Assembly (NCBI GenBank): GCA_002482685.1
Contig: DLGL01000106.1
Span: 1 to 50,396 of the forward strand
Direction: 5' to 3'
Length of the DNA stretch: 50,396 nucleotides
Origin: Bacteriovoracaceae bacterium UBA7695
GTDB taxonomy: Bacteria; Bdellovibrionota; Bacteriovoracia; Bacteriovoracales; Bacteriovoracaceae
Shown: positions 1 through 50,396 of the stretch, piece by piece
Layout of the letters: each line of letters starts with the position of its first letter
How positions within the stretch are numbered: position 1 is the first letter of the stretch
Made by a program: the position numbers and the translations under genes
The notes under the pieces: model-generated
Told to the model about the DNA's origin: nothing
What the model saw: only the letters and a program-made list of their open reading frames with translations
Database searches by the model: none

Positions 1-2169
1 GCGCATATAAATTCGGTTAGACACTTCCGCCTGAGATAGATTAGTCAGCCTTACACTTATTCCGGCCTTAAAAATATAATTAGTTCTTGAAGTGGAATCA
101 CTTCTGAAGCGGATTTCGTAAGTTTTATTATCTGCAAAAGAAGCTGAATTGGTAAGTGCAGCTGAGTTCCATTGATAGGCCAGACCAGTTACTGTCACTG
201 TAGATCCCGCCACGGCGATATTGTCGGTGACGTTATGCAAGGCCATCGTTCCCACACTTGTGGCATTATTGGTAGACATGAGTCCTTCAAGCCTATAAGC
301 GGCTGATTCCAGTTCTACAAATCGGGAATCATTTCGAATAAACTTGCTGACGTAGGTTGCATTAGTGGCAAGTGTTGTCGCAGTTGTTTGAAATACAGGA
401 GCTAAAATAACCCGTGACTGACCCCCATGATCAAAGCCGGTCATTGGAAACCAGAGTTTTGTTTTAGTGGCTTCAACTTGCTTAATCAATATTTTTGCCG
501 TCTGAACAACGAGCTGATCGTTGGCCGCCGTACCACTTAAACGAATCTTTAAATTATTAGTTCCCGCAGGAATTGTGAGAGCACCCGATCGGAAACGTCT
601 TGGAGTTGTTGTGCCAAAAGGAACTGATATGGATCCAAGTCCAACATTGCCGTTTCCAAGTAGATCAACAGAATAGTTAATAGTCGTGTTTATATTAATG
701 GCCATGATTTCTAAGTAATAGGTATTTGACGTAGCAACATAATCTGTTGTCGTTAAGGGATACAGTGAACGGTCAAAAATGGTTGCCGCCGTATTTGATG
801 ATAAACCCCGATCAATTAAATCAATTGGAACCATGATCGTGATACCAGGACTCAAAAATGTTACTTCTCCTCCGTCATCAAATACTGGAGAGGTAATCCT
901 TAACGTTTTAACTTCAGGACTCATAGAGGTCATAGTACAAGTTGAAACTCCGCTAGCATTTGAAGCGGAACAAACACCGTAAGTGTTATCATTTCCAGAA
1001 TCCGTGGCCGTAAAAGTGGGGATCTCACCGGGGATTGGATTCTGTCCGGCATCTCTTAATGTGATTGTTACCGTTGAACTTGCAGTTCCATTGGCAAGAA
1101 TTCCCGAAGTCCCGGCAATATCGGAATTTGCTCCCGTAGCACTACCCGGGATAAATTCTACTGTTCCTCCAGTCACTGCAACCGGAGTCAATAGATTGAG
1201 GGTTTTAATTTCCGCTTTAAGTGAGGTCAGATTACAAAGTGCCAAACCTGTTACATCCGAGGGTAAACAAGAACCGTAAACATTGCTACTGCCAGTATCT
1301 GTAGCGGAAAAAGTGGGAGTAATCCCCGTGACCGGATTTCCATAAGAGTCTTTTAAATTAATTCTAACGAGTGCAGCTGACACACCATCTGCACTAGGAT
1401 TTGAAGTAGAAAGAATTGTGGATTGAGTTGAATCTGCAGGACCGGAAATAAAAACAATATTATCGCCTGAAACGTAGGCAGGAGAAAGGATTTCCAGGCG
1501 TTTTGTTTCAGCAACTGTTGAAACCATGCTGCAAATTGAATTACCAAGATTATCAAGTGGAGAGCAAACTCCATATGTATTCCCTGAACTGGTATTTGTG
1601 GCCCTAAAAGTGGGAGTTCCAGAAAATGGATTTCCCTCAACATCCACTAGATGAATACGAATCTGCGCAGAAGTAGATCCATCAGCAAGGATATTACTAT
1701 CACCAGTGATTGATGAGTTTGAATAATCAACAGAATCATTGACAAAAGTTACACTCCCACCGCTGAGACTTACAGGATAGCTCAGGGATAGAATTTTTAC
1801 TTCTGGAATCGAAGAGGCAAGTGTACATAGCGAAACCCCGTCAGAGTTTGAACTACTACAGGCCCCATAAACATTGCTTAATCCTGTATCTGTTGCGGAA
1901 AATAAAGGCACCACCCCTGTCACCGGAATAGACCCTGCAGCTTTTAAAGTAATGGTTACTACCGCCACAGAAACACCATTAGCAACGATAGAACCTGAAC
2001 CAATTATAGATGACTCGGCAGCAAGAACATCTGATGCATCCAAATCAGGATTGGGTGTCTGAGAAGGCGTATCTTCGCCAGTACCAAAACCACCGTCACT
2101 TGTCGTTGTGGACTTATTACAAGCAAAACTAAGAAGAAAGAGAAGAAGCAGAATAAAAATATTATTCAT
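1..2169 (-). CDS. Large surface lipoprotein with four invasin/Big-1-like Ig repeats (3' end runs off the window)
   Basis: Translated by hand from ATG at 2169: MNNIFILLLLFLLSFAC-NKSTTTSDGG... (signal peptide with lipobox). No stop over 723 codons to position 1, which is why it is absent from the ORF track. Four ~98-aa repeats are followed by a beta-rich non-repetitive region. Confidence 0.88.
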   Translation of the reverse strand, partial: MNNIFILLLLFLLSFACNKSTTTSDGGFGTGEDTPSQTPNPDLDASDVLAAESSIIGSGSIVANGVSVAVVTITLKAAGSIPVTGVVPLFSATDTGLSNVYGACSSSNSDGVSLCTLASSIPEVKILSLSYPVSLSGGSVTFVNDSVDYSNSSITGDSNILADGSTSAQIRIHLVDVEGNPFSGTPTFRATNTSSGNTYGVCSPLDNLGNSICSMVSTVAETKRLEILSPAYVSGDNIVFISGPADSTQSTILSTSNPSADGVSAALVRINLKDSYGNPVTGITPTFSATDTGSSNVYGSCLPSDVTGLALCNLTSLKAEIKTLNLLTPVAVTGGTVEFIPGSATGANSDIAGTSGILANGTASSTVTITLRDAGQNPIPGEIPTFTATDSGNDNTYGVCSASNASGVSTCTMTSMSPEVKTLRITSPVFDDGGEVTFLSPGITIMVPIDLIDRGLSSNTAATIFDRSLYPLTTTDYVATSNTYYLEIMAININTTINYSVDLLGNGNVGLGSISVPFGTTTPRRFRSGALTIPAGTNNLKIRLSGTAANDQLVVQTAKILIKQVEATKTKLWFPMTGFDHGGQSRVILAPVFQTTATTLATNATYVSKFIRNDSRFVELESAAYRLEGLMSTNNATSVGTMALHNVTDNIAVAGSTVTVTGLAYQWNSAALTNSASFADNKTYEIRFRSDSTSRTNYIFKAGISVRLTNLSQAEVSNRIYMR
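853..2013 (-). repeat. Four tandem ~294-297 nt intragenic repeats encoding Ig-like domains
   Basis: Repeats start near 2013, 1716, 1422 and 1125. Shared pattern: SxI...A[DN]GxSxAxVxIxLxD..GNPxxG..PxFxAT[DN]TG..NxYGxC.......G.S.CxLxS...E.KxL....P....GG.VxF, with two Cys per repeat. Confidence 0.85.
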
Positions 2170-2875
2170 AGGCCATTCCCAGGTTGATTGAGGTTAAATT
2201 ATTGGCCTGCTGATAAGTCCCGTCGTATTGCGCCCTCTCATGAAGAAGCTCAATGCTCCAGTCTATCTGACGGTATCTGAGGAGATAATTTAGGCTTCCA
2301 CGAACTGCAGCTCCGCGGTTGATGTTCAAGTCTTCTTTTCCACCGGAAAAATACTGATGATAGGCCACTTTAAAAGAAATCCCCGATGTGAGAAATCGAA
2401 ATAAGTCAGCATAGGCCTGAATACCTATTAATGGTAAATTGAGTGTTTTTACCGCTATCTCTTTTCCACCATCCCCATAGAGAAAGTTCTCTTGTTTCAG
2501 ACCACCCACAGCTGCAAGATCAAAACGAGGAAAAATTTTTCTGCGTAGATCAAACTGGCCTCGCAAAAGATAGGAGGTTTCCGGTTTGACACCTTTACTA
2601 AATGATTGCCTACGAAGTGATAGTTCGGCCTGGCTTGACCATAAGGCTGAGAGCTTCATCTGAAGGCCTACATGTGCATGGAGATCGGTTGAAGTAGCGT
2701 TAGCTTTTCGTTTGAGGGAGTCTTTGGCTTCAATATCTGAAAATGAATAACCCAGGCGATTAACGAATCGTTTATTGTAAGTTGAGTCTTGCGCTTGAGA
2801 CTTCTGAGTCAGCAAACACAGTCCAAAAAGAAGCAGCAAAAAGTGTAGAACTAAAGTTCTGGGTAGAATATCCAC
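2162..2875 (-). CDS. Exported protein, probable outer-membrane beta-barrel
   Basis: Signal peptide (..LLLLFGLCLLTQKSQA-Q), alternating amphipathic beta-strands and a C-terminal strand INLGMAYE. GTG start. Overlaps the lipoprotein start by 8 nt (ATGAATAA). Confidence 0.6.
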   Translation of the reverse strand: MDILPRTLVLHFLLLLFGLCLLTQKSQAQDSTYNKRFVNRLGYSFSDIEAKDSLKRKANATSTDLHAHVGLQMKLSALWSSQAELSLRRQSFSKGVKPETSYLLRGQFDLRRKIFPRFDLAAVGGLKQENFLYGDGGKEIAVKTLNLPLIGIQAYADLFRFLTSGISFKVAYHQYFSGGKEDLNINRGAAVRGSLNYLLRYRQIDWSIELLHERAQYDGTYQQANNLTSINLGMAYE

Positions 2876-2923
2876 ACCTTATAGTCGCACTATTTAAGAT
2901 TTTATTAATGCGACAAATTCTGC

Positions 2924-4030
2924 CTATAATTCTTGATTAAAGATGTCACTCATCAGGCTATCTAGAATAATAAAGCCCCTGGGATTAAGGATCATTTTCC
3001 CGGATTGGTAAACCCCAAGCCTTTGAGAAACCCAATGCTCAAAGAGTTTTTCTAGCTGCGGTGATAATCTCTCCGGTGACCACCCCATACTTGTTCTCAG
3101 TAGAAGATACATCTTTTCTAATTCGACTTCTGCCTGACTTAAATGCTCCACTTCTACTTCCGGCTGAGAGACCTTCCATTTATAACGGAGACCACTATTT
3201 TCTGAAAGATTCAGGTATCCCGTACCGGTGGGGCCTAGGGCCATAACAGATTCTGAACGCCAATACTTTAGGTTATGCTTTGATTCAAATCCAGGCAGAG
3301 CAAAATTAGAAACTTCGTAATGATGATACCCTTTTGAAACCAGGTAATCACTGACCTGGAGATACTCTTCACTAATATATTCATCATCCGGAATATTCTG
3401 AATATGAGGGTATTTTGACCGCGCATTAAGGATGTAAAGACTTATATGTTTTGGCCTGTAGGCCAGAAGCAAATCCAGTTCTGATATGATATCGCGTTTT
3501 TTTTCTTTCGAAAAAGGAATACCTAGTAAAAAATCCAGAGAAAAATTCCAGTCATTCTCCTGACAAAATTTTAGCAGATCAAGGCTTTCCTGAAGTGAGT
3601 GTTGCCGGTCCATGATTTTTAAAAAATCAGGGTGAAGAGACTGAGTGCCGATGGAAATCCGGTTCATTCCAATTTTTTTCCAACTATCGATCATCTCTTG
3701 GGTCCATGTCCCTGGATCAATCTCCATGGTGAACTCACAATTATCTCCTATAGGCATTTCTTTTAGCACATGATCTCTAAAAAACTCAGCTCCCTCAACA
3801 CCCCAAAGTGAGGGGGTTCCTCCACCAAGATAAACTGTTTCTAAGGGAAGAATTTCAACGGTAGATGAATTCAAAATTTCCTGGTGTCTCATCAAGCTGT
3901 TATCTAGAAACTGATGAAACTCCTCAATCTGCTTTTTAGACTGATCGAATTGCTTTTTATAAAAATCACAGTAATTGCACAGGTGCTTACAGTAGGGGAC
4001 ATGCAAATAGAGGCTTGAGACCTGAGTCAT
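2924..4030 (-). CDS. hemW: Radical SAM heme chaperone HemW (HemN-like)
   Basis: LYLHVPYCKHLCNYCDF (CxxxCxxC), YLGGGTPS and YEVSNFA...SKHNLKYW motifs. 368 aa, lacking the N-terminal extension of true HemN. Confidence 0.85.
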   Translation of the reverse strand: MTQVSSLYLHVPYCKHLCNYCDFYKKQFDQSKKQIEEFHQFLDNSLMRHQEILNSSTVEILPLETVYLGGGTPSLWGVEGAEFFRDHVLKEMPIGDNCEFTMEIDPGTWTQEMIDSWKKIGMNRISIGTQSLHPDFLKIMDRQHSLQESLDLLKFCQENDWNFSLDFLLGIPFSKEKKRDIISELDLLLAYRPKHISLYILNARSKYPHIQNIPDDEYISEEYLQVSDYLVSKGYHHYEVSNFALPGFESKHNLKYWRSESVMALGPTGTGYLNLSENSGLRYKWKVSQPEVEVEHLSQAEVELEKMYLLLRTSMGWSPERLSPQLEKLFEHWVSQRLGVYQSGKMILNPRGFIILDSLMSDIFNQEL

Positions 4031-4108
4031 TATAGAGAAAGTCCTTCAAAAAAAAGAGGTCTACAGAGATAATAGAAGGATACTGAGAATGTCTCAACTA
4101 AGGAAGCT

Positions 4109-6670
4109 ATGAAAATTGACCAGGTCCAGCTAGATAACAAACTTAACACGCTTTTCATCCATTCTCCTGGCTGTAGTGCAGCCACTGTCCAGATTTGGTT
4201 CCGCGCAGGTTCGGCACTTGAGAAAAAAGACAATGAAGGGATCGCTCACTTTTTGGAACATATGTTTTTTAAGGGCACTCCTACTCGTCCAGGCCCTCAA
4301 CTGGCCCATGATATTGAATCCTATGGCGGTGAAGTCAACGCCTTTACTTCATTTGATTACACTTGTTACTACATTAATACGCCGAGTATTTTTCTGGATA
4401 AGTCGGTTGATATCTTAATGGATATGGTGGCCAATCCTCTATTCGGTGAAGAAGATATTCCAGCCGAGCGTCAGGTGGTTTTTGAAGAGTATCGTCGCGC
4501 CATGGATAATCCATCTCAGTATAATTTTATCCAGCTTCAAAAAGCGTCTTTCGAAGGGGGCTACGCTCATCCCATTTTAGGTCGCGAAGATACTATTCTG
4601 AATTTTTCGTCGGAACAAATTAGAAGTTTCAGAGAAGATTTTTATAATTTAGAAAATGCGATGCTGGTGGTGGCGGGTGATTTAACAAATCGTCAAGCAC
4701 TGGAAGATAAAATTAAATCTTATAGCTTACCTCATGGAAAAAAATCCAGCTTTGGAAGTTTTGATCTCAAAAAACAATCTTCAGTTAATGTGCATGACAA
4801 AGATATCCGTCAAGCAACTCTGACTCTCAGTATTCAGGCGCCTCAGTATGCGGGGGAGCATACGGCCGCTCAAGATCTGGCCATCAACTGTCTAGCCCAT
4901 GGTGAGACATCGCGCTTCTATCAGGCGCTGGTTGCTAAAACCTCACTTTGTAATGGTGTGGCCGGTTCTACTATGTACTTCGCCGATGGCGGAGCTCATA
5001 TGCTTAAAATGAGTTTCCCCGTTGAAAATCTCAACAAGGTTTCAAAACTTTTTATCTCCACACTTAAAGAATGTCTGGATAAAGGTTTTAAACCTGAAGA
5101 GCTGACCAAAATTAAAAACCAATATATCTCTTCAAAAGTCTATGAGCGGGAATCCATTGAGTCCTATGCGTTTAGCTTAGGTCACGGCTTTGCTCAATCT
5201 GGTAATATTTTTTGTGAAGATGAATTCATTGAAAAGATTCGTCACACAACTGTGGATGAAGTGTGGGATGGATTAATCACTCTCTTCCAGAAATCCACTC
5301 ATTTTACGCTCCAGGTGCCTAAAGGGACTGATCTTAAAAAACAAGAGAAGGAACTAGTTAAGTGGCAGGGTGACATTAAAGCTGTCGCCGGCAAAGTTAA
5401 AAAGAAAACTGAAGCACTTAAGATCATCACGTCTACAAAAGATAGCGCTGTTCAGGTTATAGAACTGAAACCGGGTATTCGCCTAATTTACCGCCAGAAC
5501 AAACTCACTCCTACTTTCGTGCTTCACGCTTATCTAAAAGGTGGACAGGCGTCTGAGAATTTAAAAACAGCTGGCCAGCATCATTTGATGAATCGTCTTT
5601 TTACTTACGGGTATAAAGGAATGAAATATGAAAAACTAAAAAATGAACTAGAGTCTCTTTCTTCTTCTCTCAGTGGTTTTTCAGGTAAGAATGCGTATGG
5701 ATTGACTCTTCATGGACAGAGTAAGGATTTTGAACGCCTTTCAGAGCATTTTTTTGGAACGCTATTTACGCCTGAGATGCCCAAGAAGTTTTTTGATCAC
5801 GAAAGAAAGGTTATTATCCGAGCTTTAGATAACTCTAAAGAAGATCCTATGAAGCAGGCGTTTAAATCATTTTATAAAATGGTTTTCAATCAACACCCTT
5901 ACTCACTAGATCTCGCAGGCTCTGCTCCTACTCGGAAAACTTTTACTCCAACTGGTCTCAATCGCCTACACCAGGGACATTTAAAACAATCTGAAATCGT
6001 CTTCACTTACTGCGGAGATCAAGATCTTCCAGGAGTACTTCAAATGATGAAAGAAGTAACGAAAGGACTTGGTCCAAGGAAGAGTCTTAAAAAAGCTAAA
6101 AACAAAGTGAAACCTGTGACCGGTAAAAAAGTGGATCTGGAATTTACCAGAGAGCAAACTCAGATCATCATTGGCGCTCCTGCCTTTAACATAACTCAAA
6201 AAGAAGACCTCTTCTTGAAAATGATCTCCACTCACTTATCTGGTCAGAGTTCTGATCTTTTTGTTGAGGTGAGAGATAAACAGGGTCTTTGCTACTCAGT
6301 CTCCCCAGTTCACGTTTCTGCACTTGAGGCCGGCTGCTGGGGAATATATATTGGTTCAGGCCACGATAAAACGGATGCTGCGATCGAAGCCATCATGAAA
6401 ATTATTAATGCCATCCGTGATAATGGTTTAACAAAAAAAGAATTCGAAAGGATTAAAACAATGATGGATGGTCAGAACCTTCTGGGTATTCAAACGAATG
6501 AAGACTACGCTCAGTTTTATTCAATACCTGTTCTTCACAACCTTGGATTAGATTTTGCCCATAACAACAACGACCTCATCCGGAATGCGAAGTACGAAGA
6601 CTTTCAGGCTTTCTTGAAAAAATTCTTTGGGTCTAAATGGAATATAATTAAGGCCGGTCGGTTAAGTTAA
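4109..6670 (+). CDS. M16 family zinc metallopeptidase (pitrilysin/insulinase-like, two fused halves)
   Basis: GIAHFLEHMFFKGT (inverted HxxEH), NAFTSFDYTCY and ERQVVFEE in the first half. The second half has a degenerate metal site and VRDKQGLCYSV. Confidence 0.92.
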   Translation: MKIDQVQLDNKLNTLFIHSPGCSAATVQIWFRAGSALEKKDNEGIAHFLEHMFFKGTPTRPGPQLAHDIESYGGEVNAFTSFDYTCYYINTPSIFLDKSVDILMDMVANPLFGEEDIPAERQVVFEEYRRAMDNPSQYNFIQLQKASFEGGYAHPILGREDTILNFSSEQIRSFREDFYNLENAMLVVAGDLTNRQALEDKIKSYSLPHGKKSSFGSFDLKKQSSVNVHDKDIRQATLTLSIQAPQYAGEHTAAQDLAINCLAHGETSRFYQALVAKTSLCNGVAGSTMYFADGGAHMLKMSFPVENLNKVSKLFISTLKECLDKGFKPEELTKIKNQYISSKVYERESIESYAFSLGHGFAQSGNIFCEDEFIEKIRHTTVDEVWDGLITLFQKSTHFTLQVPKGTDLKKQEKELVKWQGDIKAVAGKVKKKTEALKIITSTKDSAVQVIELKPGIRLIYRQNKLTPTFVLHAYLKGGQASENLKTAGQHHLMNRLFTYGYKGMKYEKLKNELESLSSSLSGFSGKNAYGLTLHGQSKDFERLSEHFFGTLFTPEMPKKFFDHERKVIIRALDNSKEDPMKQAFKSFYKMVFNQHPYSLDLAGSAPTRKTFTPTGLNRLHQGHLKQSEIVFTYCGDQDLPGVLQMMKEVTKGLGPRKSLKKAKNKVKPVTGKKVDLEFTREQTQIIIGAPAFNITQKEDLFLKMISTHLSGQSSDLFVEVRDKQGLCYSVSPVHVSALEAGCWGIYIGSGHDKTDAAIEAIMKIINAIRDNGLTKKEFERIKTMMDGQNLLGIQTNEDYAQFYSIPVLHNLGLDFAHNNNDLIRNAKYEDFQAFLKKFFGSKWNIIKAGRLS

Positions 6671-6675
6671 CAAAT

Positions 6676-7275
6676 TTAAGAAACTCTTCTGGTGGGTGCA
6701 GGAATCATCCCACTCACCAGCATTTCCTGATCAGAGACGGCCTCATCACGTAAAACTTTTTTAAAGATCAAATTGTTGTCACCTAGTTTATTTTGACTGG
6801 CGAGAATCGACATGAGAGTTGTCATAGATTCAAAACACGTGGCAAACATTTGGTAAAAACGAGGAATATCCAAAAAGCTCGTTCCTACTGTATTCAAATG
6901 AGAGTAAGCCGTTTTCCCAATCTGCGCGTAGTACTGAGCATCAACTAGTTTCTTGTGTGTGGACTCAGCAAAATAGCCGCAAACCAAAAGCGACATATCG
7001 GCCACTTCTTTATAGATCCGTTTTTGTTCTTCCCGGGAGTATTGAGCGGCTTCCATAAGTTTCAACCCAAGAATCTTTTCCCGCACTTTTCCGTCGATAA
7101 CATCAAAATAGTCCTGCGAGAGGGCAAACTTATCCAGAACATCGCTTGAATAGAAAATGAAAGACTCAGGAACAGGGCATAGTGATTTTTTATTAAGCGC
7201 ATTCAGACCGTCGAAGAAATACCCCTGGAGGTTGGTCTGAAGAATTATCTTCTTGTCTGATTCAGGTGTCTGCAT
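6676..7275 (-). CDS. Hypothetical cytoplasmic helical protein
   Basis: 199-aa ORF with GGAG RBS upstream. Protein-like composition, motif ADMSLLVCGYF..LVDAQYYAQIGKTAY. No function recognised. Confidence 0.7.
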   Translation of the reverse strand: MQTPESDKKIILQTNLQGYFFDGLNALNKKSLCPVPESFIFYSSDVLDKFALSQDYFDVIDGKVREKILGLKLMEAAQYSREEQKRIYKEVADMSLLVCGYFAESTHKKLVDAQYYAQIGKTAYSHLNTVGTSFLDIPRFYQMFATCFESMTTLMSILASQNKLGDNNLIFKKVLRDEAVSDQEMLVSGMIPAPTRRVS

Positions 7276-7323
7276 CCAAGATCTCCTTTACTTATTTTAT
7301 CATATCGCGAAAAAACCGACGGA

Positions 7324-7350
7324 ATTAACCCCGGAATATTTTGCCGATCT
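7324..7350 (+). promoter_or_regulatory. Possible sigma-28 (FliA)-type promoter
   Basis: ATTAAC...GCCGATCT lies about 25 nt upstream of ATG 7376. Partial match to TAAA/TCAAG-N14-15-GCCGATAA. Confidence 0.3.
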
Positions 7351-7375
7351 CTTAAAACCAAGGGAAACTAAGGGG

Positions 7376-8086
7376 ATGAAACGCCTTAAAAATCTCTTCG
7401 CAGTTCTGATTCTATTGCTGGCCTTACCTGCCTGGCGCCTCCTGGACTGGGCAGTACTGACTCTCCCCTTTCCCATAATGATCACCATCATGCAGACCAT
7501 TTGGATGGGCCTTTTTGTAGCTCTGCCTTTGAACCTTATTATTACCCGGTTTAGCCGCTGGTTCGTGCTGGGGACCATCCTTTTTTTTGCTCTAGTAACT
7601 TACCTAGCTGGCCCTTTATCTGGTCAGGCTACACTTGACCCTAACCTGACTCATTGTGGGCGCACAACTTACACTGGAACTCTCTATCCTTTGAGAGTGG
7701 TGCTCTTCTCTTCCCACCAAGATGACCTGGAAATCAGAAATCAAATGTGCTGGGTTACTAAGTTAATTAAAAAAGTTCCCTCTAATATTGCAGCCGAAGA
7801 TCTTGCCGATCAGTTGAATGGAATGAAGTTCAGGCTTATGAAGCCAGAAATTAAATACAGGGTTACACTTCCCTGGATTACATTCCTTTTAGGAATGTAT
7901 GTGAATTCTTCCGGAATTGAGAATGGTCCCTTATTGATACAAAATCTCGGCTACTGGTCTAACCTTTATTCCCATCAAATTTCGGGAAGAGAATATTCTT
8001 GGTCTGAGTGGCCTCATTCTGAGGTTGTAAAATTCGAATACGGATTTATAGAAAGAAACTGGGAAAATATTAAAATCGAATTTTAA
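7376..8086 (+). CDS. Hypothetical membrane protein (about 3 N-terminal TM helices plus a soluble domain with a Cys pair)
   Basis: Probable start MKRLKNLF at 7376 after AAGGGG. The 7253 start in the ORF track overlaps the divergent gene. Hydrophobic N-terminal segments. Confidence 0.65.
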   Translation: MKRLKNLFAVLILLLALPAWRLLDWAVLTLPFPIMITIMQTIWMGLFVALPLNLIITRFSRWFVLGTILFFALVTYLAGPLSGQATLDPNLTHCGRTTYTGTLYPLRVVLFSSHQDDLEIRNQMCWVTKLIKKVPSNIAAEDLADQLNGMKFRLMKPEIKYRVTLPWITFLLGMYVNSSGIENGPLLIQNLGYWSNLYSHQISGREYSWSEWPHSEVVKFEYGFIERNWENIKIEF

Positions 8087-8116
8087 AACGACCCCAATCA
8101 ACGGCCAGATTGGGGT
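8087..8116 (-). terminator. Stem-loop between convergent genes, probable terminator of the carboxylase operon
   Basis: ACCCCAATC-8nt-GATTGGGGT perfect 9-bp stem, followed by CGTTTT on the minus strand. Confidence 0.5.
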
Positions 8117-8126
8117 ACAAGTTGCT

Positions 8127-8612
8127 TTATTTTGTCTCTTCAATCTCAACCATTAAAAATCCAGAGTCCAAGGCCTGACCTTCTTTGACGTTAATCGACT
8201 TGATCACACCATCGGCTCCCGATTTAATTTCATTCTCCATTTTCATGGCCTCTAAAATCAGAACCGTTTCGCCTTTTGAGACTTTATCCCCTTCTTTAAA
8301 CATGATTTTCACTACCTTACCAGGCATCTGAGTCATGAGGGCGCCAGCGCCACCTTTATTAAGTCCAGAAGGTTTAAACCCTCTGTAGACCTTATACATT
8401 TCTGAGTTCGAAACCAAAGTTTCATTAACCCCCAAGCTTGCAAGTTTCTTCCATGCAATTCCATCAAATGAATAAAACTTTTTACCGGCAAGTTTCTTGA
8501 TTTGCAGAGTCTTCTTTTTGCCCTCATGAGTAAACTCTAGATTTCCAGAATTCAGAACTTCAACATCCAGGGCAAAGTCTTCCATCTCTTGGTTCATGAA
8601 GTAGTATCTCAC
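8127..8612 (-). CDS. Biotin carboxyl carrier subunit of acyl-CoA carboxylase
   Basis: MPGKVV...EAMKMENEI biotinylation motif. Start overlaps the upstream stop (GTGA). Confidence 0.92.
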   Translation of the reverse strand: MRYYFMNQEMEDFALDVEVLNSGNLEFTHEGKKKTLQIKKLAGKKFYSFDGIAWKKLASLGVNETLVSNSEMYKVYRGFKPSGLNKGGAGALMTQMPGKVVKIMFKEGDKVSKGETVLILEAMKMENEIKSGADGVIKSINVKEGQALDSGFLMVEIEETK

Positions 8613-10045
8613 AGAGAACCTCCTGCTTGGTTCTGCTCAATAGCGGCAATCTTAAGCATAAACGATTCAATGTTTTCTTTTTTTGCCACTTTATCTTGAG
8701 GCTTAACTGTTCCGATATAAGCAGTTGAATAATGACCTTCTTTAAAGTTCTTTTCATCCAGTATAACTTTATGAAGAGGGATATTAGTTTTAATCCCATC
8801 GATCAGAAGACCATCCAGTGCATTTCTGACTTTACGGAGGGCCACCTCACGGTTAAACCCTTTGGCAATAAGCTTACCGATCATAGGATCAAAGTCCGGA
8901 GTAATTGTTAAACCAGAAAAGATACAGTGATCAAAACGAATTCCTTGTGGGAAGGTGGTTTCAAATCCCACAATCTTTCCAGGAGCTGGAAGCATAGAAA
9001 TAGGATCTTCAGCACAGATTCTAAGCTCAATAGCGTGACCATGAATTTTAATATCCGCTTGTGACTTAAAATCCAGCGGTTCATTAAAAGCCGCTTTAAT
9101 CATATTTGCCACGAGATCCACACCAGTAATTTCTTCGGTAATAGGGTGCTCAACCTGAATACGTGTATTCATCTCAAGGAAGTAAAATTTCTTATCTTCG
9201 CCCATGATGAATTCGACAGTCCCTGCAGAATCGTAATTTACTGCTTTGGCACATCTCACAGCTGTCTCGCAGATATCCTGACGAACTTTTTCATCAGTAC
9301 CAATAAACGGAGAAGGAGCTTCTTCAATAATCTTCTGGTGACGTCGCTGAATCGAGCATTCACGCTCAAAGACGTGATAAACGTTGCCTTTTTTATCAGC
9401 AAGAATCTGCACTTCAATGTGATGCGGATTGAGAATATATTTTTCAACTAAGAGAGCAGCGTAACCAAAGCTCGAGAGGGCCTCACGCTGAACGGCCGCA
9501 AAGTTTGCCTTAACCTCAGCTTCATTGGCACAAGGCCGCATCCCTTTACCACCACCACCAGCAACTGCTTTCAGAAGAATCGGGTAACCGATTTCATTCC
9601 CTATCTTGATGGCTTCCTCAATAGTTTCTACTTCACCAGTTGAACCAGGGACCACGGGAACACCGGCCTCTTTAGCAATCTGCTTAGAAATATCCTTCGC
9701 ACCCATTTTATAAACCGCAGTCGGATTAGGACCAATGAAAGTCACACCTTTCTTCGATAGTGCTTCAGAAAACTCTCTATTCTCAGAAAGGAACCCATAT
9801 CCAGGGTGAACACCATCGATTTTGTAATTATCGATGATCTCCATGATCTTCGGAATATCTAAATAAGTTTCCTTATTGTTTGAACCTTTAAGGTGAACCC
9901 ACTCCTGACAATATTCAAGATGAGGTGGTTCAGTTTCGTTATCAGTCCAGACACCAACTGAAACCAGTCCTAGTTCGTTTAAAGCTTTTGCCACCCGGAT
10001 GGCAATCTCACCACGGTTAATGATGAGGACGCGTTTTCCTTTCAT
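8609..10045 (-). CDS. Biotin carboxylase subunit of acyl-CoA (propionyl-CoA-type) carboxylase
   Basis: [36 protein letters not shown] and [13 protein letters not shown] motifs. Confidence 0.95.
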
Positions 10046-11574
10046 AGTGGAATATTCCCGTGTTTACGATCTGGACGAGCAACTTTTTTGTTCTCCAGAG
10101 CTTTTAAGTATTGGTAGAGACGCTGACGAGTGATTTCCGGATTGATAATTTCATCCAGGTATCCAAGCTCGGCTGCGCGGTAAGGATTAGCGAAGTTATT
10201 TTCGTAATACTCAACGTTCTTCGCTTTATTCTCAGGATCGTTTCTGAAAATAATATTTACAGCACCTTCAGCTCCCATTACGGCAATTTCTGCAGTCGGA
10301 TAAGCGAGGTTAATATCAGATCGGATGTGCTTCGATGCCATCACATCATAGGCACCACCGTAAGCCTTACGTGTAATGAGGGTAATAAGCGGAACGGTCG
10401 CTTCCGAGTATGCGTAAAGAAGTTTAGCGCCGTGACGTATAATCCCACCGTACTCCTGAACAGTTCCTGGTAAAAATCCCGGAACATCTACCAGAGTGAT
10501 AATTGGGATATTAAAAGCATCGCAGAAGCGAACAAAGCGCGCAGCTTTAACTGATGAATCAATATCTAAACACCCTGCTAAAAATGCCGGCTGATTAGCC
10601 ACTATCCCTACTTTGATTCCACCAACCGATGCAAAACCTGTGATGATATTTTTTGCAAAGTCAGCGTGCACTTCCAGAAAATGCTGATCATCAATCACTT
10701 CTAAAAGAAGCTCGTGCATGTCATAAGGCTTCTTCACAGAATCAGGAATAAAGGTCTTAAGCTTATTATTCTGGCGGTTCACTGAATCTGTTGTGAGCTT
10801 AGGTGTGTGCTTAGCTTTGTTACAAGCAGGAATAAATGAAAACAATTCTCTCACTCTTTCAAAACAATCATCCTCATCATCACAACGAAAGTGCGCAACA
10901 CCGGATTTTTCATTGTGAGTATGAGCTCCGCCTAAAGCGTCTTTTGTTACTTCTTCATGAGTTACTGTTTTAATAACATCAGGACCAGTTACAAACATGT
11001 ATGAGGTTTTATCCACCATGAAGATAAAATCAGTCATTGCAGGAGAATAAACGGCTCCCCCGGCACAGGGACCCATAATAAGAGAGATCTGTGGAATCAC
11101 TCCGGATGCTTGAACGTTACGGTAGAAAATTTCAGCGTACCCAGCGAGAGATTCAACCCCTTCCTGAATACGGGCCCCACCTGAGTCATTGAGGCCAATA
11201 ACTGGAATACGATTATCCAGAGCAAAGTCCATGACCTTACAAATCTTTTTAGCGTACGCCATACCAAGAGCACCGCCCCAGCAGGTGAAATCCTGTGAGA
11301 AAATAGCAACCTGTTGACCATTGATTGTACCAATCCCGGTAACAACACCATCACCTAAGTATCTGGTTTTTTCCATCCCGAATGATTCACATTTATGAAC
11401 GACAAATTTATCAAATTCAATGAATGAACCAGGATCGAGAAGTTTATTGATTCTTTCACGGGCCGTGTACTTACCTTGCTCATGCTGCTTTTTAATTCTC
11501 TCAACACCACCACCAATTTCCGCTTGTTGCGAAAGGGTAGCGAGCTGCTCTCTTTTTTGCTCGTTAGTTAGCAC
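10042..11574 (-). CDS. pccB: Acyl-CoA carboxylase carboxyltransferase (propionyl-CoA carboxylase beta-like)
   Basis: [42 protein letters not shown] and C-terminal RKHGNIPL. Likely GTG start at 11574 after AGGAGG. Confidence 0.92.
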
Positions 11575-11720
11575 GGGAATCCTCCTGAAAAAATATCCTA
11601 TATTTATACCCCTAGAGACTTTGTGGGTAAAGAATTGACTCGTGGCGCGCAAGCAAAAACTGCCCCTTTCATGCTTCGCCCCTATCTTGGAATAAAATGG
11701 TTTTTTAGCCAGGAGAAGAC

Positions 11721-12425
11721 ATGAAACTATTTTTACTAGCGTTTGTTCTTATTTCTCAATCCGCCCTCGCTTATGACGCTCTAGTATGGGGTGGTCCTGG
11801 AGCCTGTGAAGACGATTGTGTAACAGCCGCTGTCCACGTAACAAAAATGGCAGGGTTAAATCCGATGGTGGTGACGCCAGAAAACTTTGACCCCGCCCTC
11901 CTCGAATCGGCCAGGGTTTGGGTAACTCCCGGTGGAAAATCATCTAAAGTTTCTATCGCATTAGGCGCTGCCAACCGCGAAGCTATCCGCAGGTTTGTGT
12001 TCAACGGTGGTGGGTATGTAGGTTTTTGCGCAGGTGGATTTCTCACAACTCATAAGGTAGGAACCACAAAATATGCTGGACTTGGAATTGTAGACGGAAA
12101 ATCGGCACCATATAAAAAATCTCGTTCAGCTGTCTCCCTGCAAGCATTAATTACCCCTGCAGGAATCAAGTATCACTATTGGGAAGGTGGCCCTTACTTT
12201 TCATTTAATGCCGCTCAAGCACAAAGAATTAACATTACCTCAAGGTATAAAAAAACCTACCAAATCAACGGACTTGAAACAACTTACGGCTCTGGAAGAG
12301 TTTCCATTACAGGAACGCATCCTGAAGCACCACAATGGTGGTATGAGGACGAAAATATTTCTGATATAGATGGATCAGATAACGAGGAAGCTGCGGCCAT
12401 GATCAAATGGGCAGCAAAAAAATAA
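11721..12425 (+). CDS. Exported BPL_N-like (class I glutamine amidotransferase fold) protein
   Basis: Signal peptide ending ALA-Y, PGG motif, [11 protein letters not shown] nucleophile elbow and HPE motif. AGGAG RBS. Confidence 0.75.
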
Positions 12426-12426
12426 T

Positions 12427-12981
12427 ATGTTAGCAGATAGTCTGAAAGAAGTTACCGCTGGTGTTCATTCTCAATTAGAAAAGAAGATGGACATCATGTC
12501 CCACCTGAACACTCGTAGTGACTATCTGGAGTTAGTAAAAAAATTTTATCAGTACTATTTGTCGGTCGAGCCTATACTTAAAAATTTTTCTCCCCGCCTC
12601 CCGATGGAAGGTCGGGAAAAACTGCCTCTCCTCACTAAAGATCTTTTAAATCTTGGTCTAAGTGGTGCTGACATCGAGGCTTTGACCAAAGCACCCATCC
12701 CAAGTCTACAATCACTCCCGGAAGCCATAGGAGCTTTGTATGTACTGGAGGGATCAACCCTGGGGGGCCAGGTCATTTCAAAACATCTCCAAAATAAATT
12801 ACAAATTACTCCTGATTCAGGTGGAGCTTTCTTCTGGGCCTACGGGAATAAAACTATGCCAATGTGGTTGTCTTTTAAGAACTTCTTAAACTCTGACGAC
12901 ACTGCAGGCCTGCAAGAAAATCCTAAGGTACTGGAATCCGCAAAAGAGACCTTTTTATCGATGGAAAAGTGGCTTTGTTAA
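12427..12981 (+). CDS. bphO: Biliverdin-producing heme oxygenase (BphO type)
   Basis: LKEVTAGVHSQLE (proximal His), ALYVLEGSTLGGQVI signature and W..F C-terminal motif. Adjacent to a bacteriophytochrome. Confidence 0.9.
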   Translation: MLADSLKEVTAGVHSQLEKKMDIMSHLNTRSDYLELVKKFYQYYLSVEPILKNFSPRLPMEGREKLPLLTKDLLNLGLSGADIEALTKAPIPSLQSLPEAIGALYVLEGSTLGGQVISKHLQNKLQITPDSGGAFFWAYGNKTMPMWLSFKNFLNSDDTAGLQENPKVLESAKETFLSMEKWLC

Positions 12982-13037
12982 CTTAACTTACTGAAAGTTT
13001 TCATCTATAAATTTCTCATAACTTTCAGGAGCTTTTC

Positions 13038-13397
13038 ATGTCCCATAAGATTCTTGTGATTGAAGACGATGAAGCCTCTCGTATGATGTACTCGGAAATT
13101 CTCTCAATGGAGGATTTTGAAGTTATCGAAGCCGAAGATGGTCACTCCGCTTTAAATTATCTTCACAATAATCCAAATCCTGATTTGATTCTTATGGATT
13201 TAACTTTTCCGAATATGACTCCAAAGGAATTTGTCACCGATTTGAAAGGTAATCCTCACACAAACTCTATTCCTTATATATTTATCTCAGGACAGGGAAC
13301 AATCAGGGAACAGGCCCAGGAACTTGAAGCAACAACCTATCTTAAAAAGCCTTTTGATCTGGATGATTTTGTAAGTCTCGTAAAAAAACACTCATGA
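13038..13397 (+). CDS. Single-domain response regulator (CheY-like)
   Basis: ILVIEDD, DLILMDLTFP (phospho-Asp), ISG and KKPF motifs. 119 aa, AGGAG RBS. Confidence 0.92.
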   Translation: MSHKILVIEDDEASRMMYSEILSMEDFEVIEAEDGHSALNYLHNNPNPDLILMDLTFPNMTPKEFVTDLKGNPHTNSIPYIFISGQGTIREQAQELEATTYLKKPFDLDDFVSLVKKHS

Positions 13398-14930
13398 TCT
13401 CATCTTTAATTTAGAACCCAGCTCCTGAATCAAACTATTATTTTTGATGAGGAGATCAAATATCAAATCACTAAAATTCTTAGCACCATCTATTTCATGT
13501 TTAAGCCATGGTTCAGATTTATTTTTAATAACTTCAGTCCAAGTTTCAAAAGATGCCCTTGGGTTAATAGGGCCCTGATAATTTCTCTGCTCGAAATTTT
13601 TTCTCGGATCACCACCCCAGTGAATTGTCTGAAGAATTTCTGGTCTAAAAAACACCAGCAGTGAATTATCAATTTCGTTAAGTCTTAAAGCAATGAGCCC
13701 ACTCGCCTGATCCTTAAGAAGATACCATTCTTTACCGTGCTCACTGAGAGCGTCCGTGACAAAAATTCTTTTATTCTGCCGGTCCATTATTTGGTTGAGT
13801 TCTTTGGCAAGGTTAAGAACATCCTCTGACAGAGGAGTTAATCCATAAGCATTTACTTTATCGTTTGAAACTACCGCAAACCCAAGGGTATGAAATATCT
13901 GATTAACCTCAGATCCTAGCTTAAATAACTCACTATAGGGATTGAGTGAATCTTTAAGTTTAACAAAAAAATCTTGAAAGCGCTTATTGAAGCTAATAAT
14001 TGATTCCTGACGAAGCCCCTTCTCAATTAGGGGAGCACTGAGCGCCAGACAATTTGAAATCGTTTCACAGTGCGATCGATTTTTATGGCTTATAAAAACA
14101 GGATCCGGACTGTGACAAGCTATTAGGCCCCACAGTTCTCCTTCAACTTTTATCGCCACAGAAAATGACCCCCGCACTCCCATATTTTTTAAATATTCCA
14201 AGTGAATCTCAGATACACCTCTTAATCTGGAATTGGATAAATCAAGATTTGTTTGTTTATTAAATCCTGAAAGGATGGGTGAATTTTCAGTTGTTATGTC
14301 ATTTATAAGTCGGACCTGATTTTTCAGGTACAAATCTCTAGCTGGCCTTGGGATATCAGACGCTGGAAAACGGTGTCCTGCAAATGAATGAGATCCTGAT
14401 GTTCTATCCTCAGCAATCACTTCACCATACATGTCCGGTGGAAAAAATCTGTAGAGCATAACTCTGGACATACCTGTCAATGTACGAATGGCCCTACATG
14501 CAAAAAGACTTAACTCAGCGACATCCTTCGCCACTTTCATTGATTCAAGAAAATTGTTTATGATGATACCGGAATCAATCTTAGATGAGTCCTCTACTAT
14601 CTTCTCAATTTCGATTCCGATTAAGGTTTCATCAATTTTATAAAGATAGACGTCGAGGTTTTGCCACACGAATGAAACTGGGTGGACTATATGATTTAAG
14701 ACTTTCTGTTGAATTATTTTAAATAGCTCATGAGGCAAGAGTAGATTTAACTTTTCCCCTACTTTCATCTTTGACGGCTCTGGCATGTCAAAAAAGCTGG
14801 TTGCATTCTCACTGATAAAAAGTATTTTCAGGTCTGCTTTTGATACAGCTGTGAATATTCCATGTCCTTGAATCGAATGGATGAGATGAATTTGTTCCTT
14901 GTCGCACGAGGTGAGATCTACAGACTTCAT
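13392..14930 (-). CDS. bphP: Bacteriophytochrome photosensory core only (PAS-GAF-PHY), no output domain
   Basis: LTSCDKEQIHLIHSIQGHG (biliverdin-binding Cys), RVMLYRF, GHRFPASDIP, SEIHLEYLKNMGV, LWGLIACH and PHY tongue WGGDP...PRASF. Stop at 512 aa, right after the PHY helix. Confidence 0.93.
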   Translation of the reverse strand: MKSVDLTSCDKEQIHLIHSIQGHGIFTAVSKADLKILFISENATSFFDMPEPSKMKVGEKLNLLLPHELFKIIQQKVLNHIVHPVSFVWQNLDVYLYKIDETLIGIEIEKIVEDSSKIDSGIIINNFLESMKVAKDVAELSLFACRAIRTLTGMSRVMLYRFFPPDMYGEVIAEDRTSGSHSFAGHRFPASDIPRPARDLYLKNQVRLINDITTENSPILSGFNKQTNLDLSNSRLRGVSEIHLEYLKNMGVRGSFSVAIKVEGELWGLIACHSPDPVFISHKNRSHCETISNCLALSAPLIEKGLRQESIISFNKRFQDFFVKLKDSLNPYSELFKLGSEVNQIFHTLGFAVVSNDKVNAYGLTPLSEDVLNLAKELNQIMDRQNKRIFVTDALSEHGKEWYLLKDQASGLIALRLNEIDNSLLVFFRPEILQTIHWGGDPRKNFEQRNYQGPINPRASFETWTEVIKNKSEPWLKHEIDGAKNFSDLIFDLLIKNNSLIQELGSKLKMRS

Positions 14931-17900
14931 TTTTTAATCCATTTGTTAATTAACTGATGAAGTATGTTCATCTGAACAGGTTTAGTCGCATAATCATTCA
15001 TACCAGAATCCAGGCATCTTTCCCGGTCTCCAGGCATTGCGTTAGCGGTTAAAGCGATGATCGGTAATTTTTTGTAGGACTCGCCCAGGCTTCTAATCTT
15101 TTGAGTCGTCTGAAGACCATCCATAACTGGCATTTGCATATCCATTAAAACCACGTCTAGATTTTCATTCATAACCGTCTCTAAAGCGTCATGCCCACTT
15201 CCGGCCACAGACACAGTCGCTCCGGCCTCTTTGAGCATGAGTTCCAGGACCTTAAGACTTTCACTACTATCATCTACGGCGAGGATTTTTATCCCTCTTA
15301 AATCAAATTTTGTATGACCTAACTCAAGATCATGTTCGAGCTTAGTTGTTTTCTGCAAATTGACCTGGAACCAAAAAGTACTTCCTTCGCCTTTTTTACT
15401 CTCAAAACCAATGGTCCCGTTCATGAGTTCTACCAGCTGTTTTGAGATAGAAAGTCCCAATCCTGTACCACCAAACTTTCTGGCACTGCCCGAATCGGCC
15501 TGTGAGAAACGTTTAAAAATTTTACTAAAAGCTTCTTCCTCAATGCCAATTCCTGAATCTTTAACTTCGAAATAGATCGGAGAAGGGGCAGATGAGACTT
15601 GTGAGAAAACCTGAACACGCAAGTTGACTGTGCCATTTTCGGTGAATTTAATAGCGTTTCCGATTAGATTAATAAGAATCTGCTTTATGCGTACCTGATC
15701 GCCCAATAAAATCAAGTCCGTATTGAAATCTTCTTCAACTGATAGTTTAATTTTTTTCTCTAACGCCAGAGTCTCAAAAGTTTGAATTACATCATGAATC
15801 ATTAAAGACAGTGAAAATGGCTTCATATCAAAATGAATTTTACCCGCCTCTATTCTCGAAAGATCCAGCACATCTTCAATCAAGGAAAGAAGAACTTTAC
15901 TAGAACGGGAAATACTCTCAACTAATTTCAACTGTTGTGGTGGAATTTTTGAGCGACTTAAGAGTTGAGACATACCCATAATGACGTTAAGAGGCGTCCT
16001 CAACTCATGACTCATAGACGCCAAAAAATCACTCTTTGCTCTGTTGGCAGATTCTGCATTATGTTTTTCATCCCTGAGAGCGAGCTCAGTTCTCTTGAGT
16101 TTAGATATATCCTTACTTATGGTAACTACACGTATGACGTTCTGGTCATCATCTAAAATAGGAACCATTGTATTGGAGAGATACCTTGATCCTGACGGTC
16201 CAGGAACCTCTTCTTCAAACATCACAATCGACTTCGTTTTTAAACATCTTTCGTAGTTTTTTAAAACTTCGGTGTGGTTTGTCGGATCTACCAGATCCTT
16301 GAGACTCATTCCAAGAAAATGATTTGGGGAAAGATTTTTTTTACTGGTACTTTGATTAAAAGATTCGAGGTATAATTCTCCGTCTTTTAGTTTATAAACT
16401 GAGAGGTAGTCTGAAGTATGCTCAAGAACCTGAGCAAAAATAGTCTCTTTCTCAAGTAGCTCTACAGTTTTATTATGGATCTCTGTTGTATCAAACCCTA
16501 CCGACTGATACTCAGTAATCTTTTGATTATCATCATAGAGGGCACGGTGAATCCATCTCACCCATCTGACAGGGGCCGGGGAGTGATTTTTTACTCTATG
16601 TTCATACTGAACAATAGGAGACTCCGGGTTTAGTTTTGAAATTTCAAACGAAACTTTTTTCTTATCAACATCATCAACGATAGAGAGGAAAGTAAGACTC
16701 TTGTTACTGAGATCAGTTCCACCGAAATAGTTGCAAAATGCTTTGTTAGTAAATGTAAAATACCCGTCACTGGTATGTCTGGAAACAAAGACGGCTTGAT
16801 CTTCAATAATGGCCTTATAGCGGCTCTCGCTGGTTGCGAGCTCTTTTTGCATCATTACTTGTGACGTGACATCAATCCCAACTGTTCCAACTGCATAAGG
16901 ATTTTTCTCGTTTGAGCCGTATAATGGAAACCGGTTCATAAATAAAGAAATAGTTTTTCCATTAAGAATAATTTCTTCCTGTCGCTCAGAAGGTTTTCTC
17001 TTGAAAAGGACTTCCAGATCACCTTCACGGAAGAAATTTGCAACATCGTCCGGTAGGATATCGCGATCAGTTTTTCCCACAATATCTTTCTCAACCAGAC
17101 CAAACATCTCTTCAAAAGATTTATTAGCAGACAAGTAGCGTCCTTGGGCATCTTTTAAAAAAATCAAAGCGGGTGTGCCATCTATTATTGAACGGATTCT
17201 CTTGTCACTGGAAATGAGTCGCTCTTGAGCTGTCAGGATCTCCGTATTATCAAAGAATATAACAATGGCCCCAACAATATGATTATTCTCATCTCTGTTT
17301 GGATGGATACGAATTTGGTAAAAGCGCTGAGAGGTTTCACATTTTAATTCACTGACTTTGCCCGTCTCAATGGTATGTTTTATAAATTTTTCGAAATCTA
17401 TGATTTCGCAGTGGCAAGATGCCTTCGCAATATGACTTCCTAAATCAGCAAAAGTCAGATGAAAGATTTGAGATGTCTGCTCGTTGTATCGCAACAATCG
17501 AGCGTTACGATCCACCACTAACATCGGTGATGCCATGCTGGATAAAATATTCTCGAGGCTGGCATGAGCAACTCGAAGTTCCCCCGATTTTACGTTCAAC
17601 TCTTCATTTAGCGTTGTAAGTTCTTCATTAGTACTTTGCATCTCTTCATTGGTGGTTTCAAGCTCCTCGTTAGATGCTTGAAGCTCTTCATTTGTAGAAG
17701 ACAATTCTTCATTGAGAGATTGCAGTTCCTCATTAGATATCTCTAACTCCTCTATGACCGTTTGCAAGTTTTCTTTAGTGCCGGCCAACTCCTGTTCCAG
17801 TTCCAAAACTCTCTTTGGGATGTCCCCTAAATTCATTTCTTTATGGTCAGCCTCTTGCTCTATTTTTTTCATTTCAAAAGACACAAGAAACAAATCCCGC

Positions 17901-19702
17901 TGACCCTCTAATGAATTTTCAAGTTTCTGTATAGAAAATCCAAAACTTCGTTTGGGAAACTTTTCAAGTCTATATTGACGACTTTTGGCCACCTTGCCTT
18001 CTTTACTTGTTTTTTTCAGAAGCACACTAAATTCAGTCGCGGAATTCCGTGGAAGTAAATTCGAGAGACGAAAATCGGCGTGCCCAACCGGATGACTTAT
18101 AAAGTCTGAAACCGATCCGATAAAATGAACAATTACCCCATCATCATCTACAACAACTGCAGAGAGATTAAACTGCTTTAAAAGTTGTGCCGTTGCATTG
18201 AGAGCAATATTGGAGTCCACCAGTGCTTTTTGCTTCTGAGCTGATATACCAGGTGTATTCAGTGTGTAACGATGCGAAGGCTGGCCACTAAGATTGGTGA
18301 TTGCATGTAATTTCTTATAGATTTTGTGCTTCCGGTCCACTGATTCAAAAAGGTTCCCATTGGCCGTTTCAGATTTTCCTAAGAACAAATATCCATTCGT
18401 TTTAAGCGCATAATGAAAAATATCGAATACCCGGTTTTGTAATGGAGTTTCAAAATAGATGAGTACATTCCGGCAAGTGATCATATCTAGTTTTACAAAA
18501 GGAGGATTCTGGATCAAATCCTGTTTTGCAAAAACAATCATTTCTCTGATGTTTTTTTTCACCTCAAAATGATTTTCTTTTCTTTCAAAATATTTTTCTA
18601 AATAGTGATTGGGTATTCCTGCGACATCATCAATTTTATAAAGAGCAATCCTGGACTGGCCCAAGGCGTCCTGGTCCAGATCAGTTGCGAATATCTTCAC
18701 CGGCAGTGACTTAGAATGTTTACTTAAAATTTCATTAACCATAAAAGCAATAGAATACGGCTCTTCACCAGTTGCACAACCTGCAGACCAGATTCTTAAC
18801 TCTTCATCCGATTTCTTTTTAGAGATAATTTCTTCTAAATGAGTTCCCATGGTTTCAAAAGATTCAGTGTCTCTAAAAAATGAGGTCACACTAACGAGCA
18901 TCTCTTGAGATAACTGAGAAAATTCACCGGGATTTTTTTCAAGATAATGGTAATAATCTTTAACTGTAGCTTGACCAAGTCGAGCCATTCTCTTTTCTAT
19001 ACGTCTCTGAATGGTGGACATCTTGTATTGAGAAAAATCAGCGCCTATCTCTTTTTTTAGAAACAAAACAACCTTGCTGAAATCTATCTCTTCATGAGAA
19101 TCGATCTTCTCAGAATTATTTTCTCTTTTCTCCAGAATTTGGAATAATTTTTTACCTAAATCCTCGGACGACATAATTGCATCCACCATCCCTGTCTCAA
19201 TTGAGGTCTTAGGCATCCCATCATACTTAGCACTTTCCTGGCTTTGCACAAGAGTAACACCACCGTTCTCTTTGATGGCCCTGATCCCCTCGGCCCCATC
19301 AGAGCCCGTCCCTGAAAGTATGATTCCTACCGATCTTCTATTGAAAGCCTTTGCTAAGGATTGAAAGAAATAATCCACCGAAGGTTTAGGCCGCGTCTCC
19401 ACCCCGGCCTGAGTCAGAGATAATTCTCCGTTCTCAATTGAAACATCATGATTGGGGGGAACAATATATATGTGTCCAGCCTCAATGACTTGACTATCTT
19501 TTACCGCAATAACTGGAAGAGTGGTTTGTCTGGCAATCAGTTCAACCATCATACTTTTTGCATGAGGTGCCAGATGCTGGGCAACGATAAAAGCAGCATG
19601 TGGATGAGGTTCTACTTCTCTAAAAAATGCACTTAAGGCCTCAAGGCCTCCCGCTGAAGCGCCTACACCAATGACCCAAAATTCTTTCTGTTGAGTAGCC
19701 AT
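14927..19702 (-). CDS. CheB-CheR fusion hybrid histidine kinase (CheB methylesterase, CheR methyltransferase, coiled coil, multiple PAS, HisKA, HATPase, REC)
   Basis: CheB triad motifs GASAGG/QHL/GSDG. CheR motifs SAGCATGEEPYS, ATDLD and CRNVLIYF. NEEL heptads. H-box MSHELRTPL, NLIGNAIKFT, DSGIG, GGTGLGL. REC motifs VDD..DMQMP..KP. Confidence 0.93.
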   Translation of the reverse strand: MATQQKEFWVIGVGASAGGLEALSAFFREVEPHPHAAFIVAQHLAPHAKSMMVELIARQTTLPVIAVKDSQVIEAGHIYIVPPNHDVSIENGELSLTQAGVETRPKPSVDYFFQSLAKAFNRRSVGIILSGTGSDGAEGIRAIKENGGVTLVQSQESAKYDGMPKTSIETGMVDAIMSSEDLGKKLFQILEKRENNSEKIDSHEEIDFSKVVLFLKKEIGADFSQYKMSTIQRRIEKRMARLGQATVKDYYHYLEKNPGEFSQLSQEMLVSVTSFFRDTESFETMGTHLEEIISKKKSDEELRIWSAGCATGEEPYSIAFMVNEILSKHSKSLPVKIFATDLDQDALGQSRIALYKIDDVAGIPNHYLEKYFERKENHFEVKKNIREMIVFAKQDLIQNPPFVKLDMITCRNVLIYFETPLQNRVFDIFHYALKTNGYLFLGKSETANGNLFESVDRKHKIYKKLHAITNLSGQPSHRYTLNTPGISAQKQKALVDSNIALNATAQLLKQFNLSAVVVDDDGVIVHFIGSVSDFISHPVGHADFRLSNLLPRNSATEFSVLLKKTSKEGKVAKSRQYRLEKFPKRSFGFSIQKLENSLEGQRDLFLVSFEMKKIEQEADHKEMNLGDIPKRVLELEQELAGTKENLQTVIEELEISNEELQSLNEELSSTNEELQASNEELETTNEEMQSTNEELTTLNEELNVKSGELRVAHASLENILSSMASPMLVVDRNARLLRYNEQTSQIFHLTFADLGSHIAKASCHCEIIDFEKFIKHTIETGKVSELKCETSQRFYQIRIHPNRDENNHIVGAIVIFFDNTEILTAQERLISSDKRIRSIIDGTPALIFLKDAQGRYLSANKSFEEMFGLVEKDIVGKTDRDILPDDVANFFREGDLEVLFKRKPSERQEEIILNGKTISLFMNRFPLYGSNEKNPYAVGTVGIDVTSQVMMQKELATSESRYKAIIEDQAVFVSRHTSDGYFTFTNKAFCNYFGGTDLSNKSLTFLSIVDDVDKKKVSFEISKLNPESPIVQYEHRVKNHSPAPVRWVRWIHRALYDDNQKITEYQSVGFDTTEIHNKTVELLEKETIFAQVLEHTSDYLSVYKLKDGELYLESFNQSTSKKNLSPNHFLGMSLKDLVDPTNHTEVLKNYERCLKTKSIVMFEEEVPGPSGSRYLSNTMVPILDDDQNVIRVVTISKDISKLKRTELALRDEKHNAESANRAKSDFLASMSHELRTPLNVIMGMSQLLSRSKIPPQQLKLVESISRSSKVLLSLIEDVLDLSRIEAGKIHFDMKPFSLSLMIHDVIQTFETLALEKKIKLSVEEDFNTDLILLGDQVRIKQILINLIGNAIKFTENGTVNLRVQVFSQVSSAPSPIYFEVKDSGIGIEEEAFSKIFKRFSQADSGSARKFGGTGLGLSISKQLVELMNGTIGFESKKGEGSTFWFQVNLQKTTKLEHDLELGHTKFDLRGIKILAVDDSSESLKVLELMLKEAGATVSVAGSGHDALETVMNENLDVVLMDMQMPVMDGLQTTQKIRSLGESYKKLPIIALTANAMPGDRERCLDSGMNDYATKPVQMNILHQLINKWIKK
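17597..17750 (-). repeat. Seven NEE[LM] heptad repeats (coiled coil) within the CheB-CheR kinase
   Basis: EISNEEL-QSLNEEL-SSTNEEL-QASNEEL-ETTNEEM-QSTNEEL-TTLNEEL read directly from the translation. Confidence 0.9.
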
Positions 19703-19798
19703 TTAGCCAATATATGCCCGTACATTATTACGGTCATCATATTTTTATTGAACACTGTAAGATTAATTTATTACTAATATCATTAATTAGACCCAAAT

Positions 19799-19825
19799 AA
19801 AAAAGGCTCCGAAAGGAGCCTTTTT
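19799..19825 (-). terminator. Rho-independent terminator after the sigma-54 activator gene
   Basis: AAAAAAGGCTCC-GAAA-GGAGCCTTTTT hairpin flanked by A/T tracts, immediately after the stop at 19826. Confidence 0.88.
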
Positions 19826-21424
19826 CTATTCGCCAACGGCTCTTTTTTGAGCGCGTTTATCTAAACCATACTTTTCAACTTTCATAATCAACCCCGCCCT
19901 CGAAATCCCCAACTCTTTGGCCAATTTAGATTTATTAAAGGCACATCGCTTAAGTCCTTCACGGATCATAAGAATCTCTAATTCCTCAAGTGCATCTTTC
20001 AGAGATCCATCCGTCTTCACACCTTTCAGGAAGCTTCCACCTGATGAACTATGTGAGTGACCAGCAGACTCTCCGCTCTCAAGAATACGTGAGCTCAACA
20101 TATCCGGAGTAATCGTTTTATCTTCCCCAGCAAGAACCACTAAACGTTCAACTTCGTTTTGAAGTTCACGAACGTTACCTGGCCATGTGTGATCTAACAT
20201 CTTCTCAAGACACTTCTTCGAGAAAGTCTTAAGTGGAAGACCCGCTTCCTCACAACGCTTCTGAATAAAGAAGTCCATAAGGATAGGAATATCTTCCTGA
20301 CGCTCTTTGAGCGAAGGAAGAGCTACGTTAATGACGTTAATTCTGTAATAAAGATCTTCTCTGAACTCACCCTTAGCAATCATCTCTTTAAGTGGTTTGT
20401 TCGTTGCTGCGATCACGCGAACGTTTACTTTCTTCGGAGTTGTAGCTCCGACTTGCATGTACGTTCCTTCCTGAAGAATACGAAGCAGTTTAACCTGCAT
20501 CGAAGGAGACGTATCCCCGATCTCATCCAGGAACAATGTTCCGCCGTTAGCTACTTCGAATACACCTTTCTTATCTTTCACAGCACCTGTGAATGATCCT
20601 TTCACGTGACCAAACAATTCTGAGTCTAAAAGGTTATCGTTGAACGCTGAACAGTTCACGGCCATGAAGACCGCATCTTTTCTTGTTGAATTGTAATGGA
20701 TCGCTTTCGCTACCATTTCTTTACCTGTTCCGTTTTCCCCTTGAATCAGAATTGTTGATTCAGAGTTCGAAACTTTGGAAAGCAAGTGATAAACCTGCTG
20801 CATCTTTTTCGATTTACCAATCAGGTTATGGTAACGGTATTTATTTCCAAGCTCAGAGTTAAGATCCATAATGCGTGCTTCACGCTTAGAGATCTCACCG
20901 TGGAAACTTGCAACTTCTTCGGCCACAAGACCAACCAGCTCTTTCATATTGTCGAAATCTTTGTCAGAAAATTTCTTCATCTTCGCAACTGCCGCTTTCG
21001 CGTCAACTTCCGGAACTCCGCACTCACACATCTTAGCGACAACTTTCGCAGCATCTTCTGATGTGCAAGTATCTCTAAAGTAAGGGTAAGCAAAGATCGC
21101 ACCCTGAACATCTCCATCCACAATCACTTTCTGAGCGAACCCAAAGGCCTGAGGAAAAAATGATTCAAACTGAACCCAGTTCTGATCATGGCTTGCAAAA
21201 GTTTCAAACACTTTTTCTACGTCTGACTCAAGCCAGTCGTGTCCATAGCCCTGAGACATCTGAAGTTTAAAGAATGGTGACTTATAAGGGTAATCAGTCT
21301 GATTGATAAACTGAACTCTACCCTGCTCATCTGCATAGAAAATATCAAGGCCATACCAGCCTCCGATAATCTGCTCGAGCTTCTTATTTACGTGAAGTTC
21401 TTTAATGGATTTCCAATCAATCAT
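19826..21424 (-). CDS. Sigma-54-dependent enhancer-binding protein (Fis-type HTH) with a PocR-like N-terminal sensor
   Basis: [47 protein letters not shown] and C-terminal [12 protein letters not shown]. The ~170-aa N-terminus resembles the PocR fold by eye. Confidence 0.9.
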
Positions 21425-21484
21425 GATGTTTCTCCTGCCTATTAAATGCCCATTCCATGAACATTATTTTTGTAATCGTCTAAC

Positions 21485-21511
21485 TTATCGGCAGATTGTA
21501 GGAATTCTTGA
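21485..21511 (-). promoter_or_regulatory. Sigma-28 (FliA) promoter upstream of the sigma-54 activator
   Basis: Minus strand reads TCAAG-aattcctacaatct (14 nt)-GCCGATAA, an exact match to the TCAAG-N14-GCCGATAA consensus, about 60 nt upstream of ATG 21424. Confidence 0.72.
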
Positions 21512-21540
21512 CAGGTGATTTGTAGAGATGCGGATTTTAT

Positions 21541-22119
21541 TTACAGTTTATGGGTGCTAATTTGCAGAAGTTCGTCAAAAGTTTGGAAAAACATGGTCTT
21601 ATTCCACTCCTGAGGGCCCTCAAACTTACGGAGTGTGGTCTTATCCGACGAAAACACAAAGGTTTCTGGTACACGGGTCGTCCCATAGGCTTCCCGGTGA
21701 ACCTGCGAATTATCAATCAACCAATAGATCGACGCTTTTGAAGGAATACCTAAGGTCTGGAGGTGTTTTTTCACCTTAATTACTTCATCGTTGGCAGCTA
21801 CCAAAAGAAAGCGCACATTCGGTTGCCCTTCAAATCGCTTTATAAGCCCTAACAGATCCGGTAGCTCAGCTTCACAAGGGGCACACCAGGTTCCCCAAAA
21901 ATGCACCATTAAGAGCTCCACACGCTCTTTCTCATAGAATGCGTTCACATCAAAAACTTCGCCCTCCAAAGTGGTAAACACTGAGGGAGGTAACTTGCTT
22001 AAAACAGCTTCTGCCTGGATGTCGGTGACAAGTTGTGAGTTCAGCGAGTTCTTCTGGTAAACAGAGTACCCAACAGCGGCTGCAATAATGAGGAGAATGG
22101 CTAAAATTCGATATTTCAT
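21541..22119 (-). CDS. TlpA/ResA-like membrane-anchored thiol-disulfide oxidoreductase
   Basis: N-terminal TM anchor, HFWGTWCAPCEAELP active site and cis-Pro loop VPETF. Confidence 0.88.
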   Translation of the reverse strand: MKYRILAILLIIAAAVGYSVYQKNSLNSQLVTDIQAEAVLSKLPPSVFTTLEGEVFDVNAFYEKERVELLMVHFWGTWCAPCEAELPDLLGLIKRFEGQPNVRFLLVAANDEVIKVKKHLQTLGIPSKASIYWLIDNSQVHREAYGTTRVPETFVFSSDKTTLRKFEGPQEWNKTMFFQTFDELLQISTHKL

Positions 22120-22122
22120 GGC

Positions 22123-22151
22123 AAAAAAAAACCTTCCCGAAGGAAGGTTTT
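22123..22151 (-). terminator. Rho-independent terminator of the alpha operon (after rplQ)
   Basis: Minus strand AAAACCTTCC-TTCG-GGAAGG followed by a T9 run; cUUCGg tetraloop. Confidence 0.88.
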
Positions 22152-22161
22152 GAATTTTTTC

Positions 22162-22518
22162 TTAGTCTACGAAAGCTATGATAGCTTCTTTAGCACCATC
22201 ACCAAGACGGCCTTCAGCAATCTTAAGTAGACGAGTGTATCCACCTGGACGCTGCTTGTGCTTAGGAGCAACTACATCGAAAAGAGCCTTTACAGCTTCT
22301 TTATTATTTAGCTTAGTGAAAGCTAAACGACGGTTAGCAATCGTATCAACTTTAGCTAGAGTAACAAGCTTCTCAACGAAAGGCTTGATAGCGCGAGCCT
22401 TAGTATCAGTTGTTCTGATTTTCTCGTGAGTGATCAACTCGATAGCAAGGTTTTGTACCAATGCTTTTCTGTGTTGAGGTTTAACTCCGAGTTTATATTT
22501 GTGGCAACCGTGTCTCAT
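22162..22518 (-). CDS. rplQ: 50S ribosomal protein L17
   Basis: MRHG..HRKAL, HEKIRTT and RPGGYTR motifs; follows rpoA. Confidence 0.97.
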   Translation of the reverse strand: MRHGCHKYKLGVKPQHRKALVQNLAIELITHEKIRTTDTKARAIKPFVEKLVTLAKVDTIANRRLAFTKLNNKEAVKALFDVVAPKHKQRPGGYTRLLKIAEGRLGDGAKEAIIAFVD

Positions 22519-22543
22519 AAAAATCTCCTAAAAGAACGCTATC

Positions 22544-23563
22544 TTATTCAGCGTGCTGAACCTGTTTCATAATGTTGTCGACTTTCATACCAAGTCCAAG
22601 TCCCATGCCCGAAAGGATCTCTTTAATTTCGTTAAGAGATTTACGGCCAAAGTTCTTAGTACGAAGCATTTCGCCTTCAGTCTTAGAAACGAGCTCATAG
22701 ATATATTTAATATTAGCATTCTGTAAACAGTTAGCTGAACGAACAGATAGTTCAAGTTCAGAAACCGGTTTAAGAAGTGCTTCGTTAGCAACACCAGCAC
22801 CACCACTAGAAGTCGTAGTTGATTTAACTTCAGCTGGAGCATCCTTATCTTCAAAGTTAAGGAATACAGAAAGCTGGTCACGAAGGATTTTAGCTGAGAT
22901 CGCAACGGCGTCTACAGGGTCAATTCCAGCGTTAGTCCAAACTTCAAGTGTAAGCTTATCGTAGTCAGTTCTCTTACCAACACGTGAGTTAGTCACAGTG
23001 TAGTTCACACGGTGAACTGGAGAGAAAAGAGTATCGATATAGATCCAACCAACCGGAAGGTCGAAATTATCTTTGTTATCAAGTGCAGTTACATAACCTT
23101 TTCCACGAGAAACTTTCAATTCCATGCGGATAGATCCACCAGAAGAAACGTTTGCAATAACGTGATCAGGGTTAAGAACTTTAACGTGGGCATTTTCCTG
23201 GATATCAGAAGCTTTTACAGCGCCTTCAGAGTTCTTCTCAAGGATAAGAGTAACTTCTTCTTTATCAGTAATCTTAAAGCGGATTTCTTTAAGGTTAAGG
23301 ATGATTTCAGAAACTTCTTCTTTGATGTTATTGATTGTGCCGAACTCGTGGTCCACACCATCAACTTTAACAGCAACGATACCTGCACCCTGAAGTGAAG
23401 ATAAAAGAACACGTCTAAGAGAGTTACCAAGAGTTAATCCGTAACCGCGCTCAAGTGGCTTGGCAGTGAATTTACCGTAGTTCGACTTAAGACCTTCAGT
23501 ATCAACTTCAAGAGCTGCCGGACGAATCATTCCAGCCCAATTTTTATTCATATATGAATTCAT
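22544..23563 (-). CDS. rpoA: RNA polymerase alpha subunit
   Basis: [21 protein letters not shown] and [21 protein letters not shown] at 23563 follows AGGAG. Confidence 0.98.
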
Positions 23564-23607
23564 CAAAATCTCCTAATAAAACAGTGGATACGAAAAACCA
23601 GCGACGC

Positions 23608-24033
23608 TTATACTCTTCTTCTCTTAGGAGCACGACAGCCGTTGTGTGGCATCGGACTCATATCTGCTACAGAAGTAATCTTCAGACCAGCAGCTAGAAG
23701 AGCGCGGATTGCGTTTTCGCGACCAGCACCAGGACCTTTAACCTTAACGTCTACAGACATAAGGCCACATTCAGCAGCTTTTTTAGCAGCTTCTTGTGAT
23801 GCTACCTGAGCAGCAAATGGAGTTGATTTTTTAGAACCACGGAAGCCTAATCCACCAGCAGATGCCCAAACAACTGCGTTTCCATCAGCATCACTGATCG
23901 TAACGATCGTGTTGTTGAAAGATGCGTGAATGTGACAAACACCGTGAGAAAGATTCTTACGAGCTTTTTTCTTTGTCGTCTTATTTCCGCCAGCAGATTT
24001 TGCATTAGCGGCTTGTGCGTTAGTTTGAGCCAT
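23608..24033 (-). CDS. rpsK: 30S ribosomal protein S11
   Basis: [19 protein letters not shown] and [13 protein letters not shown]. Confidence 0.98.
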
Positions 24034-24044
24034 TTAGTCCTACC

Positions 24045-24425
24045 TTATTTCATCGCTTTAATAGATTTTTTACCTGCAATTGCTACCGCAGGACCTTTAC
24101 GTGTGCGTGCATTTGTATGCGTACGCTGACCACGAACAGGTAAACCCTTACGGTGACGAATTCCACGGTAACAACCAAGGTCTTTAAGACGCTTGATATT
24201 CAAAGCTACTTCACGACGAAGATCACCTTCTACAGTGTACTCATCTAAAGCAGCACGAATTGCTTGTACTTGCTCTTCAGTAATTTCGTTTGAACTTGTC
24301 TCTAGGCCAATGCCAACTTTCGTTAGAACATCGACTGCTACTTTTGGACCTACACCATAGATTGAACGAAGAGCGATCTTCATTGCTTTGTTTCTTGGTA
24401 AGTCTACACCTAATAAACGTGCCAT
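24045..24425 (-). CDS. rpsM: 30S ribosomal protein S13
   Basis: [10 protein letters not shown] and [17 protein letters not shown]. Confidence 0.98.
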
Positions 24426-24439
24426 ATCTTATTCCCCTA

Positions 24440-24556
24440 CTAGCCTTGTTTTTGCTTATGTTTTGGATTTACTTTACAAATAACTCGTAAAACACCTTCG
24501 CGCTTTACAACTTTACAATCTTTACAGATCGGTTTGACTGATGAACGTACTTTCAT
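24440..24556 (-). CDS. rpmJ: 50S ribosomal protein L36 (zinc-binding form); not in the ORF track
   Basis: Hand translation [38 protein letters not shown], located between infA and rpsM. Confidence 0.97.
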
Positions 24557-24558
24557 AA

Positions 24559-24783
24559 TTAACCCTTGCTTCTAAAAATGATTCGACCCTTATCTAGGTC
24601 ATATTTACTAATCTCGATCACTACTTTGTCGCCAGGTAGGATTTTGATAAAATTCATTCTCATCTTCCCGGAAATGTGGGCTAAAACCACGTGTCCGTTG
24701 GGAAGTTTTACTCTAAAACGAGTGTTGGGTAAAAGTTCAAGTACTTCCCCTTCCACTTCAATTGTGTCAGTTGATTCCGCCAT
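24559..24783 (-). CDS. infA: Translation initiation factor IF-1
   Basis: [28 protein letters not shown]. Confidence 0.98.
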
Positions 24784-24854
24784 GCCCTTCCTAAAAAGTA
24801 GGTGAACTTATATAAAAAAATAAACTATAAGACAATAAATTTAATTCTGAAACG

Positions 24855-25493
24855 TCACACTTTTGACGAGATCAAATTAAAGATCGCGTCAGGGGACTGT
24901 TCAGCATCAACCTTAATCAAACGCCCAAGGTCTTGGTAGTACTTTAGGACAGGAGAAACCGTATCTTGAAACACCTGGAGGCGGTTCTTAATCACGTCTT
25001 CTTTGTCATCGGCCCTCTGTTTGAGGTCTGTACCGCCGCACTGGTCGCACGTGCCTGTTATCTTAGGCTTTTTTGAAATCAGGTTATATATAGCACCACA
25101 ATTTCCACATGTCCTACGGTTTGTTAATCGCTCAACTAGCCTGGCCACATCAATTTCAAAATAAACGCCTATTGAAGGGGATCCTTTTAGGACTTCTTTA
25201 TCCAAGGTTTGTGCCTGGCTAAGATTCCGAGGGTATCCATCAAAAATGTACTGATGAGCCGCTAAATCAACGTTGGCTTGCAACAATCGAATAACAAGGT
25301 CATCGGAAACAAGTTTTCCTTCATCCATCACTTTCTTAACTTCAAGTCCAAGTGCAGATTGCTTAGCAATTTCTGCTCTTAGTAGGTCGCCGGTCGAGAT
25401 ATGTTTGAAGCTTTTGTCGGCTACAAATTTCCCGGCCTGTGTTCCTTTACCAGAGCCTGGGGCTCCAATGAAGATAAGGTGAGATTTCATCAT
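24855..25493 (-). CDS. adk: Adenylate kinase (zinc LID form)
   Basis: GAPGSGKGTQA, HISTGDLLR, DGYPR and CGNC..CDQC. Confidence 0.97.
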   Translation of the reverse strand: MMKSHLIFIGAPGSGKGTQAGKFVADKSFKHISTGDLLRAEIAKQSALGLEVKKVMDEGKLVSDDLVIRLLQANVDLAAHQYIFDGYPRNLSQAQTLDKEVLKGSPSIGVYFEIDVARLVERLTNRRTCGNCGAIYNLISKKPKITGTCDQCGGTDLKQRADDKEDVIKNRLQVFQDTVSPVLKYYQDLGRLIKVDAEQSPDAIFNLISSKV

Positions 25494-26818
25494 TAAAACC
25501 TCTTTGCACCTGAATATTTGCCCTTAACTTTATAAGCAGTATCCAGACGTTGAGAGATCATAAATCCTTCCGCTTGTGCCATCGTATCGATAGCGACACC
25601 AACTAAGATCAGGAGTGAAGTTCCACCGAAGTAGAAAGGCACTTTTGCATAGTTGAAAAGGATAGCTGGCATAATACAAATTCCAGCTACGTAAATCGCA
25701 CCAACCAAAGTCAGGCGACTGATAACTTGATTTAAAAAGTCCGCAGTCTGCTCCCCAGGACGAATACCTGGGATGAATCCGCCATTTTTCTTAAGCGATT
25801 CTGAAACATCATCAGTTTTGAACTGAATCGTTGAGTAGAAATAAGCGAAAAAAATAATCAAACCAATAAAAACTAAATTATATAGCATCTTTCCCGGAAT
25901 GAAGAGTTGCTCAACATTCGTAAAGTATCCTTTGGCAGGACTGTCTTGAGGAATAAATTGAGAAATCGTCGTTGGAAAACCTAATAGCGCCGAAGCAAAA
26001 ATCGGAGGCATTACACCTGAGATATTTACCTTGATCGGTAAGTGAGAAGATTGCCCACCAAATACCCGGTTATTCACAACACGTTTTGCATACTGAACTG
26101 GAACTTTTCTAAACGCCCGTTCGACAAAAATGATGAACCAGAAAGAGATCAACATTATTGCAAGCACGATCAGTAAGTTAACAAAACTCATTTCACCGTT
26201 TTGGAGAAGTGAAAAAGTGTCTCGAATTCCTCGCGGAATACCAGCTGCAATACCAGCAAAGATAATTAAAGAAATACCGTTTCCGATACCTCTTTCAGTT
26301 ATTTGCTCGCCCAACCACATAACGAACATTGTACCAGCAGTTAGACTAATAACAGTTAGAAGTCGGAAAGACATTCCTGGGTCAATGACAACAGGCAGAC
26401 CATTTGGACTTCTAATATTCTCAAGACCAACAGCTAAGCCGTAACCTTGAAAAAAACAAAGAAGAACTGTGGCGTATCTAGTGTATTGAGAGATTTTTTT
26501 ATGTCCATCAGGCTCTTTCTGAAGCTCACCCAATGCTGGGATTGAGTACGAAAGAAGGCTGAAGATAATAGATGATGTAATGTAAGGCATGATCCCAAGA
26601 GCGAGTACGGAGAAACGCTCTAGAGCACCGCCGCTAAATGTGTTAAAAACGCTAAAAAGAGACCCCTTCATTCCATCAAAGAATGAAGAGAGAGCTGCTC
26701 CATCAACACCTGGTGTAGGCACTTGCGTAGCAACTCGGTAAACTCCCAACATCAATATTGTAAAGAAAACTCGTTTTTTTAACTCTTCTAATTTTGATCC
26801 GTTCGCGTTCGATGACAT
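25493..26818 (-). CDS. secY: Preprotein translocase subunit SecY
   Basis: ALGIMPYITSSII, WLGEQITERGIGNGISLIIF, IPGIRPG and FGGTSLLI. Confidence 0.98.
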   Translation of the reverse strand: MSSNANGSKLEELKKRVFFTILMLGVYRVATQVPTPGVDGAALSSFFDGMKGSLFSVFNTFSGGALERFSVLALGIMPYITSSIIFSLLSYSIPALGELQKEPDGHKKISQYTRYATVLLCFFQGYGLAVGLENIRSPNGLPVVIDPGMSFRLLTVISLTAGTMFVMWLGEQITERGIGNGISLIIFAGIAAGIPRGIRDTFSLLQNGEMSFVNLLIVLAIMLISFWFIIFVERAFRKVPVQYAKRVVNNRVFGGQSSHLPIKVNISGVMPPIFASALLGFPTTISQFIPQDSPAKGYFTNVEQLFIPGKMLYNLVFIGLIIFFAYFYSTIQFKTDDVSESLKKNGGFIPGIRPGEQTADFLNQVISRLTLVGAIYVAGICIMPAILFNYAKVPFYFGGTSLLILVGVAIDTMAQAEGFMISQRLDTAYKVKGKYSGAKRF

Positions 26819-26837
26819 CCCTGTATCCTTCTAAGAA

Positions 26838-27293
26838 TTAAGCATTCTCTACTTTGCCGCCAGCTTTTTTAATCAATTCTAAAGCTTTAGCAGAGAACTT
26901 TTCAATGCCTTTGAACGTCAGAGACTTATTAAATTCACCTTTAGCCAGGATTTTGATCGGAAGCGACTTATTGATACCGGCAAGGAAGCCTTTATCGATA
27001 AGAGTTTCGCGAGAAACTACCTCTGTACCAAATTTTACTGCAAGCTTTTCAAGGTTAACTACAGCGTAGTCAACTTTAAATGGAGCGTTAGAGAATCCAA
27101 CTTTCGGTAGACGGCGGTATAAAGGCATTTGTCCACCCTCGAAACCGATGCGTGTTCCGCCACCGTTACGAGCTTTTTGACCTTTGTGACCTTTACCAGC
27201 TTGTGTACCTTGACCAGAGCCCTGACCACGACCAATGCGCTTGATATTTTTGTGAGCACCTTTAGGGCTTTTGAGAGTCGTTAAAGTTAACAT
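26838..27293 (-). CDS. rplO: 50S ribosomal protein L15
   Basis: GRGQGSG..GHKGQKAR..GFEGGQMPLYRRLPK. Confidence 0.98.
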   Translation of the reverse strand: MLTLTTLKSPKGAHKNIKRIGRGQGSGQGTQAGKGHKGQKARNGGGTRIGFEGGQMPLYRRLPKVGFSNAPFKVDYAVVNLEKLAVKFGTEVVSRETLIDKGFLAGINKSLPIKILAKGEFNKSLTFKGIEKFSAKALELIKKAGGKVENA

Positions 27294-27305
27294 GTGAATC
27301 CCCTA

Positions 27306-27485
27306 TTATTTTACGATCTCAAGCCATTGAATCATAGCTTTGATCATTCCACGAACTGCAGGAGTATTCTCGAGAGTTCTAACGTGATTGATTCTTCTAA
27401 GACCCAAGCCTTTAATTGTAGCTTGTTGCTTCTCAGTTGATCCAATCGGACTTCTTATAAGTTTAACTGTAATTTGCTTATTCAT
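27306..27485 (-). CDS. rpmD: 50S ribosomal protein L30; not in the ORF track
   Basis: Hand translation MNKQITVKLIRSPIGSTEKQQATIKGLGLRRINHVRTLENTPAVRGMIKAMIQWLEIVK*. Confidence 0.96.
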   Translation of the reverse strand: MNKQITVKLIRSPIGSTEKQQATIKGLGLRRINHVRTLENTPAVRGMIKAMIQWLEIVK

Positions 27486-27493
27486 ATTGATCC

Positions 27494-28114
27494 TTAAGCT
27501 TTTGTAGCTTTAGCCTTCAAACGAAGACCTTTAGCGTTTACACCGCGAGCAGTTGCAATCTCTTCAAGAGAGCGAAGGCTTTTAAGTGCTTTGAAAGTAG
27601 CTTTTACAATGTTGTGCGGGTTTTGACCACGAACAGACTTTGTAAGAACGTTTTTTACACCAGCAAGTTCAAGAATTGAACGGCAAGCACCAGCTGCCTT
27701 AATCCCTGTACCTTCTCCGGCAGGTTTAAGAAGAACTTGTCCAGCACCAAAAAGTCCTAAAACTTCGTGTGGAATAGTTCCATTATCAATTGATACCTTG
27801 ATCATGCGCTTAGAAGCTTTCATACCAGCCTTACGGATAGCATCTGGAACTTCTTTTGCTTTACCAAGACCGTAACCAACTCTACCGTTTTTATCACCAA
27901 CGACGATAAGAGCAGCGAACGAGAAACGACGTCCACCCTTAACGACTTTAGCAACACGGTTAACAGCTACTACTCTTTCTTCAAAGTCAGGATTTAATCC
28001 CTCAGTAACTGGCTTTTTCTGCTCAGGACGAGGAGCACGTTGAGGACGCTTTCCGCCCTTCTTGTCACCCTTCGCTTCTACTTCATTATTTTCGTTGTTG
28101 TTTTCTTCGCTCAT
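27494..28114 (-). CDS. rpsE: 30S ribosomal protein S5 (charged N-terminal extension)
   Basis: [19 protein letters not shown] and GKAKEVP. Confidence 0.98.
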
Positions 28115-28127
28115 ATAGATCCCCTAA

Positions 28128-28502
28128 TTAAATTTGAATACCGTTTTCGCGGATAGCATCAGCAAGTGCTTTAATCACACCTGTGTACTGCTTACCACTT
28201 CTGTCAAAAACGGCTTTGCTCAGGTTGCTCTTCTTAAGCGTAGCCGCTACTTCAGCACCAACTTTTTTGGCACTTTCAGCATTACAGTTGTTAGCAACTT
28301 TCGTCTTTCCATAAGTCTGGACAGAGAAGATTGTAGCTGAAGCAACATCATCAATCGCTTGTACGCGAAGATGCTTGTTAGATTTAGTAACAGCTAAACG
28401 AGGCTTATCAGCTGAACCAATAACCTTTTTTCTGATCGCGAGTTTACGGCGATATTCTTTAGCTTTGGTTTCATTTTTAATTTTTGCAGAATTCTTTCTC
28501 AT
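28128..28502 (-). CDS. rplR: 50S ribosomal protein L18
   Basis: PRLAVTKSNKH, VFDRSG..YTG and operon position. Confidence 0.95.
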   Translation of the reverse strand: MRKNSAKIKNETKAKEYRRKLAIRKKVIGSADKPRLAVTKSNKHLRVQAIDDVASATIFSVQTYGKTKVANNCNAESAKKVGAEVAATLKKSNLSKAVFDRSGKQYTGVIKALADAIRENGIQI

Positions 28503-28515
28503 AATATTTTACCTA

Positions 28516-29055
28516 TTATTTTTTAGCGCCAGTTTTACCGGCTTTTCTGATGATCTTCTCATCGATGTACTTCAAGCCCTTACCTTTGTAAGGCTCTGGC
28601 TCTCTGAACGACCGCACTTGTGCTGCTACGAAACCAACGAGTTCTTTATCACTTCCGTGGATCTCGATAGTGTTCTTGTTTACTTTCGCTTCAACACCCT
28701 TTGGAAGCTTATAGTCGATTGGGTGAGAGTAACCTAAGTTCAATGTAAGAGTAGAACCAGCAACTGCTGCTTTATAACCTACACCGTTGAACTCAAGCGT
28801 CTTCACGAAACCTGTTGTTACACCAGTAACCATGTTACCAAGTACTGTACGAGACATTCCCCACATTGCTTTCGCAGCTGTAGATTCTTCAGCAGGGCTC
28901 ACGTTAATGACCTTGTCTGCTTTCTCGATTTTTACTTCCTTACGGAATGTATATTTAAGTTCGCCTTTTGGGCCCTTAACAGTCACTTCTGACCCGTTAA
29001 TTTTAACTTCTACTTTATCTGGAATGCCAATTGGCGCTTTACCGATACGTGACAT
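28516..29055 (-). CDS. rplF: 50S ribosomal protein L6
   Basis: MSRIGK start at 29055; GVGYKA, LGYSHP and PEPYKGKG. Confidence 0.98.
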   Translation of the reverse strand: MSRIGKAPIGIPDKVEVKINGSEVTVKGPKGELKYTFRKEVKIEKADKVINVSPAEESTAAKAMWGMSRTVLGNMVTGVTTGFVKTLEFNGVGYKAAVAGSTLTLNLGYSHPIDYKLPKGVEAKVNKNTIEIHGSDKELVGFVAAQVRSFREPEPYKGKGLKYIDEKIIRKAGKTGAKK

Positions 29056-29067
29056 AAATCTCTCCAA

Positions 29068-29451
29068 TTACCAAATGTTACAAATAATTTCGCCACCAAG
29101 CTTCAGAGAGGCTGCTTTACGAGAAGAAATGATTCCCGCAGAAGTAGACACAATCGAAACACCAAGTCCTGATAGAACTCGAGGCATTTCTGTGTAGCCT
29201 TTATAAACTCTCAAACCTGGAGAAGAAATACGTTTAATACCAACAATTGCGTTCTCTTTCAGGCCAACACGAATCGTGATTTCTGATGGAGATTTAGCAG
29301 CGATTTTGAAAGACTTGATATAGCCTTCTTCTTTCAATACACGGCAAATGTTAGCTTTAATTTTACTTGCAGGAATATCACACTTATCAAGGCCAGCCTT
29401 GTTAGCGTTACGGATTCGAGTAAGCATATCTGCGATAGGGTCTGTCATCAT
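29068..29451 (-). CDS. rpsH: 30S ribosomal protein S8
   Basis: TDPIADMLTRIRNA, SSPGLRVY and GGEII. Confidence 0.98.
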   Translation of the reverse strand: MMTDPIADMLTRIRNANKAGLDKCDIPASKIKANICRVLKEEGYIKSFKIAAKSPSEITIRVGLKENAIVGIKRISSPGLRVYKGYTEMPRVLSGLGVSIVSTSAGIISSRKAASLKLGGEIICNIW

Positions 29452-29467
29452 AAATTGTTCCTTTTCC

Positions 29468-29773
29468 TTACCAGCTAGCTTTAGTCACACCAGGGATGAG
29501 ACCATTGTTAGCAAGTTCACGAAATTTGTTTCGACATAATTTAAAGTCAGAGTAAACAGCACGTGGACGTCCTGTTAGCTCACAACGGTTTCTGATTCTG
29601 TTAGGGTTACCGTTACGTGGAATCTTTTGAAGTTTCGCACGAGCAGCATCTCTTTCTTCGTCAGAAAGTTTCATGTCTACAGCTTTCGCTCTAAGAACTG
29701 CAGCTTTAGGGCCGTACTTCTTAGCAAGTTTTTCTCTTCTCTTATTTTTAATGACTGCGCTTAAACGTGCCAT
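29468..29773 (-). CDS. rpsN: 30S ribosomal protein S14, long non-zinc form
   Basis: [28 protein letters not shown]; 101 aa with no CxxC pairs. Confidence 0.97.
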
Positions 29774-29781
29774 AAAACCTC

Positions 29782-30324
29782 TTATTTCTCTCTGAAAGGC
29801 ATACCGAATTGACGTAGCAATTCGCGGCCTTCTTCGTTGTTAGTAGCTGAAGTAACAAAGCTGATCCCCATTCCACGAATCTTATCGATTTTATCGTAGT
29901 CAATTTCAGGGAAGATAATTTGCTCTTTCAGACCCATAGTATAGTTACCTTTACCATCGAACCCTTTTGGAGAAAGACCACGAAAGTCTTTTACGCGAGG
30001 GAGAGATAAGTTGATCATGCGATCAAGGAACTCATACATTTTTGCGCCACGAAGAGTAACGAAAGCACCAATTGCTTGGCCTTCACGTAACTTGAACGAA
30101 GCGATAGATTTTTTAGCTTTAGCAGTAACGGGCTTTTGTCCTGTTACAGCTGCAAGTTCAGCAGCAATGCTATCTACAATCTTACCGTTAGATACAGCAT
30201 CACGTGTAACGCTGTTAACGATGATTTTTTCTAATTTAGGAATCTGATGAACGTTTCCGTACTTGTACTTCTCCATCATCTTTTTTTTGATCTCAGTTTC
30301 ATACTGAGCTTTCAAACGTGCCAT
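29782..30324 (-). CDS. rplE: 50S ribosomal protein L5
   Basis: [18 protein letters not shown] and FDGKGNY. Confidence 0.98.
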
Positions 30325-30339
30325 ATATGTAACCTCAAA

Positions 30340-30651
30340 TTATTTGATTTCTGTTTTGCTTTTCGTAGCAATACGGACATTCTTATCGCCAACTTTTTTA
30401 ACTGATACTCTTGTTGGTTTTCCTGATTTAGGATCCAATAGAGCAACGTTACTGATATGGATGGCTTTTTCCAGATCCACGATTCCGCCTTGCTGATTAG
30501 CTTGGTTCGGTTTCATCGCTTTTTTAACAACATTCACACCTTCAACAACTACTCGATTCGTTTTGAAGTTGATTGACTTCACTTTTCCGTTCTTGCCCTT
30601 ATCTTTTCCGGCAAGGACTTGAACAGTGTCGTTCACTTTCAGCTTTTGCAT
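30340..30651 (-). CDS. rplX: 50S ribosomal protein L24
   Basis: GKDKGK..VVVEGVN..IHISNV. Confidence 0.97.
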   Translation of the reverse strand: MQKLKVNDTVQVLAGKDKGKNGKVKSINFKTNRVVVEGVNVVKKAMKPNQANQQGGIVDLEKAIHISNVALLDPKSGKPTRVSVKKVGDKNVRIATKSKTEIK

Positions 30652-30678
30652 AGTCCCCTCTTTTTTTTACACGCTGAT

Positions 30679-31047
30679 TTAGAGTACTTCGTGAGCAAGT
30701 GAACAAATCTTCGAAAAGTTTTTGTTTCTTAGCTCTCTTGCTACTGGTCCAAAAATACGTGTTCCTACTGGTTCATTATTTGCTGCAATAATTACCACGC
30801 TGTTTGTATCAAAATTAATATATGAACCATCTTCGCGTCTTACTGGATAAACAGTACGAACGATAACGGCTTTTTTAACATCGCCTTTCTTAACTTTACC
30901 ACCTGAGATGGCCTGTTGAACGGCTACGACGATAACGTCGCCTACATTTGCGCTCATATGCTTAGAACCGCCGAGTACTTTAATACACTGAACAGTTTTA
31001 GCGCCTGAGTTATCGGCTACGTCTAGGATCGATTGTTGCTGAATCAT
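30679..31047 (-). CDS. rplN: 50S ribosomal protein L14
   Basis: [16 protein letters not shown] and [13 protein letters not shown]. Confidence 0.98.
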
Positions 31048-31059
31048 AATTTGCTCCGC

Positions 31060-31305
31060 TTACTTTACGATTGAAACAAGTTCCCATCTCTTTAACTTAG
31101 AGTGAGGCTTTGATTCGATGATTGTTACTACATTGCCCATAGACGCGAGTTCTTTCTCGTCATGACAGTGGTACTTCTTAGAAGTTGTAACGAATTTACT
31201 GTACTTAGGGTGCATCGTTTTACGATCAACTTTAACGACGATTGTCTTTGAAGTTTTGTCGCTTACGACTTCGCCAGTAAGTGTTCTTTTAAATGTTGTG
31301 CTCAT
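31060..31305 (-). CDS. rpsQ: 30S ribosomal protein S17
   Basis: GEVVSDK..KTIVV..HPKY..SKLKRW. Confidence 0.97.
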   Translation of the reverse strand: MSTTFKRTLTGEVVSDKTSKTIVVKVDRKTMHPKYSKFVTTSKKYHCHDEKELASMGNVVTIIESKPHSKLKRWELVSIVK

Positions 31306-31312
31306 ACTTCAC

Positions 31313-31504
31313 CTATTTCTTTTTTGCGTTTTTAGCAGTCAACAAACGAGCGATATCTTTCTTAAGTGCTTTAACAACATGAGGCTTATCAGTCCCAGTT
31401 GTAAATTTTGTGAACTTTTTTGTGAAAAGTTCAGACTTAAGAGAAGAGACCTTCTCTGTGATTTCTTTTACGCTTAGCTTTGAAAATTCGCTGCTTTTTA
31501 CCAT
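31313..31504 (-). CDS. rpmC: 50S ribosomal protein L29
   Basis: ELF..KPH..KKDIARLLT; lies between rplP and rpsQ. Confidence 0.93.
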   Translation of the reverse strand: MVKSSEFSKLSVKEITEKVSSLKSELFTKKFTKFTTGTDKPHVVKALKKDIARLLTAKNAKKK

Positions 31505-31526
31505 AACTACCTCTGATTATCCAGTT

Positions 31527-32084
31527 TTACTTTTTAGCTGCTGGCTTAGCGGCCGGAGCTGCTTTTGCTGCAGGTTTAGCTGCTGCCTTAGGGGCTTCAG
31601 CTTTTGCTTCTTCTTTCACAGCCTTAGGAGCTTTTGTGTGAGCAGTTTTAGTTACTACACCCAAAGACGCGTCAAGTTCTGCTTTAGAAACAATTTTCAC
31701 TCTTACTGGAAGTTTATATTTTGCTAATCTTAGAGCTGCTTCAGCTACTGACTTCTCAACGCCACCGATTTCGAATAGAACTCGGCCTGGCTTGATTACA
31801 GCAACCCACTCCTCAGGAGATCCCTTACCTTTACCCATACGAACTTCGGCTGGTTTTTTAGATAGAGATTTGTCTGGGAAGATTTTGATCCAGATCTGAC
31901 CGCCACGTTTAGTTTCACGGGACATAGTCATACGACATGCTTCGATCTGACGATTTGTTACGAAACCGCAAGAAAGAGCTACTAGGCCGTATTCTCCGAA
32001 AGTAAGTGTGTTACCTGTGTGGGCAGCACCAGTCATACGACCTTTTTGCATCTTTCTATGTTTTACTCTTTTAGGACTTAACAT
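31527..32084 (-). CDS. rplP: 50S ribosomal protein L16 with Ala/Lys/Pro-rich C-terminal extension
   Basis: [26 protein letters not shown] and KLP, then a ~45-aa tail ending AAKPAAKK. Confidence 0.97.
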
Positions 32085-32105
32085 ATTGTTACCTCTAAAT
32101 AATTA

Positions 32106-32732
32106 CTATTTGTAAATTTCGCCTTTATAGACCCAAACTTTCACACCGATAATTCCGTATGTAGTTTTGGCTTGGGCAGTGTTGTAATCGATATCAGCAC
32201 GAAGTGTATGAAGAGGAACTTTCTTCTCAGCATAACCTTCAGTACGAGCGATTTCAGCTCCACCAAGACGGCCAGAACATTTAACTTTGATACCTTTAAC
32301 TCCTGAACGGAAGGCTGAGGTCATCACTTTCTTCATAGCTCTACGGAAAGCAACTCGTTTTTCAAGTTGTTGAGCGATGTTTTCTGCAATCAATTTAGCT
32401 TCTGAGTCAGGACGCTTTACTTCTGCAATATTGAAAAATAAAGGGCAGTTAGTAATTTTTTTAAGGTCATTACGAATTTTTTCAATTCCTGTACCTTTTT
32501 TACCAATTGCTACACCAGGCTTAGCAGAATACACGGTAACTTTTACCTGGTCTGCTGTACGAGTGATTTCAGTTTTTGCAATCGCCGCTTGAGCAAGCTC
32601 AGTGTCGATATAGTTTCTGATCGCAAGATCTTGCTGGAAAATAACTGCGTAGTTGTTTTTAACATACCAGTTAGAGTGCCAAGTTTTGATGTAGCCTAAT
32701 CTGAAACCGTAAGGGTTTACTTTTTGTCCCAT
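32106..32732 (-). CDS. rpsC: 30S ribosomal protein S3
   Basis: MGQKVNPYGFRLG, SGRLGGAEIAR and PLHTLRADIDY. Confidence 0.98.
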   Translation of the reverse strand: MGQKVNPYGFRLGYIKTWHSNWYVKNNYAVIFQQDLAIRNYIDTELAQAAIAKTEITRTADQVKVTVYSAKPGVAIGKKGTGIEKIRNDLKKITNCPLFFNIAEVKRPDSEAKLIAENIAQQLEKRVAFRRAMKKVMTSAFRSGVKGIKVKCSGRLGGAEIARTEGYAEKKVPLHTLRADIDYNTAQAKTTYGIIGVKVWVYKGEIYK

Positions 32733-32747
32733 TATTCTATTCCTTGC

Positions 32748-33080
32748 TTATGCTTCTTTAAGCGATAGTGTTACGTAACTTGATTTTTTCTGGATCTGGT
32801 AAGCGCGACCTTGAGCTCGAGGCATGATGCGTTTAAGCGTCGGACCTTCGTCTACTTTGATAATATCGATAACGAGATTATCAAGATCATACTTTTTAGA
32901 TTCAGCAGCGATCGCCAGACCACTGTTAATCAATTTTGTTACGATAATAGCTGTTTCTTTTTTCTCGCAAAAACGCAGAATTTTTAAAGCTTCTTCAACT
33001 TTTTTTCTACGGATCAAGTCACAAACTTGTCTAACTTTACGAGCCGATGTTCCAACATTATTGTTTTTTACTGTAATCAT
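32748..33080 (-). CDS. rplV: 50S ribosomal protein L22
   Basis: SARKVR..DLIR and VDEGPTLKR..PRAQGRA. Confidence 0.97.
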   Translation of the reverse strand: MITVKNNNVGTSARKVRQVCDLIRRKKVEEALKILRFCEKKETAIIVTKLINSGLAIAAESKKYDLDNLVIDIIKVDEGPTLKRIMPRAQGRAYQIQKKSSYVTLSLKEA

Positions 33081-33093
33081 AATTTGTTACCCC

Positions 33094-33375
33094 TTACTTA
33101 TCGGCTTTCTTATCGCCGGCACCGTGACCGGTGAAGGTACGAGTTATAGAGAATTCTCCAAACTTGTGCCCAACCATGTTATCAGTCACGTAAACTGGAA
33201 TAAACTTCTTACCGTTATGAACGGCGAAAGTTAGACCAATAAAATCTGGCGTTATCGTAGAACGACGTGACCAAGTTTTAATGACTGTGTTGCCTTTAGT
33301 ATTCTTCTTTGCTTCTGCTGCTTTTTTATACAGATAAGCATCGACGAAAGGACCTTTTTTAATTGAACGTGCCAT
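33094..33375 (-). CDS. rpsS: 30S ribosomal protein S19
   Basis: [20 protein letters not shown] and MVGHKFGEF. Confidence 0.98.
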
Positions 33376-33385
33376 TATTTACCTC

Positions 33386-34210
33386 TTACTTTCTTCTCTT
33401 AACGATGAACTGGTTAGTACGCTTGTTCTTTCTCGTCTTAAATCCACGAGTCTGAAGACCCCATGGAGTTACTGGGTGACGACCACCAGAAGTACGACCT
33501 TCACCACCACCGTGTGGGTGATCTACCGGGTTCATTACCACACCACGTACCGTTGGACGGATACCGCGGTGACGGTTAGTACCAGCTTTACCAGTGTTAG
33601 CAAGTTCGTGCTCGATCTTACCAACTTGGCCGATAGTAGCGCGGCAGTTTGATTTTACTTTTCTCACTTCCCCTGAAGGAAGTCGAAGAAGAGCATATTC
33701 GCCTTCTTTAGCCATAAGCTGAGCGTATGAACCAGCAGAGCGTGACATTTGACCGCCGCGACCTGGGTGAAGCTCAACGTTGTGGATTAAAGTACCCACA
33801 GGGATATCGCTAAGAAGTTTAGAGTTTCCTGCTTTAATGTCGGCGCTATCAGAAGAGATAACTACGTCACCAACCTTAAGGCCAACTGGAGCGATAATGT
33901 ATGTTTTTACACCATCGGCATATACGACTAGAGCAATGTTACATGTTCTGTTCGGATCGTGCTCAATTGACTTAACAGTTGCAGGAATATCAAGCTTATC
34001 TCTCTTGAAATCGATAATACGGTATTTCTGCTTAACACCGCCGCCGTGGTGACGAACAGTGATTTTACCACTTGAGTTACGTCCAGCGTTTTTCTTAAGT
34101 GGAGCCAAGAGAGATCTCTCTGGAGCCACACCTTTAGTTACATCACCAGTAACAACTACTTTCTCACGTTGAGAAGGTGTAATTGGTCTGAATTTTTTTA
34201 AAGTTGCCAT
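33386..34210 (-). CDS. rplB: 50S ribosomal protein L2
   Basis: YRIIDFKR and [18 protein letters not shown]. Confidence 0.98.
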
Positions 34211-34227
34211 CGTTTTAACCCTTTACC

Positions 34228-34518
34228 TTAAATGCCCTTGAAGAATTCAATCTTCTGGCCATCTTGGAGTTGAACATAAGCTTTTTTAGACTTTGCAGTC
34301 TTTTTAAAGCCCTTACCTGCACGCTTTGTCTTCCCAGGAAGAACTGAAGTTCGTACGTTGAGAACTTTTACATCAAAAAACTTTTCTACAGCATTTTTGA
34401 TGTGGTTCTTGTTCGCCTTAATATCAACTACGAATGCGTAGCGATTATAAGTTTCTGTCTCTTTAGACGTTTTTTCAGTTAATAGTGGTTTAACTAGTAC
34501 GCTTTCTAAACCTAACAT
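34228..34518 (-). CDS. rplW: 50S ribosomal protein L23
   Basis: PLLTEK, ANKNHIKNAVE..FDVKV and KKAYV. Confidence 0.97.
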   Translation of the reverse strand: MLGLESVLVKPLLTEKTSKETETYNRYAFVVDIKANKNHIKNAVEKFFDVKVLNVRTSVLPGKTKRAGKGFKKTAKSKKAYVQLQDGQKIEFFKGI

Positions 34519-34519
34519 C

Positions 34520-35137
34520 TTACACCAGCCTGCTAATTAGTTTTTCAAAGGCACCTTTTTCAATGATTAGGTTTTCGAATTTGATTGCTTCGTAAACGCT
34601 GAATCCATCAACCGGAGCATATTTTGCTCTTTCAAGGTTACCTACTGCTTGAGACACTTTATCGTTCAATTCATTTGTGATCACGAGAGCTGGTAGAAGC
34701 TTTCTTGAATCAAGAGCCTTGAACATATCTTTTGTCTTACCTGTAGATTCAATTTTTTCTACAATGTGAAGTTTTCCAGCTTGGTGCTTATCAGCAAGAA
34801 CTGAAGCGATCGCATTAAGCATCATCTTCTTGTTAACTTTCTGAGTGTAGTCACGCGGCTGTGGACCAAACGTTGTACCGCCTCCAGGCATTAGAGGAGA
34901 ACGAGTAGACCCTTGACGAGCATTACCAGTTCCTTTTTGCTTGAACGGCTTCTTACCACCACCAGAAACGAATGCTTTAGTCTTAGTCATGGCTGTACCT
35001 TGACGACGACCAGCGAGAAGAGCTTTCACAACTTGGTGAACAACTGTTCCGTTAATAGTTTCAGTAGAAAGATCGTAGTTGGCCTTTACTGACCCTGATT
35101 TTTCAAATTTTGTATTTAATAGTGCTATTTCAGTCAT
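34520..35137 (-). CDS. rplD: 50S ribosomal protein L4
   Basis: RQGT..VSGGGKKPFKQKGTGNARQGS..GG..FGP. Confidence 0.98.
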   Translation of the reverse strand: MTEIALLNTKFEKSGSVKANYDLSTETINGTVVHQVVKALLAGRRQGTAMTKTKAFVSGGGKKPFKQKGTGNARQGSTRSPLMPGGGTTFGPQPRDYTQKVNKKMMLNAIASVLADKHQAGKLHIVEKIESTGKTKDMFKALDSRKLLPALVITNELNDKVSQAVGNLERAKYAPVDGFSVYEAIKFENLIIEKGAFEKLISRLV

Positions 35138-35148
35138 AAATTCCTACC

Positions 35149-35802
35149 TTACGCTTTCTTAACAGATTTCATGATTTTCACGAATCCGTTCTTTGAGCCA
35201 GGGATAGAACCTTTAATAAGCATGTATCCTGCTTCTAAATTTACTTCTACCACTTGGATGTTTTGTACTGTTGAAGTTTCAACCCCTAGGTGACCAGGCA
35301 TTTTCTTATTAGCGAATACACGTGCTGGAGTTGCACGACATCCGATAGAACCTGGACGACGGTGGAAGTGAGAACCGTGAGCTGCTGGACCACCTTGGAA
35401 GTTATATCTCTTCATAACCCCGGCGAATCCTTTACCTTTAGAAGGTCCAGTTACGTCGATGTACGTAGAGGCAGGGAACAGATCCAAAGATGCTTCTTTT
35501 CCAAGAGCATCAGCTGATACAGAATCAACTCTAATTTCTGAAAATTCAGAAAAAGTTTTTTCGATAGTTGCTTTTTTGAGGTGACCTTTTACCGGAGAAG
35601 TAATTAACGATTCTCTTTTCTCGTTATATGCAACTTGGTAAGCAGTGTAGCCGTCTTTCTCGGCAGTTTTGACTTGTGAAATTACATTCGGAATTAGTTT
35701 CACAACAGAGACAGGAACGTGATTACCGTTACTGTCGAAGATTCTGGTCATACCAGCTTTAATTCCGTAAAAAGCCGGCAGACTGACTTTAGAGTCTGAC
35801 AT
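35149..35802 (-). CDS. rplC: 50S ribosomal protein L3
   Basis: KAGMT, SKGKGFAG, HGS..HRRPGSIG and KMPG. Confidence 0.98.
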   Translation of the reverse strand: MSDSKVSLPAFYGIKAGMTRIFDSNGNHVPVSVVKLIPNVISQVKTAEKDGYTAYQVAYNEKRESLITSPVKGHLKKATIEKTFSEFSEIRVDSVSADALGKEASLDLFPASTYIDVTGPSKGKGFAGVMKRYNFQGGPAAHGSHFHRRPGSIGCRATPARVFANKKMPGHLGVETSTVQNIQVVEVNLEAGYMLIKGSIPGSKNGFVKIMKSVKKA

Positions 35803-35885
35803 TCGCCCTCCACAGCATCACCCTCTCGCAGGGATGCATTCATGGTTAATATTAGAAGCACAAAAAAAAACGTTTAGCCGTTATA

Positions 35886-36194
35886 CTAGTACTTGATCTC
35901 GACGTCAACACCAGCAGAGAGGTCAAGCTTCATTAAGCTATCAACAGTCTGTTGAGTAGGTTCAACGATATCGATTAAGCGCTTATGAGTTCTCATTTCG
36001 AACTGTTCACGTGACTTTTTATCGATGTGTGGAGACCGGAGAACCGTGTATTTATTGATCTCAGTCGGTAAAGGAATTGGACCAGCTACTTTCGCGCCAG
36101 TGTTCTTAGCCGTCTGAACGATCTCTTGAACTGATGCGTCAAGAATGTTTGAATCATAAGCACGAAGCTTAATTCTAAGTTTGTTCACTTTCAT
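35886..36194 (-). CDS. rpsJ: 30S ribosomal protein S10
   Basis: [29 protein letters not shown]. Confidence 0.98.
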
Positions 36195-36273
36195 GGAGTC
36201 TCCAAAAAATTTTTTGACAAATTATACAACGGAAAGGCCTTTGTAAAGACCTACCCGTTGCTTTTTTGACGTT

Positions 36274-37464
36274 TTAAGCAATAATTTCTGAAACAGTACC
36301 AGCACCGATCGTACGACCACCCTCACGGATAGCAAAACGAAGACCTTTCTCCATAGCTACTGGAGCGATAAGCTCAACAGCGAATGAAGTATTGTCACCC
36401 GGCATAATCATTTCCATACCTTCGTTCAATGTGATTGAACCAGTTACATCCGTAGTACGGAAGTAGAACTGTGGACGGTAACCTTTGAAAATTGGAGTGT
36501 GACGTCCACCCTCTTCTTTAGTCAAGATATACACTTCGCAACGGAACTTAGCGTGTGGCTTAACAGTTCCCGGCTTGATCATACACTGACCACGCTCGAT
36601 ATCTTCTCTCTTCGTACCACGAAGAAGAAGACCAACGTTATCTCCAGCACGACCTTCATCAAGAAGTTTTCTGAACATCTCAACACCAGTAATAACCGTC
36701 TTTTGAAGCTCTTTGATACCGATGATATCAATCTCTTCCCCAACCTTAACAATCCCACGCTCAACACGACCAGTTACAACTGTTCCACGACCAGAGATCG
36801 AGAACACATCTTCCACCGGCATAAGGAATGGCTTCTCAACTTCGCGAAGTGGAGTTGGGATATATCTATCAACTTCTTCCATAAGCTTAACAACAGCATC
36901 ACGGCCGATTTCTGGGTTACGGTCTTCAACAGCAGCAAGAGCAGAACCCTTAACTACAGGAATATCATCACCAGGGAATTTATATTTAGAAAGAAGCTCT
37001 CTGATTTCCATTTCAACAAGATCTAGAAGTTCAGCATCATCAACCTGATCTACTTTGTTCATGAAAACAACGATCGCTGGAACACCAACCTGACGAGCAA
37101 GAAGAATGTGCTCACGTGTCTGAGGCATAGGACCATCAGCAGCTGAACAAACCAAGATCGCGCCATCCATCTGAGCAGCACCAGTGATCATGTTTTTAAC
37201 ATAATCTGCGTGGCCCGGACAGTCTACGTGAGCGTAGTGACGGTTAGCAGTTGAGTATTCAACGTGTGCTGTATTAATTGTAATACCACGAGCTTTCTCT
37301 TCTGGAGCAGAGTCAATATCAGCGTAAGACTTTGCAGTTCCGCCGTATACTTTTGCCATCGTCATTGTGATAGCAGCTGTTAGTGTTGTTTTACCGTGAT
37401 CTACGTGACCGATAGTTCCGATGTTAACATGCGGCTTACTACGATCAAATTTTTCCTTAGCCAT
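36274..37464 (-). CDS. tuf: Elongation factor Tu
   Basis: [22 protein letters not shown] and NKVD; 396 aa. Confidence 0.99.
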
Positions 37465-37476
37465 TTGGCTTTCTCC

Positions 37477-39561
37477 TTAAATGTAAATTCCACGCTTCTG
37501 TAGAATATCTTTTGCTTGGTTATGAGTTAGTGCTTCGTATTGCTTGAACGTCAAAGTAAAGCTTGCACGCCCCTGAGTTTTAGAACGGATCTGGGTAGAG
37601 TATCCGAACATCTCAGAAAGCGGGACCTCAGCTTTAAGAACATCTTTGTTGTGTTTAGGATCGATGCCGAGGATTTTTCCGCGTTTGGCGTTCACGTCGG
37701 CGATCACATCCCCTGAGTAATCACTAGGAGTGGTTACTTCAAGCGCCATGATTGGTTCCATGAGAACCAGGCCAGCGTTGGTGCAAGCATCCTTGAAGGC
37801 CATAGAAGCCGCAATTGCGTAGGCGACATCATTAGCTTCAGCTTCGTTGTATTCAACTGAATCAATTGAAACGTTTAAACCAATCAGTGCGTATCCGGCC
37901 ATAGCTCCTCCAGGAGCTGCGTCTTGAATACCACGACGGATGGCTTCGTAAATTTCTTCTGGAATACTTTTATCTTTTTTCTTAATTTCTATTTTTACGT
38001 CAAGGCTATCTTTGACCGGTTCAACTGAAACAGTGGCCTGACCGAACTGGCCTTTGCCTGCGAGTTCGCGACGGAAAGTATTCGATGCAGTTCCCGGACC
38101 TTTCACAGATTCACGGTAGGCCACTTGAGGGCTACCTTTATTCACACCGACTTTGAACTCACGCTCAAGACGGTCAGTGATAATATCCAAATGAAGCTCG
38201 CCCATTCCGAAAATCAGAAGCTGGCCGGTTTCTTTGTTCATTCGGAAATTAAAAGAAGGGTCTTCAATTTTTAAATAATCGAGAGTTTTTGTGAGTTTGT
38301 CTTCATCGGCCGAAGTTTTTGGTTCAATCGCAATTGAGATCACAGTGGCCGGGAATTCCATCAGATCAAAAATGATGGGTTTATGTTCAGCACACAGAGT
38401 TTGACCTGTGGTGGTGAATTTTAATCCTGAAACAGCAACGATATCTCCAGCAGAAGCGGTTTCAAGCTCAGTACGCTTATTAGCATGCATCTGGAGGATT
38501 TTATTAATACGCTCTTTTTTCTTCTCAAGTGGATTGTACACATGTGAGCCGGTAGTGAGTTCTCCGGAGTAAATTCTCAAGTATGTGATCTGACCCACGA
38601 ATGGATCAGAAGATATTTTGAAAGCAAGAGCACTGAAAAGATCCTGATCATCAGGCTTACGAGTGACAATTTTTTCCAGGTCTTTAGCATCATGGCCTGA
38701 GATTTCGCCTTTATCTAAAGGGGAAGGAAGATATTTAACCACTGCATCTAAGAGTGGTTGCACGCCTTTATTTTTAAAAGCACTTCCACACATCACAGGA
38801 ATAAATCCATGTTTGATAGTGGCAGTTCGAATCGCTGTCTCAATTGTTTCAACTGAGATTTCAGCTCCACCAAGGTAATCTTCAGCAAGTTTATCATCGT
38901 AGTCGGCCAGAGTTTCAAGAAGCTCATCACGGTAGAGTTTGGCTTCTTCTAATTCTGTATCAGTCAGATCCTTGAGTTCAAATTTTGCACCTTGGTCGTT
39001 TCCGGCCCAAGTCATGGCCTTAAAATTGATTAAATCAATCATTCCCACGAAATTTTCCTCAGAGCCCAAGGGCATCTGAATAGCGGCGGCTTTTTTTCCA
39101 AGACGTTCTCTGATCTCAGTTATGCAACCTAAAAAGTCTGCTCCAACTCGGTCCATTTTATTAACGAAAGCGATTCGAGGAACAGAGTATTTGTCCGCCT
39201 GGCCCCAAACAGTTTCAGACTGAGGCTCAACTCCACCAACGGCATCAAAAACACCAATAGCGCCGTCTAGGACGCGCAGAGAACGCTCTACTTCAATAGT
39301 GAAGTCCACGTGTCCTGGAGTATCGATGATATTAATAATTGAGTTATTCCATAGGCAGGTTGTAGCTGCAGCAGTAATCGTGATTCCACGCTCCTGCTCT
39401 TGCACCATCCAATCCATCGTCGCAGTTCCTTCATGGACTTCGCCGATTTTATAGTTTTTGCCAGTATAGAATAGGATACGCTCAGTAGTGGTCGTTTTAC
39501 CGGCATCAATATGTGCCATGATTCCAATGTTACGGACTCTATGAATCTCAGCAGATTTCAT
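37477..39561 (-). CDS. fusA: Elongation factor G paralogue, divergent domain IV (spdEFG2/recycling type probable)
   Basis: [19 protein letters not shown] and NKMD are intact. The domain IV loops read [17 protein letters not shown] and YNEAEAND instead of KQSGGRGQYG, GGVIP and YHDVDSS. Confidence 0.93.
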
Positions 39562-39654
39562 CTGAAAGTGTCTCTTATTTACGTCGTTTCGTTTGAGTGC
39601 CCTAGAATCGGTCTTAAAGCGGATTTTTTCAAGGAATATTCGAGGAAATTAAAC

Positions 39655-39686
39655 AAAAAAAAGGCTGTCTTTCGACAGCCTTTTTT
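39655..39686 (-). terminator. Rho-independent terminator between rpsG and fusA
   Basis: Minus strand AAAAAAGGCTGTC-GAAA-GACAGCC followed by T8, 16 nt after the rpsG stop. Confidence 0.87.
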
Positions 39687-39702
39687 GATTCTTTTTAAGG
39701 AA

Positions 39703-40173
39703 TTACCATTTAAGGTGAGCGAAAGCCTTGTTCGCTTCAGCCATTTTGTAAACGTCTTCACGTTTCTTAACAGCTCCACCGCGGTTGTTAGCAGCGTCGA
39801 TGATTTCATCGGCAACTCTCTCAACCATGTTCTTACCAGCGCGAGTACGTGAGTAATCACGCAACCAACGGATAGCAAGAGACTGTTTACGGTTAGGACG
39901 AACTTCAACAGGAACCTGGTAAGTTGCTCCACCGATACGGCGAGATTTAACTTCAACAGCAGGCTTGATGTTGTTCATAGCTTTTTTAAATACTTTGATA
40001 CCTTCTTCGCCAGTCTTTTTCTCAACGAGGTCGAGAGCTGCATAGAAGTTTGACTCTGAAGTAGATTTCTTTCCATCGTACATAAGAGCGTTGATAACCT
40101 TAGTGATAAGGATATCGCCGTATCTTGGATCAGGAAGAACTTCTCTTACAGGAGCTTGGTGTTTACGTGACAT
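39703..40173 (-). CDS. rpsG: 30S ribosomal protein S7
   Basis: [20 protein letters not shown] and [10 protein letters not shown]. Confidence 0.98.
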
Positions 40174-40187
40174 ATATTACCCTTTAA

Positions 40188-40562
40188 TTATTTCTTAGGT
40201 TTCTTAGCGCCATAGTGAGAACGACGCTTACGACGTTTTTCAACACCTGAAGCATCTAAAGCACCACGGATTGTATGGTAACGAACACCTGGTAGATCTT
40301 TAACACGACCACCACGGATCAATACGATACTGTGTTCTTGAAGGTTATGTCCTTCGCCACCGATATAAGAAATCACTTCATATCCGCTAGTGAGTTTCAC
40401 TTTACAAACTTTACGAAGAGCCGAGTTTGGCTTCTTAGGTGTAGTTGTGTAAACGCGAGTACAAACACCACGACGTTGAGGGCAACCCTCAAGAGCTGGA
40501 GATTTGGTCTTCGTTTTTTGAAGATCGCGACCTTTTCTCACTAATTGGTTAATAGTAGGCAT
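40188..40562 (-). CDS. rpsL: 30S ribosomal protein S12
   Basis: [18 protein letters not shown] and [12 protein letters not shown]. Confidence 0.99.
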
Positions 40563-40587
40563 ACCTAATTTCCTTACAAGTTTTTAG

Positions 40588-40623
40588 ATTAGCCAGAGTA
40601 TTTAACAGAACGCTCTGGCTAAT
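40588..40623. other. Stem-loop in the rpoC-rpsL spacer
   Basis: ATTAGCCAGAG-14nt-CTCTGGCTAAT perfect 11-bp inverted repeat; no U-tract on the sense strand. Confidence 0.5.
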
Positions 40624-40641
40624 TCAAGTTTTAATTGTTTA

Positions 40642-43600
40642 CTACAAATTCATGCTGAATGGGTTCTCTTCTGTCACCACATCTGCTTGGAATTCCTTGT
40701 ATCTAGGAATCCCAGTACCAGCTGGAATCAGTCGGCCCATCAATACGTTTTCTTTAAGACCGATCAAAGTATCTTTCTTACCTTCAAGTGCAGCCTGAGT
40801 AAGAACCTTCGTTGTTTCCTGGAATGACGCGGCAGACAAGAACGATTCAGTCGTTAATGAAGCTTTTGTAATACCGAGAAGTAACGCTTTTGATCCTGCC
40901 GGTTGTAGACCCTGAGCTATCAGACGTTCATTTTCGCTTCCGAACTCAGCTTTAGTTACTGAATCACCTTCTACGAATACTGAATCACCTGGGCTTGTGA
41001 TCTCAACTTTCTTCAACATCTGGCTAACGATAACTTCGATGTGTTTATCATCGATTTTAACACCCTGGAGGCGGTAAACTTCTTGAATTTCATCAGTGAT
41101 ATAACGAGCAACCGCTTTCTCACCTAAAACACGAAGAATGTCATGTGGGTTAGTAGGTCCATCCATGATCTGATCACCTGGACGAACATAATCTCCCTCG
41201 TTAACGATCACATAGCGGCCCTTAGGGATGGTGTAGACGATAGAGTCTGAACCATCTTCTGGCTTAATAATGATCTTACGTGATCCACGAACCTCAGGAC
41301 CATACTCGATAGTTCCTGCGATATCCGCGATCTGTGAAGAGTTCTGAGGCTTTCTTGCTTCGAAAAGTTCTGCAACTCGAGGTAGACCCCCGGTGATGTC
41401 TTTCGTTTTCGTCGACTCACGTTGAACTTTAGCGATAACAAATCCACCATCGATCTTATCTCCTGCACTAACTACCACGTTCGCACCAACAGGTAGAGAG
41501 TAAGAGGCAATACGTTTTGTTCCTGGAACCATTACAGGGTTACCTGAATCGTCCACGATCAAGATACGCGGTTGCTTAGATAGATCTTCTTTTCCTTTAG
41601 CTTCAATGATCACTCTGTGTGAGAGACCAGTTACAGCATCAAGTACTTCTGTATATGTTGCACCTTGTACAAGGTCTTCATATTTAACTGTTCCAGAAAC
41701 TTCAGACATGATTGGCATAGCGAACGGATCCCATTCAAGGATTCTGTCACCCACTGTAATAACATCGCCATCTTTGAAGAAGATTGTAGCTCCGTAAATC
41801 GCAGGGTAGCGCTCTTTCTCTGCACCAAGATCAGTCTTGATGATAATTTCCCCAGTTTTGTTCATAATAACGAAGGATCCGTCATCACGACCAACTGTCT
41901 TAACGTTTTCGAATACTAACTTACCAGCAGTCTTAGCTTCGATTTTGTTAACCTGAGCACCTGCAGTTGCAGTACCACCGATGTGGAATGTACGCATTGT
42001 TAACTGAGTACCTGGTTCCCCGATTGATTGAGCAGCGATAATACCAACTGCTTCACCTTGAGAAACTAGTTTACCGCGAGATAAATCGCGACCGAAACAA
42101 AGGGCACAATAGCCGTATTTTTCTTTACACGTAAGAACCGAACGAACTTTAATCTGATCCACTTCTTCTGAAGTAATGAGGTTAACGTCTTTTTCAGTGA
42201 AAATGTGGTTTCTTGGGAAGAGGGTGTTACCACTCTTACCTTTAAGATCTTCAAGTGAAACACGTCCAAGAACTCTGCTTGCAACGTGCTCGGCAATTTC
42301 CCCAGCTTCTACTCGAGAAACTAAGATAATACCGTCTTGAGAATCACAATCCATATTACGGATAATACCGTCTTGAGCAACATCCACTAGACGACGAGTT
42401 AAGTAACCAGAGTTAGCTGTTTTAAGAGCTGTATCCGCGAGACCTTTACGAGCACCGTGTGAAGAAGCGAAGTATTGAAGAACTGTAAGACCTTCACGGA
42501 AGTTTGAAGTAATTGGAGTCTCAATGATCTCGCCTGACGGCTTAGCCATTAGACCTCTCATACCAGCTAACTGACGAATCTGAACGTTCGATCCTCGGGC
42601 CCCAGAATCTGCCATCATAAAGATAGCGTTGAAAGATGGAGCTTTCATTTTATCTTTGCCGTCTTCAGAAGAAAATTCAGCAACAGATAAGTTAGAGATC
42701 AACACTTTAGAAAGTTTTTCGTTGGTTTGTGCCCAAACGTCGACGATCTTGTTATATCGCTCACCGTTTGTAATAGAACCCTCGTTATACTCATTTGTGA
42801 TTTTATCAACTTCAGCCTGGGCCGTGTTGATAATTTCAGGTTTTTCCTTAGGAATAACCATATCTTTAATGTTGATTGAGATACCCGCTTTCGTAGCGTA
42901 CTCGTAACCCATTTTCATGATCGCATCAGCGAACATCACAGTCTCTTTCTCAGTCGATTTGCGGTAAGCAAGATCGATCAACTTAGCTAACTCTTTCTTA
43001 TTCAGAATTTTGTTAATAGCTTCGTATCCAAGAGACTTAGGAGTTACGTCGTAAACGAACGTACGACCAACAGTTGTTTCAATTAGTTTGCCATCAAGAC
43101 GAATCTTGATCGGAGCTTGTAAGTGAAGGTTGTTAGTGTGGTAAGCAAATTGAGCTTCTTCTTTCGAAGAGAACACTTTGTTGTATCCACGGGCGAACGG
43201 ACGAACACGAGACATATAGTACATACCAAGAACGATATCCTGAGAAGGAACGATGATTGGTGTACCGTCTTTAGGAGAGAGGATGTTGTTCGTAGACATA
43301 GCTAGAACGCGGGCCTCAATCTGAGCTTCGATCGAAAGTGGAACGTGAACGGCCATCTGATCTCCGTCGAAGTCAGCGTTGAATGCTGTACAAACGAGCG
43401 GGTGAAGTTGGATAGCTTTACCTTCGATAAGAATTGGTTCAAATGCTTGAATACCAAGTCTGTGAAGAGTAGGTGCACGGTTAAGAAGGATAGGATGCTC
43501 TTGAACTACGTCCTCGAGAATGTCCCAAACTTCTTGCTTCTGCTGATCAACCATACGTTTAGCTACTTTAATAGTCGTACAGTGACCTTTCTCAATCAAT

Positions 43601-44760
43601 TTGTTGTAGATGAAAGGTTTGAAAAGCTCGAGTGCCATCATCTTAGGAAGACCGCACTGGTGAAGTTTCAAGTAAGGACCAACCACGATAACCGAACGAC
43701 CAGAATAGTCGACACGTTTACCAAGTAAGTTCTGACGGAAACGACCTTGCTTACCTTTCAACATATCTGAAAGTGAACGAAGAGGACGCTTGTTAGCACC
43801 TGTGAAAACTTTTCCACGGCGACCGTTATCAAAAAGAGCATCAACAGCTTCTTGAAGCATACGCTTCTCGTTACGGATGATGATTTCTGGAGCGTTCAAT
43901 TCTTTGAGACGCTTAAGACGGTTGTTTCTGTTGATCACACGACGGTAAAGGTCGTTAAGATCTGAAGTTGCAAAACGTCCAGCTTCTAGAGGAACGAGAG
44001 GACGAAGATCCGGTGGTAAGACCGGAATAACATCCATCATGAACCAATCAGGCTTATTCGGAGATTTAAGAAGTGATTCAACAACTTTAAGACGCTTGAT
44101 GATTTTTGCTTTACCAAGGTCAGTTGTAGCGTCACGAAGGCCACGACGAAGCTCTTTGTTAAGGATATCCATGTCTACTTTAGACAAGAGATCTTTAACG
44201 ATTTCGCCACCCATTCCAGCTTTGAATTCCATGTTAGCACCTTTTAACTCAGCATATTTTTGCTCAGTTAAAATCATACCAACCGGAAGTCCACCTTCTG
44301 CATCAGCAGTAGCTGATGAAGTAACGATGTAAGCTTCGTTATAAAGGATTCTTTCAAGATCTTTCAAAGAAAGATCTAAAAGTGCACCGATACGTGAAGG
44401 AAGAGAACGAAGGAACCAAATATGAGCTACTGGACTTGCTAGCTCGATATGTCCGCAACGCTCACGACGTACTTTAGAAAGTGTAACTTCAACGCCACAC
44501 TTTTCGCACACAACACCTCTGTGCTTCATACGCTTATACTTACCGCAGATACATTCGTAGTCTTTGATAGGTCCAAAGATTTTCGCGCAGAAAAGACCAT
44601 CTCTTTCCGGCTTGAATGTACGGTAGTTAATAGTTTCCGGTTTTTTTACTTCACCGAAAGACCATTCACGGATCGTATCTGGTGCGGCCATTCTGATAGA
44701 AATGGCCTGCACACTGACAGGATCTTTTGGTTTATCGAAAAAATTTAATAAGTCTTTCAT
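40642..44760 (-). CDS. rpoC: RNA polymerase beta-prime subunit
   Basis: KPETINYRT, zinc finger, [10 protein letters not shown] and [13 protein letters not shown]. Confidence 0.99.
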
Positions 44761-44782
44761 TGAGCCTCGCGTGTTCTAAAAA

Positions 44783-47700
44783 TTAAAGAGTGTTCTCAAC
44801 ATTCGGTTCTTCTAGCTTCACATCAAGCGCTAGAGCTTGAAGTTCGCGGATAAGAACGTTGAATGATTCCGGTAGACCAGGTTCAAGAACCTGCTCACCT
44901 TTAACGATTGACTCATACATACGAGTTCTTCCTACTACGTCATCTGACTTAACAGTTAGGAACTCTTGTAAAGTATAAGCTGCACCGTAAGCTTCGAGGG
45001 CCCACACTTCCATTTCCCCTAGACGCTGACCACCGAACTGAGCTTTACCACCAAGCGGCTGCTGAGTAACGAGTGAGTAAGGTCCCGTAGAACGGGCGTG
45101 AATTTTTTCATCAACTAAGTGATGCAGTTTCAACATGTACATTGAACCGATTGTCACTTCTTCTGAGAACGCTTCACCAGTGATACCATCGAATAATGTT
45201 GTCTTAGCTGAGCGATCAAGCTCGGCCAGGTCAAACATTTCTTCAATATCTTGCTCAGTAGCACCATCAAAAGTTGGAGATGAAAATCTCACACCTGTTT
45301 GAAGTTTCTCTGCAAGCTCTCTAACTTGAGCGTCAGAAGCTTTTTTAAGCCATGCATCTGTCTCAGGCGTTTTATAGATCTTAGAAATAAGATCTTTAAT
45401 ACGACTTAAGTCCATTTGCTCTTCCATCATGTAGCGAATCTTGTCACCAAGACCACGACCTGCCCAACCTAAGTGAAGCTCAAAGAGCTGACCGATGTTC
45501 ATACGTGAAGGAACCCCTAGTGGATTCAATACGATTTCAACCGGAGTACCGTCGGCCATATATGGCATATCTTCCACTGGAAGAACGCGTGAGATAACAC
45601 CCTTGTTACCGTGACGACCCGCCATTTTATCACCCGGCTGAAGCTTACGCTTAATCGCGATGTAAACGACGACTTTCTTGATAACACCAGGAGGAAGCTC
45701 ATCACCTTTGTGAAGTTTAGCTATCTCTTCGTTTGCTTTCGCGCGAACTCTGTTGATTCTGTTACGGATATCAGCGAAGTACTCAGAAAGTTTTTCTTCA
45801 AGATCAGCTTTAAGAGGAAGGTATCCAATCAATTCGAATGGGATTGAGTAGAGAACTTCATCTGTGATTTTAGTTCCTTTCTTCAATAGTTCAGTTGAAC
45901 CATCTTCAGAAACGAGTTTATCTTCAATTGTAGCTCCACCAAGCATGTCAGCGATTTTTTTGATCGCTGAACGTTGGATAGCTTTAATCTCAATGCTTTC
46001 ATCACGACGGATAAGAGCAGTTTCTTTTTCAATGATCGCTTTAGAACGTTGATCAAGTTCAACACCTTCACGAGTGAAGACGTGAGCATCAATAACTGTT
46101 CCACGAACTGAAGAAGGAACACGAAGAGAAGTATCTTTAACGTCTCCGGCCTTATCACCGAAAATAGCTTTAAGAAGTTTTTCTTCCGGAGAAAGTTGAG
46201 TTTCACCTTTTGGAGTGATCTTACCAACCAGAATATCTCCCGGTTTAACAATCGCACCAACGCGGATAATACCAGCTTCATCAAGGTCTTTAAGAGCCTC
46301 TTCAGAAACGTTTGGAATATCGCGAGTGATCTCTTCTTTACCAAGTTTAGTATCACGAGCTTCCACTTCGTAGTTTTCGATGTGGATTGTAGTGAATACA
46401 TCTTGAGCAAGAATCTTCTCGTTAATAAGAATTGAATCTTCGTAGTTGTAACCACCCCATGGCATGAACGCTACCAGGATGTTTTGTCCTAGAGCAAGAT
46501 CACCATATTGAGTAGCTGGACCATCTGCAATTACGTCACCTGCGTGAACGATATCGCCTTCTTTAACCAAAGCTTTCTGGTTAATAGAAGTGTTCTGGTT
46601 AGAACGCTGGTACTTAACTAGTTTATGAACATCAACGCCTGATTCTTCATCTTTGAAATTATCACGCTGGATAACGATACGGTTAGAATCAACGAAGATT
46701 ACTTTACCGTCGTGTCCTGCGAACAAGATCGCACCTGAGTCACGAGCAACTGTCGATTCAACACCTGTTCCAACTAGTGGAGCATCTGTTTTCACAACAG
46801 GTACTGCCTGTCTCATCATGTTTGAACCCATCAAAGCTCTGTTAGCATCATCGTGCTCAAGGAACGGAATTAATGATGTAGCGATCGAAATCATTTGTGA
46901 TGGAGAAACGTCCATCAAATCAACTTCAGTGGCGTCAACTAAAGCAAGTTCACCCTGCTTACGAGCAGCGATCATGTTGCCGGAAACTTTGCCATCTTTA
47001 ATGAAGTGATTATCAGCTTGAGCGATAATTTTTCCTTCTTCTTCGAAAGAAGAGAAGTACTTGATTTTTTTCTCAAGAGAGCGGTCTTCATTTACAACTC
47101 TGTAAGGAGTTTCGATGAATCCGTACTCAGAAACCTTAGCGTAAGTAGCAAGTGAAGTGATTAGACCAATGTTTGGTCCCTCTGGCGTCTCAATCGGACA
47201 CATACGTCCGTAGTGAGTTGCGTGAACGTCACGTACTTCAAACCCTGCGCGCTCTCTTGTTAGACCACCTGGGCCTAGGGCAGAAAGACGACGTTTGTGG
47301 GTTACTTCAGATAATGGGTTAGTTTGATCCATGAACTGAGAAAGTTGAGATGAACCGAAGAACTCTTTAACTGCAGCAGCTACTGGCTTCTGGTTAACGA
47401 GATCGTGAGGCATCATCGTGTCGAGTTCTTGAATCGACATTCTTTCTTTAACAGCTCTTTCCATTCTTACTAAACCAACACGGAATTGGTTTTCAAGAAG
47501 CTCACCAACTGCTCTTACACGACGGTTACCAAGGTGATCGATATCATCGACTTGACCTTTACCGTTGTTAAGATCAACCAGGTATTTAACCGTAGTTAAA
47601 ATATCTTCTTTAGTAAGAACTGTATTTTCAACAGGAATATCAAGACCAAATTTGTAGTTGATCTTCATACGACCAACTTTTGATAAGTCGTATTTAGTTG

Positions 47701-48904
47701 CGTTGAAGAACAGGCCGCCGAAAAGATTTTCAGAAGCTTCAATTGTCGGAGGTTCACCCGGACGAAGTCTTTCAAAAATTTTGATAAGAGCTTCTTCAGT
47801 TGAGTGAGTTTTATCTAAGTATAAAGTGTTTCTGATTTGATCAGAGTAGTTAACGTTATCGATATAGATAACATCAACTGACTTAATACCAGCTTTCATG
47901 AACTCGAAAATCTTAGATTCAGTCAGTGCTTCGTTTGCAGAAGCGATAACTTCACCTGTTGATTTGTCGTAGATGTCATCAGCAATAACTTTTCCAATAA
48001 CTTCTTCAAGTTTAAGTGGAAGAGATTTAAGACCAGATTCCTGAAGTTTTTTAACTGCAGGCTTAGTGATCTTTTTGCCTTTTTTGATGATCGCTTCGCC
48101 TGTTTTAGGGTGAAGGATATCGTCATCAATACGAGCACCAGTTAGAAGCTCATAATCTAGTTCACGAGAGTAACCTTTCTCAGAAAGATTGATTTTCTCA
48201 AGTGGATAGAAAGCTTTTAATAGGTCCGCTACAGAGTATCCCATAGCTTTAAGAATAACTGTAGCGTGGAACTTACGTTTACGGTCGATACGAGCGTAAA
48301 GAATGTTCTTATGATCAAATTCGAAATCTAACCATGAACCACGGTGAGGAATGATACGAGCTGAATAAAGAAGTTTACCAGATGAGTGCTTCTTACCAGA
48401 ATCGTGCTCAAAAATGATCCCTGGAGAACGGTGAAGCTGAGAAACGATTACTCGCTCAGTTCCGTTGAATATGAATGACCCTGTTGGGGCCATTAGAGGA
48501 ATATTACCAAGGTAAACTTCCTGTTCTTTAATTGATGAAATTGTACGTTGACCATCTTCTCTCTCAGCTGTGAGGTCGAAGAAAATTAAACGAACGGTCA
48601 CCTTCAATGGTGATTCATATGAAAGACCGCGAGCGCGGCATTCAGTTACTGAGTATTTAGGTTCTTCAAGCGTATAGCTTACGAACTCTAGAGAAACAGT
48701 TTTGTTGAAATCGAAGATAGGGAAGATTCCCTTGAATACGTTTTGTAGACCTTTCTCTTCACGTTTTGCAGGCGGGATATCTTTTTGAAGGAAATCCTCG
48801 TACGAGCTGATCTGTAACTTCATCAAACTCGGTGGCGACATAACGTAGTCGTTCTTTGAAAAACTCTTACGTGTCCACTCGTTAGGGGCGAATACTTTTG
48901 TCAT
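44783..48904 (-). CDS. rpoB: RNA polymerase beta subunit
   Basis: [41 protein letters not shown] and GGQRLGEME. Confidence 0.99.
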
Positions 48905-48954
48905 TTAATGACTCCTCAGTATGGAAGCTCTACTAATTCAATTTCTCTAAAACG

Positions 48955-48987
48955 CAAAAATGGAAGCACACCGAAGTATGCTTCCAT
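48955..48987 (-). terminator. Terminator/attenuator between rplL and rpoB
   Basis: Minus strand ATGGAAGCATAC-TTCG-GTGTGCTTCCAT-TTTTG; same position as the known rplL-rpoB attenuator. Confidence 0.75.
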
Positions 48988-49013
48988 GGGATCCCGAGGG
49001 ACTTAATAACAAA

Positions 49014-49382
49014 TTACTTAACTTCAACCTTAGCACCAGCTGCTTCAAGCTTCTTCTTAAGCTCAGCTGCTTCGTCTTTAGTTACGCCTTCTTTAACCAT
49101 CTTAGGCGCGCCTTCTACTAGATCTTTAGCTTCTTTAAGACCTAGGCCAGTGATCGCACGTACTTCTTTAATTACGTTGATCGCTGTAGCACCTTTTTCC
49201 ATAAGCATTACTGTGAACTCAGTTTGAGCTTCAGCAGCTGGACCAGCAGCAGCGCCACCAGCAACAGCAACAGGAGCTGCAGATACGCCGAATTTCGTTT
49301 CAAGCTCTTTAACCAAGTTAGCAAGGTCAAGAACTGACATTTTAGATACGTGTTCGATTAATTGATCGTTAGTGATAGACAT
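49014..49382 (-). CDS. rplL: 50S ribosomal protein L7/L12
   Basis: KFGVSAA, Ala-rich hinge and [21 protein letters not shown]. Confidence 0.98.
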
Positions 49383-49416
49383 AAATAATTCTCCTAAAAA
49401 ATAATAAGTTTAAAAA

Positions 49417-49947
49417 TTAAGCTTCAACAGTTTCAGTAGAAGCGGCCGGAGCAGCTCCACCTTGTTTTTGCTCGTTAATAGCGAAAAGCACTCTTGCAAA
49501 CGCAGATACTGGTGCATTGAATGTAGCAAGCAATGTTCCAAGCATTTCGTTACGAGAAGGCAATTTAGCTAGAGCAACAACTTCAGCTGTTGATAGTTTT
49601 TGAGTTCCAAGCATCCCACCTTTAACAGTTACGATGTCTTTGAATTCCCCTGAAGCATCGTTAATGATTTTTGCAACTGCTGCTGCATCATCATAAGCGA
49701 AAGCTACTGCGCTTGAGCCCTTCAAATCTTTGAGTAGACCTTCAGCGAAAGTTCCTGCAGCCGCGCGAGCGAAAAGAGTGTTACGAGTAATGACCATATG
49801 GCCTTTAGCTTCGCGAACGCTTTTTCTGATTCTTACAGAATCAACTGATGGGATACCTACGAGGTTGGTCAAGAAGACAGCTTGTGACTTCCCGATTAAC
49901 TCTTTGATCGAAGAAACTACTACGTCTTTTTCTGCACGTGTCATCAT
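49417..49947 (-). CDS. rplJ: 50S ribosomal protein L10
   Basis: RNTL, KGG and LAKLPSR..L motifs; lies between rplA and rplL. Confidence 0.95.
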   Translation of the reverse strand: MMTRAEKDVVVSSIKELIGKSQAVFLTNLVGIPSVDSVRIRKSVREAKGHMVITRNTLFARAAAGTFAEGLLKDLKGSSAVAFAYDDAAAVAKIINDASGEFKDIVTVKGGMLGTQKLSTAEVVALAKLPSRNEMLGTLLATFNAPVSAFARVLFAINEQKQGGAAPAASTETVEA

Positions 49948-49973
49948 AGTTTCAATCCTCCGTTAGTATATAT

Positions 49974-50037
49974 GGAGGGGAGCTTCGGCAGGCTTTACTC
50001 TTCACTGAGAAGAAACCGGCTGTCATCAACCCCTTCA
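49974..50037 (-). promoter_or_regulatory. Probable L10 leader (autogenous control RNA of rplJL)
   Basis: Minus strand GAAGGGGTT..GACAGCCGG..loop..CCTGCCGAAGCTCCCCTCC. The outer stem and GACAGC/CCTGCCGA core resemble L10 leaders, in the rplA-rplJ spacer. Confidence 0.6.
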
Positions 50038-50048
50038 ACGTAAATTAA

Positions 50049-50396
50049 TTAAACAGAAACGTTAGTAGCATCAAGAGTATCAAGTTTCACGCCTGGACCC
50101 ATAGTTGTGCTGATAACCAGCGACTTAACATATGTTCCCTTTGCTGAAGACGGCTTAGCACGAAGGATTGCTCCTGCAACGGCTTTGAAGTTTTCAGTAA
50201 GTTGAGCTTCTGTGAAAGATTTTTTCCCGATTGGAACGTGAACGATACCGTTTTTATCAGCACGGTATTCAACTTTACCAGCTTTCTGCTCAGCAATCGC
50301 TTTTACGATGTCTGTAGTAACAGTACCAAGCTTAGGGTTAGGCATAAGTCCGCGTGGTCCTAGAACTCTTGCGATCTTACCGATTTTACCCATCAT
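50049..50396 (-). CDS. rplA: 50S ribosomal protein L1 (C-terminal part; 5' end outside the window)
   Basis: [22 protein letters not shown] and STTMGPG. Confidence 0.98.

Follow-up and report, generated by a model that had tools for sequence, protein, structure and literature searches.

A bacteriophytochrome without an output domain as the probable light-input subunit of a MAC1-type hybrid kinase in Bdellovibrionota

The stretch of DNA analyzed here, 50,396 nucleotides from a Bacteriovoracaceae bacterium (hereafter the window), carries a bacteriophytochrome that ends after its photosensory module and whose gene overlaps that of a hybrid kinase with its own CheB and CheR enzymes. Having compared both proteins with their relatives, we favor as the probable explanation a light-dependent signaling in trans from the phytochrome to the N-terminal core of the kinase, with methylation of the NEEL heptads providing adaptation. 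The four open reading frames that the sequence-only reading had placed at 12427..19702, namely bphO, a receiver, the phytochrome and the hybrid kinase, were all recovered in the open reading frame listing, and the features of the locus are as follows.

12427..12981, plus strand: bphO-like heme oxygenase, 184 aa (PF01126)
13038..13397, plus strand: single-domain response regulator, 119 aa (PF00072)
13392..14930, minus strand: output-less bacteriophytochrome PAS-GAF-PHY, 512 aa (Pfam PAS_2-GAF-PHY)
14927..19702, minus strand: MAC1-type hybrid kinase, 1591 aa, soluble (Pfam, open reading frame)
19145..19672, minus strand: CheB methylesterase, aa 11-186, without the usual receiver domain; Ser16, His43, Asp135 (Pfam, alignment)
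18353..19084, minus strand: CheR methyltransferase, aa 207-450 (Pfam, alignment)
17867..18208, minus strand: PAS-like domain just before the coil, aa about 499-612 (AlphaFold2 secondary structure; no Pfam match)
17591..17758, minus strand: eight (I/N)EEL heptads, aa 649-704 (alignment of 87 relatives)
16088..17557, minus strand: PAS_10 followed by two to three more PAS domains, aa 716-1205 (Pfam, alignment)
14948..16039, minus strand: HisKA (His1232), HATPase_c and C-terminal receiver (Asp1521), a BarA/ArcB-like hybrid (Pfam, alignment)
19799..19820, minus strand: terminator-like hairpin and T-run at the end of the upstream sigma-54 activator gene (read by eye)

The proposed ATGA overlap between the stop of the hybrid kinase and the start of the phytochrome was seen in the sequence, and the stops of receiver and phytochrome overlap by six bases. 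The convergent arrangement of the two gene pairs is present in the window but specific to this genome, bphO and the receiver being rearranged in relatives. The kinase-phytochrome pair is likely to have its own transcript because of the hairpin at 19799..19820, an element that the scan did not list and that other contigs of sequencing run X1 also match; a promoter scan did no better on the real sequence than on shuffled ones (16 as against 22), and the sequencing runs listed as matching included no RNA data set. A contig of run X1 covers 12160-15825 with zero differences (X1 is possibly the source of the assembly, so this agreement is not independent), and an assembly artefact or pseudogene was rejected on the basis of this identity and of the residues and short size kept in relatives. 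Foreign composition was not clearly indicated, GC3 being 0.33-0.42 where the genome averages 0.38 +/- 0.05, and the 25 listed of 142 matching plasmid records reached 30-33% identity only.

The host belongs to a flagellated, Bacteriovorax-like genus, and its genome, 82% complete, contains no reaction-centre match, in agreement with the non-phototrophic host assumed before. In addition, a full CheA/MCP operon (contig C57), another CheB-CheR fusion and, on contig C95, a fused phytochrome kinase of the canonical type are encoded in this genome; the sequence-only reading missed all three. The module itself comprises no MCP, CheA or CheW, the che operon being separate.

The phytochrome has the PAS-GAF-PHY core together with chromophore residues (Cys9, DIP 192-194, His243, Tyr246, His273) and tongue motifs (WGG 438-440, PRxSF 457-461) of a predicted biliverdin-binding bacteriophytochrome; these residues and motifs, among them the N-terminal Cys and the His and Tyr of the pocket, are taken to play the roles of the positions with which they align in solved phytochromes. 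Its AlphaFold2 model (pLDDT 92.4) matches phytochrome photosensory modules in Foldseek with TM 0.6-0.82. The PHY match ends at residue 496 of 512, 16 residues before the protein end, a C-terminal helix spans 477-511, and neither the kinase of canonical bacteriophytochrome histidine kinases nor any other effector follows the PHY domain; the NCBIfam BphP model accordingly scores 225 bits against a cut-off of 1040. The stop is considered real because 116 aligned relatives are equally short (480-543 aa, at most 44 residues beyond the last PHY tryptophan) and because the run X1 contig is identical. The C-terminal helix was considered as a methylation target and rejected, as it has no conserved EE pair.

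By its domain definition, the hybrid kinase fits the MAC1 (methyl-accepting coiled-coil) class, which the sequence-only reading had not recognised: CheB and CheR, a coil with putative methylation sites and a kinase output all lie in one chain, an assignment made from these defining features since the MiST3 MAC1 profile is absent from Pfam. In passages from two later sources (bioRxiv 10.1101/2022.05.07.491037; PMC6943060), this class is attributed to Wuichet and Zhulin 2010, and MAC proteins were, in 2022, experimentally uncharacterised in any respect, with no input named; whether MAC1 proteins are precursors or remnants of chemotaxis systems was undecided according to the excerpts of the former. 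The Pfam order is CheB(11-186), CheR_N, CheR, PAS_10, further PAS domains, HisKA, HATPase_c and Response_reg, and no hydrophobic segment exceeds KD 1.39. The catalytic motifs, previously read as intact across the locus genes, indeed keep their key residues in alignments with relatives: CheB Asp135, the CheR SAM-site residues and Asp1521 in 87/87 kinase relatives, His1232 in 86/87, and CheB Ser16/His43 in 84/87, the remaining three being gaps. The eight heptads are near-invariant among the 87 relatives, lie in a 90-residue helix (632-722 in the AlphaFold2 model) and include one strict and further relaxed matches to a chemoreceptor methylation consensus; this segment is the predicted methyl-accepting coil. 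The PAS-like domain preceding it is, we infer, a candidate input site. Of the folded domains in this protein it shows the lowest conservation (mean 0.49), and an atlas look-up with its homologue P0196 returned unnamed clusters only.

BphO-type enzymes make biliverdin for bacteriophytochromes. The bphO product of the window matches Pfam Heme_oxygenase PF01126 with 46 bits (no NCBIfam model matched), it aligns with HemO 1j77 at the proximal His and the EGSxLG motif, it adjoins the phytochrome module, and it was the sole heme oxygenase match in the genome with the query used; it is thus the predicted biliverdin source of the module, as judged from sequence features. Among clade loci, bphO lies near the module in 6/19, many of these loci being cut by contig ends. 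The receiver retains its conserved residues (DD, D54, S, K) and clusters (SH-aLRT 90) with seven receivers encoded at the module loci of relatives rather than with those of the che operon, and it is likely to be the phosphate acceptor of the module.

Absence of the pairing from other genomes had been set beforehand as grounds for abandoning the proposal; instead, the pairing is conserved. Across 51 genomes of the genus, the phytochrome clade was found in five (G000, G002, G028, G036, G061), and exactly these five also contain the MAC1 subclade (at least 49% identity), while 15 others have different MAC1 proteins (31-38%) and no member of the phytochrome clade. Recognisable MAC1 genes lie directly upstream in 11 of 19 distinct clade loci, and only the kinase/receiver end is seen in another three; five lack upstream DNA, and at none of the 14 Bdellovibrionota loci with upstream DNA did any other gene occupy this position. 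In L039 the pair is kept and the kinase is absent. Within protein clusters, 53/76 output-less relatives on contigs of at least 6.4 kb lie on a contig equal in length to that of a close MAC1 relative, compared with 0/31 for more distant MAC1 proteins, and adjacent accession numbers confirm two pairs. Phytochrome and MAC1 distance matrices correlate with r 0.95, as those of any co-inherited cassette would. Cultured carriers comprise Bdellovibrio sp. SKB1291214, HCB209 and a B. bacteriovorus strain.

The pairing recurs in three bacterial phyla with different outputs, which makes it likely that the sensor drives the kinase from outside. In Chitinophagaceae, a MAC1 kinase adjoins 20/22 output-less phytochromes in reversed gene order, while CheB/CheR occur in 0/20 loci of fused phytochromes within the stretch fetched; in Proteobacteria, a MAC1-GGDEF-EAL protein is encoded directly upstream of 7/13, with a decayed form in two more. 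For fused phytochromes, with 5 kb on each side examined, 64 were unlinked and two linked. Fused counterparts also exist: in L229 and L234, an output-less-type sensor is joined directly to a MAC1-type kinase, and the 12 non-self matches listed for the sensor half are without exception MAC1-linked output-less phytochromes, those listed for the kinase half (also 12) without exception MAC1 kinases, from Chitinophagaceae loci in both cases. This fusion evidence comes from Chitinophagaceae only, where the kinase is unrelated to that of the window in trees (FastTree and quick IQ-TREE). Of 260 longer proteins, the 120 that were listed included no phytochrome fused to CheB/CheR. The linked forms make up three clades, and a single origin was not rejected (p-AU 0.32, fusion L229 inside); a phylogenetic independent-pairs test of the association had only two independent contrasts and no power.

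Searches for physical coupling were less informative. A complex prediction used single copies of kinase 205-820 and phytochrome 125-508, fragments that start after CheB and after the phytochrome PAS domain and stop before the later PAS domains of the kinase; it scored 0.26 against a mark of 0.32. Inter-protein mutual information over 54 pairs gave no signal (top z 6.7 versus 6.6 after swapping partners among neighbours). Partial Mantel values for the single domains largely track domain length, and no residue signature was clearly common to the phytochromes of linked loci or to their MAC1 cores.

Overall, these data suggest a model in which the output-less phytochrome would act as a separate red/far-red input subunit of the MAC1 hybrid kinase. 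As is known from the family, biliverdin made by BphO would bind Cys9. Phytochrome modules switch between Pr and Pfr with refolding of the tongue (PMC6798134, as excerpted), and one photostate may bind the N-terminal core CheB-CheR-PAS-coil-PAS_10, which is the sole part common to all linked partners and is matched by 7997/7998 scored MAC1 candidates. Binding would shift the coil and so set kinase activity through the PAS array, with phosphate passing from His1232 to Asp1521 and presumably also to the single receiver, directly or via a small HPt protein of the genome. Coil methylation would track the signaling state and thereby allow adaptation, the kinase's own CheR and CheB being predicted to methylate and demethylate the NEEL coil and so reset the response.

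Methylation might alternatively be the signal itself, the phytochrome switching a bound CheB or CheR and slow coil methylation forming a memory of light. The CheB has no gating receiver domain and may need another gate, nine clade-specific conserved residues fall in CheB, several beside the catalytic His, and titles of solved structures describe CheR1 regulation by its bound partner MapZ; however, that receiver is missing from all MAC1 proteins, linked or unlinked, PAS_10 carries clade-specific residues at no lower density than CheB or CheR does, and the fusions L229 and L234, which have no such enzymes, suggest that the sensor acts directly on the kinase. We regard this alternative as unlikely. 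Similarly improbable, in our estimation, is that the genes are merely co-inherited and co-expressed within one pathway, while the phytochrome relays its signal to the single receiver or to some unlinked protein and makes no contact with MAC1. Output-less phytochromes without a neighbouring MAC1 do persist (2/22 in Chitinophagaceae, 4/13 in Proteobacteria, 9/12 further Oligoflexia-class loci plus L185), the genomes G540, G614, G800 and G803 with such orphans gave no MAC1 match with the query used, short LOV proteins are likewise assumed to act in trans on partners encoded elsewhere (PMC6798134, as excerpted), and independent origins are few. Against this, several clade loci that look complete lack the single receiver but none lacks MAC1, adjacency outlasts an order reversal and three output changes, and sensor-kinase fusions exist.

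Two further possibilities appear very remote. The output-less phytochrome could tune a canonical fused phytochrome kinase as a heterodimer, MAC1 adjacency being incidental; such a kinase is encoded on contig C95 and 7/15 clade genomes have further phytochromes, but the other 8/15, including the near-complete G036, have no other phytochrome match, and the MAC1 linkage would be left unexplained. It could also be a truncated relic or a bilin/heme sink without any signaling role, as the absent output domain and the decayed copies L245 and L256 might suggest, yet relatives down to 33% identity retain the PHY domain together with the chromophore, tongue and photoconversion residues (114-116 of 116), features for which a sink would have no use.

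The genomic side of the original interpretation, that is conserved pairing, recurrence and fusions, is upheld, while a link to motility or predation is unsupported: the receiver groups apart from che-operon receivers, and the module is also found in non-predators. A lifestyle or stress switch is a likelier physiological output than motility, because the proteobacterial versions end in GGDEF-EAL.

Our literature search returned no description of an output-less phytochrome-MAC1 pairing and, among the papers listed, nothing on light sensing in Bdellovibrio. As far as the excerpted sources describe them, known MAC1 proteins likewise unite CheB, CheR, the kinase and a presumed methyl-accepting coil in a single chain and do not involve MCP, CheA or CheW; the window adds a dedicated, overlapping photoreceptor gene and bphO. 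Canonical bphO-bphP-bphR operons (DrBphP, Agp1, PaBphP, SaBphP2) share PAS-GAF-PHY (28-32% identity, TM up to 0.82 to the window phytochrome), a heme oxygenase and a single receiver, whereas here the kinase is a separate protein carrying methylation enzymes. Haloarchaeal sensory rhodopsin-Htr works alike, with an output-less photoreceptor and a separate methyl-accepting transducer, but the present system is non-homologous, soluble and bilin-based (PMC6798134), and the MAC1 chain itself contains CheB, CheR and either a kinase or GGDEF-EAL, with no need for CheA/CheW. RpBphP1 of Rhodopseudomonas palustris also signals by light-dependent binding of a second protein, PpsR2; it does so via a C-terminal HOS motif absent from the window phytochrome, and its partner is a repressor rather than a MAC1 protein (PMC8707292). 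In Foldseek, the PAS-helix-PAS stretch of MAC1 shows a weak resemblance to PpsR N-Q-PAS1 (E 1e-5), with a poor global fit. Ppr of Rhodocista centenaria is a phytochrome-related protein tied to chemotaxis proteins, but has its own kinase and binds CheW (PMC2993699), and short LOV proteins are also effector-less but use flavin and have no MAC1 partner in the passage cited (PMC6798134).

Somewhat more tentatively, with the odds slightly against it, we consider that these loci may represent a distinct light-signaling class, in which one photostate of a bare phytochrome core docks on a self-methylating MAC1 transducer, adapting or memory-forming. Such a pathway would consist of two soluble proteins, operate independently of receptor arrays, CheA and CheW, and be reused in three phyla with outputs of the kinase, hybrid-kinase and c-di-GMP types. 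If true, this would be a natural light-switched binding pair formed from the photosensory module alone, show that a bacterial phytochrome can signal by its photosensory core, and could yield a far-red protein-interaction tool. The cultured Bdellovibrio carriers raise the question of the role of light in predatory bacteria. For the MAC1 family, it would provide the first identified input of any member, and a light-switched partner would allow MAC1 phosphorylation and methylation to be followed in vitro with light on or off; since MAC1 proteins are very common, such a controllable input would matter for the whole family.

All four open reading frames of the module proposed in the sequence-only reading were recovered at their positions by ORF reading, and the kinase stop and phytochrome start indeed share ATGA, as read from the sequence:

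12427-12981, plus strand, bphO (Pfam heme oxygenase)
13038-13397, plus strand, single receiver
13392-14930, minus strand, output-less phytochrome, 512 aa (PAS_2-GAF-PHY, with a C-terminus of 16 residues beyond the PHY match)
14927-19702, minus strand, hybrid kinase, 1591 aa (CheB-CheR-PAS-HisKA-HATPase-receiver)

A scan of the two large proteins found no membrane segment in either. The hybrid kinase fits the methyl-accepting coiled-coil class MAC1, which the available text of a 2022 preprint describes as CheB and CheR incorporated with receptor-like and kinase parts (bioRxiv 10.1101/2022.05.07.491037), a class also present in the accessible part of MiST 3.0 (PMC6943060). Of 87 close relatives, 84-87 retain the CheB triad, the CheR SAM site, His1232 and Asp1521, and eight EEL heptads are near-invariant across the set. 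The model of residues 1-830 (pLDDT 81.6, pTM 0.39) comprises CheB, CheR, a PAS-like domain without annotation, a helix of 90 residues and PAS_10, with flexible links between them.

The phytochrome is complete, and its lack of an output domain is by design. Nearly all of its 120 best relatives measure 480-543 aa, the taxon-named ones being Bdellovibrio or Bdellovibrionota, plus one 'Proteobacteria'. Cys9 is present in 114/116 aligned relatives, and DIP, His243, Tyr246, His273 and PRxSF in 115-116 of 116; these positions were set by alignment to solved phytochromes, and the residues presumably play their usual roles. The AlphaFold2 model (pLDDT 92.4) ends in a 35-residue helix and, by structure comparison, resembles solved photosensory modules. 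The tongue tip (residues 438-461; R449, G453 and N456 in the window) is kept inside each linked clade and differs between clades, and is a candidate light-switched binding surface.

The proposed pairing was borne out by genome search: close relatives of the phytochrome and of the kinase occur in the same five of 51 genus genomes, while 15 further genomes carry other MAC1 proteins without the phytochrome clade. Among 19 distinct clade loci (duplicates dropped), a recognisable MAC1 lies directly upstream in 11, three have a kinase or receiver end cut by the contig and five have no upstream DNA; bphO and a single receiver are frequent there, in variable position. Judged by equal size of their contigs, 53/76 output-less relatives on contigs of at least 6.4 kb pair with a close MAC1, and of 31 distant MAC1 proteins none has such a partner. 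The phytochrome clade is patchy (9/301 Bdellovibrionales genomes). The module of genome G061 (L024/L184) belongs to another subclade than those of other genus members, reflecting either separate acquisition or misbinning. In a Silvanigrellales pair (L039/L188:66-4723), MAC1 ends after one PAS domain, without kinase, and retains the ATGA overlap. L180:3-6513 lines up a MAC1 fragment with PAS-GGDEF-EAL and a fusion of phytochrome with GGDEF, the sole case outside the module of a fused phytochrome adjoining a MAC1 gene.

The association recurs in Chitinophagaceae (301 genomes; 22 short-frame loci, three contig-edge fragments excluded, and 20/31 long-frame loci fetched), in the order bphO-bphP-MAC1-receiver. 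A MAC1 kinase adjoins 20/22 output-less phytochromes, and CheB/CheR is nearby in 0/20 fused ones. In Proteobacteria (401 genomes from one class, 251 from an order centred on Rhodospirillales), 13/16 fetched loci are output-less, with MAC1-GGDEF-EAL upstream in seven, a decayed form in two and none in four. Of the decayed modules L245 and L256, one lacks the MAC1 5' half and adjoins a transposase-like ORF; in the other, the CheB-CheR gene enters the phytochrome out of frame. In Chitinophagaceae L229 and L234, an output-less-clade sensor is fused with a kinase most like MAC1 kinases, an arrangement that could have arisen by gain or loss of the methylation core between sensor and kinase.

Each of the three linked phytochrome clades is well supported in the tree; a single origin for them is rejected when L229 is excluded (p-AU 3e-6), but not when it may fall inside (0.32). 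By protein comparison, other MAC1 proteins lie between the MAC1 cores of the pairs in Bdellovibrionota and those in Chitinophagaceae, and no common residue signature was found. The pairing counts are descriptive, because the sample holds only two independent contrasts. Against a strict association, 9/12 further Oligoflexia-class output-less loci have no MAC1 neighbour (the other three being one linked, one with a divergent CheB-CheR gene and one contig-cut), L185 likewise has none, and MAC1 had no match in four genomes with lone output-less phytochromes. For three short forms, sphingomonad-like or metagenomic, the contigs do not reach far enough for a linkage call. A separate output-less clade with bphO (L215, L217, L218, L220-L222) occurs in two to three copies in each of the AT-rich genomes G800 and G803, where a MAC1 match is absent. 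With such lone phytochromes on one side and the recurrent adjacency on the other, co-inheritance of the genes without contact between phytochrome and MAC1, a main rival reading, seems unlikely to us.

The one part that every linked partner shares is the CheB-CheR-PAS-coil-PAS_10 core, suggesting that coupling takes place there. In our judgement it is somewhat probable that the phytochrome signals in trans to this core and that methylation serves adaptation: the phytochrome would bind the core, light would control the MAC1 kinase, the coil would undergo methylation, and the module would have a physiological output. The other main rival, in which the phytochrome controls CheB or CheR and methylation itself is the signal, we hold to be improbable. 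As described in the accessible text of PMC6798134, sensory rhodopsin with its methyl-accepting transducer follows the same logic, the window's module being a soluble form. RpBphP1-PpsR2, in the available part of PMC8707292, sets a precedent for light-dependent binding by a bacteriophytochrome, but the RpBphP1 binding motif reported there is absent from the window's phytochrome.

Directly upstream of the module lies a sigma-54 activator gene (19826-21424, minus strand; N-terminal region of ~200 residues without Pfam match), terminated, in a by-eye reading, by a hairpin and T-run; none was seen adjoining the module in clade loci. A BPL_N-like gene (11721-12425, plus strand), adjoined by biotin carboxylase genes, ends 1 base 5' of bphO and may share its transcript; none was seen in clade loci. 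Three ORFs of 199-277 aa (2162-2875, 6676-7275 and 7253-8086) have no Pfam match. The host genome (2.9 Mb, 82% complete) gave seven flagellin matches and, at this completeness, no photosynthetic reaction centre match; judged by kinship, the host may be predatory. A single sequencing run, a biofilm metagenome, contained the window's DNA and is possibly its source. Elsewhere it carries a full che operon, a canonical phytochrome kinase and a second CheB-CheR fusion (L018:1-1965, contig C128), which is contig-cut, 31% identical and distant from the module's clade. On contig C66 of this non-phototroph (L020:2-3044), the gene of a hybrid histidine kinase directly follows that of a KaiC-like ATPase.

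Overall, the module is real and conserved and made of known parts. It is apparently undescribed so far: our search, which lay outside subscription journals and supplements (including that of the founding MAC paper), found no literature on pairing of an output-less phytochrome with a CheB-CheR fusion, and the available text of PMC8396549, PMC2890560, PMC12826048 and PMC2993699 does not describe it. That it forms a distinct signalling class is a tentative view, slightly less likely than not. For the very common MAC1 family, without experimental characterisation in any respect as of 2022 according to the accessible text of the preprint (bioRxiv 10.1101/2022.05.07.491037), the value of the module would lie in a switchable input.
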